Shown here: positions 1 to 64,000 of the stretch, in pieces | How positions within the stretch are numbered: the stretch's first letter is position 1 | Layout of the letters: each line of letters opens with the position of its first letter | NCBI GenBank assembly: GCA_036654235.1 | Contig: JAVVSK010000001.1 | Location: forward strand, 7,758 to 71,757 | DNA: 64,000 nucleotides | Source of the DNA: Clostridia bacterium | Lineage (GTDB): Bacteria; Bacillota; Clostridia; Christensenellales; CAG-138 | Reading direction: 5' to 3' | Position numbers and translations under genes: made by a program | The notes under the pieces: generated by a model | Database searches by the model: none | Told to the model about the DNA's origin: nothing | What the model saw: only the letters and a program-made list of their open reading frames with translations

Positions 1-11
1 ACCTAGACTAT

Positions 12-1424
12 TTGCGCCCTATAGAGGACAATGCTTTTGATGTAGTTTATCTTGGCGAATATTCTTCATACGCAGTCTATGAGCCAAGCGGAAATCTGAC
101 TTATGGTGTTGGCTATAAGATCCATATAAGTAGTCTAACGAATCTTGTTATCGAAACTTTTCGCATTGAAGAAAGGGTCGATACAAAAATCTATATTTTT
201 GACGATGAATTCAATATAGTCGATTTTGACGATGACAGCGGTACATATGGCGGCTTCTCACGCGTTGTAATAAATAAAGAAAAAGGCATTGATGGTGATT
301 ATTCGCTTCTTGTATGCGGTTACGATTCTAACAGTACAGGCAGCTTTGCCCTGGCTATAAGCTCAAATAGTGGAAATCCCGACGGAGAACCGACGGATCC
401 ACCGGAGAGCCCGACGCCGACTTTAACGCCAAGCCCGACGCCGACGCAAACTCCAAGACCTACGCCGACTTTAACCCCAAGACCTACGCCAACGCAAACT
501 CCAAGACCTACGACGACGGCAACGCCTATTCCCGGAGGAGTTGTATTTAATAATGTATCTGTACCAGAGGATGGGGATGCGGTTATGTACAACAGGGCAT
601 ATGCCCTTGTCGGAACGGTGCATTCTGATTTTCCCATTGAAAGCGTTTCGGTTACAATAACCGATATTGCGAAAAACACGGTTGAAATTTCCGCGGTTTC
701 CGGCGGAATAAGCTACGAAGGCGCACCGGTATATGATTTTTCATTGAACGGCGGTAGTAATTCAATCGACAGCAAGATAGCCTTTGCATCTTTGACGGTC
801 GGAGAAAAGACCTTTGAGCTTTTTGTAAAGCTGAAGGGTAGAGATGAGGTTTTAATATACAGCAGCGATTTTTATGTAAAAGTTATGCAGGGGAATATTT
901 TGGGACAGGTCTATAATGGCTCTACTCTCATAACATCCGCCGAAACGCTTAATGCGTTAGCAGACTACCTAAGCTCTTTGGACATGACGGAAACAGGGAA
1001 TCAGGTTCTCTTAGAGGGGCTTAGATATATAGGCACTACATACGGGACAAGCGAAGGTCAGTTGGATTGTAGTAAATTTACTCAGACGGCATATGCAAAC
1101 GGCGCGGATATATCGCTTCCGCGTATCGCCGCCGAACAAGCGCGGTATTGTTATACTCATGATTTTATTATTGAAAACGAAGAAGATTTAATACCCGGAG
1201 ACCTTGTTTTTCACCGTCAAAAGTCGTCTAACTGTGATTGCGGTAGGTTTATGGAGATTCACCATGTCGCAATGTACCTTGGTAATGTAAATTCTGTTCG
1301 TTATTTTATCGAATCCTCATCAAGCAGGCGAAAGGTTTGTATAAGGGTTTTCTGGGGCAGTACCAACTATGATTCGAGTTCTGATTGGTATATACCTATA
1401 ATGGGAAGACCAAGGTCAAACTAA
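12..1424 (+). CDS. Secreted peptidoglycan hydrolase: PPC-like N-terminal domain, Pro/Thr linker, C-terminal NlpC/P60 domain (5' end probably upstream of window)
   Basis: 470-codon ORF. The frame is open from nt 3 and nt 12 is only a TTG, so the true start is likely upstream. DDDSGTYGG...LLVCGYDSNSTGSFALAIS resembles pre-peptidase C-terminal (PPC) domains. PTPTLTPSPTPTQTPR forms a linker. C-terminal GQLDCSKFTQ...GDLVFH...IHHVAMYLG fits the NlpC/P60 Cys/His pattern. Confidence 0.8.
   Translation: MRPIEDNAFDVVYLGEYSSYAVYEPSGNLTYGVGYKIHISSLTNLVIETFRIEERVDTKIYIFDDEFNIVDFDDDSGTYGGFSRVVINKEKGIDGDYSLLVCGYDSNSTGSFALAISSNSGNPDGEPTDPPESPTPTLTPSPTPTQTPRPTPTLTPRPTPTQTPRPTTTATPIPGGVVFNNVSVPEDGDAVMYNRAYALVGTVHSDFPIESVSVTITDIAKNTVEISAVSGGISYEGAPVYDFSLNGGSNSIDSKIAFASLTVGEKTFELFVKLKGRDEVLIYSSDFYVKVMQGNILGQVYNGSTLITSAETLNALADYLSSLDMTETGNQVLLEGLRYIGTTYGTSEGQLDCSKFTQTAYANGADISLPRIAAEQARYCYTHDFIIENEEDLIPGDLVFHRQKSSNCDCGRFMEIHHVAMYLGNVNSVRYFIESSSSRRKVCIRVFWGSTNYDSSSDWYIPIMGRPRSN
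414..509 (+). repeat. 2 x 48-bp in-frame tandem repeat encoding the PTPTLTP(S/R)PTPTQTPR linker
   Basis: Units 414-461 and 462-509 differ at only a few positions (acgccgactttaacgccaagcccgacgccgacgcaaactccaagacct versus acgccgactttaaccccaagacctacgccaacgcaaactccaagacct). Confidence 0.85.
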
Positions 1425-1460
1425 GATTACAGTTAGAAATAAAACTCTGTTTTTATAAAA

Positions 1461-1506
1461 GCAATAGGAATTTGCCATTTGAAACAAATTCCTATTGCTT
1501 TTTTTG
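1461..1506. terminator. Bidirectional intrinsic terminator between convergent genes
   Basis: 14-bp perfect stem gcaataggaatttg (1461-1474) / caaattcctattgc (1485-1498). It is followed by a T-run on the + strand and preceded by an A-run (a T-run for the - strand). Confidence 0.75.
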
Positions 1507-1521
1507 AGGTTTTATTTTTAT

Positions 1522-2826
1522 TCAATATACTTCATATATTAAGTCCCTATTTGGCGGGCGAATGTCGCTTATATCTATGCTGTTCTCTAAAAGCCGAATG
1601 GCAGGTTCAATTTTGCTTTCATCGTTAACATAAATGGTTGCAATAATATCACCTTCTCTTACCCAGTCACCAATTCTTGCGTTTAATATTAAACCAACAT
1701 CATGATCTATTTCGTCGGTCAAAACGGTGCGGGAAGCCCCGAGAAAACCAACAGTACGCCCAATATTCAATGCATCAATTGAGAAGATATATCCGCTTTG
1801 TTTAGCGGAGAGAGGTACGCGTTTTTTTACTTTAATAAGTTGCTCCGGTTGGTCAAAAATTGCGGTATCTCCACCTAAATCATCAATCATTCTTTTAAAA
1901 TTAGATAATCCATCTCCACTTTTAAGCGCTGAAAGTACAGCTGCCTCAGCGTCTTTTTGACCAAAAATACCTACAATTGCCAACATTTTTGCGGCAATAG
2001 AAAGCGAAAGACGAACGAGCCTATCGTTTAGGTCAAATTTTCCGCCTAAAATTGTTATCGCCTCATAGAGTTCAAGCCCATTGCCTACAGCTTTTCCGAG
2101 CGGTTCGTTCATATCCGTTATGAACGCAGCACATTTCTTATCAAATGCATGTCCAATATTCAACATAGCTTGAGCCAGCTTTTTGGCGCTTTCGATATCT
2201 TTCATAAATGCACCGTTTCCGACCTTTATATCAAGCACTATAGCGTCAGCTCCCATCGCAATTTTTTTACTCATTATACTGGAAGCTATGAGCGGGATGC
2301 TCTCGACAGTAGCCGTTACGTTGCGCAAAGCGTATATAAGCTTATCTGCCGGGACAAGGTCGTCACTTTGACCAACTATACACATTCCGTTGCGCTTAAT
2401 AATATTTATGAAACGCGTTAGATCGATATCGGGACTATATCCGCTTATACTTTCGAGCTTATCTATAGTTCCTCCCGTATACCCTAGGGCGTGTCCGGAT
2501 ATTTTTGCGACAAAAGCGCCGGAAGCGGCGGCTATAGGTACGGCTATTAACGTTACGGTATCGGCGATGCCTCCTGTTGAATGTTTATCTACGGTAGGTG
2601 CGCCAACAGCGGAAAGGTTGAGAGTTTTGCCCGAAGCTATCATAGCTCTAGTTAAAAAAACGGTTTCGTTTTTTGTCATTCCCGAAAAGCATACTGCCAT
2701 GAGCCAGGCGGATAACTGATAATCCGGTATATCCCCATTTAACGCTCCGTTTATAATAAAATAAAGTTCATCTTCACTATTCGCGAACCCGTTGCGTTTT
2801 TTTTCTATCAGGTCTATCATTCTCAT
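1522..2826 (-). CDS. pdp: Pyrimidine-nucleoside (thymidine) phosphorylase
   Basis: 434 aa. N-terminal MIDLIEKKRNG...DYQLSAWLMAV...TVDKHSTGG and overall length are typical of the thymidine/pyrimidine-nucleoside phosphorylase family. Confidence 0.93.
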   Translation of the reverse strand: MRMIDLIEKKRNGFANSEDELYFIINGALNGDIPDYQLSAWLMAVCFSGMTKNETVFLTRAMIASGKTLNLSAVGAPTVDKHSTGGIADTVTLIAVPIAAASGAFVAKISGHALGYTGGTIDKLESISGYSPDIDLTRFINIIKRNGMCIVGQSDDLVPADKLIYALRNVTATVESIPLIASSIMSKKIAMGADAIVLDIKVGNGAFMKDIESAKKLAQAMLNIGHAFDKKCAAFITDMNEPLGKAVGNGLELYEAITILGGKFDLNDRLVRLSLSIAAKMLAIVGIFGQKDAEAAVLSALKSGDGLSNFKRMIDDLGGDTAIFDQPEQLIKVKKRVPLSAKQSGYIFSIDALNIGRTVGFLGASRTVLTDEIDHDVGLILNARIGDWVREGDIIATIYVNDESKIEPAIRLLENSIDISDIRPPNRDLIYEVY

Positions 2827-2843
2827 GCGAAAAGGCTCCTTCT

Positions 2844-5450
2844 TTATTGCGAAAGGCGTAAAAAATTTATAAGATCATCATTCATAAGCTCGGTTATACC
2901 CGCCTCGCCGACGCTCGGGATTATATTTTCGGCGAGAATGCGCTTTCCCTCTATAAGCTCATCAATCTTTTCTTCGAGAGTTCTGCTCATTATTAGTTTA
3001 TGCACTATTACGTTTTTATTTTGACCTATTCTATACGCCCTATCGGTGGCTTGATTTTCAATCGCCGGATTCCACCATCTATCAAAGTGTATAACATGGT
3101 TTGCCCCGGTCAAATTAAGTCCAATGCCGCCTGCCTTTATTGTCAACACCATAAACGGAACATATTCATCGCCGTTAAAAAGATTGACGATTTCCTGACG
3201 CTTATTTATAGGCACGGATCCGTTTATAGTAAGTCCGCTTACGCCAAAAATCCCGTTTAAGAAGTTTACGAGAGGTTCGCACATCTCTAAAAACTGAGTA
3301 AATATAAGTACACGCTCATGATTATCGCGAATTTCTTCGCAAAGCTCGCGAAGTCGTGTCATCTTTCCGCTATCACGTTCTAAATAGTTTTTAGCGCCAA
3401 GATATTGATCCGGATGATTACAAATTTGTTTTAGACGCATTATGCTTGAAAGGACAAGCCCACGTCTACCAATTCCTGTTGCCGTAAAAAGGCTTTTTTC
3501 GAGATTATCTAGAACACTTTGATATAGGGCGGTTTGTTTTCTCGTTAAAGAACAAAAGCTTTTCATCTCGATTTTTTCGGGAAGCTCCGGTATTATCGCC
3601 GTATCCGTCTTTAATCTTCTAAGAATAAACGGGGCTACAGTTCCTCTTAGCTTTGCCGAAACTTCTTTATTTGTTGACATGCTGGCGGCTATTCGCGAAA
3701 AGTCGGAGGCTGTCCCTAAGAGAGAAGGATTTAAAAAGTCAAATATTGACCATAGATCGCCTATATGGTTTTCGATTGGCGTACCGGTCATACATATTCG
3801 CGCATCCGCCTCTATTTTTTTTATCGCGCGCGCCTGTTTAGTTGCCGGGTTTTTTATAGCCTGCGCTTCGTCTAATATTATAGTGTCATATTTTCTCTGT
3901 CTCAGCTGTATGTCGCGCGTCGCCATGGTATAAGTCGTTATAAATAAGTCCGCTTCCGAATCGGGAATTGTTTGAACAACGCTATTGTGAAGCACCTTAA
4001 ATTTTATATTGGGCGCAAAACGTAAAAGCTCGTTTTGCCAGTTTTGGAGTAGAGAGGCGGGTATTATAAGAAGCGAAGGACGCGTCTTTTCGGAACGCAG
4101 TTTTTCGAGCAAAGCTATCGCCTGAACAGTTTTACCTAGACCCATATCGTCCGATAGGCAAGCGCCGAGCTTTAAAGTATGGAGAAAATAAAGCCAGTTT
4201 ACGCCAACTTGTTGATAGGGGCGAAGTTTCGTTAAAAATCCAGCTCCAACATCAATGTTTTTAAGGCGCTCAGGCATATTCATATCGTTAAATGTTTTTT
4301 TTAATATCTCGGCAAATTCATAATTTATTTTTCCGCCCTCAATTTCGCTATCATGCGTCATTAGCATAAGGCGCATAGCGTCCCTAAGCGTTATGTTACC
4401 ATATTCCATAAGCTCCTTTGCCTGTTCATAGGCATCGAGAGTTGCCTTTAGGCGCGCGGGATCAACATCTATCCATTTTCCCTTTATCATTATAAGCCCA
4501 TTTGCACGAGTTAAAAGCAGCTTTACCTCGTCCTCAGTTAATTCCTCACCTTCTACGGAAAGTGAGGCATTAAAGCTCAGTATCTCGTCCAAACCCAATA
4601 AAGATTTATTATCGTCGCCTATTTTCACAGTTATTTCAATCTTGCGGGAACGCTTTTTCCACCAGTTCGGTATTCTACAATTGAAGCCCATATCGCTAAA
4701 TTGTTTAACACTTTTTAATAGTTCATAAGCTTCATCTAAAGTCAGTGGGACGGAAGCTTTTATAGCTCCGCTTTTTATAAAACGTGCTAAAATTTCGTTC
4801 TTTAAAGCTATATTTTTAAGCTCCGCGCTTATATGTTGCTTTAAGGATTCGTTGCCATCGCTGTCAAAAATATTGCCTATGGTAAGTTGAATATGGGTTC
4901 CATCCTCTTGTTGCTTATCGTAGGTTATGAGCAATATAAAAGGATGAACGTCTTCGTCGGCGTTTTCGACTATATGTATAAAAAGATTTGCTCTTGCGTT
5001 AGCGGCAACTCGCTTTGTCTCTAAATATTCTTTTATTGTTGGCTGACCTTCAGTTATTGCGTTTTTTTCGGCGCTAGCTTTCATAATATTATAAAGATTT
5101 AAAACCCATTCGCGGGTTACGCAACCTTCGGTATAATCATAAGGTGCGCGCGAAACAATATAATCGATAGTAGTATTATCCGGAAGAGAATCTCCTCGAA
5201 TGAGATTTTCCATAAGTAAAACAACGGTTACATGAAGAAAAAGAACGGAGCGAGACAGCTCATGTTGACGCAACTTTATAAAAGCAAGCTCGACAAAAAC
5301 GTCCTCCTCAGATTTAAGGTAGAGACAGAAAAGCTCGCGTTCGGTCATATTAAGCTCGACGTGATTATCAAATTCTAATTTACAGCCTTCTTGACAAAAA
5401 CGCGCTGTAAGCGAATGTTCAATGTTCTTTTTGGAAAAAAGTTTTTTCAA
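2844..5450 (-). CDS. SNF2-family helicase/ATPase with a roughly 400-aa N-terminal region of unknown function
   Basis: 868 aa. Helicase motifs LSDDMGLGKT (I), ILDEAQAIKN (II) and HFDRWWNPA...QATDRAYRIGQ (V/VI). An 18-nt gap to pdp suggests co-transcription. Confidence 0.9.
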   Translation of the reverse strand: MKKLFSKKNIEHSLTARFCQEGCKLEFDNHVELNMTERELFCLYLKSEEDVFVELAFIKLRQHELSRSVLFLHVTVVLLMENLIRGDSLPDNTTIDYIVSRAPYDYTEGCVTREWVLNLYNIMKASAEKNAITEGQPTIKEYLETKRVAANARANLFIHIVENADEDVHPFILLITYDKQQEDGTHIQLTIGNIFDSDGNESLKQHISAELKNIALKNEILARFIKSGAIKASVPLTLDEAYELLKSVKQFSDMGFNCRIPNWWKKRSRKIEITVKIGDDNKSLLGLDEILSFNASLSVEGEELTEDEVKLLLTRANGLIMIKGKWIDVDPARLKATLDAYEQAKELMEYGNITLRDAMRLMLMTHDSEIEGGKINYEFAEILKKTFNDMNMPERLKNIDVGAGFLTKLRPYQQVGVNWLYFLHTLKLGACLSDDMGLGKTVQAIALLEKLRSEKTRPSLLIIPASLLQNWQNELLRFAPNIKFKVLHNSVVQTIPDSEADLFITTYTMATRDIQLRQRKYDTIILDEAQAIKNPATKQARAIKKIEADARICMTGTPIENHIGDLWSIFDFLNPSLLGTASDFSRIAASMSTNKEVSAKLRGTVAPFILRRLKTDTAIIPELPEKIEMKSFCSLTRKQTALYQSVLDNLEKSLFTATGIGRRGLVLSSIMRLKQICNHPDQYLGAKNYLERDSGKMTRLRELCEEIRDNHERVLIFTQFLEMCEPLVNFLNGIFGVSGLTINGSVPINKRQEIVNLFNGDEYVPFMVLTIKAGGIGLNLTGANHVIHFDRWWNPAIENQATDRAYRIGQNKNVIVHKLIMSRTLEEKIDELIEGKRILAENIIPSVGEAGITELMNDDLINFLRLSQ

Positions 5451-5607
5451 AAATCAACCTCCCGGGGTATCTTGTTATTATACCCTGTAAGAGGCAATGT
5501 ATCAAGCTTTACTTTTGAGCAATTCTGCTTTTTAAAGATCAATAGCTGTTAAAAAAATTATGATTAGATGAAATTTATAGGATAAGCGGGGCGGATGTTT
5601 TAAAAAG

Positions 5608-6453
5608 CTACCATCTATCAACCGCAAAAAGTGTTTCCGATTCCGACGACTTAGGGGTATAGCCGTCCTTAAAGTTTTCGCATAAATTTATCATATTAAA
5701 GGGATCATATCTAAAGTCATACCGCCAATTGTAAATTGATGGTATTCGGGCAAGCTTAGCACCGGTAATTTTTAAAAGTGCTTTGACGCAAGAAAGCGCG
5801 GTTGATCCAAAGACTTCGTCAATGCAAAGAACCGAGTTTTCAATAGAACCGAACGCATATCCGTTTTCGCAGAAAAAGCAAAGAGCTGTTTCACGATATT
5901 CCATAAGTTTTATTTTCATAAAAGTTAAGTCGCGTTTAAACATGCCATTGACATTAGAATATGCATCATTATATATCGTTAGTAAGCTTTCGGGGTCCGG
6001 ATCAATAAGATCAAAATCGGGGACATCCGAAAGATTTTCGGAAGTGACTAAGTATTCTTTTCTTTTTACGAAAGTAAAAAAGCCGAATTTCTCATAAAAT
6101 CCGGAAACAGCGGGTTGTAATAAAATAGCGGCATAATCGGAGTTTTTTGCTAGAATTTTTACTTTTTCTATAAGGGCGCGCGAATAGCCCTTATTTCTCG
6201 CGTTTTTTGAGGTAGCGATACCCGAAAGAAATAATATTGGGACGGTTTTTCCGCCAAATTTCATATCCCTATGGAACATATGCAGCATAGAGAGTATATC
6301 TCCGTTTGTGTCGTCCAAATAGGTGAGGACGTTTTTAGGCGACGAGTAATTTTCATAAAAAAAATCCGAAAATCCAAGTTCGTCACCTAAAAAACATTCA
6401 TTCCAGAGATATTTTGATTTTTCATACAGTTCATCGTCCGCGAATCGAATCAT
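5608..6453 (-). CDS. GNAT-family N-acetyltransferase (Eis-like size and organisation)
   Basis: 281 aa. The acetyl-CoA pocket-like segment GIATSKNARNKGYSRALIEK is followed by LLQPAVSGFYEKFGF. Its start codon abuts the stop of the upstream gene. Confidence 0.7.
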   Translation of the reverse strand: MIRFADDELYEKSKYLWNECFLGDELGFSDFFYENYSSPKNVLTYLDDTNGDILSMLHMFHRDMKFGGKTVPILFLSGIATSKNARNKGYSRALIEKVKILAKNSDYAAILLQPAVSGFYEKFGFFTFVKRKEYLVTSENLSDVPDFDLIDPDPESLLTIYNDAYSNVNGMFKRDLTFMKIKLMEYRETALCFFCENGYAFGSIENSVLCIDEVFGSTALSCVKALLKITGAKLARIPSIYNWRYDFRYDPFNMINLCENFKDGYTPKSSESETLFAVDRW

Positions 6454-7638
6454 TTAATTAACATACCTTTGTCCTTCAAATAACGGTTCCTGACCGTTTT
6501 GAGCTTTTATAATAGCATAATCACCGGATATCGCGTAAACGTCTATTGGGACAGCGATAAGATTTTCCCCTATGTATACGTCGATGTATGCAAGCCCATC
6601 CATCATTTTAATTGCGCTTGTATTTACCTTCATTCCGGTTGCATCTTTTTTGACAGTCGCTTTTAGAGTTCGTTCACTTAGAAAGTTTTCAATATCTTGA
6701 TTAAATTCTATCAGGTTAAGAACACTTCCGTCCGAGATGTCAACGCGCACTGCTTTACCAATATACGGCGTATCGGGAAAACCCTCGAATGATACGACAT
6801 ATTCTTCGTTCGTTACGAGGCGCTTAGGACTATTATCGTCCGTCAAAAACGCAATGTACCAATGCATCCGGTTTACAAGCCTATATATTATATTGTTATC
6901 ACCGGAGAGAACCGAATATCCTGTTCCTTTTTTTATCTTACGAACCAACTCTGGGTTTAAAAGGTTAAGCTTCTCAAAATTTATAACCTGTTCATAACCA
7001 TCGAAATAAAAACTAACCGTTCCGGCATCTATAGCGACATAATCGCTCATCCATTCGGAGAGACCGGTCTTTTTTTCGGTTTCCAAAGCATAGAGCGCGT
7101 TTAGCTTTTCATTGGGCTGGGTTTTTTCCTTAAGCATTATTGCTCGGGAGGCGAGTAAGGTCTTCATCTCGCGTTCAAGCGTTAAAATATCGCCGTCTTT
7201 AGTCTTGGCAACTATTTGGCGAATATCATTGCTTATCTCTTTTAGACGCGCATTTGTCGTATTCAGCTCCTGAATATCGATACCTTCGTTTATCGCTATC
7301 TGTTCATTATAAATATTTTTTTGTACATTTAACAGAGCCTGCATTGTGTTTTCGCTGTAGCCCCATTTAAAAACTTGCGCTATAGGAGAATCTTTAACTA
7401 CATTACCGCCTTCGTCCGCGATATAAAATGCGCGCTCAAACTTTCCGGCACTGTAACATTTTTCATCGCGGATAACGACAGAGGTAATCGGAATATTGCA
7501 AGATAGGGATGCCGTCGTTAATACTCCCTCCTTATGTGGGCGCAACAAGAAATATAAAAGCCCACCCACGCATATAAATGCAATAAATAAAAATATAAAA
7601 AACTTTCCTTTGACGATCTTTTTTCTCTTTTTCACCAT
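6454..7638 (-). CDS. Membrane-anchored coiled-coil protein, HlyD/periplasmic-adaptor-like
   Basis: The ORF track gives 6454..7752. I prefer the ATG at 7638 (MVKKRKKIVKGKFFIFLFIAF...) because GGAGG lies 6-10 nt upstream and this removes the overlap with the dUTPase-like gene. There is one N-terminal TM helix, a long Lys/Glu-rich helical middle and a beta-rich C-terminus. The product call is weak. Confidence 0.55.
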   Translation of the reverse strand: MVKKRKKIVKGKFFIFLFIAFICVGGLLYFLLRPHKEGVLTTASLSCNIPITSVVIRDEKCYSAGKFERAFYIADEGGNVVKDSPIAQVFKWGYSENTMQALLNVQKNIYNEQIAINEGIDIQELNTTNARLKEISNDIRQIVAKTKDGDILTLEREMKTLLASRAIMLKEKTQPNEKLNALYALETEKKTGLSEWMSDYVAIDAGTVSFYFDGYEQVINFEKLNLLNPELVRKIKKGTGYSVLSGDNNIIYRLVNRMHWYIAFLTDDNSPKRLVTNEEYVVSFEGFPDTPYIGKAVRVDISDGSVLNLIEFNQDIENFLSERTLKATVKKDATGMKVNTSAIKMMDGLAYIDVYIGENLIAVPIDVYAISGDYAIIKAQNGQEPLFEGQRYVN

Positions 7639-7651
7639 TTGTAACCTCCGA

Positions 7652-8020
7652 TTATGCCTCGGTTTTGTAACCCGGTTTCTCAGATTTGCCGTATTGCCTA
7701 TCAAAATTTTCCCGGTTTTTTTCAGCGTAACGAGAAAATAATTCGTTTCCATCCATTCCCGCTCTTATACACATGCCCGTAAAAAAATGTAAAACATCGA
7801 CAAGTTCATCTTTCAGCTTATCATCATCTATCGGGTTTGCGTTTTTCCACCATTTAAAATTTACCTCGTCTAAAACCTCTGACAATTCGCTTATAGTCGC
7901 TAAAACGCCTTTTTGAATCCATTCGGATTTTGAAATACCGGCTAAGTTACGAAGCCTTACTATTTCGTCATCAAGACTCGCTTGCATTTCAAATATCATA
8001 TCTAATTTATCGGCTTTCAT
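7652..8020 (-). CDS. All-alpha (dimeric-type) dUTPase / MazG-like NTP pyrophosphohydrolase
   Basis: 122 aa. The pattern MIFEMQASLDDEI...ISELSEVLDEVNFKWWKN...DELVDVLHFF matches the dUTPase_2-type all-alpha family. A 4-nt ATGA overlap with the upstream M16 gene indicates an operon. Confidence 0.7.
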   Translation of the reverse strand: MKADKLDMIFEMQASLDDEIVRLRNLAGISKSEWIQKGVLATISELSEVLDEVNFKWWKNANPIDDDKLKDELVDVLHFFTGMCIRAGMDGNELFSRYAEKNRENFDRQYGKSEKPGYKTEA

Positions 8021-9285
8021 ATAGCAAAATTCTCAATAGCAGCTTTACAGGAACCGGTTCTTCCGACTAACGCCGTCGCCATTTTTGAAAAGTCAATTAC
8101 CATTTCCGTACATTGTTTTACATCGTCCATAGTTACGGCATTGAGAAGATCTATTGTCTCTTCATATGTGCGAACAGATCCGCGGAACAGGAGCGATTTT
8201 CCTATTGCACTTCCGCGTGCCGATGTACTTTCAAGACCCAAAATGAAGCTTCCGCGAAGCTGATTTTTACTCCTTAAAAATTCCTGTTTGGTAAAACCGT
8301 TATCCTTCAGGGAAAGTAATTCTTCAATAAGAAGCTCATATACGGTCGTTGCTTGTTTTTCGCCCGTACCCGCGTAGAGAGTAAAATATCCGGAGTTTTT
8401 ATATGCCGACGTATAGGAATAAACGGAATAAGCTAGTCCGCGCTGTTCACGGATTTTTTGAAAAAGTCTCGAACTCATGCTTCCGCCGAGAGCATTATTC
8501 ATAACTAAAAACGGCATCGACATAGGGTGATCTACCATAAACCCGGGGAGAGCTATACACATATGCACCTGTTCAACGTCTTTTTCAATTGCTATAAATT
8601 TACGCGAATTGTTTTCCGTTACGATAATGGGCTCGTTTTTTATATCGCGTTCACTGGTTTTAGAAAACGCACTCTCAAGCTCATTTAGCAAATTTTCCTT
8701 ATTGAAGCTTCCTGCGCAAGAAATTATTATATTTTTGGGAGTATAGTTTCTTTTCATATAGTCCGTAAGACTGTCATGTGTAAAAGCGCGAACAGATTCT
8801 TGGGTTCCTAAAATAGGCTTGGAAAGTGGGTCATCTTGATAGTAGAGCGAGCACGCCGCCTCATGTACAACGTCGTCCGGAGTATCCTCGGTCATAAGTA
8901 TTTCTTCGCATATTACGCCCTTTTCCTTTTCCATCTCGGTAGAGTCGAATTTAGAATTATATAGAATATCAGCCAACATGTCGGCGGCGATATGTAGGTT
9001 TTCGTTGAGTACGCGCGCGTAATAGCAGGTGCATTCCTTTGCGGTAAAGGCGTTCATATTCCCACCGATGCTGTCCATTTCGGCGGCTATTTCCAACGCT
9101 GAACGTTTCTCCGTACCCTTAAAGAGCATATGCTCAATAAAGTGAGAAGCGCCGCCCTCGTCCTCCCTTTCATAGACAGAACCTGTGTTTAGCCAAACGT
9201 TAAGCGCAACGGAATTAAAGCCGTCCATGCGTTCGCTTACGACGCGAATGCCGTTTTTAAGGGAGTCAACTTCAATTTTATTCAT
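8017..9285 (-). CDS. M16 (pitrilysin/insulinase) family zinc peptidase
   Basis: 422 aa. It has the inverted zinc motif HFIEHMLFKGT (HxxEH) near the N-terminus and a typical two-lobe length. Confidence 0.9.
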   Translation of the reverse strand: MNKIEVDSLKNGIRVVSERMDGFNSVALNVWLNTGSVYEREDEGGASHFIEHMLFKGTEKRSALEIAAEMDSIGGNMNAFTAKECTCYYARVLNENLHIAADMLADILYNSKFDSTEMEKEKGVICEEILMTEDTPDDVVHEAACSLYYQDDPLSKPILGTQESVRAFTHDSLTDYMKRNYTPKNIIISCAGSFNKENLLNELESAFSKTSERDIKNEPIIVTENNSRKFIAIEKDVEQVHMCIALPGFMVDHPMSMPFLVMNNALGGSMSSRLFQKIREQRGLAYSVYSYTSAYKNSGYFTLYAGTGEKQATTVYELLIEELLSLKDNGFTKQEFLRSKNQLRGSFILGLESTSARGSAIGKSLLFRGSVRTYEETIDLLNAVTMDDVKQCTEMVIDFSKMATALVGRTGSCKAAIENFAI

Positions 9286-9324
9286 TAAATTTATCCTTTC
9301 TATATGCTTTTTCTCAATTCACGC

Positions 9325-10011
9325 TCAACCGTTCGATATATTAGCAACCTCTCCGGTAGGAACGACGGATAATCCGGCGTTGGCGTAGAGGTCAAGGATA
9401 TCGGGCAATGCGTCAAACAGATGAGCCGTGGGCGAAACGGAGATTATGCTTCCCGGAACTAAACGTCTTTTTGCACGCGCGATTATCTCGTATTTTCCTC
9501 CGCGCGATGAAAGCAAATCCACTGTACAAAGTATACCCCAAATACGTTCTTTTTCGCAAGCAGAAGCGGTATTTGCAACATTTTTTTCACCGATAAAGTA
9601 AAACGCCGGTCTTTTACCGGTTATATTTTCTATTATTGATATCGAATCGCGTATATCGTCCTCAATTGGTCCATCAAGATAGTATCTCATGCCCATCGTT
9701 GCTATTTCGTGCCCATCGCTTGCTATTTTATTTAGCATGTCCTTATTGTCGACTGCCCATTCTCCGCTTACTATAAAGGTCATTTTTATACCGCGCGCAT
9801 TTACAAGATCCAATATGTTGCTTAAAGCGGCAGCATTATAACTGACGGTGCATTGAAATGCTATTTTTTTATCGCTCTCTCCCATGTATATTATGTTTGT
9901 ATTCATAGCGGGGAGCGTGCCTTCGCTATTCAGCGCAAAATACAGTGTGACTATTAATGCGACAATTATGATATTGACGCTCGCGTAACGCAGTTTATGA
10001 ATTTGATTCAT
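9325..10011 (-). CDS. Polysaccharide deacetylase (NodB-homology) family protein, membrane anchored
   Basis: 228 aa. N-terminal TM helix (VNIIIVALIVTLYFAL). TFIVSGEWAVDNKDMLNKIASDGHEIATMG resembles the NodB domain core. Confidence 0.75.
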   Translation of the reverse strand: MNQIHKLRYASVNIIIVALIVTLYFALNSEGTLPAMNTNIIYMGESDKKIAFQCTVSYNAAALSNILDLVNARGIKMTFIVSGEWAVDNKDMLNKIASDGHEIATMGMRYYLDGPIEDDIRDSISIIENITGKRPAFYFIGEKNVANTASACEKERIWGILCTVDLLSSRGGKYEIIARAKRRLVPGSIISVSPTAHLFDALPDILDLYANAGLSVVPTGEVANISNG

Positions 10012-10182
10012 ATATCCTCCTTAGATTCGCATCTTTTATATTTATTTAGTTTATGCGTAAAGCAATAGGTTAGATTACTAAAATTTAATATTTTAGGAAG
10101 CATTAGAATCGCAAATAAGCTTTTTTAATTTGAAAGTAAAGGATTGGATTTTGTAAATATATACACAAAGATCAAAACTAAA

Positions 10183-10233
10183 ATATAAAAACAAGAATTA
10201 CAATTTTCGGCAGAGGGGAAAATTGTAATTCTT
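10183..10233 (-). terminator. Strong intrinsic terminator (second of two in tandem downstream of yebC)
   Basis: Perfect 16-bp stem 10193-10208 / 10218-10233 (aagaattacaattttc / gaaaattgtaattctt) with a 9-nt loop. On the - strand it is followed by gtttttatattt. Confidence 0.65.
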
Positions 10234-10294
10234 TAATTCGGAAAGATCTGTAAACTGTGTTTGTAATAGGGATTTATAAAAAACTTAAGTACAA

Positions 10295-10323
10295 CAAAAG
10301 CTCCGCTGCTTTTTAAGCGGAGC
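10295..10323 (-). terminator. Intrinsic terminator of yebC
   Basis: Stem gctccgc / gcggagc (10300-10306 / 10317-10323). On the - strand it is followed by TTTTG, about 30 nt after the stop codon. Confidence 0.6.
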
Positions 10324-10352
10324 GCAGAATATACATAGAGCTAAAATAAAAA

Positions 10353-11099
10353 TCAGTCTTCTTCTTCAGGCTCAGGGAGAACGCCGTTATGATATACGTT
10401 TTGGACATCATCATTGTCGTCAAATCTTTCGAGCATACGATCTATTTTAGCCGCAAGCTCCGGATCGGTTGCATCTATTGTTGTTTGCGGAATCATTTGT
10501 ATTTCCGCCGATAAAAATTCATAGTTCATACCTTCGAGAGCATCGCGAACAGCAGAAAATTCGGTCGGCGCAGTTATAACCTCAAAGCAATCCTCAAGAG
10601 CGTTAAAGTCCTCGCCGCCGGCTTCAAGAGCCTGCATCATGACTTCATCTTCATTCGCTTTCGCAGTGCGTTCTATAACTATGATTCCTTTTTTATCAAA
10701 CATCCATGAAACGCATCCGGCAGAACCGAGGCTTCCGCCGCTTTTATCGAATATATGCCGAATTTCGGCTGCGGTTCTGTTCCGGTTATCGGTAACTATT
10801 TCGGCTATGACCGCAATACCTCCGGGACCATATCCCTCATACATTATCTCTTCATAGTTGACGTTTCCCATATCTCCGGCGGCTTTTTTTATAGAGCGCG
10901 AAATATTGTCGTTAGGCATGTTGTTTGATTTTGCCTTAGCGATAACGTCGCGAAGCTTAGAGTTATTAAGCGGATCCGCGCCGCCCTCTTTTACGGCTAT
11001 CGCTATTTCACGACCGATTTTTGTAAAAATTTTTCCCCTTTGAGAATCCGTCTTTTCTTTTTTGTTTTTAATGTTTGCCCATTTTGAATGTCCAGACAT
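10353..11099 (-). CDS. yebC: YebC/PmpR-family transcriptional regulator
   Basis: MSGHSKWANIKNKKEKTDSQRGKIFTKIGREI is the family's signature N-terminus. I chose the start at ATG 11099 (GGAGGA upstream) rather than the track's 11156. Confidence 0.92.
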   Translation of the reverse strand: MSGHSKWANIKNKKEKTDSQRGKIFTKIGREIAIAVKEGGADPLNNSKLRDVIAKAKSNNMPNDNISRSIKKAAGDMGNVNYEEIMYEGYGPGGIAVIAEIVTDNRNRTAAEIRHIFDKSGGSLGSAGCVSWMFDKKGIIVIERTAKANEDEVMMQALEAGGEDFNALEDCFEVITAPTEFSAVRDALEGMNYEFLSAEIQMIPQTTIDATDPELAAKIDRMLERFDDNDDVQNVYHNGVLPEPEEED

Positions 11100-11162
11100 A
11101 ATATTCCTCCAAATTAATTGTAAGTAAAATCCAATATTGATCCTTTGAAAAACCATAAAATC

Positions 11163-11726
11163 CTAAAAAAGTTTAAGCTCAAGACATTTTTGTTTTATCG
11201 TCAGAAGATCATCGTATGCTTCGCGTTTCTTCGAGGGATCGCGTAAAAGAGCAGCGGGGTGATAGGTGCATATTATCCATGTCCCCTGCTTTTGTTTAAA
11301 CTTTCCTCTGTCGCGGGTTATTTTAACGTCCGGGTCAAATATATATTTAGCGGCGGTCGCCCCGAGACAAACTATGATTTTCGGACGAACGAGCGCGACC
11401 TGCGCCCGAAGGTATGGAAGGCACGCATTTGCCTCAGCTTCGAGTGGGTTTCTATTCATAGGCGGACGACATTTTACTATATTCGCAATATAGACCATAT
11501 TCCGGGAAAGGTCAATAGACAGCAGCATTTTATCTAAGAGTTTGCCCGCCGCACCGACAAAGGGAACTCCGGATAAGTCCTCATCCCGCCCCGGACCCTC
11601 ACCGACGAGCATTAGGTGGGATCTAAAGTTTCCGTCCGCGATTACGACATTCGTCCGCGATTTAGAAAGCTCACATTTTTCGCAGGACTTAATATCGTCA
11701 TAGATTGTCGTCCAGTTTGTTTTCAT
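11163..11726 (-). CDS. Family-4 uracil-DNA glycosylase
   Basis: 187 aa. CEKCEL...LMLVGEGPGRDEDLSGVPFVGAAGKLLDKML matches the family-4 UDG motif A (GEGPG..ED...PFVG.AG). Confidence 0.88.
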   Translation of the reverse strand: MKTNWTTIYDDIKSCEKCELSKSRTNVVIADGNFRSHLMLVGEGPGRDEDLSGVPFVGAAGKLLDKMLLSIDLSRNMVYIANIVKCRPPMNRNPLEAEANACLPYLRAQVALVRPKIIVCLGATAAKYIFDPDVKITRDRGKFKQKQGTWIICTYHPAALLRDPSKKREAYDDLLTIKQKCLELKLF

Positions 11727-11728
11727 TT

Positions 11729-12604
11729 TCAGTCAACCCTTAAAGCTCCTACGAAGAAAAGCGCGAGAGTCCCCGGTCCACAGTGAGAACCAATAACCGC
11801 ACCGACGGACGTTATCTGTACCTCCTTTATAAAGCTGAATTTAGCTAAAATAAGTTCTTTAAGCATATTTGCGTCGTCCAAAGAATCAGCATTGGTTATA
11901 TGTATGTATAAGTTCTCGTTCTCGTCCTTTGAAATACTGTCTACCATATGATTAAAGATAGAGCGTATAGATGTTTTACGACCGTTCACTTTTTCACGCG
12001 GAATCAGTCTTCCAACATTATCCATATTCATTACGGGTTTTATTCGAAGCATTGAACCTAAAAAAGCGCTGGCAGCGCTAACTCTTCCGCTTCGCTTCAG
12101 ATAAACGAGGTTATCTACAGTATACCAATGATGTATTCTGAGCTTTAAATTTTCAGCAAAGCGTAAGGATTCGTCAAGGTCATGCCCCTCTTTCATATAG
12201 TCACAAACATGTCGAAGAAGAAGCCCTTCACCTCCTGACGCATCAAGAGAATCAACAATCTCGATACGCCTTCCCAAATATTTTTTCAAAAGCTCATCTT
12301 TAGCAAGACGCGCGCTGTTAACTGTACCGGATAGTGCGCTGGAAAAACCAATATACAGCACGTCAATATTATTGGCAATATAAGGTTCCCACATATCAAT
12401 AAATTGTTTTTCGGATGGCTGCGATGTCGTTATTACCTCGCCATTGCGCATTTTTTCGTATATCATATTAGCAGATTCGAGGGTCATATCGTCAAAATGT
12501 TCTTCATTTTTACTTATATATATCAATGGGACGAATGGAATCGAACGAAGCTCCATGAATTCGCGGGTCATATCTACAGTGGAATCTGTTGTCAATACAA
12601 ACAT
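11729..12604 (-). CDS. DegV-family fatty-acid-binding protein
   Basis: 291 aa. The N-terminus ...TDSTVDM..., TSQPS and GPGTLALFF at the C-terminus are typical of DegV proteins. Confidence 0.88.
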   Translation of the reverse strand: MFVLTTDSTVDMTREFMELRSIPFVPLIYISKNEEHFDDMTLESANMIYEKMRNGEVITTSQPSEKQFIDMWEPYIANNIDVLYIGFSSALSGTVNSARLAKDELLKKYLGRRIEIVDSLDASGGEGLLLRHVCDYMKEGHDLDESLRFAENLKLRIHHWYTVDNLVYLKRSGRVSAASAFLGSMLRIKPVMNMDNVGRLIPREKVNGRKTSIRSIFNHMVDSISKDENENLYIHITNADSLDDANMLKELILAKFSFIKEVQITSVGAVIGSHCGPGTLALFFVGALRVD

Positions 12605-12889
12605 GGAAGAAACCTCCTCAAAAATGCGATTAAAAACGCAGTTTTACATTTATTATTCTAAACATTCAAGCCCATTTAGTCAAGTGCATAGCTAGAAAGA
12701 AGGTATAATAAGCTTGCTTTTTGATATATAGAAGATTTTGGACACCTTTAGTGAGCGTAAAATCAATAAACAACCCAACTTTAGACAAAGTGTAACATTT
12801 TTGTGTATTGCTTGAAAGCGCGAACAAACGTAGGTATAATAAAAGCATAGATAACATTAGTATTTGTTTGCTGGCGGAAGGACGTTTTG

Positions 12890-13024
12890 ATGAATAAACA
12901 ATCATGGTTCAGAAGAATCAATATATTATGGTTTTACCCAATAGTTGCGGTCATTATTGGGGTTGCGGTTACGCTTTTTGCGTTTCTTTATAATGCGGGC
13001 GGTATGGCTGTGATCGTAAAATAA
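12890..13024 (+). CDS. Possible 44-aa single-pass membrane peptide
   Basis: Below the ORF-track cutoff. ATG 12890 has GGAAGGA about 9 nt upstream. The peptide is MNKQSWFRRINILWFYPIVAVIIGVAVTLFAFLYNAGGMAVIVK (basic N-terminus plus one TM helix). Confidence 0.3.
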   Translation: MNKQSWFRRINILWFYPIVAVIIGVAVTLFAFLYNAGGMAVIVK

Positions 13025-13102
13025 ATTTATAGCCGACAAAGACGCGAACCTTTTAGCATAACTTATTGCAATATATCTTATAAAACAGCGAAGGACAATA
13101 AA

Positions 13103-14443
13103 ATGACGATATTAAAGCTAAAACAAATGACGAGAATAACGCTCGCCTCTATAATATTGTGCACGTTATTTTCAGGCTGCGGCAAGCAGAGTAATAAAAT
13201 TACCGACATATATTTTTCACCGATTATGACGGCGAATCTTACCACCCAAGAGAAAACGCCCGATGCGACAATATCCCTCCCTAAAGAAACACCGGACTCA
13301 AAGCTGCGAACCGTAGACTGCGAGGCGTTTTTAAACCTACGAGAAAAGCCCAATGGCAACTCAAAGAGCCTTGCTAAAGTTCCAAAAGGAGCGACGGTAA
13401 CATTTCTCGGGTATTCGGAAACGTTTGCAAAAATAGATTATAACGGCAAAAAAGGATATATTATTGCCGGATATCTTCAGGAAATAGGTTCTCAGAGTTA
13501 TATGCGCGACCTGTCGGTCGTTTTGCCTTCCGAAGAATATTCCTACGATACATTGATAAACGATATAGAAAAATTAAAAAGCGAGTACCCGGGACGAATT
13601 TCCGTTGAAATAATAGGAAAAAGCGAAGAAGGACGTGATATACCTGTAATCATTTTTGGGAATAATGAGGCGCGCAATCACATATTGATACATGCGTCTA
13701 TACATGCCAGAGAACATATGACGAGTTTACTGGCAATGGCGCTTCTCGATTATTCGTTAGGCAGAGGAGATACACATTATAAAGATGCCGATATAGATGC
13801 GTCGTTGGAAAATGTTTGTTTTCATATCATTCCCATGATAAATCCGGATGGTGTAATGCTTAGTCAGGGAACGCGCCCTAAGGAAACTGCACTAAAAATA
13901 TATGAAAGCGACAAAAAATATGGTTATACCGACCTTTCGCAAGACGAATATTTTAGACGTTGGAAGGCGAATGCGAATGGCATTGATATGAACAGAAATT
14001 TTGACGGCGGATGGGAAAAAGAAGAGACGCGAAAGGCTCCTTCGTGTATGAACTATAAGGGTACGGGGGCGGAATGTGCGCGCGAAAGCCGTGCTCTCGG
14101 CGATTATACAAGAAGTCATAGGTTTTCTATGACGATAAGCCTGCATGCTTTCGGCTCAATAATATATTGGCAGTTTGGAGACGATGAGGCGCTTAACGAT
14201 CGCTCTCTGGATTTATCAAATACAGTCTCCAAAATCAGCGGCTTTACGACGCAAAACATGGCGAAACAGTCAGGGAGTGGCGGATATAAAGACTGGGTTA
14301 TGCAAGAACTCAAAATTCCGTCCCTTACAATCGAAATAGGCACAAGGCAATGTCCCCTTCCGCTGAATGAGTTTTCATCGATATGGCTTAGATGTAGGTT
14401 GCTTTTGCCTACTCTTGCTGATTGGATAAAGACTCAGAATTAG
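13103..14443 (+). CDS. Lipoprotein M14 zinc carboxypeptidase with SH3b-like domain (gamma-D-glutamyl-DAP peptidase-like)
   Basis: 446 aa. Lipobox LFSGC. SH3b-like LNLREKPNGNSKSLAKVPKGATVTFLG...GYIIAGYL. M14 zinc motif HASIHAREHMTS plus a later SLHAFG. Confidence 0.85.
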   Translation: MTILKLKQMTRITLASIILCTLFSGCGKQSNKITDIYFSPIMTANLTTQEKTPDATISLPKETPDSKLRTVDCEAFLNLREKPNGNSKSLAKVPKGATVTFLGYSETFAKIDYNGKKGYIIAGYLQEIGSQSYMRDLSVVLPSEEYSYDTLINDIEKLKSEYPGRISVEIIGKSEEGRDIPVIIFGNNEARNHILIHASIHAREHMTSLLAMALLDYSLGRGDTHYKDADIDASLENVCFHIIPMINPDGVMLSQGTRPKETALKIYESDKKYGYTDLSQDEYFRRWKANANGIDMNRNFDGGWEKEETRKAPSCMNYKGTGAECARESRALGDYTRSHRFSMTISLHAFGSIIYWQFGDDEALNDRSLDLSNTVSKISGFTTQNMAKQSGSGGYKDWVMQELKIPSLTIEIGTRQCPLPLNEFSSIWLRCRLLLPTLADWIKTQN

Positions 14444-14527
14444 AAAAATCAAACAAAATGAAACAAACTTAAGTTTGGCTTGAAAAATTTCAAAATATTA
14501 GGTATAATTTTAGGAGTGAGGTAGATT

Positions 14528-15430
14528 ATGTTTGATATTGCGATAATTGGCGGAGGTCCTGCTGGACTTACGGCGCTTCTCTATGCTGCAAGGAGCGGAA
14601 AGAGTGCGGTATTATTTGAAGAACTTTTTATTGGAGGGCAGGTTGTAAAAACTTCCGATATAAGAAACTATCCTGGTTTTCCAAATGGCATTGATGGGTT
14701 TACTATTGCCGAAAAAATGGAAACTCAGGCGAGAAGCCTCGGCGGTATAATAAAGCGTGAAGGCGTTTTATCCATTGATTTAGAGAATAAACGTATTAAA
14801 ACGGACGTTGAAACCTATGAAGCGAAAACTATAATACTGGCTATGGGAGCAAAACCAAGAAAACTGGGGCTTCCCGAGGAAGATCAATTCGTAGGTTCCG
14901 GGATATCCTATTGCGCTACTTGCGACGGAGCTTTTTTCGCAGACAAAACCGTTTGCGTTGTTGGTGGTGGAGATACCGCGTTTTTTGATGCACTCTATCT
15001 TTCTTCAATATGTAAAAAGGTTTATATTATTCATAGAAGAAATGAGTTTCGTGCCAATGTTTCGATGATAAATGCGGCGTTTTCCCGCGAAAATATTGAA
15101 CCGGTAAAAAGCGCTGTTGTAGAAAAAATAATAGGCGATGCTTCCCTTAATTCTGTTCTTGTTCGATCGACAATAGATAAAACTGAGCGGGAGATATTGG
15201 TGGACGGAATTTTTGTTGCAATTGGAATAGCACCTTCTACGGCGCTTGTAAAAGATAAACTGACTTTAGATAACGGTGGTTTTATAATAACGGATGAAAA
15301 TATGGGAACGAGCGTACAAGGCATTTTTGCCGCGGGAGATGTGCGCAATACGGTACTTAGGCAGATAGTTACTGCCGCATCGGACGGGGCGATAGCTGCG
15401 ACGAGCGCCGTAATGTATCTCAGCAAATAA
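14528..15430 (+). CDS. trxB: Thioredoxin-disulfide reductase
   Basis: 300 aa. FAD motif IIGGGPAG, redox-active CATCDG, second dinucleotide fold VVGGGDTA and C-terminal GIFAAGD. Confidence 0.93.
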   Translation: MFDIAIIGGGPAGLTALLYAARSGKSAVLFEELFIGGQVVKTSDIRNYPGFPNGIDGFTIAEKMETQARSLGGIIKREGVLSIDLENKRIKTDVETYEAKTIILAMGAKPRKLGLPEEDQFVGSGISYCATCDGAFFADKTVCVVGGGDTAFFDALYLSSICKKVYIIHRRNEFRANVSMINAAFSRENIEPVKSAVVEKIIGDASLNSVLVRSTIDKTEREILVDGIFVAIGIAPSTALVKDKLTLDNGGFIITDENMGTSVQGIFAAGDVRNTVLRQIVTAASDGAIAATSAVMYLSK

Positions 15431-15459
15431 ATATTTTTTATATATTGGGGAGGATGCAT

Positions 15460-16818
15460 ATGAGCAGGTTATTTGGAACAGACGGCGTAAGAGGCGTTGC
15501 AAACGATACCCTGAGCGTTAGCTTGGCTATGAAAATCGGTGTTGCGGGAGCATATGTTTTGACGAGCAAGGTACATAATCCGGTAATACTCGTTGCAGCT
15601 GATACAAGAAAATCCGGAGATATGCTTAGCTTTGCACTTGCTGCCGGAATTTGTGCCATTGGAGGAGATGTAAAGCTTTTGGGCGTACTACCCACTCCGT
15701 CCTTGCCGTATCTTACTCGACTTTATGGAGCCGATGCGGCGGTAATGATAAGCGCGTCACATAATTCAATGGAATATAACGGAATAAAATGGTTTGACAA
15801 AAACGGTTTTAAACTTTCCGATGATATTGAAGATAAAATCGAAGAAAAAATAGCCGATTTTGATAATATTTCTTTTCCTATTGGTGAACATGTAGGGAAT
15901 ATAATAAACGTAAAGCGTGCGAGAGATGATTATATGGCGTTTTTGATGAGCTGTTCCGAATATGAATTAAAGGGCATAAAAATAGCTCTTGATTGTGCAA
16001 ATGGTGCCGCTTCGGGGATTGCGCCTCTGATATTTTCAAATCTCGGAGCTACGGTATTTTCTTCGGCGAACGAACCCGACGGTTGTAATATCAACAGAAA
16101 TTGCGGTTCTACACATTTGAGCCATATTTCGGAATTCGTTGTAGAGTCCGGAGCGGACGTTGGATTCGCATATGACGGAGACGCGGATCGGGTTCTCGCC
16201 GTTGATGAGCGCGGAAATATTGTAGATGGCGATAAGCTAATGGGCATATGCGCAAAGAAGCTAAATGAAAACGGGAAACTAAAGGATTCAACTCTTGTTG
16301 CGACGGTTATGTCGAATATAGGCTTAACACATAGCATGAAGGAAGCAGGAATAAATATAGTTGCTACTAAGGTTGGGGATAGGTATGTTCTAGAGCGAAT
16401 GAGAGAGAATGGCTATGCTTTAGGTGGAGAACAGTCTGGTCATATAATATTTTACGATAAGAATACTTCGGGAGACGGGATCCTAACCTCGATAATGATA
16501 ATGAATATACTTAGAAAGACGAATCTTCCGCTATCCGTCCTTGCGGATGAAATTCGGATTTTCCCGCAGATATTAGTCAACGTTGAGCTGACTAATGAAA
16601 ATTTAAATGTTGCTATGGAAGACGTTAAGCTTTGCGAGTATATAGGAAAGATTCAATCGGAGCTTGGGGATGACGGGAGAGTTTTAGTGCGTAGTTCAGG
16701 CACTGAGCCGTTGATTCGTATTATGATAGAGGGTATAGATACGGACGATATACGGGAAAAGGCGCTTTCAATAGCTGACATATTGATAGATAACTATGAT
16801 GGAGTACTGAGAAAATAA
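15460..16818 (+). CDS. glmM: Phosphoglucosamine mutase
   Basis: MSRLFGTDGVRGVAN start, active-site SASHNSMEYNGIK, and DGDADR. I chose the start at ATG 15460 (GGGGAGG 6 nt upstream) rather than the track's TTG 15445. Confidence 0.95.
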   Translation: MSRLFGTDGVRGVANDTLSVSLAMKIGVAGAYVLTSKVHNPVILVAADTRKSGDMLSFALAAGICAIGGDVKLLGVLPTPSLPYLTRLYGADAAVMISASHNSMEYNGIKWFDKNGFKLSDDIEDKIEEKIADFDNISFPIGEHVGNIINVKRARDDYMAFLMSCSEYELKGIKIALDCANGAASGIAPLIFSNLGATVFSSANEPDGCNINRNCGSTHLSHISEFVVESGADVGFAYDGDADRVLAVDERGNIVDGDKLMGICAKKLNENGKLKDSTLVATVMSNIGLTHSMKEAGINIVATKVGDRYVLERMRENGYALGGEQSGHIIFYDKNTSGDGILTSIMIMNILRKTNLPLSVLADEIRIFPQILVNVELTNENLNVAMEDVKLCEYIGKIQSELGDDGRVLVRSSGTEPLIRIMIEGIDTDDIREKALSIADILIDNYDGVLRK

Positions 16819-16868
16819 CTAAAGTATAAAATTAATTTTGAACATACTGGGTAAAAAAAACAATAAGT

Positions 16869-16901
16869 CGCGGCTTTCGTTAAATCGGAGCCGCGTTTTT
16901 T
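16869..16901 (+). terminator. Intrinsic terminator of glmM
   Basis: Stem cgcggct (16869-16875) / agccgcg (16889-16895) followed by TTTTTT. Confidence 0.7.
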
Positions 16902-17012
16902 AACGCTCAAAAGATAATATGCAAGAGAATCAGTTTTTTTGACGCTTGAATATAATACCCTAAAGAAACGATTTGCGGATTAAAGTCCGTAGATTCGGAG
17001 GACAATGTTTTT

Positions 17013-17198
17013 ATGTTCAACCCATTTATGAACCGACGTTCCGTTGTACGGCGAAAGCGAAGAAAGGATAGCGGTCTTATAATCGCTATATTATTTTTTG
17101 CGTTATTTTTATTGGTACTATTTGCGCCGCTTTGGATAGTTGTGTTGATAATAGCGCTATCCGTTATAGGTATTATTCTCCTAAACAAGCAGTGCTGA
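17013..17198 (+). CDS. Small hypothetical membrane protein (61 aa)
   Basis: Arg/Lys-rich N-terminus (NRRSVVRRKRRKD) followed by about 40 hydrophobic residues. GGAGGA lies about 10 nt upstream. Confidence 0.4.
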   Translation: MFNPFMNRRSVVRRKRRKDSGLIIAILFFALFLLVLFAPLWIVVLIIALSVIGIILLNKQC

Positions 17199-17223
17199 AG
17201 TTCGATAATAGATTGACTTATTT

Positions 17224-17496
17224 TTATTTTTTATCGTTCTCACGGTGCTCTTCAATATGCACTCCTAATTTGTAAAAAATTAACGATAGTACAAAAGATG
17301 ATACACATCCGATAATAATTATAGCTATACCAATCCAAGCGTTAGAAAAGCTATTTTTATAGGGACTTATTGATCTTTCCAAGAGGGACGCATCGGTAAC
17401 TATTGTTAACATTCCAAACAGTATTGATAAACAAACGCCGCCACATACTATTATTTTAGCTAAAATTTTAATTTTTTTGCCAATATTACTATGCAT
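17224..17496 (-). CDS. Small hypothetical membrane protein (90 aa, two predicted TM helices)
   Basis: Hydrophobic stretches IIVCGGVCLSILFGMLTIV and WIGIAIIIIGCVSSFVLSLIF. Convergent with 17013..17198. Confidence 0.45.
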   Translation of the reverse strand: MHSNIGKKIKILAKIIVCGGVCLSILFGMLTIVTDASLLERSISPYKNSFSNAWIGIAIIIIGCVSSFVLSLIFYKLGVHIEEHRENDKK

Positions 17497-17710
17497 AAGA
17501 AACCCCTTTCATATATAACTGCAATAACTATAACAAAAAATAATATTTTTGTCAACAACAATTATGCATAAAGACGAAATAATATTAACTTGTGTGGACG
17601 ATAATAAAACAGAAGCGATATATTAGTTTGTTCGCAAGACTGTGTGAAAATGAAGAGGTATAGAGAAAGCAAATCGCAGACAAAGGGTGAAAAGTAAAAA
17701 ATACAGGATT

Positions 17711-18055
17711 TTAAGCCTGTATTTCTTTCAACAATTTCCATGTTCCCAATATTTGCACCACGTTTTTGATATTGTAGGTAAAAAAGTGCATACAAGATTC
17801 GCCCCGCACACTTTTTGTACCTCCGGTCAGAAAATATGTGAAGCCAAATGCGCGTTTTACTGTGCCGAACGGATGCTCTGCCAAGCATTTTCGCTGCTTA
17901 AACAGTTCTTGTCTATCCACACGGTCAGCGAACCGCCGATGCAATGCTCCGGAACGGAATATTTTCGACACGCAGCCGGGTTCGTATAGTTTTCTTTTTC
18001 GCGCTTTGAAGTGGAACGCTTTTTCACATGAGCTAACACAATTGCCTAGGGGCAA
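17711..18055 (-). pseudogene. IS1182-family transposase, C-terminal fragment only
   Basis: The 114-aa frame ends ...AEHPFGTVKRAFGFTYFLTGGTKSVRGESCMHFFTYNIKNVVQIL, the conserved C-terminus of IS1182/IS5-like DDE transposases. No N-terminal or catalytic region lies upstream. Several overlapping ORFs in the track are shadows of this fragment. Confidence 0.65.
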
Positions 18056-18170
18056 ATGTAGGCATCTAAATCTTCATTTCCGGATAAATTTTGACAGAAA
18101 AATACCGCATTTAAGTTTGCGTTTTCATAAAGTCTAGCGCACTGCCTCAATTTCGCATTTGTGAAAAAAA

Positions 18171-18503
18171 TTGATGGAGGAAATCAGAAAAAACAATTTT
18201 CTCGTTCTTGCCTATTCCATTTATTACAGCAATCTTCCCAAAATCATGCGCGATTTTTTGATGGCGCACAGCGCTGATTTTGTAGGGAAAACGGTATTCC
18301 TCCTCGCCACGATGAGGCTGTTCAGCGGCGATGGCACCGGCTGCGCCGCAAGGGTATTGCAAAAATGCGGTGTAGAAATTGTGGGCGGGATGCATCTGAA
18401 AATGCCCGACTGCATCGGCGACGAAAAAGCACTGAAAAAATCGCTTGAAGCAAAGAAGGAAAGATACTTATCCGCCAAAATAATGTTCTGCAGGTCTGCC
18501 TAA
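18171..18503 (+). pseudogene. Flavodoxin-like (EFR1-type) protein fragment
   Basis: NFLVLAYSIYYSNLPKIMRDFL...GKTVFLLATMRLFSGDGTGCAARVLQKCGVEIVGGMHLKMPDCIG resembles the middle of flavodoxin-fold proteins. Both ends are missing. Confidence 0.45.
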
Positions 18504-18576
18504 TATATTGACATTATTCAGACATTAGAATATAATTAAAAAGAATAAATCAAGGATACGAAGGATACGTCTGTGT

Positions 18577-18756
18577 ATTTATAAGGAAGCCTGCACCAAT
18601 GATGCCTGTAAAGAAAACCCTATGCGGAAATATAAAAAAGCTTTGAAACTTTCCGATAGAACATATATTTGTGCTGAAGGTGGAAATGTAATCGACAGAG
18701 ATTATCAAGCAAGTGTAAATTTAAAGCAATACGGAATCAATCAGCTATCAGCATAA
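18577..18756 (+). pseudogene. TnpB (IS200/IS605-family RNA-guided nuclease) C-terminal remnant
   Basis: The frame ending at TAA 18754-18756 reads ...EACTNDACKENPMRKYKKALKLSDRTYICAEGGNVIDRDYQASVNLKQYG. This corresponds to the zinc-ribbon/RuvC-III end of TnpB (C..CG...L.LS.R.[YF].C..CG...DRD.NA[AS].N[IL]), but the second CxxC is degraded to CAEGG. Stops lie immediately upstream. Confidence 0.5.
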
Positions 18757-18909
18757 ACGATATGATTGATATGTACGCATGCGTTAGTGCAGAATTTACG
18801 TCTTTGGAGAGTACATGAACTTGTTAGTAGATTTGAGAAATCATTTCGAACGCATACTCGTTGAAAAATGAATGAAACATAAAAGTTATAACTTTTTTAT
18901 AAGTTTTCA

Positions 18910-19499
18910 GTAACGGCTACCAATGCTTACAACGAGCTTTACGGCATCGACCGGATGCTTAAGGCGCTCAACCTTAGCAAGGATGCAAGCTGCAAAACAC
19001 TGCTGCATAGGATGAAAGAGGACATTGACTTGTTTCTTGGGGCGGCACCCCAATTCGACGACATCACAATGCTGAGTCTTGAACTGATGCCCCGGAAAGG
19101 CTCCGCTATGAAAAAGTTGAAGCTTTTTCCCACTCTAGAAGTTATTGACGAAGTGGTCGCCTTTTGTGGAACAGGAGTTGGAAACAGCGGGCATTTCGAT
19201 GAAAAGAATTATACAGATGAACATTGCGGTGGATGAAATATTTTCAAACCTTGCTCGGCATTCAAACACCACCGACGCTACCGTAGGCGTGATTGTGGAA
19301 GACGGGCGTATCACTGCGTTTTGCCGACAACGGACATCCCTATGACCCAACGGAGAAGCCGAATCCGGGCATCGCCCTTCCCGCCGATGAGCGGGATATT
19401 GGCGGGCTTGGAATTTTTATGGTGAAGAAATCCATGGACACCGTTGAATATGAGTATCATGATGACTTCAATATTTTGACATTGACAAAGAGCAGTTAG
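18910..19499 (+). pseudogene. 5'-truncated, twice-frameshifted PP2C (SpoIIE-type) phosphatase fused to an RsbW-like GHKL (HATPase_c_2) module
   Basis: Three overlapping frames (18955..19236, 19145..19345, 19293..19499) join into ...LYGIDRMLKALN...APQFDDITMLSLEL (PP2C end). This is followed by ...NIAVDEIFSNLARHS...FADNGHPYDP...DIGGLGIFMVKKSMDTVEYEY (N-box and G-box pattern of anti-sigma-type kinases). Confidence 0.6.
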
Positions 19500-19641
19500 C
19501 TTTTTAGGAGGATTGATTACAAAACGAACCATTTTACTTTTGTTGCGCGCATCGGTGCGTTCACCGTGCGCTTTTACCGGCTGATCACCGAATTTAAGCG
19601 TACAAAATAAACAGCCCATAAAAAATAAGGAGAGTTTTACT

Positions 19642-20523
19642 ATGAAAACGAAAAAAACAGTGACCATGATTCTGACCGTATTGACCCTTTGCCTCGTGCT
19701 TACCGCTTGCACCAGCACGAACAATAACCCTGCCTCGGCCAGTCCATCACAATCGGAAACCAAGCTTCTTGCCGGCGTACTGGAGCAAAACAGTTTGGAA
19801 ACCTCCGCCCGAAAGCAGTGGACAGAGGTTAAGGGTAACAGTACCTTGAGCGAGAAAGTCAAATACACTTCCTTCTCTACATTGAACGCTATGCTGATGG
19901 AGTTGAATGCCGGGCGAGTGAATTATTTGCAACTTCCAAGCAGTGTCGCCAACTATCTGGCTGCCACGGACAACAAGCTCATCGTAGTTGAGCCAAAGCC
20001 AGTCAGACTGCATTACCATATGGCGGGCCGCGCGGAGGATACCGCGCTGTGTGAAGAAATGAACAGCGCCATCGACAAACTGAAAGCCAATGGTACACTG
20101 GATCAGTTGGTTGCCGACTATATCACCAACGCCAAAGGTGCGCCCACCGCCAATAAGCTGGCACACAAAGAGGGCGGAGAAACTCATATCGTCGCCGTCA
20201 CCGGCGATTTGCCGCCGCTGGACTATGTTTCCGCCGACGGCACACCCGCGGGTTTCAATGTGGCGCTGCTCAATGCCGTCTCTGAGTTAACCGGCTGTAA
20301 TTTTGAAATTGTGCAGTTGGAAGCCTCTGCCCGACTTTCCGCACTTGCGAGCGGGAAAGTCGACATGATTTTCTGGATCGGCTGTTGGAGCAACGACGAT
20401 TATGAACCAAGCGAGGATGGCGTTTGCCTGACCACACCGTATTTTGAGGAAGACATCTGCTTCGTAGGGTACTCAAAGGAGATTATGGAAAAAGTTGCGT
20501 TGCTTTTTCAAAACAAAAAATAA
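19642..20523 (+). CDS. Lipoprotein, family-3 (polar amino acid type) ABC substrate-binding protein with reversed half-domain order
   Basis: 293 aa. Lipobox LTAC. The C-terminal-type half (NAGRVNYLQLPSSVANYL...KLKANGTLDQLVADYI) precedes the N-terminal-type half (HIVAVTGDLPPLDYVSADGTPAGFNVALLNAV...LASGKVDMIFW...LTTPYFEED). Confidence 0.8.
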   Translation: MKTKKTVTMILTVLTLCLVLTACTSTNNNPASASPSQSETKLLAGVLEQNSLETSARKQWTEVKGNSTLSEKVKYTSFSTLNAMLMELNAGRVNYLQLPSSVANYLAATDNKLIVVEPKPVRLHYHMAGRAEDTALCEEMNSAIDKLKANGTLDQLVADYITNAKGAPTANKLAHKEGGETHIVAVTGDLPPLDYVSADGTPAGFNVALLNAVSELTGCNFEIVQLEASARLSALASGKVDMIFWIGCWSNDDYEPSEDGVCLTTPYFEEDICFVGYSKEIMEKVALLFQNKK

Positions 20524-20572
20524 GCCCCATGATGCGGGTTTGCTAAGACAGATAAGGAGAAGATAGATCACT

Positions 20573-21435
20573 ATGAAAAATGCTAACCCTGATTGTGGTC
20601 ACCATGATACTTTGCGCTACTCTATCTGCCTTCCAGAATCGTTTGTTAGGGCGTACCTCCGCGGCGGAAGAAACATTTTCCATCGAGAAAGCCGTTGAGG
20701 TAATACGGCGGCATACCTGCTGAAGCACTGCAAGACCGTCACTTACGCCCAACTAAACTATGACAACGGTGACACGATACATAGAATTTTTTACACAGAT
20801 GACAAGGGAAATCTATCTTCCACGGGGGATAGCTCCGGCTATGCCGACTACCAGACTGACTATCTGGATTTTCACCACCCCCGAGCAGGGCGAGGTCGTC
20901 TATACCATTTCTGCTGCAAAGGATATCTATGTCAGCGATTATTTGTTTGCTGTTCCCGGCGGAACGTTTACCGTCCGGGTCACCGACGGGAACGGCAATC
21001 TGGTCTGTACAGCCCAAGCGAGTATTGCCGGGACTACGCATTGGGCTGTCGGATTTTGGAACGATTACCACCGAGGACAAAATGGTGACCACCTCAGTTT
21101 TTGCGTATGATGACTTCCGCGCACTGACTATTGACTTTACGATCTACCGACCAGATGGCTCGGAAATCAAAATAGCCTCCGGCGCGCTGTTTTACGACCG
21201 GGAAGCGCAATATACAGACGTGATAAAAAGCTATCCGGAGGTCGAAAAAGTCACTGTTTCCGTTCGGATGCCCGATGGAAGTACCCGCACAGCGGGAATT
21301 CCCAAGGGAGAAGTCTTTACATGGGACTTCGACAATGCCTATGCCCTTTACGCGGATAAGGACGGCAAAATGCTACTGGGCGAAAAATCGCAGCCGATAC
21401 AGACGGATTTGACGCTGTACTGTCTGCCAAAATAA
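20573..21435 (+). pseudogene. Frameshifted gene for a secreted hypothetical protein
   Basis: A signal-peptide-like MLTLIVVTMILCATLSA frame stops at about 20722. The reading then continues in frames 20760..21110 and 20929..21435, which overlap and join sensibly near 21055 (..THWAVGF / GTITTEDKMV..). Confidence 0.5.
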
Positions 21436-21442
21436 AAGCGAA

Positions 21443-21869
21443 AAGAGGCTGGTGCTTGCGGTAGTCATGACCTTTACATCGGTCGGCTGTTCGGGGCAGT
21501 AGACAACCCGGAAAACGACGGATAAACCAGATGGGGAGACTTCAACGCAGGGCTATCTCTCCATGTTGTATTTTGAACTGGCGCAACGTGCGTCCTTCCG
21601 TGCTACCTTGCCCTACACTTTTCTTTCTATAGAAAAATATAATCGGCAGAGCATCCCTCTCTTTCCGAGATACAGCTTGCGTTGGCCGAGGGAAAATTGA
21701 CCGGATCTATCTGCCCTATGATACCGCGGGCTATGCGCAGAGTCAAAATCCGAATTTGACGGTGGCGGTGGATGCATGTCTGACGGCACTTGTCGGCAAA
21801 AAAAATGATCCGGTGTTCTGGATGATGCTAGATGACTCTGGCGACAATTCGGATGTGGACGGCGTATGA
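21443..21869 (+). pseudogene. Eroded lipoprotein / binding-protein-like gene
   Basis: KRLVLAVVMTFTSVGCSGQ (a lipobox with no start codon left) is followed by a stop. Then a shifted frame carries ...GKIDRIYLPYDTAGYAQSQNPNLTV..., resembling the C-terminal-type half of neighbouring binding proteins. Confidence 0.4.
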
Positions 21870-22001
21870 ATCACGAAGCCATACCATAAATCCTACGGCG
21901 CTGCCATCACTCAGGACTATCTATATGATGATATTCTAAAAATCTTTGGACTTCTTAAAAACTGGCGCATAAAAAGTCCTATTCAGAAAGCAGGTGATTT
22001 C

Positions 22002-22688
22002 ATGTCTCTGGGCGATATTTTCTATAAAACGCTAATTGAAGGCGGGTCTTGGTTGACCATTCTTAAAGGTCTTTGGGTTACGGTGGAAATTACGCTCCTG
22101 TCCATGGTGCTGGGGACATTGTTGGCGGCGCTGGTGTGCGCTTTGCGCCTACGAAAAGGGCGTTTTCCACGCACTGTGGCAAGCGTTTATATCGCAGTGC
22201 TGCGCGGCAGTCCGGTACTACTTTTGCTGATGATTATGTACTATGTTGTTTTTGCCAAAAGTACGCTTTCCGCACCGCTCATCGCGGTGGCGGCCTACAC
22301 GCTGAACTTCTCCGCCCACGCGGCGGAGGTTATGCGCGCGGCTCTCTCCGCCACCGACAAAATGCAGACCGAGGCGGCGCGGACGCTTGGCTTTTCAAAA
22401 TGGCAGGCTTTCCGCCTGATTACGCTGCCCCAGGCGGCGAAAATCGCCAAGCCCGTCTACCAGTCCACCATAGTAAACCTGATTCAGTGGACAAGTGTGG
22501 TGGGATATGTCACCATCACCGACCTCACCCGAGTAATAAATAACATCAGTTCCCGCACGATGCAACCTCTTTTTATGTTGCTGGTGGGTATCGCACTCTA
22601 TCTAGGACTGGCCTACCTTTGCTATGGCGTATTCGCGTGGCTGGATCGGCGTGAGGAAAACAGAGTGGCAAGGAGGCAGGCGCAATGA
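22002..22688 (+). CDS. Polar-amino-acid ABC transporter permease (His/Glu/Gln/Arg/opine family)
   Basis: 228 aa with about 5 hydrophobic helices and the EAA-type loop TEAARTLGFSKWQAFRLITLPQA. A 4-nt overlap with the ATPase gene. Confidence 0.9.
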   Translation: MSLGDIFYKTLIEGGSWLTILKGLWVTVEITLLSMVLGTLLAALVCALRLRKGRFPRTVASVYIAVLRGSPVLLLLMIMYYVVFAKSTLSAPLIAVAAYTLNFSAHAAEVMRAALSATDKMQTEAARTLGFSKWQAFRLITLPQAAKIAKPVYQSTIVNLIQWTSVVGYVTITDLTRVINNISSRTMQPLFMLLVGIALYLGLAYLCYGVFAWLDRREENRVARRQAQ

Positions 22689-23779
22689 GTATGCTTCGCG
22701 TGGAAAATCTAAGCAAGGCCTTCGGCAGTCTCCAAGTACTGCGAAACGTTAGTCTCACGGTGGAGCAGGGAGAGCGCATTGCGCTCATTGGTCGCTCCGG
22801 CTGCGGCAAGAGCGTGTTTCTGCGCTCGCTTGAGCTTTTGGAACAACCGGACACCGGACGCATTTTTATCGGTGAGAATGAAATTACTGCCAAAGGTGCC
22901 AATGTAGATGCAATCCGCAGCCGTATGGGCATGGTATATCAGGGCTTTCATCTGTTTGAGCACATGGATGTGTTGGAAAACATCACTCTCGCACCCATCC
23001 GTTTGCGGAGGATGTCTCCACAGGCGGCAGAAGGAAAGGCCATGGAACTTTTGCGCATGGTGGGTCTGGAAAGCAAGCGCCATGCAATGCCGGAGGTTCT
23101 TTCCGGCGGACAGAAGCAGCGCATTGCTATCTGCCGATGCCTTGCCATGGAACCGCAGATTATGCTGTTCGATGAACCCACCAGCGCGTTAGACCCCACA
23201 ATGGTGGGTGAGGTGCTGGCTACTATCCGAATGCTTGCTAAGCGGGATATGACCATGCTCATTGTCACCCACGAAATGACCTTTGCTCGTGAGGTTGCTA
23301 CTCGGGTGCTCTACTTTGACGAGTACGGTATCTATGAGGAGGGCGCGCCGGAGGAATTGTTTGACCATCCCCAAAAGCCGAAGACACAGGCGTTCATCCG
23401 CAAGCTAAAATTCTTTGACCAGCACATCGACCGCCGGGACTTTGACCTCATGCAGCTCCACGGCGGCATCCGGAATTTTGCTGAGCGGTACGGGCTGGAA
23501 TCTAAATACGCAAACCGACTTCAGCTTTGCACCGAGGAACTGGTCTATGAGTTGCTGAACGGTTGCGGGGCGGAAGTTGACCTGAACGTGGAAATTACAT
23601 ATGGAGAGCTGACCAAGTCGGTGACTCTTAGTTGCGACTGCGCCGGTGAATCCTTCAACCCCTTCGACACGGCGGGCGACGAGGAGATCCATCTGGGCTT
23701 GACCATTCTGAAAAATGTGTCAAAAAATATTGAATGCCAATATGAAAACGGGCGCAATCTGGTGAAAATCAAATTATAG
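22685..23779 (+). CDS. Polar-amino-acid ABC transporter ATP-binding protein with a roughly 120-aa C-terminal RsbW-like (GHKL-type) extension
   Basis: Walker A GRSGCGKS, signature LSGGQKQR, Walker B MLFDEPTSALD and H-loop VTHEM. The protein is 364 aa, against about 245 aa for GlnQ-type proteins. See the finding for the tail. Confidence 0.9.
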   Translation: MSMLRVENLSKAFGSLQVLRNVSLTVEQGERIALIGRSGCGKSVFLRSLELLEQPDTGRIFIGENEITAKGANVDAIRSRMGMVYQGFHLFEHMDVLENITLAPIRLRRMSPQAAEGKAMELLRMVGLESKRHAMPEVLSGGQKQRIAICRCLAMEPQIMLFDEPTSALDPTMVGEVLATIRMLAKRDMTMLIVTHEMTFAREVATRVLYFDEYGIYEEGAPEELFDHPQKPKTQAFIRKLKFFDQHIDRRDFDLMQLHGGIRNFAERYGLESKYANRLQLCTEELVYELLNGCGAEVDLNVEITYGELTKSVTLSCDCAGESFNPFDTAGDEEIHLGLTILKNVSKNIECQYENGRNLVKIKL

Positions 23780-23791
23780 GAAGAACAACAT

Positions 23792-24600
23792 ATGACAAAG
23801 AGACGAATTGTAGATATTTTGGCGTGTATCATTCTGTGTGCAGCGCTTGTCGGCTGCGGAAAACAGAATACGCCGGATTTTACCTTCTCCTATCTCCGTA
23901 ACAGCCGGATTGAGCTTGTGTCGGAACAAGCGGCATGGGATCAAAGCAAGAAGCTGGACAGTGTGAAGTATCGGACAACGATAACTTTACGGTAAACGGC
24001 AAGGAAATTCATTCTACTGATTACGGCAGCGCAAATGAGGCGATGATGGTTTTCGACGGTGGGAAGGTGGACTGTGTCTATCTTCCGCTTTGCGTTGCGC
24101 AATATCTGTGTGCGGATCGGAATGAACTGCATATCGTGCAGGATACTTGGAATTCGCTGTATCAAATGGCGGAGCCTTCCGCGCAGTCGAAACTGCTAAT
24201 GAGGATTGACCAACAAATTGCTCTATGACAGAGGGACGGTACGCTGGACAGTCTCGCAAAGACCTATTTAGAGAACCAATCGCCAGGGAAACCGCCCACC
24301 ACCTCCGCATCCCAACCTGATGAATGGGCGACGGTGAAGGTAGGGGGTGATCGGTACTCTGCCGCCGCTTGACTATGTCTTGACGGATGGAATGCCCTCA
24401 GGCTACAATATGCTGTTACTAGCCGCGATGAGTGAGGCGCTACATATCAACGATGCAATCATTCTGTGCCTACGTAGAAAATTAAAGCCGAAGTAGATGC
24501 TATTTATGAAAAGAAGGTAGATGGTTTTACCGTTTTTTCTGCGAACGGAAATTGCTTTGACGCTACAGGCACAAAGCTACGCGAAGACACACTGATGTAA
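23792..24600 (+). pseudogene. Broken lipoprotein substrate-binding protein (frameshifts plus in-frame TGA), same reversed half-domain order
   Basis: Lipobox LVGC. There is a frame change near 23930-23975, an in-frame TGA at 24226-24228 inside ...IDQQIAL*QRDGTLDSLAKTYL, and a frameshift at the G5 run 24343-24347. After that the reading is VGVIGTLPPLDYVLTDGMPSGYNMLLLAAMSEAL. The 3' part is truncated. Confidence 0.65.
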
Positions 24601-24770
24601 CTGTTTTTTATAACGCTACCGACGAATAAATAGAGACTATTTTAGACGAGGTTTTGCCGGACTTGTATCAAAGTGTAATTCTTATAGAAAAGAAACAAAC
24701 GCTAAAATCGTTTTTTACGGCGGCGCACTGTAAAGCGTAGCAAATCCAATCCAAAGAAAGGTGATCCACC

Positions 24771-27700
24771 ATGAGATATCAAATTATACGGACAATCGCG
24801 CTTGCACTGACCCTGATTACACTGACGAGCCTTCTGGCAGGCTGCAATGGAAAGGCAAAGCCGATCGTTACCGAGGCTTCGGATATGAACGATGAGGTCT
24901 ATATCATCGGCGTACTCTCTGGCGCGATGGCGGTGAACGCGGTAGAAAGTGCACTATCCAAAGCGAAAATGAAACATTACAACAGCCTATCGGATGCATA
25001 TCTCGCCGTCCAACAGGGAAAGGTGGATGCCTTTGCATTTGACCGATATCTGCTGAACTTTGCCATTGCGAATGGACTCACCGGTGTCAAGGTGCTCCCC
25101 GGCGATGTAGGCGCGGTCGGCGATGTGGGAATCGGAATTTCCAGAAAATCCGACATACCCGATTTGCAGCAGAAAATCAACGACTGCTTGGTACAGCTGG
25201 AGACCGACGGGACGTTGGACAACATGTTTCAACGCTGGGTTTTGAACGCCGACGATACCATGCCGGATGTCCCTAAGCCCGAACAGCCTACCATGACCTT
25301 AAAGGTCGGCACATCGGGTCTTACACAACCGTTCAGCTATTACAAGGGGAACGAACTGACGGGATATGATTTGGAGTTGACAGCACGCCTTGCGCTTTTT
25401 CTAAACGCGAAACTTGAAATCAAGGTTTACAACTACGATGGCCTTCCCTCAGCGGCGGAAGCCGGAAGTATCGACTGTATTTTGGCGAACCTCAACGCTA
25501 CGCCGGAGCGCCGGGAGATGATGGACTTTTCCACACCGATCTACCAGACAAATACGGCTCTTCTGGTGAAGGATGAGGGCACTACGGCGGAAGCGCCCAA
25601 TGTACCACTGGAGACAGCGAACTACGGCGTAATGAAAGGCTCCTCGGGCGAAAGCTATCTGCTTGAGCACTACCCGAAGGCTAAACGAAGCACATTTGCA
25701 TCCAACGCGGACGCTTTTGCGGCGTTGGCGGCAAATAAGGTGGATTATGTTTTGACAGCCTATACAATCTGCAATAACGCAATTGAAACGAACAGCGAAT
25801 TCGTGATTTACAAAGAAAACATGGCTGATCAGGAGATCGCCATGGCAGTAGCTAAGGATAACCCTAAGCTGTTGGAACAGATAAATGGTGTTATTGAGAA
25901 ATTCCAAAAGGACGGCAGGTTAGATGAAATCCATCATCGCTGGACGGATGCGCGGGGAAATTATACGCCGATTGATGTCCCCGTTGCTCAGGGGAAAAAT
26001 GGCATTCTGCGTTTGGCAACCAGCGGAGAACAGGAACCCTTTGGTTTTGTGCTGGACGGCAAGCTGCAAGGGCTGGACTGCGAGCTTATTGAACGGGTCG
26101 CCTTTGAACTGGACATGACCGTGGAATATCATACAATGTCGTTTGATAGTCTCATCGCCGCACTTTCCTCCGGTAAGGCGGATGTGATCTGCTCCGCAAT
26201 GGCGGTCACAGAGGAACGGCTTAAAAGCGTGAATTTTACCATCCCCTATTTGAATAACCCATTGAGCCTGGTTTGCCGCAAAAGCGATTTGGTGAATATC
26301 CTTCCGTCACAGACCGCCGCGGATGTCTCCCGCGTTCCGGTGGAGATCGCCCGCATTGGCGTGATGGATGCTTCCACCAACGCGCTCTACGCCGAGGAGC
26401 ACTACCCAAACGCAAAAATTCAGAGCTTTAAAAATTATGTAGACAGCACGGTCGCTCTCGACGCGGGTAAGCTGGACTATGCTATGATGGATTATACCAG
26501 TGCGTTGCGTTTTATCCGCAGCAACCGTAATTTGGAAATCGTAGCTGACGCTCTGACTGACGAAAAGCTCTGTTTGGGCATCAGTAAAAGCGAGCCGGAG
26601 TTTGCCAAAAAGGTGAGCGCCGTTGTGGATAAATACCTTGCCGACGGCACCATGGACGAAATCATCTCACACTGGATTAAGCCCGACGGAAGCGACTATA
26701 ACGTGCTGGAAACGCCTAGGATGGACGGCGCGCCGAAAATCAAGGTGGCAATAATCGCCTCCCGTGAGCCGACCACCTTCCTGTTGGATGGAAAATATGC
26801 AGGATTGGATATTGAGCTAATCGACCGCGTCCTCTATGAGCTGGGTTATCAGGCTGAATACATAGACATGGACTTAGCTGCGGTTCTCGCTACTGTGGAA
26901 AGCAATAAGGCTGAGATGACCCTCGGTATGTATAGTACCCCGGAACGGGCGGAAAAGCTCTTGTTTACCGCGCCCTATTTCGCCAATCCTCAGGTTATGT
27001 TGGCGCGCAAAACAGGCGAAACGGCAGCGGCGACGCCTGTCTCTTCCAACACTGCCGGATACGGCATTACCAGCATTTTAGCGCAGGACTATCTTGCGGG
27101 GAAATATCCAAGCGCCAAGTTCTTCATGTTCCCCGCCGCGGCAGATGCTATGTTGGCGCTCCGGAGCGGAAAACTGGACTATGTTATGGCTTCGCGCGCT
27201 ACCGTCGGTTACATGATGAAACAGGACTATACCCTCAAAATCGTTGGGAATAGTCTTTTCAATGAGGCATGCTACATCGCCGTCTCCAAACAACAGCCGG
27301 ACTTACGTGACAAGGTGGACTCCGTGCTTTCCAAGTTCAAGGCGGACGGCATCCTTAACGAGTTGACTGACCGTTGGACATTGGACGGTTCGGACTATTA
27401 CCGTAGCAAGGAAATTGAGTCGGCAGAGGGAAGAAACGGTGTTTTAAAAGTAGCTTTTTCCCCCGATGTGCCGCCGATTTGCTTTGTGCAGGACGGAAAA
27501 CCTGTCGGGATCAACGTGGAACTGATTGAGCTAATCGCCAAAGAGCTTGACATGACAGTGGAATTCTCCACCATGGATTTTGATGCGTTGCTCCCGGCTA
27601 TCCAGTCCGGAAAAGTGGATCTTGCCATCTCGGATATCAATGCCACGGACGAGCGTCGCAAGCGCGTGGATTTCACACAGAGCTATTTCGACAATCCCCA

Positions 27701-29191
27701 GGTGTTGGTAAGTCTGAGAGATACCGTGACCGACACGGGCGTACCCAAGTACACTGCCATTTCTCAACTCTCCGGCAAGGTTGTCGCCTGCCGGACAGGC
27801 TCGGTGCTGGATGTTCTCGTGGGCGGCGTCGTCCGGAACGTGACGTTCGCTTACTTCAACACTCATACCGATGAGCTTGCGGCACTCCAAAACGGAAAGG
27901 TGGAGGCCGTGCCGTTGGACGAGCCTATGGCGCGGCTGGCGGTGGCGCAAAATTCGGGCTTTGCTATCCTACCCGAACAAATCGTGGAAGATCATTACGG
28001 TATCGCCTTGCAAAAGGACAGCCCATTGACCGATCAGGTGAATGCGGCCATCGCTCAGCTGAGGACCGACGGAACTTTGGAAGAGATGAAGGAAAAATGG
28101 ACCGGTTTCGACGATAGTGCAAAGACTCTTCCGTATTTCGACTACCCCGGCGCGAACGGGACGCTGCGGGTGGCTCACGATATTGCCTCAGAACCAATGG
28201 AGTATATTGGCGCAAACGGTGCCGCTGTTGGCTACGATTTGGAGCTGATACTGCGCATCGGTAAAATTCTTGATCGCAAGGTGGAATTCGCCGCCGTGGA
28301 TTTTTCAGGGCTCATTCCCATGCTGCAAAGCGGAAAGGCTGACGCTGCCGTGGGATGCATGTCTATAACAGACGAGCGCAAAAAGACGGTGGACATGAGC
28401 GATTCCTATTACGATGGCGGACTCTATTTTGTGGTGTCCAAGGTGACCGAAGGGCAGTCCTCTGTGACTGCCCAACAGCAAACGAGTTTCTGGGACGGCT
28501 TGAAGGCTAGCTTTACCCGCACTTTCCTCACGGAAAACCGCTGGAAACTGGTGTTGGACGGGCTGGGAGTCACGGTGCTCATTTCAATTTGCTCAGGGCT
28601 GATTGGCTCCCTCATGGGCTTTGGTATCTGTATGCTTCGTCGCAGTAAAAAGCGTATCGCTGCTCTCCCGGCGGCGGGCTTTATACGGCTCATTCAGGGC
28701 ACACCTATCGTAGTGCTGCTGATGATCCTCTACTATATTATCTTTGGTAAGGTAGATGTCTCCTCTGTTCTGGTGGCGATTTTCGGCTTTGCGGTAAATT
28801 TCGGTGTCTATGTATCCGAGATGATGCGCACCGGTATTGATGCGGTGGATCGTGGGCAGATAGAAGCGGCTAACGCCCTGGGATTTACCAGAACAAGAAC
28901 CTTCTGGAAGATCACCTTTCCGCAGGCGGCTCGGCATTTTCTCCCGGTATTTAAGGGCGAGTTTATTTCCATGGTCAAGATGACCTCGGTGGTGGGCTAT
29001 ATCGCTATTCAGGATCTGACTAAGGTGTCTGACATCATCCGCAGCCGCACACTGGAGGCATTTTTCCCGCTCATTGCCACGGCGATTATTTACTTTCTCG
29101 TGGCAAATATTCTGACCATGCTGTTATCCCGGCTTGAAGTCAGCCTTGACCCCAAGCGCCGCAAGCGTACTGTGAAAGGAGTGGTTATGAA

Positions 29192-29195
<4 letters not shown>
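24771..29195 (+). CDS. Lipoprotein with ten alternating family-3 binding-protein half-domains (five domain equivalents) fused to a C-terminal ABC permease domain
   Basis: Uninterrupted 1,474-codon ORF. Signal peptide with lipobox LLAGC. Five T/S-x-E-R...PY motifs and five DG(T/R/I)(L/M)...W motifs. The C-terminal 225 aa have permease helices and the EAA loop IEAANALGFTRTRTFWKITFPQA. Confidence 0.88.
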
Positions 29196-29793
<598 letters not shown>

Positions 29794-29886
29794 AGCAATC
29801 ACTTGCGGAAGCGCATCGCCACGATATTGACGAAAAACACGAATTTGTTGAAAGCATCATACGAAAAGCAAAGGAGGAACTATATA

Positions 29887-30984
29887 GTGAGCAGAATTGA
29901 AAATGTTCAAAGTTATATAAACAGTATCTTTGACAAAATATCGGATGATGACGAAAAACGCGTAGCATATATTCATACCTATGGAGTTGCACAAGAATGT
30001 GCTTTGCTTGCTGCCAAGCGTGGACTGAATAGCGAACTTGCAACTGTCATCGGGCTGTTACATGATGTCTATTCATATAAGACAGGTGTGCGGCCGCTGC
30101 ATTCACATAATGGTGCCGAAATGATTCGTGTGGCTTTTAAATACGATCTTACCGGGCTTTTCCTTGAAGATGAGCAGACAATAATAAAATCCGCAATATA
30201 TCATCATACGGACAAAGAACATACACATGATAATTATGACGAACTGCTAAAAGACTGTGATGTTCTGCAACACTATATTTATGATGCTGCATATGGGAAT
30301 TTTAATGGTCTTCGTTTGGAAAGGGTTGCGCTCGAAATCGGTATTGATGTTCCGAAAACAAGTCAATCAAATGGTAAAAAAGTCAAAAGGTTCTTCAATC
30401 AACGCAGTGTTGGAGATATTGCTGAAAAGCTTGCATCTGGAAGCATTTCTGGTAAGAGAAGTAATCCTGAATATATGGAAATTATCAAGTATTATCCCGA
30501 ACAATCTGCTTTTAACGAATTAGATCATGCATGGTGTGCAGCTTTCGTTTATCACTGCTGCATAAAGGCAGGTTTGGCACTGCCGCTGCGTACACCTCAT
30601 ACGGCTAAAGAAATTGCGGACTGCCGATTTGCCTGCGTTGTTGCGTGGTATGAATGGGCGAACAGACATGGTTATTGTAAATATGAAAAAGATGGGTATA
30701 TTCCGCAGCGCGGCGATATCGTTCTGTACAACAATATAATACCGAAGGAAAACAAGCCGGAAAACAGCACTTGGTGCGACCATATAGGTGTTGTTCTTTC
30801 GTGTGTAGCTGGCTGTCTGTCAGTAGCGGAAGGTAATGTGGACAACAAAAATATATCAGGCATAATAAATCGTAAGCGTGATGACAGCATCGGGTGTTAT
30901 ATAAGAATACCGGAAGATTATGAATATGACGAATGGAAAACAGATTTTAAGACAGGTAATTATCGAGTTGACAGTTTTGCTTAA
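29887..30984 (+). CDS. Cytoplasmic HD-domain / CHAP-domain fusion protein
   Basis: I prefer GTG 29887 (AAGGAGG 8 nt upstream) to the track's TTG 29803. The HD motif is HTYGVAQECALLA...VIGLLHDV. The CHAP pattern is DHAWCAAFVYH...RGDIVLY...CDHIGVVL...AEGNVDN. There is no signal peptide. Confidence 0.75.
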   Translation: MSRIENVQSYINSIFDKISDDDEKRVAYIHTYGVAQECALLAAKRGLNSELATVIGLLHDVYSYKTGVRPLHSHNGAEMIRVAFKYDLTGLFLEDEQTIIKSAIYHHTDKEHTHDNYDELLKDCDVLQHYIYDAAYGNFNGLRLERVALEIGIDVPKTSQSNGKKVKRFFNQRSVGDIAEKLASGSISGKRSNPEYMEIIKYYPEQSAFNELDHAWCAAFVYHCCIKAGLALPLRTPHTAKEIADCRFACVVAWYEWANRHGYCKYEKDGYIPQRGDIVLYNNIIPKENKPENSTWCDHIGVVLSCVAGCLSVAEGNVDNKNISGIINRKRDDSIGCYIRIPEDYEYDEWKTDFKTGNYRVDSFA

Positions 30985-30996
30985 GGAGGGATTTGC

Positions 30997-31340
30997 ATGA
31001 GCAGCCAGAACATCTACGACAACCAAACCTTTTTTGACGGTTATAAAAAGCTGCGTGAAAACTCATACAGCGCGAATAATCTGGAGGCTGAGGGATTACC
31101 GTATCGGTGGGGATGGATTTGCGGTACTCTGTAAAAAAAACTGCCCAAAGGTTCAGCTGGATGAATGCCGTGCCGCAATTTTATCAGAAATTGCTGTGCA
31201 ATCACGATAAAAAACTTACATGTATCACGGCGGCAGGACGCGCATGGGACGGAAATGTGGTTGATGCGGAGGAACTTGTTTCGGCGGCAGATAAGTGTAT
31301 GTACATTGATAAACAATGGCTAAAAACAGAAATCAAATAA
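30997..31340 (+). pseudogene. Chimeric scrap: N-terminus of a SAM-methyltransferase-like gene joined to the C-terminal third of a GGDEF-domain gene (frameshifted)
   Basis: ATG 30997 with AAGGAGG upstream gives MSSQNIYDNQTFFDGYKKLRENSYSANNLE. From about 31085 another frame reads YRIGGDGFAVLCKK... (a degenerate GGDEF motif). A third frame (31107..31340) ends ...VDAEELVSAADKCMYIDKQ, like the end of diguanylate cyclase domains. Confidence 0.5.
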
Positions 31341-31375
31341 TGCGATCACAATTTACTTACGAGGTGCAAATATTT

Positions 31376-32542
31376 ATGAAAAAAATTATTTTGAGTGTTT
31401 TGCTGATTTGCCTGTTGGAAGTTTCCGCTTGCGGCACTCCTAAGAACGGCACATCCCTGAAGCCGGTGGATCAGTCAGCGATCGAACAGCAGCTTGCGGG
31501 CATGACACTGGAGGAAAAGGTGGGACAGCTTTTTGTCATCCGACCCGACGCACTCGACCTGACCCTGACGCCAGAACAGACCAACAATACCAAGCAGTAC
31601 GGTGTCACCGAGCTAAGCCCCGCTATGGCGGAAACACTTCACAAATACCCAGTGGGCGGCGTGGCGCTTTTTAAAAAGAACCTTTCCACCCCGGAGAGGT
31701 TAAAAGAGTTTATTGACGCCTTGCAGAAGGAAAGCTCTATTCCGCTACTGGTGGGTGTCGATGAGGAGGGCGGCAGAGTTGCGCGGCTGGCCAATACGGA
31801 CGGCTTTAGTCTTCCGAAATATGAGAGCATGGAAAAGGTCGGAGAAAGCGGCGACCCGGAGGACGCGCGCAAAGTGGGGCTGACCATTGGCTCTTATCTG
31901 AAGCCCTATGGCTTTAACGTGGATTTTGCTCCAGTAGCAGATATCAACACGAACCCCGAAAATATTGTCATTGGAGACCGTTCCTTTGGCAGCGACCCGG
32001 AACTGGTGGCCAAGATGGTGACAGCCGAGATTTCGGGACTCCATGAGGCGGGGATGCTGAGCTGCATCAAGCACTTCCCCGGTCACGGCGATACAAATGA
32101 CGACACTCACAACGGCTATGTATCCGTACTAAAGACTTGGGACGAGCTGAAAAAGTGCGAACTCGTTCCATTTATCAGTGCTCTGAGCGACGCTGATATG
32201 ATCATGGTTGCCCATATCACTACTCCGAACATCACAGGAAACACTCTTCCAGCAACAATGTCGAGCGAACTGCTTGAGGGGAAACTACGAGGCGAACTGG
32301 GTTATAAGGGTGTTATTATTACCGATGCAATGGCAATGGGTGCTATCACGAAAACTTACACTTCCGCCGAAAGTACGATTGAGGCGATTCAGGCCGGTGT
32401 GGATATCGTTTTAATCCCCCTGGATCTTGTAGATGCCTATGAGGCCGTTTGCGCTGCTGTAAGGGATGGAACAATTTCCGAGGCGCGGCTTGACGAGAGT
32501 GTGCTTCGTATTTTGAAGCTAAAGGCAGCTTTTAGCAAATAA
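31376..32542 (+). CDS. Lipoprotein glycoside hydrolase family 3 (NagZ-like beta-N-acetylhexosaminidase)
   Basis: I chose the start at ATG 31376 (MKKIILSVLLICLLEVSACG, lipobox) rather than 31316. EEKVGQLF, GVDEEGGRV and KHFPGHGDT are GH3 N-terminal-domain hallmarks. Confidence 0.85.
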   Translation: MKKIILSVLLICLLEVSACGTPKNGTSLKPVDQSAIEQQLAGMTLEEKVGQLFVIRPDALDLTLTPEQTNNTKQYGVTELSPAMAETLHKYPVGGVALFKKNLSTPERLKEFIDALQKESSIPLLVGVDEEGGRVARLANTDGFSLPKYESMEKVGESGDPEDARKVGLTIGSYLKPYGFNVDFAPVADINTNPENIVIGDRSFGSDPELVAKMVTAEISGLHEAGMLSCIKHFPGHGDTNDDTHNGYVSVLKTWDELKKCELVPFISALSDADMIMVAHITTPNITGNTLPATMSSELLEGKLRGELGYKGVIITDAMAMGAITKTYTSAESTIEAIQAGVDIVLIPLDLVDAYEAVCAAVRDGTISEARLDESVLRILKLKAAFSK

Positions 32543-32895
32543 AAGAACATAGCATGATCAATCCGGGTGATGTCCTGAAAGTAACGGAAAACTAAATGCA
32601 AAATGTGGCATGAAACAACGGTTACCCCAAAAGTGGCGGTGGCTTCGTAAAAGGAGTCGTCGCTATTCTTTTCGCCAAAATACGACTGAGTTTTACAAAA
32701 TCAAGGGATGCGGTTATCATGTGCGATGGAATTGAGTAGCTATGGGGCGGGTTTACCGTCCCATAGAAATGAATGCTTATAGTCGGCACGATGAGAGTTC
32801 CTACAAAATTGTCATACAGATATGATTATATATTAGAAAACGACACAAACTTGCGCATGACGCGACAATAGTGCAATCTGGCTTTAACATACGAG

Positions 32896-32941
32896 CGGTC
32901 GATTTTGTACTGAAAAAGTACAAGGTCGACCGTTTTTTTCG
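32896..32941 (+). terminator. Intrinsic terminator not attached to any intact ORF
   Basis: Stem cggtcgattttgtac / gtacaaggtcgaccg (two U-G pairs) with loop tgaaaaa, followed by TTTTTTT. Confidence 0.6.
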
Positions 32942-33112
32942 TTTTACAGGCACGCGGTAGGATGCCATTTCTGACATTTTGACTCATGATTAAAATCTCA
33001 GAAATGGAGGGAAAGCCAAATTTCTAAATTTTTAACGACCCCGGACTATATGGCAATGTACCCCGATGCAAGTAATTAGATAATCAAATATCTCAGCAAA
33101 AGCCACCGAAAA

Positions 33113-33472
33113 ATGGAATACGTCGAGTATGACCTTAAGGCGGAGCGTATTAGAGTTGACGCTAAAAGTCAAAAGGGGTGACGTTTATCCCCGACCGCGG
33201 GTATTCACTGTAGCGGCTCTTGGACGAGGACAAGCAGCTTGAGGACGGTGGCGAAACACCGAAGGACATGGCAAGCCGTCATAATTTCAAAGATAATGGA
33301 CTGCATTGATATGTTATCGGACAACGAATGAAAACTGATTACAGAGCTGCTTTTTAACGAAAAAAGTGAGAGTGAATGCTCTGCGGAGTGCGGTGTGCCG
33401 CAAAAAACGATTAACGATAGGAAAAAACGTATCTTAGTCAAAATAAAAAAACTTATGGAAAATCAAAAATAA
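33113..33472 (+). pseudogene. Broken sigma-70 region-4-like / HTH gene of the kind carried by conjugative elements
   Basis: The frame ending at TAA 33470-33472 reads ...IMDCIDMLSDNE*KLITELLFNEKSESECSAECGVPQKTINDRKKRILVKIKKLMENQK with an in-frame TGA at 33329-33331. Upstream frames are interrupted repeatedly. Confidence 0.5.
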
Positions 33473-33629
33473 ATTCGCTCAACCTTATTACTCAATGAGA
33501 GAATCGGTCACTTTTTATTTTTAAAAGCAGGTTATACTTTGATAAATGTAACTTATATACCCTTTATTGATACCGGGAAAAATCAATTGTGGTTTTGTTA
33601 TAATATGAATATCGTATAACATATTTAGC

Positions 33630-34493
33630 TCAATTAAATCCGATTCCGAACCCGCGCATAGAAGCGGTATTGAAAGGCAAATCCGGAATATTCAACTGAC
33701 GAAGCTGGCTAACAAAGTTGAGCGCATCTCCGACATCAAGGAAAAGGTCTTTCGAAAATTGCCAAACACCGATAAGTTTATCGTCAACATCATAAAAACC
33801 AACGAATTCGAGGTTTAATGAATATACATTGGCAGTTTCATTTTTTACCGTACCCGAAAGCGTAGAAAATTCAGAATAATTTCCGGATAAAAACAGATCA
33901 CTTACGTTAAGGCGTGAAGAAGCTAAATCTGATTTTTCGGCGGTCAAAGTTACTTTTAGGTTAACCTTATCTCCGGTAGCGATAACCGAACCTTCGGTTG
34001 GCGTTGGGACAGAAACCGGCGTTGAGGTAGGCATCGGTATAGTTCCCGAGGCGTTTGGAAGGGGAAATCCGCTAGGAGTTGCTGTTTTTACGGGTATGGA
34101 TCTATAAAAAACTATATAATTGGTATCATTTGGATTTGTAATATTAAAATCATAAGCAGCAGGTTCACAAGAATAGTTATACATGCCTTTTCCTATAACT
34201 TCAAATGAAAAATCGGCAGTCGGAACAATAACAGGACAATCGCCGGTGTTTTTATACTCAACAGCGCCATAAAAGGTCACAACCCCGTTTATTTCAAGCA
34301 TATATGCGCAGGAATCAATAATCTCAACGGAAGCGATTTCGCCAAAGCGCGGCGCGAATGAAGGCTGAGTTACCGGAGTTTCGGTATATCGTGGCTGAGG
34401 CGTAATTTTAGGCGAATCCAAAGAACCCGTCGTATTACAGGCAGAAACAAAGAGCGCAAGAAGCACTATAAAAATCGATACAATGCGTTTCAT
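33630..34493 (-). CDS. Hypothetical lipoprotein
   Basis: 287 aa. Signal peptide with lipobox FVSAC and a Pro/Thr-rich internal segment. I recognise no motif. Confidence 0.65.
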   Translation of the reverse strand: MKRIVSIFIVLLALFVSACNTTGSLDSPKITPQPRYTETPVTQPSFAPRFGEIASVEIIDSCAYMLEINGVVTFYGAVEYKNTGDCPVIVPTADFSFEVIGKGMYNYSCEPAAYDFNITNPNDTNYIVFYRSIPVKTATPSGFPLPNASGTIPMPTSTPVSVPTPTEGSVIATGDKVNLKVTLTAEKSDLASSRLNVSDLFLSGNYSEFSTLSGTVKNETANVYSLNLEFVGFYDVDDKLIGVWQFSKDLFLDVGDALNFVSQLRQLNIPDLPFNTASMRGFGIGFN

Positions 34494-34604
34494 ACGCTCA
34501 TTATAACATTTAGATCATTAAGCTTCAAACGATTTTAGCCGTAAAACGGTGGTTAAGAAGCAAATAAAAGTTTTATTTACATATAGTTTACATCTTGGAA
34601 CGGT

Positions 34605-35990
34605 TCATAAAAGCGCGTCTATTATGCTTTTTGCGGCGAGCTTTCCCGCGCCCATCGCGAGTATAACCGTTGCTGCGCCGGTTACGGCATCACCACCGGC
34701 ATAAACGAGATCCCGGCTTGTCTTTCCGTATTCGTCCGCTTTTATTCCGCCCCACTTTTCGGTTTCCAGCCCTTTAGTTGTCTGAATGATTAGCGGGTTG
34801 GGTGAGTTACCTATCGCTATTATAACGGTTGAAGCCTGCAATATAAACTCGCTATTAGCGATAGGTTTAGGTCTGCGGCGACCCGAAGCATCGACATCTC
34901 CCAACTCCATAGATATACATTTTATTTCTTTAACAAATCCGCTTTCATTACCCAATATCTCGACCGGATTTTTAAGAAGCAAAAATTCAATTCCCTCTTC
35001 CTTCGCATGGTGAATTTCCTCAATGCGCGCGGGCATTTCCTCAAGACTTCTTCTATATACGATTTTAACATCAGCTCCGAGACGCTTTGCACAGCGCGCC
35101 GCATCCATGGCGACATTGCCGCCTCCGACGACAACGACATTTGAACCAACGCGAATAGGAGTATCTGTATTAGGAAAATCATACGCCTTCATAAGGTTAA
35201 CACGCGTTAAAAATTCATTTGCAGAATAAACTCCGTTAAGATTTTCTCCGGGAAGACCCATAAAGGTAGGTAATCCTGCGCCACTTCCGACAAAAACTGC
35301 GTTGAAGCCCATATCGTAGAAAAGCTCGTCAATAGAAAAAGCGCGACCTACAACCGAGTTCACTTCTATTTTTACACCCGCGTTTTTTAGCGCCTCTATT
35401 TCAGTATTAACTATTTTCTTAGGAAGCCTAAATTCGGGAATCCCATACATTAAAACGCCGCCGGGAGTATGGAGCGCTTCAAAAACGGTAACATCAAAGC
35501 CGGCCTTATTAAGATCCCCGGCGCAGGTAAGCCCAGCGGGACCCGCGCCGATAACGGCTACTTGTTTTCCATTCTTTTTTTTATTTTCTTTTAAAGTGAC
35601 TTTAGCGTTTTGCATATGGTAATCGGCGGCGAAACGTTCGAGACGCCCTATAGCTACCGGTTCACCCTTAATACCGCGAACGCATTTGCTTTCGCACTGT
35701 TTCTCTTGAGGACAAACCCGTCCGCAAACTGCGGGAAGTGAATTGGTTTCGCTTATTTTTTGATATGCATTTTCAAATTCGCCGCGTTTTATAAGCGCAA
35801 TAAATTCATCTATCATAACGTTTACGGGGCAGCCAGAAACGCACGGATGGTTTTTGCAACTTAAGCAGCGACTTGCTTCATCAAGAGCCTCTTTTTCGGT
35901 ATACCCTAGGGCTACCTCCGAAAAATTTTTATTTCGCAAATCGGGATTTTGCTCTCTCATCGGAGTTTTTTTATTATCTATGTTCGACAT
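34605..35990 (-). CDS. nfnB: NADPH-dependent glutamate-synthase-small-subunit-like oxidoreductase (NfnB-type subunit)
   Basis: 461 aa. The N-terminal cysteine cluster CLSCKNHPCVSGCPV...CGRVCPQEKQCESKC is followed by two dinucleotide folds (VIGAGPAG, VVGGGNVAMD). Confidence 0.85.
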   Translation of the reverse strand: MSNIDNKKTPMREQNPDLRNKNFSEVALGYTEKEALDEASRCLSCKNHPCVSGCPVNVMIDEFIALIKRGEFENAYQKISETNSLPAVCGRVCPQEKQCESKCVRGIKGEPVAIGRLERFAADYHMQNAKVTLKENKKKNGKQVAVIGAGPAGLTCAGDLNKAGFDVTVFEALHTPGGVLMYGIPEFRLPKKIVNTEIEALKNAGVKIEVNSVVGRAFSIDELFYDMGFNAVFVGSGAGLPTFMGLPGENLNGVYSANEFLTRVNLMKAYDFPNTDTPIRVGSNVVVVGGGNVAMDAARCAKRLGADVKIVYRRSLEEMPARIEEIHHAKEEGIEFLLLKNPVEILGNESGFVKEIKCISMELGDVDASGRRRPKPIANSEFILQASTVIIAIGNSPNPLIIQTTKGLETEKWGGIKADEYGKTSRDLVYAGGDAVTGAATVILAMGAGKLAAKSIIDALL

Positions 35991-35993
35991 TTT

Positions 35994-36848
35994 TTATCGC
36001 ACCTCACCGGTTAAATTACATATATGGCGCTCGCGCTCCATACTTGCACGTTCCTCGTCGCGGTACATTGAGCCGCGTTTCATCGCCATATCAAAATCCA
36101 CCTGATGTCCGTCAAATTCGGGTCCGTCAACGCAGGCAAAGACGGTCTTCCCGGCAACGGTAAGACGACAGCATCCGCACATGCCCGTTCCGTCTATCAT
36201 AGTCGAGTTCATTGAAACAACGGTATGAATTCCATATTCTTTTGTTAAGTTACAAACCGCCCTCATCATTGGTATCGGACCTATCGCTATTACTTCGTCA
36301 TATATTATGCCGCTTTCAAGCTTTTTTCGGAGCGAATCGGTTACGAAACCCTTATTTCCGTTACTGCCGTCGTCCGTAGTTATTATAAGGTCATTTGAAA
36401 AACGCGCGAGATCGTCGGTCAATATAAAAAGTTCCTTTGAGCGAAATCCAACAAAAGAATCGAGAATTGCGCCGACATCAAAGAGCGCTTTCGCCTGTGG
36501 ATAAGCGATAGCTATACCAAGACCCCCGGCAACAAGGGCTACACGTTTTTTAAACAAAGAATCAAGTTCGCTGGCTTTACCTAAGGGACCCGCAAAGTCT
36601 AAAAGCGAGTCTCCTTCATTTAATGTATCAAGGCGCAAGGTCGTCGCGCCTACTTTTTGAAATATAATAGTGATAGTTCCTTTTTCTCTATTAAATCCCG
36701 CGATTGTGAGGGGAATTCGTTCTCCGGCTTCGTCGATACGAAGGATAATAAACTGTCCCGCCCGTGCATGTTTAGCAACGATAGGAGCGCTTATTTCCAT
36801 GAGCGTTACGGTATCGTTTAATGCCTTTTTCTTTTTTATCCTGTACAT
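35994..36848 (-). CDS. nfnA: Sulfide/dihydroorotate-dehydrogenase-like FAD/NAD-binding subunit (NfnA-type)
   Basis: 284 aa. FNR-like fold (GQFIILRIDEAGERIPLTIA, VAGGLGIA) and a C-terminal cysteine motif DGTGMCGCCR...ACVDGPEF. Lies 3 nt upstream of nfnB. Confidence 0.82.
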   Translation of the reverse strand: MYRIKKKKALNDTVTLMEISAPIVAKHARAGQFIILRIDEAGERIPLTIAGFNREKGTITIIFQKVGATTLRLDTLNEGDSLLDFAGPLGKASELDSLFKKRVALVAGGLGIAIAYPQAKALFDVGAILDSFVGFRSKELFILTDDLARFSNDLIITTDDGSNGNKGFVTDSLRKKLESGIIYDEVIAIGPIPMMRAVCNLTKEYGIHTVVSMNSTMIDGTGMCGCCRLTVAGKTVFACVDGPEFDGHQVDFDMAMKRGSMYRDEERASMERERHICNLTGEVR

Positions 36849-37186
36849 TAATCTTCTCCATTATTTTCTAAAATTAAGTTTAACACAAGGTTGAATAAAA
36901 ATAAAGTCTTACCAAAAAAGCGCTTAATGCTCATTATCAAGTTTAATAATATCCTTCCCTTTAGTTGATAACGTAAGTCGCTTTTTTACCTTGCTTAATT
37001 AAAACAATAAAATATATTAAACTAAGAACTGTGAAGCGTCATTATAAATAGCTTTTTATTTTTTTTTAGATAAATATGCTAAAAATGCCTCTTTCCAAAA
37101 GTCTTAAAATGTTATATACTTAAATCGTGGCTTTCGGAATCTAAAAAACGTCGGAAAACCGTTATACAGTAATTTAGGAGGTAATA

Positions 37187-38350
37187 ATGCGAATTGGCAT
37201 ACTCGGCGGGACTTTTAATCCCGTCCATACAGGTCATGTATCCATGGCCTATTTTGCTCTCAGAGAATTCGATCTTGACAATGTCTATTTTATGGTTACA
37301 TCAGATCCACCCCATAAACGTGTAGACGACGATATAAGCTTTGAGCACAGATTTAATATGGCGAAAATTGCCGCTGCCGAGGCAGAAGGGGTTGAAGCGA
37401 GCGATATTGAAGGTGTTCGCGGAGGAATAAGTTATACTGTTGAAACCCTTTGGCGTTTAAAAAATGAGTCAGAAGAAAATGTTACTCTTTTTCTAATAGT
37501 AGGCGCGGATATGCTCTTCGATATGGTAAACTGGAAAAATCCGAAGCGCATATTCGATCTTGCGACTATTATCGTCGTGCGCCGCGACTGTTCAAATTAT
37601 AAGCTTAACGACGAAATTAAAAAGTTGAAACAGCTATACCCCAGCTGTAATGTTGATATCGCCGAGTTTTCCGTCCCGCGAATATCGTCAACGGAAGTGC
37701 GTAATGCTGTAAAAAATGCAAAAAGCATAGCCTATCTTGTATCGATTCCCGTAATGGAGTATATTTATAGTAATGGGCTGTATGTTGACGACTATATTCG
37801 CAATATCCTCTTCGATTTAAAAGACAGACTGACGCACAAACGTTTTTTACACAGCATCAGTACGATGAACGAGGCTATGCGTCTTGCCGATCGCTATGGA
37901 ACAGATACCAAAAAGGCGCGTCTCGCCGGACTTTTACATGATTGCGCGAAAATTTCAACTACTGACTATTTGAGCGAATGTGAAGAACACGGTATAACTA
38001 TAGACGATTATGAAAGGCATACCCCCGGGCTTCTGCATCCTAAACTAGGCGCTTATTACGCAAAAACAAGATATGGAGTTCAGGATCAGGACATACTAAA
38101 CGCTATAGCCTACCATACTCTTTGTAGAGAGGGCATGAGCGATCTCGAAAAAATCGTTTACCTCGCCGATAAGATAGAACCCAAGCGCACCTATCCCGGG
38201 GTTTTCGCTATAAGGAAAGCAGCGCGAAAGTCTCTTAATAATGGCGTTTTAGCGGCGATGGATTTTTCGATCAACTGCGTTTTAATCGCAAAAAAAACCC
38301 TGCACCCCGCGATAACGGTGGCGCGTGAATACATATTAAAGAAAATATAG
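37187..38350 (+). CDS. nadD: Fusion of nicotinate-nucleotide adenylyltransferase (NadD) and YqeK-type HD phosphohydrolase
   Basis: Single 387-codon ORF. The N-terminus is IGILGGTFNPVHTGH (HxGH) with ISSTEVR. From about aa 205 it reads HKRFLHSISTMNEAMRLADRYG...ARLAGLLHDCAK...YLADKIEP (YqeK HD pattern). AGGAGG lies upstream of ATG 37187. Confidence 0.85.
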   Translation: MRIGILGGTFNPVHTGHVSMAYFALREFDLDNVYFMVTSDPPHKRVDDDISFEHRFNMAKIAAAEAEGVEASDIEGVRGGISYTVETLWRLKNESEENVTLFLIVGADMLFDMVNWKNPKRIFDLATIIVVRRDCSNYKLNDEIKKLKQLYPSCNVDIAEFSVPRISSTEVRNAVKNAKSIAYLVSIPVMEYIYSNGLYVDDYIRNILFDLKDRLTHKRFLHSISTMNEAMRLADRYGTDTKKARLAGLLHDCAKISTTDYLSECEEHGITIDDYERHTPGLLHPKLGAYYAKTRYGVQDQDILNAIAYHTLCREGMSDLEKIVYLADKIEPKRTYPGVFAIRKAARKSLNNGVLAAMDFSINCVLIAKKTLHPAITVAREYILKKI

Positions 38351-38359
38351 GAGATATAA

Positions 38360-38683
38360 ATGAATACAGTACAAGAAAAAGTGGATGCACTCGTGAAAAT
38401 GCTTGAGGAAAATAAGGCCGAAAATGTAATCGCGATAAACGTCGGAGATAAAACCATAATTGCCGATTATTTCATCATATGTTCGGGGCGTTCGGTTCCG
38501 CATGTAAAGGCGCTTTCCGAATATGTTGACGAAAAAGCGCCGGAGCTGGGACTAGAGATTTTGCGAACTGAGGGCTATTCAGCGGGAAGATGGATAGTTA
38601 TGGATATGGCGTATGTTTTGGTACATATTTTTCTGCCGGAGGAACGGGAATATTATAATATGGAAAGATTGTATAGGGATTGA
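38360..38683 (+). CDS. rsfS: Ribosome silencing factor
   Basis: 107 aa. ...IIADYFIICSGRSVPHVKAL...EGYSAGRWIVMDMAYVLVHIF is typical RsfS/iojap. It sits in the conserved position after nadD/yqeK. Confidence 0.9.
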   Translation: MNTVQEKVDALVKMLEENKAENVIAINVGDKTIIADYFIICSGRSVPHVKALSEYVDEKAPELGLEILRTEGYSAGRWIVMDMAYVLVHIFLPEEREYYNMERLYRD

Positions 38684-40413
38684 TTATGGACTGGCGCAAA
38701 TCTTACGATGTTTGGCTTGAGCATGTGACAGACGCGGAGCGCGAAGAGCTTTTGAGAGTTACCGACGAGGGTGAGCTTGTCGATCGTTTTTATAAAGAAC
38801 TTGAGTTCGGAACTGCCGGGCTTCGCGGTACAATGGATCTCGGAACCAATCGCATGAACGTTTATATAATAAAGAGAGCGACTCATGGACTGGCTCAATA
38901 TTTAAAAACCAAAAAAAATGCGGCTTCAAGGGGTGTTGCTATAGCTTATGATTCGAGACATAACAGCGCGGAATTTGCTAAGGCTGCTGCGCTTGTTCTT
39001 TGCGCCAACGGTATAAAGACCTATTTATACAGCACTTTACATTCGGTTCCCCAACTTTCGTTTTCCGTTCTTGAGCTTAATTGTATTGCCGGCATAGTTA
39101 TAACCGCGAGCCATAATCCGCCGGCATATAACGGTTATAAGGTCTACAATGAATTTGGAGGACAGCTTAACCCGAAGGATTCTCTTTTGGTGACAGAAGA
39201 AATAAACAACGTTGAGTTATTTTCGGTTCCTTCTGTTAACGAAAGGGAGGCATTGACGAACGGATTGTTAAATTACATTGCCTCCGAGCTTGACGATATT
39301 TATTATAAAAAAACCGAACAGCTTCTTTTAAACCGCGAACTGATTAAAAATCACGGGGATCAACTAACTGTGGTTTATACTCCCTTGTTTGGGACGGGTT
39401 ATGTTCCTGTAACTACAATGCTTTCGCGCGTTGGGTTTAAAAACTTAAGCGTGGTTTCCGAGGAAAGTGCACCGAATGGAGATTTTCCGACAGTTAAGGC
39501 ACCGAACCCGGAAGATAAAAATGCATTTACTTTGGCTTTTAATCTTGCGCATAATATTGATGCCGATATCGTTCTTGCGACCGACCCTGATGCCGACAGA
39601 CTCGGTGTCGCTATAAAGCGCGGCATGGATTACGAAGTTCTGACCGGAAATGAAATAGGCATTTTGCTTATGAACTATGTTTTAAGCATGAAGCATGAGA
39701 ACGAATCGCTTAAAAAAAATTCAATCGTTGTCGAGTCGATAGTTAGTACGCCTCTCGCCGCTCTAATAGCGCGAAGCTTTGGCGTGCGCCTTTTAAACGT
39801 ACTTACCGGGTTCAGATTCATATCCGAAATGATAGAAACATGCGAGCGTACGCGGATGCATGAGTTCGTTTTTGGCTTTGAGGAAAGCTATGGCTTTTTA
39901 GTCGGCAATGTTTCGCGCGATAAAGACGGGATTTGCGCCTCCATGCTTATAGCCGAGGCGGCTCTTTATTATAAGCTAAAGGGAATGACTCTTGCGGATG
40001 CTCTTGAAGAAATCTATAAAGAACACGGTTATTTCGACGAACGCGTTAAATCCTATACGTTGACGGGGATTGACGGATTAAACCGAATAGCCGGAACAAT
40101 GGCGGCTCTTCGTATAATGGGCGGGTCGATGCTGGCCGGAGAAAAAGTAAGGGTGTTTGAGGACTATAAAACCGGACTTCGAACGATGTATCTTTCATCG
40201 TCAATAGACGAGGATATAGGGCTTCCGACAGCGGATATGTTAAGATACATACTGCCCGACGATTCGATAATTTGCATTCGTCCGTCGGGAACCGAGCCTA
40301 AACTTAAAATTTATATTTCTGTACGCGGGAAAGATAAGGACGATTTGAAAATTAAAAGCGATGCACTTTGCCAAAAGCTATTTGAATTTTTAAATAATAT
40401 GTTGAATAAATAA
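38680..40413 (+). CDS. Phosphoglucomutase/phosphomannomutase-family phospho-sugar mutase
   Basis: 577 aa. FGTAGLRG, active-site TASHNPPAYNGYKVY, metal loop ATDPDADR, and GFEESYG. Confidence 0.9.
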   Translation: MIMDWRKSYDVWLEHVTDAEREELLRVTDEGELVDRFYKELEFGTAGLRGTMDLGTNRMNVYIIKRATHGLAQYLKTKKNAASRGVAIAYDSRHNSAEFAKAAALVLCANGIKTYLYSTLHSVPQLSFSVLELNCIAGIVITASHNPPAYNGYKVYNEFGGQLNPKDSLLVTEEINNVELFSVPSVNEREALTNGLLNYIASELDDIYYKKTEQLLLNRELIKNHGDQLTVVYTPLFGTGYVPVTTMLSRVGFKNLSVVSEESAPNGDFPTVKAPNPEDKNAFTLAFNLAHNIDADIVLATDPDADRLGVAIKRGMDYEVLTGNEIGILLMNYVLSMKHENESLKKNSIVVESIVSTPLAALIARSFGVRLLNVLTGFRFISEMIETCERTRMHEFVFGFEESYGFLVGNVSRDKDGICASMLIAEAALYYKLKGMTLADALEEIYKEHGYFDERVKSYTLTGIDGLNRIAGTMAALRIMGGSMLAGEKVRVFEDYKTGLRTMYLSSSIDEDIGLPTADMLRYILPDDSIICIRPSGTEPKLKIYISVRGKDKDDLKIKSDALCQKLFEFLNNMLNK

Positions 40414-40435
40414 TCAGCACCGGGGTTAGATAATA

Positions 40436-40472
40436 ATAGCGGAGAGAAAAGAAGCTCTCCGCTATTATTTTT
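40436..40472 (+). terminator. Intrinsic terminator of the phospho-sugar mutase gene (also the intron homing motif)
   Basis: 11-bp perfect stem atagcggagag (40436-40446) / ctctccgctat (40455-40465) followed by TATTTTT. Confidence 0.85.
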
Positions 40473-40473
40473 A

Positions 40474-41252
40474 GTGCGCCCGGCATGGGCAATAACTTGG
40501 TAGTGGAAGTCCACTATGCGCTCGGTAGCAGGAAGGGTTGGACGAAGTCAAGGGTGTCCGCCGTGAGGCGGAATCTAAAGGAAGGCGGATAGAGGGATGA
40601 AAAGTTTCCGATAGGCAAAATTTCGGACTGACGAACAGAAATTGCATATAAGGCTGAATTGGGATGGATGAGTCTGCTAAATTAAGAAGAAATCCAATGC
40701 TGCCCGAATCCCATACAGTAAATGCGGCGGTTAAACGAGAGGAAAAGAGCAAGGCAGTAAGTGTGTATTCAATTCGAAATTTTAAGTTTCTCGGCTTTGC
40801 GTTGGGAAGGAACAAAAGCAGAGCATATATCCGTGTTCACGCTGAGTCGATTAAGAAAGCCAAGCTCAAAAAATTGACTTCCCGCAATCGGGGCAGAAGT
40901 GTGCGCCTTTGTTATGCAGAATGTGTATATGCAGGGATGGCTTGGATACTATGGAATTGCAAGTATGAAAAGCACGATTGAAGATTGGAACGAATAGCTG
41001 CGCCGGAGAATCCGGAAGTATATCCGGAAACAATGGAAGAAGCCAAGAACGCGCGTTGCAAACCTCGTGAAGTTGGGTATGGAGAATGGAAAGCATACCA
41101 TTACGAACAAAAGACTCGTACAAGCCGGATATTTTGACATATCCGTAAAGTACGGGTCTTTTGCATCGCCTTTGTTATTGAACCGCCGTATACCGAACGG
41201 TACGCACGGTAGCGTGAGAGGTCGGCTAATCAACTAATGGTTAGCCTCCTAC
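40474..41252 (+). mobile_element. Group II intron, class C-like, with largely deleted intron-encoded protein ORF
   Basis: It begins GTGCGCCCGGCATGGG one nt after the terminator T-tract. Domain I blocks are CAAGGGTGTCCG, GGAATCTAAAGGAAG and GGATGAGTCTGC. A domain V-like hairpin at 41179-41212 (TGAACCGCCGTATACCGAACGGTACGCACGGTAG) has a CGC triad. A domain VI-like stem ggctaa/ttagcc follows. The 3' end is approximate (+/- 10 nt). Confidence 0.8.
40781..41165 (+). pseudogene. Remnant of the group II intron reverse transcriptase/maturase (thumb/X region only, frameshifted)
   Basis: FKFLGFALGRNKSRAYIRVHAESIKKAKLKKLTSRNRGRSV (frame of ORF 40664..40981), then in another frame LRRRIRKYIRKQWKKPRTRVANLVKLG...NKRLVQAGYFDIS. 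No RT finger/palm motifs (for example YADD) are seen anywhere in the element. Confidence 0.6.
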
Positions 41253-41272
41253 TCAATTTAAGTTTTTTTACA

Positions 41273-42409
41273 CTATTTGGTTATAAATTTTATATTATTT
41301 ACAAGACAATATCCATGTGCATACGAAGATTCGTTGCATTTAACGACGATATCGGGACAGCCCAAAAACGCGTTTTTACCGATATCCGTAACTGAATCGG
41401 GTATATCAATATGCGTGAGTTTAGAGCAATCCTTAAACACGCCCATGCCTATACGGGTAAGCGTATTATGAAGCTGTACATCGCTGAGCGAAGAACATCC
41501 ACGAAACACCGCGTTGTTAAGAGCAGTAGTTGCTTTTGGGATTGTAACGCTTTTTAGAGAAGTACAGCTATAAAAAGCGCTTTGCCCTATGGACGAAATT
41601 CCATCGTGCCATTCTATAGATATTAGCTTATCACAGTCTTTAAAAGCCTGTTCTCCTATAGATGTTACGCTTTTAGGTAGTTTTACGCTCGTGATATCAG
41701 TTCTGTCCGTAAATCCAATCGAAGAAAAGCCATCGGGTATGACGAGATCGGTTCCGTCAAGGTTCTTTGCGTCTTTAGCCGTAAATGCTCCGGAATACTT
41801 TTCTCTTACGGGGATCGGTGCTTGAACTTGCGGCTGTTTTTCGTTCGCGATTTTCTTTATAGCCTCCGCTGTTGCGGCGTCTATATGAGATTTAGGCTCC
41901 AAAAATCCATCGAAATTGACCTGCTTTACGCCTATAGATGCCGCAAAAACAGATTTGTCAAGATTAAAACGCAATATAGTGTTGGTAAGATTCCCATCTT
42001 GTGCTATAAGCAACAAACGCTTTCTCGTTCTCAACGTTATAAACAGCTTTTGAAAAGCAAAGTCCGCAGGACCTTCGGTTATTCCGTCGTCAACCTTAGA
42101 CAAAACTCCGCTGATTCCAAAACGCTCAAGAACAAAAAGCCCCATTGTCGCGTACACTTCACGCACAAGCGTTGTTTCGTCGTCGCCCTTTTGCCTGAGT
42201 TTATTCAGCTCACGCAAAACGCTCGAACAAAGCACTATCTTTTTATTGTGCTTTTTAAGTAACGGCAAGATATTAGCCGCAAATTTCGCAAAGCCCGGCC
42301 ACATTACACTGCTTGTGTCTATGAATATCATGTCGTACTTCGTGACGGCGGCTTCCAAATAAGGTAATTCTTTTTGGCGCTCCGACTCGAAGTAATCGAG
42401 TTTAGTCAT
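41273..42409 (-). CDS. Cytoplasmic protein: N-terminal PIN-like domain plus C-terminal BspA-type leucine-rich repeats
   Basis: I chose the start at ATG 42409 (AGGAGGTG 6 nt upstream) rather than the track's 42601. The protein is 378 aa (379 codons including the stop). Acidic pattern IFIDTSS / VLRELNK / GPADFAF / LIAQDGNL. The C-terminal repeats are ...SIGEQAFKDCDKLISI...SIGQSAFYSCTSLKSV...AVFRGCSSLSDV...GVFKDCSKLTHI...IGKNAFLGC. Confidence 0.7.
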   Translation of the reverse strand: MTKLDYFESERQKELPYLEAAVTKYDMIFIDTSSVMWPGFAKFAANILPLLKKHNKKIVLCSSVLRELNKLRQKGDDETTLVREVYATMGLFVLERFGISGVLSKVDDGITEGPADFAFQKLFITLRTRKRLLLIAQDGNLTNTILRFNLDKSVFAASIGVKQVNFDGFLEPKSHIDAATAEAIKKIANEKQPQVQAPIPVREKYSGAFTAKDAKNLDGTDLVIPDGFSSIGFTDRTDITSVKLPKSVTSIGEQAFKDCDKLISIEWHDGISSIGQSAFYSCTSLKSVTIPKATTALNNAVFRGCSSLSDVQLHNTLTRIGMGVFKDCSKLTHIDIPDSVTDIGKNAFLGCPDIVVKCNESSYAHGYCLVNNIKFITK

Positions 42410-42573
42410 TATTTCACCTCCTAAGTTTATTTGTTCTATTATAACAGATCCGTAAGGATAGTGCAATTTCCAATTAGCTAATGGTTGGTACAAAATAAAA
42501 TAAGATAAAAAATTGCACGTAGTTAGTAATTTGTGAGGAGAAATCGAATATCCATAAGTGAGGTGATAAAAAA

Positions 42574-43257
42574 ATGAACGAAATAAAAAAGCTGGAAGCA
42601 AAATTTATATCTACGGATAATATTAAAACCAAGAAAAAGAGAAACTTTTATCAGGAATCAAAAAAACAAAGCGCGAGAAGCGAAGAGCCGACGCATTCTC
42701 TACTATCATTGAAAATAGGCATATGCGCCGTTATTTGTTTATTGGCTTTACTTCTAAAGCTGGTAGATACTCCGTTTTCGGCGGGGGTATTAAATAGCGT
42801 TAAAACCGCGCTCGATTCAGAGAGCGATTCCGAATATGACGAAACTCTCGGTAAACTTAAATTTGTAGAGCTTCCGGGTTTATTGACGGTTTTTTCCGGA
42901 GGTGATAAGCTCACCGCACCCGTTGATTCGGAAAAGATAGTTCTTGAGGGGGATAACGTACTTAAATTCACAAATGTAGCCGGGGAAAGCGTTGTCGTTT
43001 CGGGAGCGGGAATGGTAAAAACGGTAAGTCAGGATGAAAAATACGGGTCTTTTGTCGTAATAAAACATCAAAACGACCTTGAAACTTACTATTACGGACT
43101 CAAAGACATAACTATTGAAGAAGGGCAACCGGTTCGTAAGCTAGATACAATAGGCATTGTAGACGGCTTTGGATGCCTCTATTTTAAAGTTTTTGATTCA
43201 GGGGTGCCAAAAAATCCGGAAAACTATTTAAAAATAAGTGTCTATAATAATAAATGA
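42574..43257 (+). CDS. SpoIVFA-like membrane protein with degenerate M23/LytM domain
   Basis: 227 aa with one TM helix (ICAVICLLALLL). The C-terminal GAGMVKTVSQDEKYGSFVVIKHQNDLETYYYGL...GQPVRKLDTIGIV is LytM-like without an obvious HxxxD/HxH. It is translationally coupled (ATGA) to the S2P gene. Confidence 0.65.
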   Translation: MNEIKKLEAKFISTDNIKTKKKRNFYQESKKQSARSEEPTHSLLSLKIGICAVICLLALLLKLVDTPFSAGVLNSVKTALDSESDSEYDETLGKLKFVELPGLLTVFSGGDKLTAPVDSEKIVLEGDNVLKFTNVAGESVVVSGAGMVKTVSQDEKYGSFVVIKHQNDLETYYYGLKDITIEEGQPVRKLDTIGIVDGFGCLYFKVFDSGVPKNPENYLKISVYNNK

Positions 43258-44126
43258 GACTTTTTTTTATAGGCAAGGTAAATGTTCAATGCAACCCGCT
43301 GATAATTGTACTCTTCGCTATCTTGGCGGTGCTGGAGCTTTTGGATGCGTTGGTAATTGCGCTTATTTCGCTGACCCTTCATGAACTTTCGCACTGCCTC
43401 ATTGCAAGGCGTCTTGGCTATAAAATTTTAAGCGTAGAACTCCAGCCCTTTGGTTTTGTTGCGCATATAGGTGGCACAATAAAAAGCCTTGGGGATGAAA
43501 TCGCGATATTTTCAAGCGGGATTTTGTTCAGCTTTCTAGCTGGGTGCGTCAGTGCCACGGTCTGTGGCTTTATGAGTGATGCTCCGAAGTTTTTATATGA
43601 ATTTTCACGCTTTAACTTTTTTATAGCGTTTATAAACGCTATGCCGGCGATTCCGCTGGACGGAGGACGCGTTGTAAAATCGCTTCTGCTAAAAAAAATA
43701 CCGGCTAGAACAGCGAATAAAATTCTTTCCGGAGTTTCCCTTTTTATTTCGCTATCGCTAATAGGCAGTGGAATTTTTCTCGCGGTAAAAGGAATTTATA
43801 ATCTGACTTTTTTTACAATGGGTATATTCTTGGCGATCGCTGTTTTAAATGAAAAAAAACATAATATTGGAGCAAAACTTAAAGAAACTGTTATTGCCTC
43901 CTTAAATATCAATTCTAAAGAGGCCATAGAGGTGAACCATATAGCTATGCATAAAAGCGTCCTCGCAAGCGACGCTATACTCGAAATGAAATCATATAAA
44001 TATACTATAGTCGCCGTACTTGACGACTATATGAACTATATAGGTGAAGTAAACGAAGCTGAACTTGTTGTTGGATCGGTAAAAAAAATATCATTATTGG
44101 AAATACTCAATGAACGAACAAATTAG
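43254..44126 (+). CDS. spoIVFB: M50 site-2 metalloprotease, SpoIVFB-like, with C-terminal CBS-like domain
   Basis: 290 aa. HELSHCLIARRLG (HExxH) lies in a TM helix. The second motif is NAMPAIPLDGGRV. There are several TM helices. Confidence 0.8.
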   Translation: MRLFFIGKVNVQCNPLIIVLFAILAVLELLDALVIALISLTLHELSHCLIARRLGYKILSVELQPFGFVAHIGGTIKSLGDEIAIFSSGILFSFLAGCVSATVCGFMSDAPKFLYEFSRFNFFIAFINAMPAIPLDGGRVVKSLLLKKIPARTANKILSGVSLFISLSLIGSGIFLAVKGIYNLTFFTMGIFLAIAVLNEKKHNIGAKLKETVIASLNINSKEAIEVNHIAMHKSVLASDAILEMKSYKYTIVAVLDDYMNYIGEVNEAELVVGSVKKISLLEILNERTN

Positions 44127-44405
44127 ATATTAAATGAACAACCAACACCTCATAACAAAGCGTCCCGGTGACCATGTTGTTTTGCAATATTTTGATTGAT
44201 ATCCAATAAAACATTCCCGTCTACAAATAACATAAATCAATATTATAAATATTTTTATCATTTAAATCAATGGCACTTTTATTATCAGAATATCTAAATT
44301 TTTTTGGAAATCAATCCAACCTATATGCCCATGCTCTGTGCAATATGCGTCGGGGAGACATGAAAGAAAAATGAAATAAAAATGCAAAAACAAAGAAAAC
44401 GGGGC

Positions 44406-44434
44406 TTGTATTTCAATTGCGTATGATGTATAAT
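44406..44434 (+). promoter_or_regulatory. Candidate sigma-A-type promoter for the first dockerin giant gene
   Basis: TTGTAT (44406-44411), 17 nt, TATAAT (44429-44434). This would give a leader of about 220 nt before ATG 44655. Confidence 0.45.
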
Positions 44435-44654
44435 CACAATAAGTTGTGAGGTATACAAATTAACTTCTGTACGCAGGATGCTGAATTTACGAAGCTCATT
44501 TCTTCAACAAAAGTGTGGAAATGTAACAAATATCGTAGATTCGTTTATTTAATCCGTAGGGGGGACAGGGAAATTCCTGTGTTTTCGCGTATTTTTCGTT
44601 GGATTGAGTTTTTTGGATACTTGCGCAAAAAAAAATCAAGGGAGGATCTTCAAT

Positions 44655-47600
44655 ATGAAGAAATTTGTCGCAATGTTCGTGGCTATGCTAATGGTAGTTA
44701 CTATTCTACCGTCCGCTTTTGCTGCCAACAACAAAACGATAGCTCAAAAAGCATCGTCGAATTTTTCGGAGTCTTTAAAGCCCGCTCAGGAATCTGAAAA
44801 AGGTACGGGCTCTATAGAAAAACCCCCGGTTGAATTATCGACCGGAATTGACAATGTTGGTTCGGAAAGAATAGGAACCGTCGTTTCAAACCCCCTCAAA
44901 GTAAAGGGCTCAACGCTCTATGGCTTTGACTGTTATCCGGGTAAAACCTGGATCTCTTTTGACTCTTCGAATCCGGCTAATCCTACGGTTCTTCCTGCCT
45001 CTGATACTCCTTTCTATGCTGCAGAGTATTATGATGGAATGATCTATGCTGTTAAGAACATTAGTGACGGAGTCTATGAGTTTGGTAAAGTTGATCCCGA
45101 AACATATGAGTATACTAAGCTTTGCGATAGCGAATCTACTCAGGGTCTCGCGATGGACTATTCAACCGGTACGATGTACGCTCTTTGCCAGAGCGTAATA
45201 AAGACGGTTGATCTTAATACCGGAGCTTATACGACCGTTGCCCCTATAACAGGAATGACTGAGGGAAACTTCGCTATAACTTTCGCAATATCGACTGCCG
45301 GCATAATGTATGCTATGGAAATCGCTGACGGTGGTTTCTATGAAATCGATAAGGAAACGGGCGTTGGAACTCTAATCGGTTCTACCGGTTTAGCTCCGAA
45401 CTATGCGCAGAGCGCAACGTTCGATCATTCAACACAGACTTTATACTGGGCGGCTTATTCGACGGCCGGTACTTTAGTTACGGTTGATGTTACAACCGGT
45501 ACAGTGACGACGGTCGGTGCTTTCGCCGGCGGTGCTGAAGTAACTTGCCTAATGACGAGAAACGATAACGTTGAGCTACCTGATCCTACCCCCGTATCAG
45601 GTATTGAAGTTAGCCCGACCGAAGCGACGATACCCGAACAGGGTCGTACTTTTAAGCTTACCGCAACTCTGCTTCCTGTCGGCGTTTATATTGAAGATCG
45701 ACTCGTTACTTGGACTTCCAGCAATCCCGACGCTGCAACCGTTAACGATAAGGGTCTTGTAACAAGCGTAAATCCCGGCGTTGCAACGATAACGGCGACG
45801 ACACATGACGGTGGATTTACGGCGACTTCCGTTATTACCGTATTAAGCCTTGCTGAAATGAACGCGAAATTAAGCGAAGCTTTAAACGTTGATGGCGGCG
45901 AACTTGTTTTCCAGAACGACACGGAATATCCTTGGGAACCGGGTTCGGATGGCGACAGATTCTGCGCTCATTCTACGACTACCGGAATGCACGGAACATT
46001 CTCCGCTGTAACTCTTGATCTTGGACCGGTCATCGGCGGTTCAACCCTTACTTGGGATTGGAAAGCAAGCTGCGAAGCCGGATGGGACGGATTAGTATTG
46101 TTTATAAACGGTGTTCAGCTTACCGGCGGTGTTTTTGCTTCCGGCGACGTTCCTTGGACTACTGTAACCTATACGATTCCTCAAAGTATACCTACTTGTG
46201 TTGTACAGTGGGTTTATGTTAAAGATGACGGCGGCTCATCGGGCAGTGATATGGCTTGGCTCGATAACATAAGCTTCGTAGCTGCTGAGCCGGCTCCTGT
46301 AACCGGCGTTGAAATATCGCCTAAAACACAGACGATTCTTACCGCTAACACTTTCCAGATGCTCTATAATATGGTACCGATAAACTCGGATAATGCGAAC
46401 GTAACTTGGGCTTCCAGCAATACCGCTGTTGCGACTATTGACGAAAATGGTATCGTTACGGCTGTTGCTCCGGGCGAAACGACGATTACGGTTACGACCG
46501 AGTCCGGACATTTTACCGATACCGCTGTAATTACGGTTATGGATATGCCTACCCCGATAACTCATAAAGAGTTAACTTATGCTCCTACGGAAGTTGGCGA
46601 TCTTTGCGACTTCGTTCTTGGTCTAGGTACTTCGACTTATATCTTTAAGCCGACGAATATCGGCGAGGTTAGTACCACCGCTACATGGGCGGTTGGTTAT
46701 TCAATTTCAATGCAGGATGGAACAGGCGCTGAGCTTACGATATCCGGCGAAGTCGATACAGTTATGTGGGTATTTGACGAGGACTTCAATGTATTAGCTT
46801 ACAATGATGACTCTGAAACCGGAATGACTAGTTATATTAAATTTATACCTCCGGAAACCGGAACGTATAAGATTTTAATAACCGGTTATGGTGAAGGCGC
46901 AACGGGCGGCGCGAACCTTAACATTACTGATTACGATCCTATTCATGTAACGGGCGTTGAGCTTGACCCCGAAACGATGACTCTTGGTCTTAATAGATAC
47001 GGTTCGTTTAACGCGATAATAGAGCCGGCTAACGCTGATCTTCAGACTTGTGTTTGGACTATCAGCGATCCGACGATTGCTTCTATTAATGCTAAGACGG
47101 GTAGACTTTTCGGCTTAAAGGTTGGTACTGCCGAAATTACCGTTACTACTGATGATGGTGGATTTACTGCGAAGGCTACGCTTAATGTTGCCGTCGTTCC
47201 TAATCCCGAATATGACGATTTGCTTTATGGTTATAACCTCTACGATGATGCTGGACTTAACCCCGGTTTCTTTAAGATGGATCCGGCGGATGGAGCTGCT
47301 CTTGATATAATCAATGCAAATCAACTTAGTATATTTGCTGGCGAATATTACAATGGTTTGCTTTATACCTATTCGCTCTTAGACTTTGGTTTCTTCCAGA
47401 TTCCGTTCTATTATGTAATTGATCCTTTAACATGGGATATACAGGTTCAGGTGGATATGGTACCGAATATCTGTTATGATATGGCCTATGATTATGAAAC
47501 CAATGTTATGTATGGCCTTACGGACGACGTTGAAGGCAATAGAATTCTCGGAACAGTTGATATGACGACCGGAATTATAACTGAACTTGGGCCGGTATTA

Positions 47601-49037
47601 ACTAAAGATGGTGAGTCTCCGATGGTTCTCGCTTGCGATAACGGAGGCAGACTCTTTACCGTAACCGATGCCGGTACTCTCTATAAGATTACTGACAAAG
47701 AAACTCTCGAAGCTGAAGATGTCGGTCATACCGGCTATACGGCAAAATATGTTCAGTCTATGACTTATGACCATGTTGGTCAGGCTCTCTATTGGGCAAA
47801 CATGACTGAAGAGGCTTCCAGCTTCTTGAAGATCGACAAAGAAAACGGTTCTTGCTTAGAAGAAGGCGTTCTTGGTTCAGGATTAACCGAAGTTACCTGC
47901 CTATTCGCTTTTGCGAATCCCGATCAGGTAACCGAAGTTCCTCCAGAGCCGGTTCCTGTTGAAGGTGTTTCTATAATGCCCGAAACTGCGACTCTCGAAG
48001 TTGGTAAAACGATTAAACTTAAGCCGATTTTCGAACCGACTAACGCAACTAATAAGAAGGTTCTCTGGCATTCGACGAGCGACGCTATCGCGACCGTAGA
48101 TGCTAAGGGTAATGTAACAGCTATGGCTCCGGGTTCTTGCTATGTTATAGTAACAACCGTTGAGGGTGGGTTCACAGCGAGGGCGCTTATCTCCGTTAAC
48201 GCTCCTGCTCCCGGCGATCTTCCGGAAGGTCATTGCCGCGTAACACTTGAAGTTCATGACGTATGGGGTGATGGATCTGGTTATCAGATGCTTCTTGACT
48301 CAACGCATAGCACCTATGGATCGACGATTCCCGCTGAAGGACCTCTGACGCAGGAAGGTGACGTACCTCAGGAAATCTATGATCTATTCGATTATAAGAT
48401 TCCGGAAACTGCTGACGGCGCTCTTGCTACTCAGAATATTGTTGTTGACGGTATAGTTTCTATAATAGTTCCAGAGGGTACTTATGACTTCTGCATAACG
48501 AACCCGACTGTTGGTCAGAGGATGTGGATAGCTACAAACGGTCGTGCGGATGATTTCGTTATGACCGCCGGTAACGAATATATCTTTACACTTAGACTTA
48601 ATGGTACAAACGATATGTGCGACTGGACAAATCGTTGGGTTGGCTTCCCTGATCCTACTCTTGAATACTTTACGGTAACTTTCTCAAACTTCGACGATTC
48701 GCTTCTGGCGACTTCGATAGTAAAGAAGGGTGCTGATGCTCTCGCTCCTAATACTCCTATCCGTGCGGGTTATACATTCACCGGTTGGGATAAGACTTTT
48801 ACAAATGTTCAGGCCGATTTAACGGTTAAGGCTGTCTACGAGCGCCTTGAAAACTGGGCTGACGTAAATGGTGACGGAGAAACCAATACAGGCGACGCTG
48901 CAATGATTCTTGCCTATATGGCAGAGCATGTTGAGCTTACTCCTGAACAGTTGGTTATTGCCGATACTAATGGCGATGGCATAGTAAATACTGGCGATGC
49001 GGCGACTATACTTCACGTTATAGCGTTTGGTGAATAA
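44655..49037 (+). CDS. Giant secreted modular protein (propeller-like x2, Big_2 x4, PPC-like, DUF2436-like, InlB-B-type repeat) with C-terminal type-I dockerin
   Basis: I chose the start at ATG 44655 (AAGGGAGG upstream; MKKFVAMFVAMLMVVTILPSAFA signal peptide) rather than 44604. Big_2-like VSGIEVSPTEATIPEQGRTFKLTATLLP...VTWTSSNPDAATVNDKGLVT. PPC-like VFDEDFNVLAYNDDSE...TGTYKILITGYG. WGDGSGYQMLLDS. The dockerin is DVNGDGETNTGDAAMIL...DTNGDGIVNTGDAATIL. Confidence 0.9.
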   Translation: MKKFVAMFVAMLMVVTILPSAFAANNKTIAQKASSNFSESLKPAQESEKGTGSIEKPPVELSTGIDNVGSERIGTVVSNPLKVKGSTLYGFDCYPGKTWISFDSSNPANPTVLPASDTPFYAAEYYDGMIYAVKNISDGVYEFGKVDPETYEYTKLCDSESTQGLAMDYSTGTMYALCQSVIKTVDLNTGAYTTVAPITGMTEGNFAITFAISTAGIMYAMEIADGGFYEIDKETGVGTLIGSTGLAPNYAQSATFDHSTQTLYWAAYSTAGTLVTVDVTTGTVTTVGAFAGGAEVTCLMTRNDNVELPDPTPVSGIEVSPTEATIPEQGRTFKLTATLLPVGVYIEDRLVTWTSSNPDAATVNDKGLVTSVNPGVATITATTHDGGFTATSVITVLSLAEMNAKLSEALNVDGGELVFQNDTEYPWEPGSDGDRFCAHSTTTGMHGTFSAVTLDLGPVIGGSTLTWDWKASCEAGWDGLVLFINGVQLTGGVFASGDVPWTTVTYTIPQSIPTCVVQWVYVKDDGGSSGSDMAWLDNISFVAAEPAPVTGVEISPKTQTILTANTFQMLYNMVPINSDNANVTWASSNTAVATIDENGIVTAVAPGETTITVTTESGHFTDTAVITVMDMPTPITHKELTYAPTEVGDLCDFVLGLGTSTYIFKPTNIGEVSTTATWAVGYSISMQDGTGAELTISGEVDTVMWVFDEDFNVLAYNDDSETGMTSYIKFIPPETGTYKILITGYGEGATGGANLNITDYDPIHVTGVELDPETMTLGLNRYGSFNAIIEPANADLQTCVWTISDPTIASINAKTGRLFGLKVGTAEITVTTDDGGFTAKATLNVAVVPNPEYDDLLYGYNLYDDAGLNPGFFKMDPADGAALDIINANQLSIFAGEYYNGLLYTYSLLDFGFFQIPFYYVIDPLTWDIQVQVDMVPNICYDMAYDYETNVMYGLTDDVEGNRILGTVDMTTGIITELGPVLTKDGESPMVLACDNGGRLFTVTDAGTLYKITDKETLEAEDVGHTGYTAKYVQSMTYDHVGQALYWANMTEEASSFLKIDKENGSCLEEGVLGSGLTEVTCLFAFANPDQVTEVPPEPVPVEGVSIMPETATLEVGKTIKLKPIFEPTNATNKKVLWHSTSDAIATVDAKGNVTAMAPGSCYVIVTTVEGGFTARALISVNAPAPGDLPEGHCRVTLEVHDVWGDGSGYQMLLDSTHSTYGSTIPAEGPLTQEGDVPQEIYDLFDYKIPETADGALATQNIVVDGIVSIIVPEGTYDFCITNPTVGQRMWIATNGRADDFVMTAGNEYIFTLRLNGTNDMCDWTNRWVGFPDPTLEYFTVTFSNFDDSLLATSIVKKGADALAPNTPIRAGYTFTGWDKTFTNVQADLTVKAVYERLENWADVNGDGETNTGDAAMILAYMAEHVELTPEQLVIADTNGDGIVNTGDAATILHVIAFGE

Positions 49038-49133
49038 TCGATAACGCTGATTAAAAAGCATAGTCAGGTTTCCAAAGACTGTTAAAATCAGTTTAGAAAA
49101 CCAAAAAAACAATACTTAATCCCTATAGGATTG

Positions 49134-49166
49134 CCCCCCGTCGAAATCTCGACGGGGGGTTTATTA
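49134..49166 (+). terminator. Intrinsic terminator of the giant gene
   Basis: Stem ccccccgtcga / tcgacgggggg (49134-49159) with loop aatc, followed by TTTATT. Confidence 0.85.
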
Positions 49167-49769
49167 TACGAAATATTGGAAAGTAGTTTATCATAAGAAA
49201 TTTATTGCCCCTTCTTACAATGATTTGTCTTAGTAATTATTTAGTATATTAGCATTTATCGGCAATTATAAAAATAACTTAAAAGCATCCTTAAACTCAT
49301 ATCAAATTTTAAAGGCACGTAAGAACCTGAAAGCGATTCATAAAAATGTAACATATAATGTTTTAACACCCCGATATAACTAAGCTATTACATTTAGTAC
49401 CGGCTTTTAAACTTTGAGAATATAATACTGCCCACACAGCCAAGTTGCTCTGAATTAGGAACTGAAAATCAAGAGCTGTAGCGGCTTTAAAGCTATAATT
49501 GAATTGTAAGATGCCGATATCTAAACTTTGTTTTTGCTATCAGCGATCTTATCGTTGCTTCTGTTGAGCTAAAACGGATAGCATCTTGGGTTGCAATATT
49601 GGCAATAACAAGGTTGTTACTATGGCATTAAAGAACCAGATTATATTGACAATAGAAATGCATAATAATAAAAAACACTTTTTGATGGAATATCTCACCT
49701 ATAATAGACATGAAATAAGTAATACGGTTTAGGCGCTCTTAGGGTCGAATCTACTCGAGGAAAAATGCA

Positions 49770-50075
49770 CATGGGCGGTAATGCGCAAGATAACCGCGTT
49801 GTTAATGCAATCTTTTGGATTCTTCGCACAGGCGCGCCATAGCGCTCCCTAGCACCGGACTACGGGAATTGAAATAACGTTAACCGTGGCTTTTTGCAGA
49901 TGGAGAGACAAAGTCGTATGGGAAGGCATACTTGAAACGGTTGGCGGACAGTCCCAATGATAAATGATCGATGATTGATGCGGTTATCAAGGCACAATCC
50001 GGATGCAACCGGAACTGTTAGCGGAAATCAAGACATGGAGCGCAGAAAAGGAGAGTCAATACCCAAGATGCATTA
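49770..50075 (+). mobile_element. IS5-family (IS427/IS1031-like) transposase remnant inside the eroded paralog
   Basis: NRVVNAIFWILRTGAP*RSLAPDYGN*NNVNRGF...MGRHT matches the conserved ..LNAI.[WY]ILRTGAPWRDLP..YGNW..VY.RF..W...G.WE of these transposases. Later ...GNQDMERRKGESIPKMHY corresponds to ..G.SRGG.STKIH. It has multiple stops and no ends. Confidence 0.6.
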
Positions 50076-50152
50076 TACACCTCATCATTCGTGGCGGCTT
50101 TTTTAACTTAAACTATTGTCGATACTATCTGCAACTCTTGACATTGCTACCG

Positions 50153-50278
50153 TTTCTAATGGTAAAATGACGATTTATTCTATAATTATAATACTTAATA
50201 TCTAATCCGATTTCCTAATGGTAAATTTACGATTTATTCTACAATTATAATACTTAATATCGAATCTGATTTTCTTAA
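50153..50278. repeat. Tandem direct repeat, about 58-59 bp x 2 plus the start of a third unit
   Basis: tttctaatggtaaaatgacgatttattctataattataatacttaatatctaatccga (50153-50210) versus tttcctaatggtaaatttacgatttattctacaattataatacttaatatcgaatctga (50211-50269), then ttttcttaa. Confidence 0.85.
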
Positions 50279-51792
50279 AATACTTCAGAGGGATGGAAGG
50301 AGAATTGTTATAATAACTCTTAATTATCTCAATAAACAGACTAATGAACATTAGAATGCCTTATTTCATACATGTGTAGATTTAAAGCGAGATTTTTTTC
50401 AATTATTTTAGAATTATATTATTAGTTGTATAGATTTAAAAATGAAACACCCATTGATATGTTAGATAGTATCTGCTATGATGTGACACACGATCATGAG
50501 GCTAAGATTATGTAGGGTCTTATGAACGATGCCGACGGAAAGATAATCAGCGGAACGCTTAATGTTAAAATTGGAGATAGAACCCATAGCGACTAAAAAT
50601 GTTGAAGTCTCAATAGCTTTTGTATACGATAACTGAGGTAAACTCGTTACTATAACCTATTCAGATAACTCTTTATAATATTGCGGATAAAGAAACAATT
50701 GAAACTGAATATGTAATTAGCATGGATTATACTGCGAAATACATTCAGTCTATAATTTATTTTTATGTTGCTCAGGTATTACACTGATCATACTTATATG
50801 ATAGGTGTAACAGCCAACTTTCTTAAAATTAATAAGAAAAAATGGTTACCAGATGAAAGAATATCTATTGTATTTTGGAAAGGATGAAAGTGAAGATCCT
50901 CTTCATTTTTACAAATCCGGATCATTCAACCAAATTTTCTACCGATTCCGTTCCTGTTGACGGTATTTCTATAATGCCTGAAACTTAAATTTGCTAAGTT
51001 TTCGGAACGATTAATTTTAAGACAGTATTGAATCCTGAAAATAAAGAGCTTCTCAACATTCGACAAGCGATGCTATCCCAACCATGAATCTGGCAGAAGA
51101 ACATAAGCGTGATATTTAATTGCTCTTTCCGGGTTATAGTAGCGATTTTAGAAGATGAATTTACGGTGAAAGCGCTTATATTCCTAGCCCTTCCCGCCTA
51201 AGCCCCTGACTACTGGCGGTGATGTATCTTTGGAGATCTATTAGCCATTTGATTATAAGATTTTCCGAAACTGCTTACAGCGCATTGAATACTCATGATA
51301 TAGTCATAAACAATAGTGTTTTAATAGTAGCGATAATGAGTATATCTTTACCCTGTCTTGTAAAGGCGATTACCATATGTGCGACGGACGAATAAATGGG
51401 TAATGTTCGCAGGAGCTACTATGGGAGTGTTTACGGTAACTTTCTTAAACGTAGAGGATTCGCTAATAGTGATTTCGATAATAGAGAAAGGTGCTTACGC
51501 TTTTTATCTAATATTTCTATCCGCGCGTATTATATCTTCGTCGGAATGGATGAGATGTTTATGAACGTTAAATCCAAGAGCTGATTAAAACTATCTAATA
51601 CCCGGAAAATTGAGCTGATGCAAACGAAGACGGAACAACTAATACTGGCTACGCTAGAATGATCCTAATCTATATTTCCAACCATATATAGCGGCAGACA
51701 GTTAGCGTCGATATAAATAACAATTAATCAGTAAATATCGGCGATACCTCGACTATCCCGAACTTCATAGCATTCGACTAATAAAGGAGTAG

Positions 51793-51909
51793 ATTAAAGA
51801 CACGGAATCAGTTGCATTATTCGTAACAGCATTAGCAGCGCTTTGCACCGTATCATTCGTTTTTTCAGCAAACAACAAAGAGATGCCCGGAAGAGCATCG
51901 GTTCTTTAG
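51793..51909 (+). pseudogene. 38-codon stub of a further paralog (signal-peptide region) with start codon mutated to ATT
   Basis: AAAGGAG (51783-51789) then ATT AAA GAC... encodes IKDTESVALFVTALAALCTVSFVFSANNKEMPGRASVL*. Compare MKKFVAMFVAMLMVVTILPSAFAANNKTIAQKASS of 44655..49037. Confidence 0.5.
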
Positions 51910-52054
51910 TGGAGACCATGTCTATTTTTAGATGATGGTCAATTAAGTCGGAGCGACAGAAAAACAATATTTAAATTTCGCTTTTTCTTAATGTTATACC
52001 GGAGTTCGCGTTACGTCGTGAATAAAAAATAAAGGATATGAGGAAATACTTGAC

Positions 52055-55000
52055 ATGAAGAACTTTATCGCACTGGTTTTAGCAATACTTATGGTAATAA
52101 CTGTTTTACCATTCTCTTTTGCTGAAACCAATAAAACTATAATTTCGCAATCATCATCGCATATTTCAGAGTCTTTAAATCCTATTCAGAAACCATCATC
52201 AAACGATTTAGAGCCTTTAAAGTCTGTACAAGAGGGTGAAAAAGAGTTACCTTCTTTAGAAGAAAACCGAGTAGAATGGTCAACTGGCATTAATGAAAAT
52301 ATTCAAATGCAAACGGGAATAGTTGCTTCTAATCCTCTTAAAGTAAAAGGCTCAACCCTTTATGCTTTTGAAAGTTATCCGGGCAAAAAATGGATTTCAT
52401 TTGATACTTCGAATCATGCAAATATTACGGATCTATCTAACGTAGATGACGGACTTTTTTTTGCTGCCGAATATTTCCAGGGGAATATCTACGCTGTTAA
52501 GAATATTACTGCTGATAATTCATATGTGTTTGGTACAGTTGATCCTGAAACATATGTATTTACAAAAATTAGTGATAGCGAATCAACTCAGGGTCTTGCT
52601 ATGGACTATTCAACAGAAACGATGTATGCACTTTGTGAAAACGTATTAAAGACGGTAGATCTTACTTCCGGAACTTTTACTACGATTAATACTATAAGCA
52701 GTATGTCACAGGATACTTTCCCCATAACGTTCGCAATAACGACTGAGGGAAGAATGTATGCTATCGAAATTGGGAAGGGCGGTCTCTATGAAATAGACAA
52801 GGTTAGCGGAATAACAACTTACGTAGGTCCTACCGGTCTTTCTCCTAACTTCGCGCAGAGCGCCACTTTTGATCATGCTACGCGGACTTTCTATTGGGCG
52901 GCTTATACGTCGACCGGTATTTTAACGACGGTCGATCTTAAGACCGGTGCGGCAACGATCGTCGGTCCTTTAAGTAGGGGGGGCAGAGTTAACTTGTTTA
53001 ATTACGAAAAACGATAATGTCGTGCTTCCCGATCCCGTTCCGGTATCTGGCGTTGAGATTAGCCCCGTAGAAGCTATGATGCCTGAGCAGGGACGAACTC
53101 TTCAAATGTCCGCAACGGTGCTTCCTTTAGGCGCTTATATCTTAGATCAAAGCGTTACTTGGGCGAGTAGTAATACTGACGTGGCGACCGTAAACGAGGC
53201 GGGTCTTGTAACAAGCGTAAATTGCGGAGTTACGACGATTACGGTAACTACTAACGACGGTGAATTTACGGCAACTTCGACGGTTACGGTATTAACTCAA
53301 GCAGAAGCAGATATTAAACTGAACGAAGCGTTAAATGCCGAAGGCGGAAATTTAGTTTTTCGAAACGATACGGTATACCCTTGGGAACTTTGTACAGATG
53401 GAGATAGATTTTGCGCTCATTCTACGAATAACAGAATAGATAACTCGGAATCAAGCGTAACTCTCGATCTCGGTAGCGTTATCGGAGGCTCAACTCTAAA
53501 TTGGGATTGGAAAGCAAGTAGCGAAGAATACGACGGTTTAGTAATATACTTAAACGACACTCAGATTATGGGCGTCTATGCTAACGCTGAAACACCTTGG
53601 ACTAACGTAACATATACAATTCCACAAAGTCTTTCTTCCTGCGTAATAAGATGGAGCTTTTTTAAGAATAACATAGATTTTGCCGGCAAGGATATGTCTT
53701 GGCTTGATAATGTTAGCTTCGTAGCCGGCGAATCAGCTCCCGTAACCGGAATTACACTTCGCCCAAAAACGAAAATATTACTTACAGGGAAATCCCTAAG
53801 AATGAAATATAACACATTACCAATGAATGCGGATAACCCCAATGTAAGTTGGAGCTAAAGTAATACAGCCATTGCGACGGTTAATTCTAACGGTATTGTT
53901 GCGACTTTATCTGCCGGAGAGGTTACAATTACGGTTACGACCGAATCGGGGAACTTCTCGGATAGCGCCGTGATAACGGTTATGGATATGCCGACACCTA
54001 TCACCCATCAGGAAATGAATTATGTTCCTATCAACATTGGTGATGTTTGCGACTTTCAACTTGGTCTCGGAACTTCCACCTATATTATAAAGCCTAAGAG
54101 AAATGGTGACCCCGGTCCGTATAAGACATGGGCGGTTGGTTACAGTCTCTTTTTAGAGGAAGGAATGGGGGCAGGACTTGAAGCTTCCGGCAATCTTAGC
54201 AATGTTAATGCGGTTATGTGGGCATTTGACGAGGATTTTAACGTCGTAGCTTACAACGATGGCTTTAACGGCGGTCTTCCAACTCATATTGACATGGTAG
54301 CGGCTCATACGGGAACCTATAATATTCTTGTAACCGGCTTTATCGAATTTGTTACCGGAGCCGGTAGTTTCAGCGTTCTCGACTATGATCCTATCCGCGT
54401 AACCGGCGTTAGCGTTAGCGTTAGCGTTAGCCCTACGGATATAACTGTAGCTCTGGGAAGATATGGGGATTTAACGGCTACGATAACTCCCGAAAATGCT
54501 GACTATAAAGCCTGTCTTTGGACAATTAGCGATCCTACGATTGCATCTATAAATTCAAGAACCGGTAGATTATTTGGTTTAAAAGAAGGCACCGCCATTG
54601 TTACGGCGACGACGAGAGATGGTGGATTTACGGCGACATCGAATGTAACGGTTGCTTTCGTTCCGAACCCGGAATATGATGGTTTGCTTTATGGATTTAA
54701 CCTTGCTAATCCGGGCGGACTTCCTATGGGCTTTGTTAATATTGACCCATTGGACGGAGAGTCAATGCAATTGCTTAATCCGAATTTTTATAATTTATAT
54801 GCAGGTGAATATTATGACGGTTTAATTTATGCTTATGCTTTAGTAGACTACGGTATTTTCCAGGTTAAAAATTTTTATATCATAGATGCCTTAACTTGGG
54901 AACTTCAGGTGGATATTCCTATGATAACTCAGGTTTGCTATGATATGGCGTATGATTATTCAACCGATACAATGTATGGTTTAACGGATAATGCCGACGG

Positions 55001-56501
55001 AGTTAGAATTCTTGGAATAGTCGATATGGCAACAGGTCTTATAACCGAAATTGGACCTATAACTATGGACGAAGAAGAAAACGCCGTTACTCTTGCTTGC
55101 GATAATAGCGGCGTACTATATACAATAAGCAACGCAGGAATTCTATATAAGATAACGGATAAAACCACCCTAGCGGCTGAGAAAATCGGAAATACTGGTT
55201 ATAGTGTGAAATATGTACAGTCAATGACCTACGATCATATTGGTCAGTCTCTATATTGGGGAAATATTTCAACGGACGATACTTCGCATCTTTTGAAGAT
55301 TGATAAGGAAACCGGAGTTTGCCTTAGTGAAAGCGCACTCGGCGTAGGAGTTGCGGAAGTAACTGCGCTCTTTGCTTTAGCTAATCCGGATCAGATAGTC
55401 GAAACACCTGTTGATCCAATTCCCGTAGAAGGCGTTTCTATAACCCCGGAAATCTCGACTCTCGAAATCGGAGAAAAGATTAAACTTAAACCTATATTTG
55501 CACCGACCAATGCTAATGATAAGAGGGTTACTTGGTATTCGACGAGCGACGCTATCGCGACCGTAAGTACTAAGGGTATCGTAACGGCTAATGCTCCCGG
55601 TTCTTGCGATATCGTAGTGACGACGGTTGACGGAGAATTTACGGCGAAGGCGCTTATATCCGTCAATGTTATCGCTCCGAGCCAATTACCGACCGGCTAT
55701 TGCCGCGTAACGCTAACTAACCTCGATGTATGGGGAAATGGAATAGGTTATCAGATGCTTCTTGATTCGGCTCATTGTAGTTATGGAACGACGATTTCGT
55801 CTACAGAAGAATCTTTAACACCATCAGGCGACGTACCTCAGGAAATCTACGATCTATTTGATCATAAGATTCCAAAAAACGCCGACGGTGCATTAGATAC
55901 TCAAAATAAGGTCGTTAACGGAAGCGTTTCAATACTCGTTCCCGAAGGCATATATGATTTTTGCGTAGTATTGCCTATTCAGGGTGATAAAATGTGGTTT
56001 GCAACCAACGGATGCGCGGATGACTTCGTTATGACCGCAGGAAATGAATATACTTTTACTATTAGCCTTGATTCAGGAAGCGACATGTGTACATGGACGA
56101 ATCAATGGGTCGGATTTAGCGATCCTATTGAAATGGTTACCGTAACCTTTCTAAACTTCGACGATTCGATAATAGCGACTTCTATAGTTGAGAAGGGCAC
56201 TACCGCTCTCGCGCCTAACGTACCTATTCGTATCGGTTATACATTCATCGGCTGGGACAAAGAAATAACGAACGTTCAGACGGATATGACAGTTAAAGCT
56301 GTTTTTGAGCGTCTTGCAAACTGGGCGGACGTAAACGGCGACGGCGTAACCAATACGGGCGATGTTTCACTAATTTTAGCCTATTTAGTAAGAAAAGTAG
56401 AACTGACCCCTGATCAGATGATTGTAGCCGACGCGAATGGCGACGGAAACGTAAACTCGGGAGATGCGGCTACGACAATGGAATTTGCATTGGTCAACTA
56501 A
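52055..56501 (+). pseudogene. Full-length paralog of the giant dockerin gene split into three ORFs by one homopolymer frameshift and one in-frame TAA
   Basis: ORFs 52055..53017, 53022..53858 and 53970..56501 are colinear with 44655..49037 over the whole length. The frame is lost at the G7 run 52977-52983. A TAA at 53856-53858 replaces a Ser codon (NVSWS*SNTAIATV versus NVTWASSNTAVATI). The signal peptide and C-terminal dockerin are intact. Confidence 0.85.
54408..54431 (+). repeat. (GTTAGC)x4 in-frame hexanucleotide microsatellite (VSVSVSVS)
   Basis: Perfect four-unit repeat. Paralog 1 has no repeat at the equivalent position (TGVELDPET). Confidence 0.9.
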
Positions 56502-57483
56502 TAAGAAAACTCAGTGAAACTTTAATAAGCAAGTTGCAGTATTCGTAATTCCGTGCGGACATTAATTATTTTTTTACTCCGCATTTATTTTACGGCAATT
56601 GATATCGCTATGCCACAAAAAAGCATTGAGAACATATGAAAGATCTTTGCCGGATCTCTGGCGGAGGTCTTTCATAATCTTTATACTTACCGATTAACGT
56701 TCTTGTAGTACAACTACGATATATTATATTATTATGGCATGGTTGTTAGGGAGTCATATGTTGAACTCCCGAGATTTCTGATCGTGAGTAATTCCGCTTT
56801 GTCGACCGGAATTCAGATGGATACTAATATGTGCCCACTCGATGATATATATTAGGCATATGAATCTATTGTAAATTACGTGACCATAAAATTGAAATCT
56901 CCTGGTTAGGCGGTACATCTTAAATATCCAATATATTACAGAAAAGAAAATGCCTTTTTATACTGAAGCATACTTGTGTACGATGGCGAAGCAGCTAAAC
57001 TTTCATAGATAAACTCTTTTGCACGATGGAATGATATTTGCGGGTCGAGATGGTGATAATTATCTTGAAATTTACAGCAACCTCCCGATTAAGGCGATAT
57101 ACGCTATAATTGGCGACTCGAATAATGAACTCGGGTAGATATGGGCATGATTATTATGCAGACTACCAACAACTATGAGTATGCCGACCTAGACATTTCT
57201 ATTGGCGGCGCTAATTGCAACGGGTCGTGAAGACAGGTGATGCGGGCTTTAAATCACGGTCAAATAAACGTGACTTTATAGTTTGTTTCTCATGCGTTTA
57301 AAGGTGTGCTCCGGCTACTTAATGCGGTTCGCAATAATAAAATGAAAAAAATTTTTAAAGCTTTTCAAAGTTTTTTCTTAACAAAACTATTAAATACCCG
57401 CGTCTGCTTTAAGGGGGATATATCAATTTCAAGGTCTTTAGAATCAAATTAATTGATTTTAACGGGCGAAATTCTTCTTTGGA

Positions 57484-57512
57484 TTGCGTATTTTCTATTT
57501 TAAAGTTATAAT
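57484..57512 (+). promoter_or_regulatory. Candidate sigma-A-type promoter for the dockerin metallopeptidase-like gene
   Basis: TTGCGT (57484-57489), 17 nt, TATAAT (57507-57512). The RBS AAGGGGG lies 12 nt before ATG 57552. Confidence 0.45.
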
Positions 57513-57551
57513 TAAACATCATGGATCTTTTTAAGGGGGAAAAAATTTCTT

Positions 57552-59261
57552 ATGAAATATAAGTTTTTATATTTTGTTTTGTGTTTTTCTTTATTATGCG
57601 CCGCTGTACCTTCGCGCGCTATAAGATGCGACGGGGAAACAACTCTTGATTTTGACGGCAGCAACGGATATCGTGGAGACTATGTTCTTATATATAATTC
57701 CAACGAAACCGGCTCATCTAAGCGTACCGGAAACCTTACCGATCTTATTGAAACCGATATTGATGAGAAATTCATCCTGAATTCTGCAAACGCACCAGTG
57801 AATGACTCATTTAATTTAAATATGCGTCTATCGGAGCCTTTACATACCGATATTGTTTTAAAAAAGGCAGAGCCTAAAAAATCAGATCCATACACTCTGG
57901 GTTTTACAAAGCAATTTGAAATTTATGAATATAACCTCGGTATATACGTGCTAATGGATATGAAGGTTACAGCTGTTGGCGAACACTGCTACGTTTGGGA
58001 AGCCGTTGATCCGGAGCGTTATCCTCTTTCAGATATCGTTCCGGGTGCTGCTGATACTATGGTAGAGGAATTTGAATCCAAATATTCTCTTATGCAGGAA
58101 TCTTTTGGTGACTTTTACGATCCGCAGGGGCATGGAAGACTGAATCTTTTATTTTATGATATTCATGACGGATGGACGGAGGACACTCCCGGCGGCTTTA
58201 TAGGCGGATTTTTTGATGCGATGGATATGCAAAACAGTAATAAATGCGCGACTGTCCATCTTGACACCTATCCTACGATATATTATGAGGATGAAAACGG
58301 TAATCCCTCAACAAGATTCAATAGGGAATATTGCGGCGGTATACTTATGCACGAATTTCAGCATTGTATAAACTACAGTAACTGCGGCTATACACCCTCT
58401 TGGATAAACGAATCTATGAGCGCCGCGGCGGAGGAAATAACGTATCCCGGAAGTTCAATAGTAGGTAGACTTTTACAGTGGGAAAATGATGAATTCGATT
58501 GGATAATGCGGGATGATGGGAAACAGGTTCTAGCGACAAAGCGTGAGTTTAGAGCTGAAAGTAAGACGCAAACAGGGGCTTCGTTATATAAAATGTTAGA
58601 CGGAGCAGAGACGGGATATGGATATGCCCAGGTTTCAATGCTTGCGCAATACCTCTATTCTCAAAACGATAATTCGATTTTTCGCAGGATGACTGAAAAT
58701 ATGGCAAACGGAATAAAGGCGATGGATGCGATTCCTATGTCTATAACGGGCGGCACCCTATACGGGAAAACAATGTCTGAAATCGGTTTTTGTTTTAGAT
58801 TAGCCTGCGCAACTAACGATTATTTGAGTTATGACGGGATCACCGGTTTCAATTCCCAAGACGGTTTTGACTCCGAAAAATATTATAATTTAGAAAGCCC
58901 ATATTCGTTGCTTTCTCCCGGTGTATATACAACCGGCGGAACAGCTTGGCTGGCTTCCGGTGGTTATGTTCTTATAAAGCCAAAGGGCGGGATCTTTTAT
59001 CCGCCCGATAACGCAAGCCCCGAGCTTTTATATGTTGGAATTACTATTACAGCTCCCGGTTCGATTAAAATGGGAGATGTAAATTTAGATTCACTAAGAA
59101 ATTCGGGCGATGCTTCGCTTATGCTTCTCTATCTTGCAAAAACGGTTGACTTATCATATTCTCAGATGTTATATTTTGATATAAACAGCGATGGCAAACT
59201 CTCGAGCGGCGATGCTTCGCATTTATTATATTGTATGTCCGGAGAGATACCGTGGAGCTAA
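57552..59261 (+). CDS. Secreted HEXXH zinc-metallopeptidase-like protein with C-terminal dockerin
   Basis: 569 aa. Signal peptide MKYKFLYFVLCFSLLCAAVPSRA. GGILMHEFQHCINYS (HEXXH) with a downstream NESMSAAAEE. The dockerin-like end is GDVNLDSLRNSGDASLML...DINSDGKLSSGDASHLL. Confidence 0.78.
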   Translation: MKYKFLYFVLCFSLLCAAVPSRAIRCDGETTLDFDGSNGYRGDYVLIYNSNETGSSKRTGNLTDLIETDIDEKFILNSANAPVNDSFNLNMRLSEPLHTDIVLKKAEPKKSDPYTLGFTKQFEIYEYNLGIYVLMDMKVTAVGEHCYVWEAVDPERYPLSDIVPGAADTMVEEFESKYSLMQESFGDFYDPQGHGRLNLLFYDIHDGWTEDTPGGFIGGFFDAMDMQNSNKCATVHLDTYPTIYYEDENGNPSTRFNREYCGGILMHEFQHCINYSNCGYTPSWINESMSAAAEEITYPGSSIVGRLLQWENDEFDWIMRDDGKQVLATKREFRAESKTQTGASLYKMLDGAETGYGYAQVSMLAQYLYSQNDNSIFRRMTENMANGIKAMDAIPMSITGGTLYGKTMSEIGFCFRLACATNDYLSYDGITGFNSQDGFDSEKYYNLESPYSLLSPGVYTTGGTAWLASGGYVLIKPKGGIFYPPDNASPELLYVGITITAPGSIKMGDVNLDSLRNSGDASLMLLYLAKTVDLSYSQMLYFDINSDGKLSSGDASHLLYCMSGEIPWS

Positions 59262-59944
59262 ATCAAAATAAACGCACAATATTCATAGTTGAGGACGATC
59301 CCGATATCCGCGAGATAATGAATTACGCTTTAAATAGCGCGGGATACGAGATTGTTGGCTTCGACAACGGCGAAACGATGCTATCCGAATTAGTTATGCA
59401 CGCGCCGGATTTACTTTTACTCGACATAATGCTTCCGGGAATGGACGGCTTGTCTATTCTTAAAGCTTTTAGAAGTGATCCAAAATTTTTACGTACCCCC
59501 GTAATGTTAGTGAGCGCAAAAATGACAGAACTTGATAAAGTTAAAGGTCTTGATATAGGCGCTGACGATTATTTAACTAAGCCTTTCGGGGTTATGGAGC
59601 TTGTTTCTAGGGTGAAAGCCTTGCTTCGCCGTACTAGGTCGGAGGAAACTGAACGTAAAACCTTAAAATATCTAAATATTGAGCTGGACGAAAATAGGCG
59701 CGTCGTAACGATTGACGGAATTCGTGCCGACCTTACATATAAGGAATTTGAACTTTTAAGATATTTTATTCTGAATATATCAATGGTTTTATCACGAGAA
59801 AATATATTAAACGCCGTTTGGGATTTTGATTATGAGGGCGAGAGCCGAACGGTAGATATGCATATAAAAACGCTAAGGAAAAAGCTCGGAGCTGTAGGTG
59901 AACATATAATAACCATACGCAATTGTGGATATAAACTAGAATAG
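59252..59944 (+). CDS. OmpR/PhoB-family response regulator (no cognate kinase in the window)
   Basis: Receiver IFIVEDDPDI...LLLDIMLPGMDG...SAK. Winged helix LTYKEFELLRYF...VDMHIKTLRKK...IRNCGYKL. I prefer GTG 59252 (GGAGAG 5 nt upstream) to the track's TTG 59231. Either start overlaps the preceding gene. Confidence 0.85.
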   Translation: MELNQNKRTIFIVEDDPDIREIMNYALNSAGYEIVGFDNGETMLSELVMHAPDLLLLDIMLPGMDGLSILKAFRSDPKFLRTPVMLVSAKMTELDKVKGLDIGADDYLTKPFGVMELVSRVKALLRRTRSEETERKTLKYLNIELDENRRVVTIDGIRADLTYKEFELLRYFILNISMVLSRENILNAVWDFDYEGESRTVDMHIKTLRKKLGAVGEHIITIRNCGYKLE

Positions 59945-59974
59945 ATAATTTTTATTTAAAGGACTTTATAAAAA

Positions 59975-60271
59975 ATGATAAAACATATAGTATGTCATAA
60001 GATAAGATTGGAAGAAGACGCTAAAAGATGCGCCGAGCTTCTAAACGGACTCTTCGGAAAAGTGCCGACGCTTCGTGCTATGCAAGCGGGTGTCGATGTT
60101 CTTAAATCTTCTCGTTCCTATGAACTTGGGATAGTCGCGGAATTTGACGATTTAAACGGATTGTCGGAATACGATAATCATCCCCTGCATCAGGAAACAA
60201 GAAAATATATTGCGTCGGTAAAGGACGAAACTTACCCATCGGTCGCCTGCGACTTTTATTTTGAAAGATGA
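59975..60271 (+). CDS. Dabb (stress-responsive alpha/beta barrel) family protein
   Basis: 98 aa. MIKHIVCHK...GVDVLKSSRSYELGIVAEFDDLNGLSEYDNHPLHQ is the Dabb pattern. Confidence 0.78.
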   Translation: MIKHIVCHKIRLEEDAKRCAELLNGLFGKVPTLRAMQAGVDVLKSSRSYELGIVAEFDDLNGLSEYDNHPLHQETRKYIASVKDETYPSVACDFYFER

Positions 60272-61461
60272 GCGAATATTCGGTTTCAGATATAAATGAA
60301 TATGTTGCAACGCTTTTATCCAATGATAAAATTTTAAAAAATATAACAATAAAAGGTGAGGTAAGCGGCTATCGGGAATATCCTTCGGGGCATCGTTATT
60401 TCGCCCTAAAAGACGAAATTGCTTCGATTCGCTGTGTATTTTTTAAGTTTAATGCATTGCGCCTGAACTTTAAGCCTAAGGATGGCATGAAGGTGAATGC
60501 TAAAGGTTATATCGGTCTATACGAAAAAGATGGGCAATATCAATTCTATGTTGAATCTCTTCGCGACGCTGGAACGGGAGATTTATATCAAAGTTTTTTA
60601 AAGACAAAAGCTAAGCTCGAAGCCCTAGGGTATTTTGACATTGACAGAAAGAAAAGTCTCCCGCTTCTCCCGCATAAAATAGGCGTAGTTACCTCAAGCG
60701 CGGGGGCTGTTATTTGCGATATAATAAATGTTACGAGAAGGCGTTTTCCCAGCATGGAAATCGTACTTTTTCATTCCTCGGTTCAGGGTGAAGACGCGCC
60801 ATATGAACTTGCTTCCGCTATTTCGAGCATAAATTTACTTACCGATGCTGACTTATTAATCGTTGGTCGCGGTGGCGGTAGCGCAGAGGATCTATCGGCT
60901 TTTAACAGTGAAATAGTCGCAAATGCAATCTACAACTCAAAAATACCCGTTATAAGCGCGGTTGGACACGAAACGGATTATACTATAGCCGACTTCGTTG
61001 CCGATTTGCGCGCTCCGACCCCATCAGCCGCTGCGGAACTTGCGGTTCCCGACTATTTCAAGCTCTGCAACTTAATTTTAGATAAAGCACGCTATATGAA
61101 TAATATATTAGATGGCGTTTATTACGGTATTTTACAGAGATTGCGTGTTTTTTGTGAATCAGGAGCTTATACATTGGTGACTGATAAGATTTTCAGGTAT
61201 GAAAACGATATAAAAAATCGTGTTTTGGAGATGGATAGGGCTATGAAGCGTTCTATTGACGATTTCAATCTAAGCTTATCATCAAAAATTGATATGCTCG
61301 ATAAAATCAATCCGGGAAACGTTCTAAAGCGCGGGTATTCAATACTAAAAAAGCGTGATGGAGAGATTTTAACAATTGATAATGCCGAAACGGGCGAAGA
61401 AGTTGATGCCGCGCTATTTGGCGGCACAATAAAAATGAAGGTTTCAGAGGTAAAGAAATAA
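60268..61461 (+). CDS. xseA: Exodeoxyribonuclease VII large subunit
   Basis: 397 aa. The N-terminal OB fold (SVSDINEYVATLL...ITIKGEVSGY...SGHRYFALKD) is followed by IGVVTSSAGAVICDI and GRGGGSAEDL. Confidence 0.95.
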   Translation: MSEYSVSDINEYVATLLSNDKILKNITIKGEVSGYREYPSGHRYFALKDEIASIRCVFFKFNALRLNFKPKDGMKVNAKGYIGLYEKDGQYQFYVESLRDAGTGDLYQSFLKTKAKLEALGYFDIDRKKSLPLLPHKIGVVTSSAGAVICDIINVTRRRFPSMEIVLFHSSVQGEDAPYELASAISSINLLTDADLLIVGRGGGSAEDLSAFNSEIVANAIYNSKIPVISAVGHETDYTIADFVADLRAPTPSAAAELAVPDYFKLCNLILDKARYMNNILDGVYYGILQRLRVFCESGAYTLVTDKIFRYENDIKNRVLEMDRAMKRSIDDFNLSLSSKIDMLDKINPGNVLKRGYSILKKRDGEILTIDNAETGEEVDAALFGGTIKMKVSEVKK

Positions 61462-61700
61462 TGGAAGAAAAATCGTTTGAAAGTTATATAAATGAGCTTG
61501 ATGATGTTACAAAACGCTTAACGGCAGGGAAATTGCCGCTTAACGATATGGTGAATTTATATGAAAAGGGTATGGAACTTGCGAAAATATGCATGGATAT
61601 GCTTAAAAACTATTCCGGAAGAATTGAAATTTTACGCGATGGCTCTCTCGAGGCATTTGATGGCGAGATGAAGGGAAATAATGAAAATGACGATATTTAA
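61461..61700 (+). CDS. xseB: Exodeoxyribonuclease VII small subunit
   Basis: 79 aa. SFESYINELDDVTKRLTAGKLPLNDMVNLYEKGMEL. TAATG overlap with xseA. Confidence 0.9.
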   Translation: MEEKSFESYINELDDVTKRLTAGKLPLNDMVNLYEKGMELAKICMDMLKNYSGRIEILRDGSLEAFDGEMKGNNENDDI

Positions 61701-62571
61701 AGAAAAGACCGCCTTTTATGGTGAAATGATTAATGCGCATTTAGAGACGATTTTAAAAGAAAAAGAGATTCCGCGCGGACTTTCCGAAGCTATGCTCTAT
61801 AGCGTAGAATCGGGGGGAAAACGTTTGCGCCCCGCAATGCTCCTTGCTACTACCGATATGTTTCACGGGGAATTGAAACGCGCTCTCCCCCTTGCTGCCG
61901 CTCTTGAAATGATACATACATATTCCCTTATCCATGACGATCTTCCATCTATGGATAACGATGATATACGCCGAGGGAAACCATCCAGCCACAAGCAATT
62001 TGGAGAAGCAACCGCGATTTTAGCCGGGGACGCATTGCTTACATATGCATTCCAGGAAATTTTAGACGGATGCCCTGAAATCGGGAATAAAGAATATCTA
62101 GAGGCCGGAGCTATGATAGCGAGGGCGGCGGGACCTGCTAAAATGGTTGCCGGACAGTTTATAGATGTTAATAACGATTCTCTTGGAGATGAGACTACTC
62201 TTGTTAGTCTTCACCGTCTTAAAACGGGAGCTCTTTTTGAAGCCGCTATGTATGCAGGGACTATTCTTACCGGCGGGCGCGATTATATTAAAAATATATT
62301 GGATTTTGCTGATGTATTTGGGATTTTATTTCAAATTACCGACGATATTTTAGATGCATCTGGTAATTCATTGCAGCTAGGGAAAGCGGTTCATAAAGAT
62401 GCGAAAATGAATAAGCTTACTTACGTTACCCTCTTTGGATTGGAGGGCGCGAAAAAACATGCCATTGAAATCTCTACTCTAGCTAAGGCACATTTGTCGT
62501 CAATAGATAAATGCTTTGATACCCAGTATTTTTTAGAGCTTATTGATTTTTGCGTGGAGAGAAATAACTAA
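61681..62571 (+). CDS. ispA: Polyprenyl (farnesyl/geranylgeranyl) diphosphate synthase
   Basis: 296 aa. GGKRLRP, first aspartate-rich motif LIHDDLPSMDNDDIRRGK, and second motif FQITDDILD. It sits in the canonical position after xseAB. Confidence 0.9.
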   Translation: MKMTIFKEKTAFYGEMINAHLETILKEKEIPRGLSEAMLYSVESGGKRLRPAMLLATTDMFHGELKRALPLAAALEMIHTYSLIHDDLPSMDNDDIRRGKPSSHKQFGEATAILAGDALLTYAFQEILDGCPEIGNKEYLEAGAMIARAAGPAKMVAGQFIDVNNDSLGDETTLVSLHRLKTGALFEAAMYAGTILTGGRDYIKNILDFADVFGILFQITDDILDASGNSLQLGKAVHKDAKMNKLTYVTLFGLEGAKKHAIEISTLAKAHLSSIDKCFDTQYFLELIDFCVERNN

Positions 62572-62572
62572 T

Positions 62573-63871
62573 ATGTTTGATAAAATCGCACATGAAAAAA
62601 GAATGGCTCAATTTCTCTGTGATAGATTTGGAATGTTTATTCATTTTGGACTTTACGCTATCCCCGCGCGCGGCGAATGGATAAGGAGCACAGAGCGCAT
62701 GAGCGAGGAAAATTATGCGCAATATTTTTATGAATTTAATCCAAAAAGATTTGATGCGAAAGTTATTGCGCGTGCCGCAAAAAACGCCGGCATGAAATAC
62801 GCTGTTTTAACGGCCAAGCATCACGATGGGTTCTGCCTATTTGATACTAAGACAACCGACTATAACGTCATGAATACTCCGTTTAAGCGCGATATCGTTT
62901 CCGAATTTCTTACCGCTTTTCGCGAGGAAGGACTTCGCGTTGGACTTTATTATTCCCTTATCGACTGGCATCATGAGGATTTTCCACATTATAATGATCC
63001 ATATCACCCTATGCGCGAAAACGACGCATATAAAGACGACGATCGCAACTTCGACCGCTATCTTTCGTATATGCATACGCAAATTCGCGAGCTTATCGAA
63101 AACTACGGTAAACTTGATATAATGTGGTTTGACTTTTCTTATGGTAAAATGCGAGGCGATAAATGGAGAGCAAAAGAGTTGATAGCGATGATCCGCGAAA
63201 AATTTCCGGATATAATAATCGACAATCGTCTTGAGGTTAGCGGAGAAGGGTTCGGAAGCCTTGTTACTGACGAAGTATCCGATTTTTCGGGAGACTTCGT
63301 AAGTCCTGAACAAATAATACCATGTGACGGTATCCTTAACTCAAAGGGCGAATCCGTCCCATGGGAGGCATGCATAACGCTCAACAACAATTGGGGCTAT
63401 TGCGAATCCGATAAAAACTATAAATCCGGAGAACAAATTATTAAGAAGCTCATTGAATGCGTATCTAAAAACGGGAATCTACTTCTCAATGTTTCTCCAA
63501 ACGCGATGGGTGAGCTAAACGATATAACGTTAAATATACTGAACGAAATTGGCGCATGGATGCGAAAAAACGGCGAAAGCATATATGCCTGCGGACATGT
63601 TGCCGATAAAATCGAAAACGGAAGAATAACGGGATGCGGGGAAAACATACGTTATTATCACATTATGGAACCAGCGATAAACGATATACCACTCTTTAAT
63701 CTTGATAAATCGCGCATAAAGTCAGTACGCCTTCTATCAACAGGAGCCGAGTTAAAACTTTCGGACTCATGGATAACCGACAACTATCCTGATATCGCTT
63801 TCGTTCGCCTAGGAGCTAACCCCGCTCTTCCGAATCCCGTTACAGTTATAAAGGTTGTTATGAAAGATTAA
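62573..63871 (+). CDS. GH29 alpha-L-fucosidase
   Basis: I chose the start at ATG 62573 (the track's upstream extension overlaps ispA). FGMFIHFGLYAIPARGEW, AKHHDGFCLFDT and LIDWHHEDF are GH29 hallmarks. Confidence 0.88.
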   Translation: MFDKIAHEKRMAQFLCDRFGMFIHFGLYAIPARGEWIRSTERMSEENYAQYFYEFNPKRFDAKVIARAAKNAGMKYAVLTAKHHDGFCLFDTKTTDYNVMNTPFKRDIVSEFLTAFREEGLRVGLYYSLIDWHHEDFPHYNDPYHPMRENDAYKDDDRNFDRYLSYMHTQIRELIENYGKLDIMWFDFSYGKMRGDKWRAKELIAMIREKFPDIIIDNRLEVSGEGFGSLVTDEVSDFSGDFVSPEQIIPCDGILNSKGESVPWEACITLNNNWGYCESDKNYKSGEQIIKKLIECVSKNGNLLLNVSPNAMGELNDITLNILNEIGAWMRKNGESIYACGHVADKIENGRITGCGENIRYYHIMEPAINDIPLFNLDKSRIKSVRLLSTGAELKLSDSWITDNYPDIAFVRLGANPALPNPVTVIKVVMKD

Positions 63872-64000
63872 TCTTTCCAAAAATACTGATAAAGAGTTGC
63901 GGTAAGACCGCCGTTACTGAGCTTTCTTCTTTTATCAGCGCGCTTTGAAAAAGCGCGCTCAAAGTCGGGATAAGCTGTTATTATATGCTTAGAACATTCC
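63868..64000 (-). CDS. 3' end of an unidentified gene continuing beyond the window
   Basis: An open frame on the - strand runs from the window edge to TAA (complement of 63868-63870): ...HIITAYPDFERAFSKRADKRRKLSNGGLTATLYQYFWKD*. It is too short for the ORF track and the product is unknown. Confidence 0.35.
   Translation of the reverse strand, partial: ECSKHIITAYPDFERAFSKRADKRRKLSNGGLTATLYQYFWKD

Follow-up and report, generated by a model that had tools for sequence, protein, structure and literature searches.

The closest described relatives of the protein analysed here are GlnPQ of Lactococcus lactis and related importers of the PAAT family (6H30, 4KR5, 4LA9), in which tandem SBP_bac_3-type domains are located N-terminal to a BPD_transp_1 permease. 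GlnP carries two binding domains in the canonical N-to-C order, which are tethered through the C-terminal end of SBD2, and several receptors compete for one translocator (PMC8025302). In Art(QN)2 of Thermoanaerobacter tengcongensis (4YMS) the permease ArtQ has no fused binding domain, and ArtI (4YMX), the corresponding binding protein, is a separate protein of canonical order. Other free class F binding proteins are GlnH of E. coli (1GGG/1WDN), ArgBP of T. maritima (4PRS) and AncQR (4ZV1). Engineered circular permutants of periplasmic binding proteins, in which the bilobed fold is rearranged topologically, serve as biosensors. A homologous ligand-binding fold (S1-S2) is also found in ionotropic glutamate receptors and GluR0; the glutamate receptors are channels and not ABC transporters, and in their case the channel is inserted into the binding domain, whose order is not permuted.

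We analysed a 64,000-nt stretch of contig JAVVSK010000001.1 of a Clostridia bacterium (assembly GCA_036654235.1), which we refer to as the window. It contains a single unbroken ORF of 1,474 codons plus stop codon at 24771..29195 on the plus strand. The translation starts with a predicted lipoprotein signal peptide (24771..24845) comprising a basic n-region, a hydrophobic h-region and the lipobox LLAGC at aa 21-25 with Cys25. A lipobox-like motif is present in 121 of 216 fusion homologues and in 111 of 120 free homologues. The motifs shared with the free class F proteins, T-x-E-R ... P-Y in the N-terminal half of the domain (A) and D-G-T ... W in its C-terminal half (B), each occur five times, the former at aa 242-258, 478-494, 721-737, 957-973 and 1198-1214, the latter at aa 146-156, 381-391, 625-635, 859-869 and 1100-1110. 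The ORF, the lipobox and all ten motifs are exactly as they had been listed in a sequence-only reading of this DNA. Pfam SBP_bac_3 (PF00497) matches the protein in five stretches (E 5.1e-154), which places the units in the SBP_bac_3 / class F family, and NCBIfam TIGR01096 matches it in six (E 1.3e-147); Pfam Lig_chan-Glu_bd matches the A halves. In an Rfam scan of 18-31.5 kb neither a riboswitch nor a leader was detected ahead of the gene.

The order of the halves was read from the coordinates of a custom HMM made from the four internal full-length units of the protein. Six matches were obtained. The first one, aa 35-157, corresponds to HMM positions 105-222, the C-terminal half only (B0; E 1.5e-16); it is followed by four full-length matches (aa 171-394, 407-639, 651-870 and 885-1114; E about 1e-101 to 1e-110), and the last one, aa 1127-1238, corresponds to HMM positions 3-113, the N-terminal half only (A5; E 2e-25). 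The array thus opens at HMM position 105 and closes at 113, which is not the canonical N-to-C order, and the succession B0-A1-...-A5-TMD deduced in the sequence-only reading was borne out. That reading had left two interpretations side by side, five tandem B-A domains or four canonical A-B domains with two orphan halves that pair with each other.

Divided into B-A modules, the protein consists of B0-A1 (aa 42-268, 24894..25574), B1-A2 (aa 283-504, 25617..26282), B2-A3 (aa 527-747, 26349..27011), B3-A4 (aa 762-983, 27054..27719) and B4-A5 (aa 1002-1224, 27774..28442), all on the plus strand like the remainder of the gene. Their borders are based on HMM matches, combined for the first two modules with AF2 model 1 and for the last two with AF2 model 2 (see below). 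Within the modules B is joined to A by conserved linkers of 18, 19, 20, 20 and 19 aa, respectively, whereas the A-to-B junctions between the modules vary from 14 to 22 aa. Module 5 ends with the strand after hinge 1. The permease is directly preceded by an A half, with the post-hinge strand of lobe 2 at its end, in place of the canonical C-terminal tether of lobe 1. A flexible tether (aa 1225-1239, 28443..28487) leads to the membrane domain; the pLDDT of AF2 model 2 is below 50 at its residues 477-487 (aa 1228-1238).

The membrane domain itself (aa 1240-1474, 28488..29195) is a PAAT-type ABC permease with the EAA loop EAANALG at aa 1365-1371. It is matched by Pfam BPD_transp_1 (aa 1278-1454, E 2.8e-23), by NCBIfam HEQRo_perm_3TM (TIGR01726, E 2.6e-15) and by TcyL/EhuC-like models, and it retains 35 of 35 family-invariant columns. 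The binding domains are therefore N-terminal to a fused permease of the BPD_transp_1 / HEQRo 3-TM type. ArtQ matches this domain in sequence (phmmer E 3.5e-31), and the Foldseek comparison with chain 4yms_D, which served as a control for the structure models, gave a TMt of 0.77 at 34% identity.

Analysis of homologues showed that this architecture is a property of a large family. The form (B-A)n-TMD was found in 81 of 81 close homologues and in 137 of 142 new distant representatives (50% identity clusters), with n from 1 to 7. Single-module fusions also exist (P0077, P0277 and P0328), and in P0252 and P0320, in which modules are placed behind the permease, the protein ends right after the last strand of an A half. 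Five units are present in homologues with 74%, 47% and 34% identity (P0002, P0010 and P0039). According to the sequence-only reading, five units in a shifted register lie beyond the known GlnPQ-type fusions. In line with this, our literature and PDB searches yielded no natural permuted class F binding domain, the papers found dealing only with engineered permutants and GlnPQ, and none of the solved chains aligns colinearly with one permuted domain; the review PMC3971661 gives no number for fused domains. However, within the family five units are unexceptional, since n reaches 7.

In 31 homologues the halves could be assigned to halves of the window's protein, and their junctions were counted. 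The adjacency B(i)-A(i+1) was retained at all 102 junctions (B0-A1 25/25, B1-A2 13/13, B2-A3 18/18, B3-A4 20/20 and B4-A5 26/26), whereas A(i)-B(i) was retained at 29 of 71 and broken at the other 42. The 31 proteins display 15 distinct module orders, and modules were gained, lost and shuffled at A-to-B junctions only. The same unit emerges from sequence divergence. In 445 A-B-A triplets from 217 proteins, the similarity of B halves correlated with that of the downstream A half with r = 0.68 (0.84 within proteins), as compared to r = 0.32 (0.18 within proteins) for the upstream A half. Further, B1 and A2 have diverged together from their counterparts in P0002 (49% and 53% identity), while the other halves are 67-90% identical.

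For structure prediction, whole homologues were aligned to the query, and aa 26-510 (AF2 model 1) and aa 752-1474 (AF2 model 2) were modelled. Model 1 has a mean pLDDT of 93.8; its B-to-A linkers exceed 90, and the sole internal stretch below 50 lies at the A1-to-B1 junction. In model 2 the B4-A5 linker has a pLDDT of 90-95, but part of the B3-A4 linker drops to 62, close to the 67 of the A4-B4 junction. When canonical binding proteins were compared with a contiguous A-B stretch by Foldseek, the RMSD was about 24 Å and TMt did not exceed 0.5 in both models, and the poor superposition holds even for A4-B4 at 34% identity. Thus, in neither model is a contiguous A-B stretch predicted to be a compact canonical domain, and the pLDDT profiles together with the RMSD and TM values of Foldseek suggest that the packing partner of B(i) is A(i+1). 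The inheritance and the AF2 lines of evidence are not fully independent, because the AF2 alignments drew on the same family.

Family architecture, co-inheritance of the modules and structure prediction all support five tandem B-A domains, and very probably the large protein is a PAAT importer subunit with five permuted binding domains, which is the best explanation overall. B-A is both the unit of inheritance and the predicted folding unit. The other interpretation in the sequence-only reading, according to which B0 near the lipid anchor and A5 by the permease form a split fifth domain next to four canonical ones, is topologically possible, since both chain ends are membrane-tethered, and the internal A-B stretches do match canonical HMMs and PDB chains from one end to the other. 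Yet the combination of first B and last A is not conserved (eight different ones among the 31 homologues), the A(i)-B(i) junction is frequently broken and B(i)-A(i+1) never, the mirror-tree correlation speaks for the downstream A half, the B-A order is seen in free proteins and in single-module fusions, and the contiguous A-B stretches of the AF2 models fail to superpose on canonical proteins. We therefore rejected this interpretation on the homologue junctions, the variable ends and the models, and consider it very improbable. The binding-site residues (see below) give the same counts under either pairing of the halves and do not discriminate between the registers.

Two further alternatives concern the origin of the array and its role. 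Tandem repeats of about 700 nt within the large gene could point to repeat expansion or mis-joining during assembly, a possibility which the sequence-only reading had raised against itself, and the only other contig retrieved (GCA_036655175.1), which agrees with the window at 100% identity along 24.4 kb, may be non-independent. However, mis-assembly is practically excluded, because the five units share only 23-39% amino-acid identity; the longest DNA repeats within the gene do not exceed 37 nt at 60-86% identity, the reading frame is intact throughout, and homologues with five, six and seven modules originate from unrelated samples. Alternatively, the array could be a sensory protein comparable to the tandem Venus-flytrap domains of BvgS and EvgS and not a transport receptor. 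The periplasmic domains of both are among the top Foldseek matches, and a C-terminal domain of the ATPase is weakly similar to HATPase_c_2. But these Foldseek matches have an RMSD of 22-25 Å, the large protein ends in a genuine ABC permease domain including an EAA loop, and in its homologues an ABC ATPase always comes next or is part of the same chain, which makes a sensory role very improbable.

Based on the reading as five tandem B-A domains, we propose that the gene product is the subunit of a type I ABC importer of the polar-amino-acid type (PAAT) that unites the receptor and the membrane part; its lipoprotein signal peptide is followed by five SBP_bac_3 / class F domains, a short flexible tether and the permease. 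The chain of each domain would begin in lobe 2, just past the first strand of that lobe. The B half would comprise what is left of lobe 2 and, after hinge 2, the C-terminal helices of lobe 1; the conserved linker of 18-20 residues would close the old termini, and the A half would add the N-terminal part of lobe 1, hinge 1 and then the first strand of lobe 2. With such a chain path B(i) would therefore pack with A(i+1), and the variable A-to-B junctions would be inter-domain linkers. Lobe 2 would be the exit point for both chain ends of every domain as well as the tether to the membrane domain. In ionotropic glutamate receptors S1 exits the clamshell towards the membrane domain from a position in lobe 2 that presumably corresponds roughly to the one at which the A half ends here and continues into the permease.

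Among PDB entries, 6h30 is closest to the large protein in sequence (E 2.8e-45), but the B4-A5 module is colinear with it only across the SBD1/SBD2 boundary. Free class F proteins belong to the same fold family, with identities up to 34%, and their matches to a B-A module are limited to one half or to two stretches in swapped order. In comparison to GlnP, all domains are permuted, their number is five (one to seven in the family), the tether is in lobe 2, and an N-terminal lipobox is present. In contrast to the engineered permutants, the permuted family is natural and occurs in both free and fused form.

The ligands of the array are probably amino acids or related carboxylates. In the alignment, the Arg of T-x-E-R is present in all five A halves, while the Asp equivalent to GlnH D157 is found in B0, B2 and B4 and is replaced by Ala in B1 and by Ser in B3. 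We take these two residues to be the dyad that binds the alpha-carboxylate and the alpha-ammonium group of an amino acid, respectively, as in GlnH and HisJ; modules 2 and 4 thus lack the Asp of the dyad. The two-gene operon of the homologues, [fusion][ATPase], which resembles that of GlnPQ, suggests a homodimer with a dimeric ATPase. By analogy to GlnPQ, such a homodimer would have ten binding sites with differing specificities, which would likely compete to dock on one translocator.

In each of the four homologue loci examined an intact ATPase gene follows, with an overlap of 4 bp at the 3' end of the fusion gene. In the window, the corresponding gene (29192..29772, plus strand) is a pseudogene with the Walker A motif GLSGIGKST, three in-frame stops and one frameshift near 29572-29590, which ends at about residue 193 of approximately 360 and is 78-85% identical to the ATPase following P0014 (tblastn). 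This dead partner gene was missed in the sequence-only reading. Upstream of the large gene, and also on the plus strand, are a paralogous stand-alone permease of 228 aa (22002..22688), which shares 38% identity with the permease domain of the large gene product, and an intact paralogous ATPase of 364 aa (22685..23779), for which profile matches indicate the C-terminal extension of the family. The latter shares 47% identity, across its entire length, with the ATPases following P0014 and P0043. Near the large gene no other intact NBD was found, and this ATPase is a candidate for a shared partner: since the own ATPase gene is dead, the large protein, if active, would have to use it.

Further upstream on the same strand, 19642..20523 encodes a free lipoprotein binding protein of 293 aa, whose B-A order, already recognized from the sequence, agrees with the HMM coordinates (aa 71-160 correspond to HMM 132-221, aa 184-275 to HMM 10-96) and is shared by 120 of 120 homologues among the matches listed. 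In the segment 23795..24463 (plus strand) a second free binding protein of permuted order is represented by a pseudogene (tblastn E 1.9e-18), with the signal peptide, the B half and the start of the A half in different frames and an in-frame stop. We also considered whether an HATPase_c_2 fragment at 19293..19499 is a relic of the C-terminal extension of another ATPase. This assignment was rejected, since the fragment corresponds to the 3' terminus of a SpoIIE-HATPase_c_2 gene, which lies upstream in a homologue locus.

Transporter activity in this organism is uncertain, because the cognate ATPase gene is dead and the locus is apparently an acquired GC-rich island with other pseudogenes. The GC content is 50-53% at 19.3-29.8 kb as compared to about 41% elsewhere, and the edges of this region are truncated genes, syntenic with a locus of an Oscillibacter MAG. 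The large ORF could thus be a decaying acquired relic that transports nothing and merely retains the permuted architecture, and the stops, frameshift and truncation of the ATPase gene, the neighbouring pseudogenes of a binding protein and of a lipoprotein, and the GC content with the truncated borders would all fit this idea. On the other hand, no stop or frameshift disables its 4,422 nt, whereas the adjacent 0.58-kb ATPase remnant carries at least five lesions, a density that predicts tens in the large ORF. In addition, dN/dS against the P0002 gene is 0.12, the family-invariant permease residues are all kept, and 1-5 kb upstream lie genes for an intact paralogous ATPase from the same subfamily, for a permease and for a free binding protein of permuted order. 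Judged by its sequence, the large ORF looks to be under constraint, and a relic is possible but not likely.

The identification of this family is important for several reasons. It represents a natural and abundant circular permutation in the periplasmic-binding-protein fold, and its tandem fused domains are the intermediate needed by the 'permutation by duplication' model, which makes the evolutionary route testable. The range of receptor-fused ABC importers is extended from two canonical domains per permease in GlnPQ to up to seven permuted domains per chain, and the different tether point bears on the competition of linked receptors for a translocator and on their docking. Since the modules behave like cassettes that can be shuffled, the family would offer a natural library of specificities. 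The permuted order is hidden by annotations such as 'ABC transporter permease subunit' and 'transporter substrate-binding domain-containing protein', and domain callers will mis-count the domains of such arrays. Natural permuted scaffolds also reveal tolerated new termini and the closing linker, which is useful for the design of biosensors.

It is tempting to speculate that the permutation is a functional redesign, with a lobe 2 tether, altered docking and possibly a re-wired ATPase, and not a neutral curiosity, although we rather doubt it at present. If true, the array would be tethered via lobe 2, as at S1-M1 in glutamate receptors, and at its other end via the lipid anchor, and the docking geometry and the hand-over to the translocator would be unlike those of GlnPQ. 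In this particular genome it may also have been re-wired to the ATPase of the neighbouring operon, perhaps pairing with the 228-residue permease too. Adjacent chain ends in lobe 2 would make each domain a pendant cassette that can be freely inserted, deleted and shuffled, which is consistent with the many module orders and the range of n.

The ORF at 24771..29195 (+) can be translated without interruption into 1,474 codons followed by a stop, and its product starts with a lipoprotein signal peptide (LLAGC at aa 21-25). All ten motifs by which the sequence-only reading had recognized N-terminal (A) and C-terminal (B) halves of binding domains were found at the places given for them in the translated ORF. 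Pfam assigns the large protein to SBP_bac_3 (E 5e-154) and, at aa 1278-1454, to BPD_transp_1. For analysis of the register, the four full-length units in the interior of the array were used to build an HMM, which matches the large protein six times: the internal units (aa 171-394, 407-639, 651-870 and 885-1114) are matched end to end, B0 (aa 35-157) matches HMM positions 105-222 only, which is the C-terminal half, and A5 (aa 1127-1238) matches positions 3-113 only, which is the N-terminal half. This confirms that the array opens with a C-terminal half and closes with an N-terminal half. Six stretches are also matched by NCBIfam TIGR01096. When the half boundaries were set by the first and last conserved strands of each half, the previously proposed order B0-A1-B1-A2-B2-A3-B3-A4-B4-A5, followed by the transmembrane domain, was reproduced. 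The A half takes in hinge 1 and the first lobe 2 strand (e.g. ...TPIYQTNTALLVKD), and the B half extends from the next lobe 2 strand to D-G-T...W. The B-to-A connections are near-constant in length (18, 19, 20, 20 and 19 aa), and the A-to-B connections are variable (14, 22, 14 and 18 aa). Downstream of A5, a segment of approximately 15 residues and an amphipathic helix lead to the permease. The free binding lipoprotein encoded at 19642..20523 (+) has the B-A order ascribed to it earlier, its C-terminal-half match (aa 71-160) preceding its N-terminal-half match (aa 184-275).

Repeat mis-assembly of the array was considered and is ruled out. The amino-acid identity among the five units is 23-39% and the longest DNA repeats within the large gene do not exceed 37 nt, so that such an artefact is not credible; the repeats are old. 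Thus the ten half-domains fused to a permease are real, as attested by the ORF, the motifs, the HMM matches and the divergence of the units.

The shifted register can be read as five circularly permuted B-A domains in tandem, or as four canonical A-B domains and a split domain formed by B0 and A5. A homologue search with the whole large protein returned 81 proteins with one to five domain equivalents each, and in all 81 the array starts with a B half and finishes with an A half. In some of them (P0052-P0057, P0062 and P0077) the ATPase is additionally fused. A second, word-index-free search against 1.84 billion representatives revealed 1,422 proteins at E <=1e-30, and the architecture was scored for the 142 new proteins among the top 150. 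Strictly (B-A)n-permease architecture was found in 137 of the 142, with n=1 (4 proteins), n=2 (51), n=3 (53), n=4 (23), n=5 (3), n=6 (2) and n=7 (1; P0204, 2,009 aa). Five modules are thus not the family maximum. The exceptions are P0221, P0252, P0320, P0315 and P0318; the two A-first proteins among them, P0221 and P0252, are ORFs truncated at the N-terminus. In P0252 and P0320 the permease is followed by an extra membrane helix and a further B-A module, and the protein stops directly after the last strand of the A half. These two proteins carry receptors at both ends of the permease. In P0042 and P0044, an N-terminal region of approximately 300 residues with unknown fold and one predicted membrane helix precedes the first B half. 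For the free protein, at least 409 relatives were found, and all 120 of those listed show the B-A order. Database names of the fusion and free relatives are generic only. The existence of proteins with a single B half and a single A half shows that B-A is a self-sufficient domain.

The mode of inheritance points in the same direction. Each half of 31 sufficiently close homologues was assigned to the nearest half in the window. B(i) remained next to A(i+1) at all 102 junctions, whereas A(i) and B(i) remained neighbors at no more than 29 of 71. We found 15 module orders, such as B0A1-B2A3-B3A4-B4A5, B0A1-B2A3-B1A2 and B3A4-B2A3-B4A5, with the first or last position open to any of several modules. 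A split domain demands co-evolution of the first B with the last A half, and the eight first-B/last-A combinations in these homologues argue against it. Pairwise similarities in 445 A-B-A triplets from 217 proteins show that B halves correlate with their downstream A halves (Pearson 0.68; within-protein pairs 0.84) and far more weakly with their upstream A halves (0.32 and 0.18, respectively). In comparison to P0002, a five-module homologue with 74% identity to the large protein, B1 and A2 are 49% and 53% identical, while every other half is 67-90% identical. Module 2 (B1-A2, 25617..26282) shows a pN of 0.32-0.37 against the P0002 gene in locus L005, with 0.06-0.17 elsewhere. Module 2 has diverged as a block, which suggests that this cassette was replaced or has rapidly evolved as a unit.

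The AlphaFold2 models also favor permuted domains. For aa 26-510 (B0-A1-B1-A2), the mean pLDDT was 93.8 and the pTM 0.63, as would be expected of two rigid bodies connected by a flexible joint. The sole internal low-confidence stretch in this model, aa 271-273, lies within the A1-to-B1 junction, and both B-to-A linkers have pLDDT >90. For aa 752-1474 (B3-A4-B4-A5-permease), the mean pLDDT was 86.5, with 90-95 in the B4-A5 linker, 67 at the A4-to-B4 junction, 62 in a part of the B3-A4 linker and <50 in the tether (aa 1228-1238). Packing of the halves was read out by Foldseek superposition, with the permease on 4yms_D (TM 0.77) as a control. A contiguous A-B stretch can be aligned colinearly with canonical binding proteins (e.g. 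AncQR 4zv1, 34% identity over 233 columns); the superposition has an RMSD of approximately 24 A and a target-normalised TM <=0.5, meaning that only one half fits. Hence A(i) and B(i) are not one body in the models, including A4-B4, which among the units resembles canonical proteins most. Together with the poorly kept A(i)-B(i) adjacency and the eight first-B/last-A combinations, this speaks against the split B0/A5 domain. Family architecture, unit of inheritance and structure prediction support five circularly permuted binding domains, the first of the two interpretations offered by the sequence-only reading. The new termini of each domain are in lobe 2, after its first strand, and the conserved linker of approximately 19 residues joins the old termini.

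The C-terminal domain is a PAAT-type permease, which matches the HEQRo 3-TM subfamily, TcyL/EhuC-like models and 4YMS; its EAA loop is at aa 1365-1371. At each of four homologue loci, an ATPase gene of approximately 360 codons lies downstream of the fusion gene, with a 4 bp overlap, and a second permease gene is absent from these four loci. By analogy to GlnPQ (PMC8025302), the most likely composition of the complex is (fusion)2(ATPase)2, in which ten tethered receptors would compete for one translocator. All five A halves of the large protein contain the Arg of T-x-E-R. In GlnH/HisJ-type proteins this Arg binds the alpha-carboxylate, and the Asp of the binding dyad binds the alpha-ammonium group. 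The Asp is present in B0, B2 and B4, and is replaced by Ala in B1 and Ser in B3. Judged by this pattern, three modules resemble ordinary amino-acid receptors, and the other two may have a different type of ligand; the sequence does not fix the specificities.

The cognate ATPase gene of the large gene is dead. Its pseudogene (29192..29772, +) lies immediately downstream of the large gene with the usual overlap and shares 78-85% identity with the ATPase following the homologue P0014. The reading frame is disrupted by three in-frame stops and by a frameshift near 29572-29590, Walker A is mutated (GLSGIGKST), and the remnant ends at approximately residue 193 (position 29772); the next gene starts at 29803. 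A second free permuted binding lipoprotein is left as a frameshifted relic (23795..24463, +), with the signal peptide, the B half, itself interrupted by an in-frame stop, and the A-half start in different frames. A single disrupted lipoprotein gene (approximately 20700-21435, +; approximately 290 residues, function unknown) is represented in two frames by the ORFs 20760..21110 and 20929..21435. Intact versions are located upstream of the fusion gene in the homologue loci L006 (5611..6492) and L002 (3716..4585), with 58-64% identity over the C-terminal 120-130 residues. The GC content is 50-53% between approximately 19.3 and 29.8 kb and approximately 41% in the rest of the window. The GC-rich stretch holds both ABC systems, is partly syntenic with the Oscillibacter MAG locus L006, and has both ends inside genes: the truncated ATPase gene (29772) and the 3'-terminal 62 codons of a SpoIIE-HATPase_c_2 gene (19293..19499), which sits upstream in L006. 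We read this as a segment of approximately 10.5 kb acquired from an Oscillospiraceae-like donor; it looks horizontally acquired and in decay. A RAGATH-18 RNA match (Rfam) is located just outside the island at 18801..18872 (+), with 50.9 bits at a gathering score of 44.9.

Four genes in the segment are intact: the free permuted binding protein gene (19642..20523), a gene for a 228-residue permease (22002..22688), an ATPase gene (22685..23779) and the fusion gene. With its cognate ATPase lost, the large gene could be a recently orphaned relic. We consider this rather unlikely, as the gene looks constrained: its dN/dS against the P0002 gene is 0.12, 35 of 35 family-invariant columns are kept, and its 4.4 kb contain no disabling lesion, compared to at least five in the adjoining 0.58-kb ATPase remnant. 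The most economical reading is that the large gene continues to be used, with its product relying on the upstream ATPase. This ATPase belongs to the same subfamily as the family ATPases (47% identity), has the same C-terminal extension, and is matched in length by the ATPases following homologous fusion genes, which have 359-362 residues. Its extension of approximately 120 residues is HATPase_c_2-like (GHKL/anti-sigma-kinase-like) at aa 262-362 (23468..23770, +); a search with this part alone gave E 4.8e-4, which does not reach Pfam's cut-off. A faint HATPase_c_2 match was seen for the ATPase following the fusion gene in the homologue contig L001, and long C-terminal regions also follow the ATPase in the ATPase-fused homologues. 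This extension may have a regulatory role.

Among characterised systems, GlnPQ comes closest; it shares with the large protein the fold family, the permease family, tandem fused receptors and the operon logic, but has two canonical domains tethered by their C-terminal end. The view that the shifted register lies outside known GlnPQ-type fusions held up: the B-A modules have no colinear counterpart among PDB chains, save for a trivial span over the SBD1/SBD2 boundary of 6H30, and the freely searchable full-text literature yielded only engineered permutants of binding proteins and no natural permuted class F domain. Such absence within that scope does not prove novelty. The large protein belongs to a large family and, since other members have more than five modules and the local ATPase gene is a pseudogene, the interest lies in the family and not in this gene. 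The new aspect is a binding-domain-fused ABC importer made of circularly permuted receptor cassettes, which is relevant to ABC importers, to the evolution of the binding-protein fold and to biosensor scaffolds.
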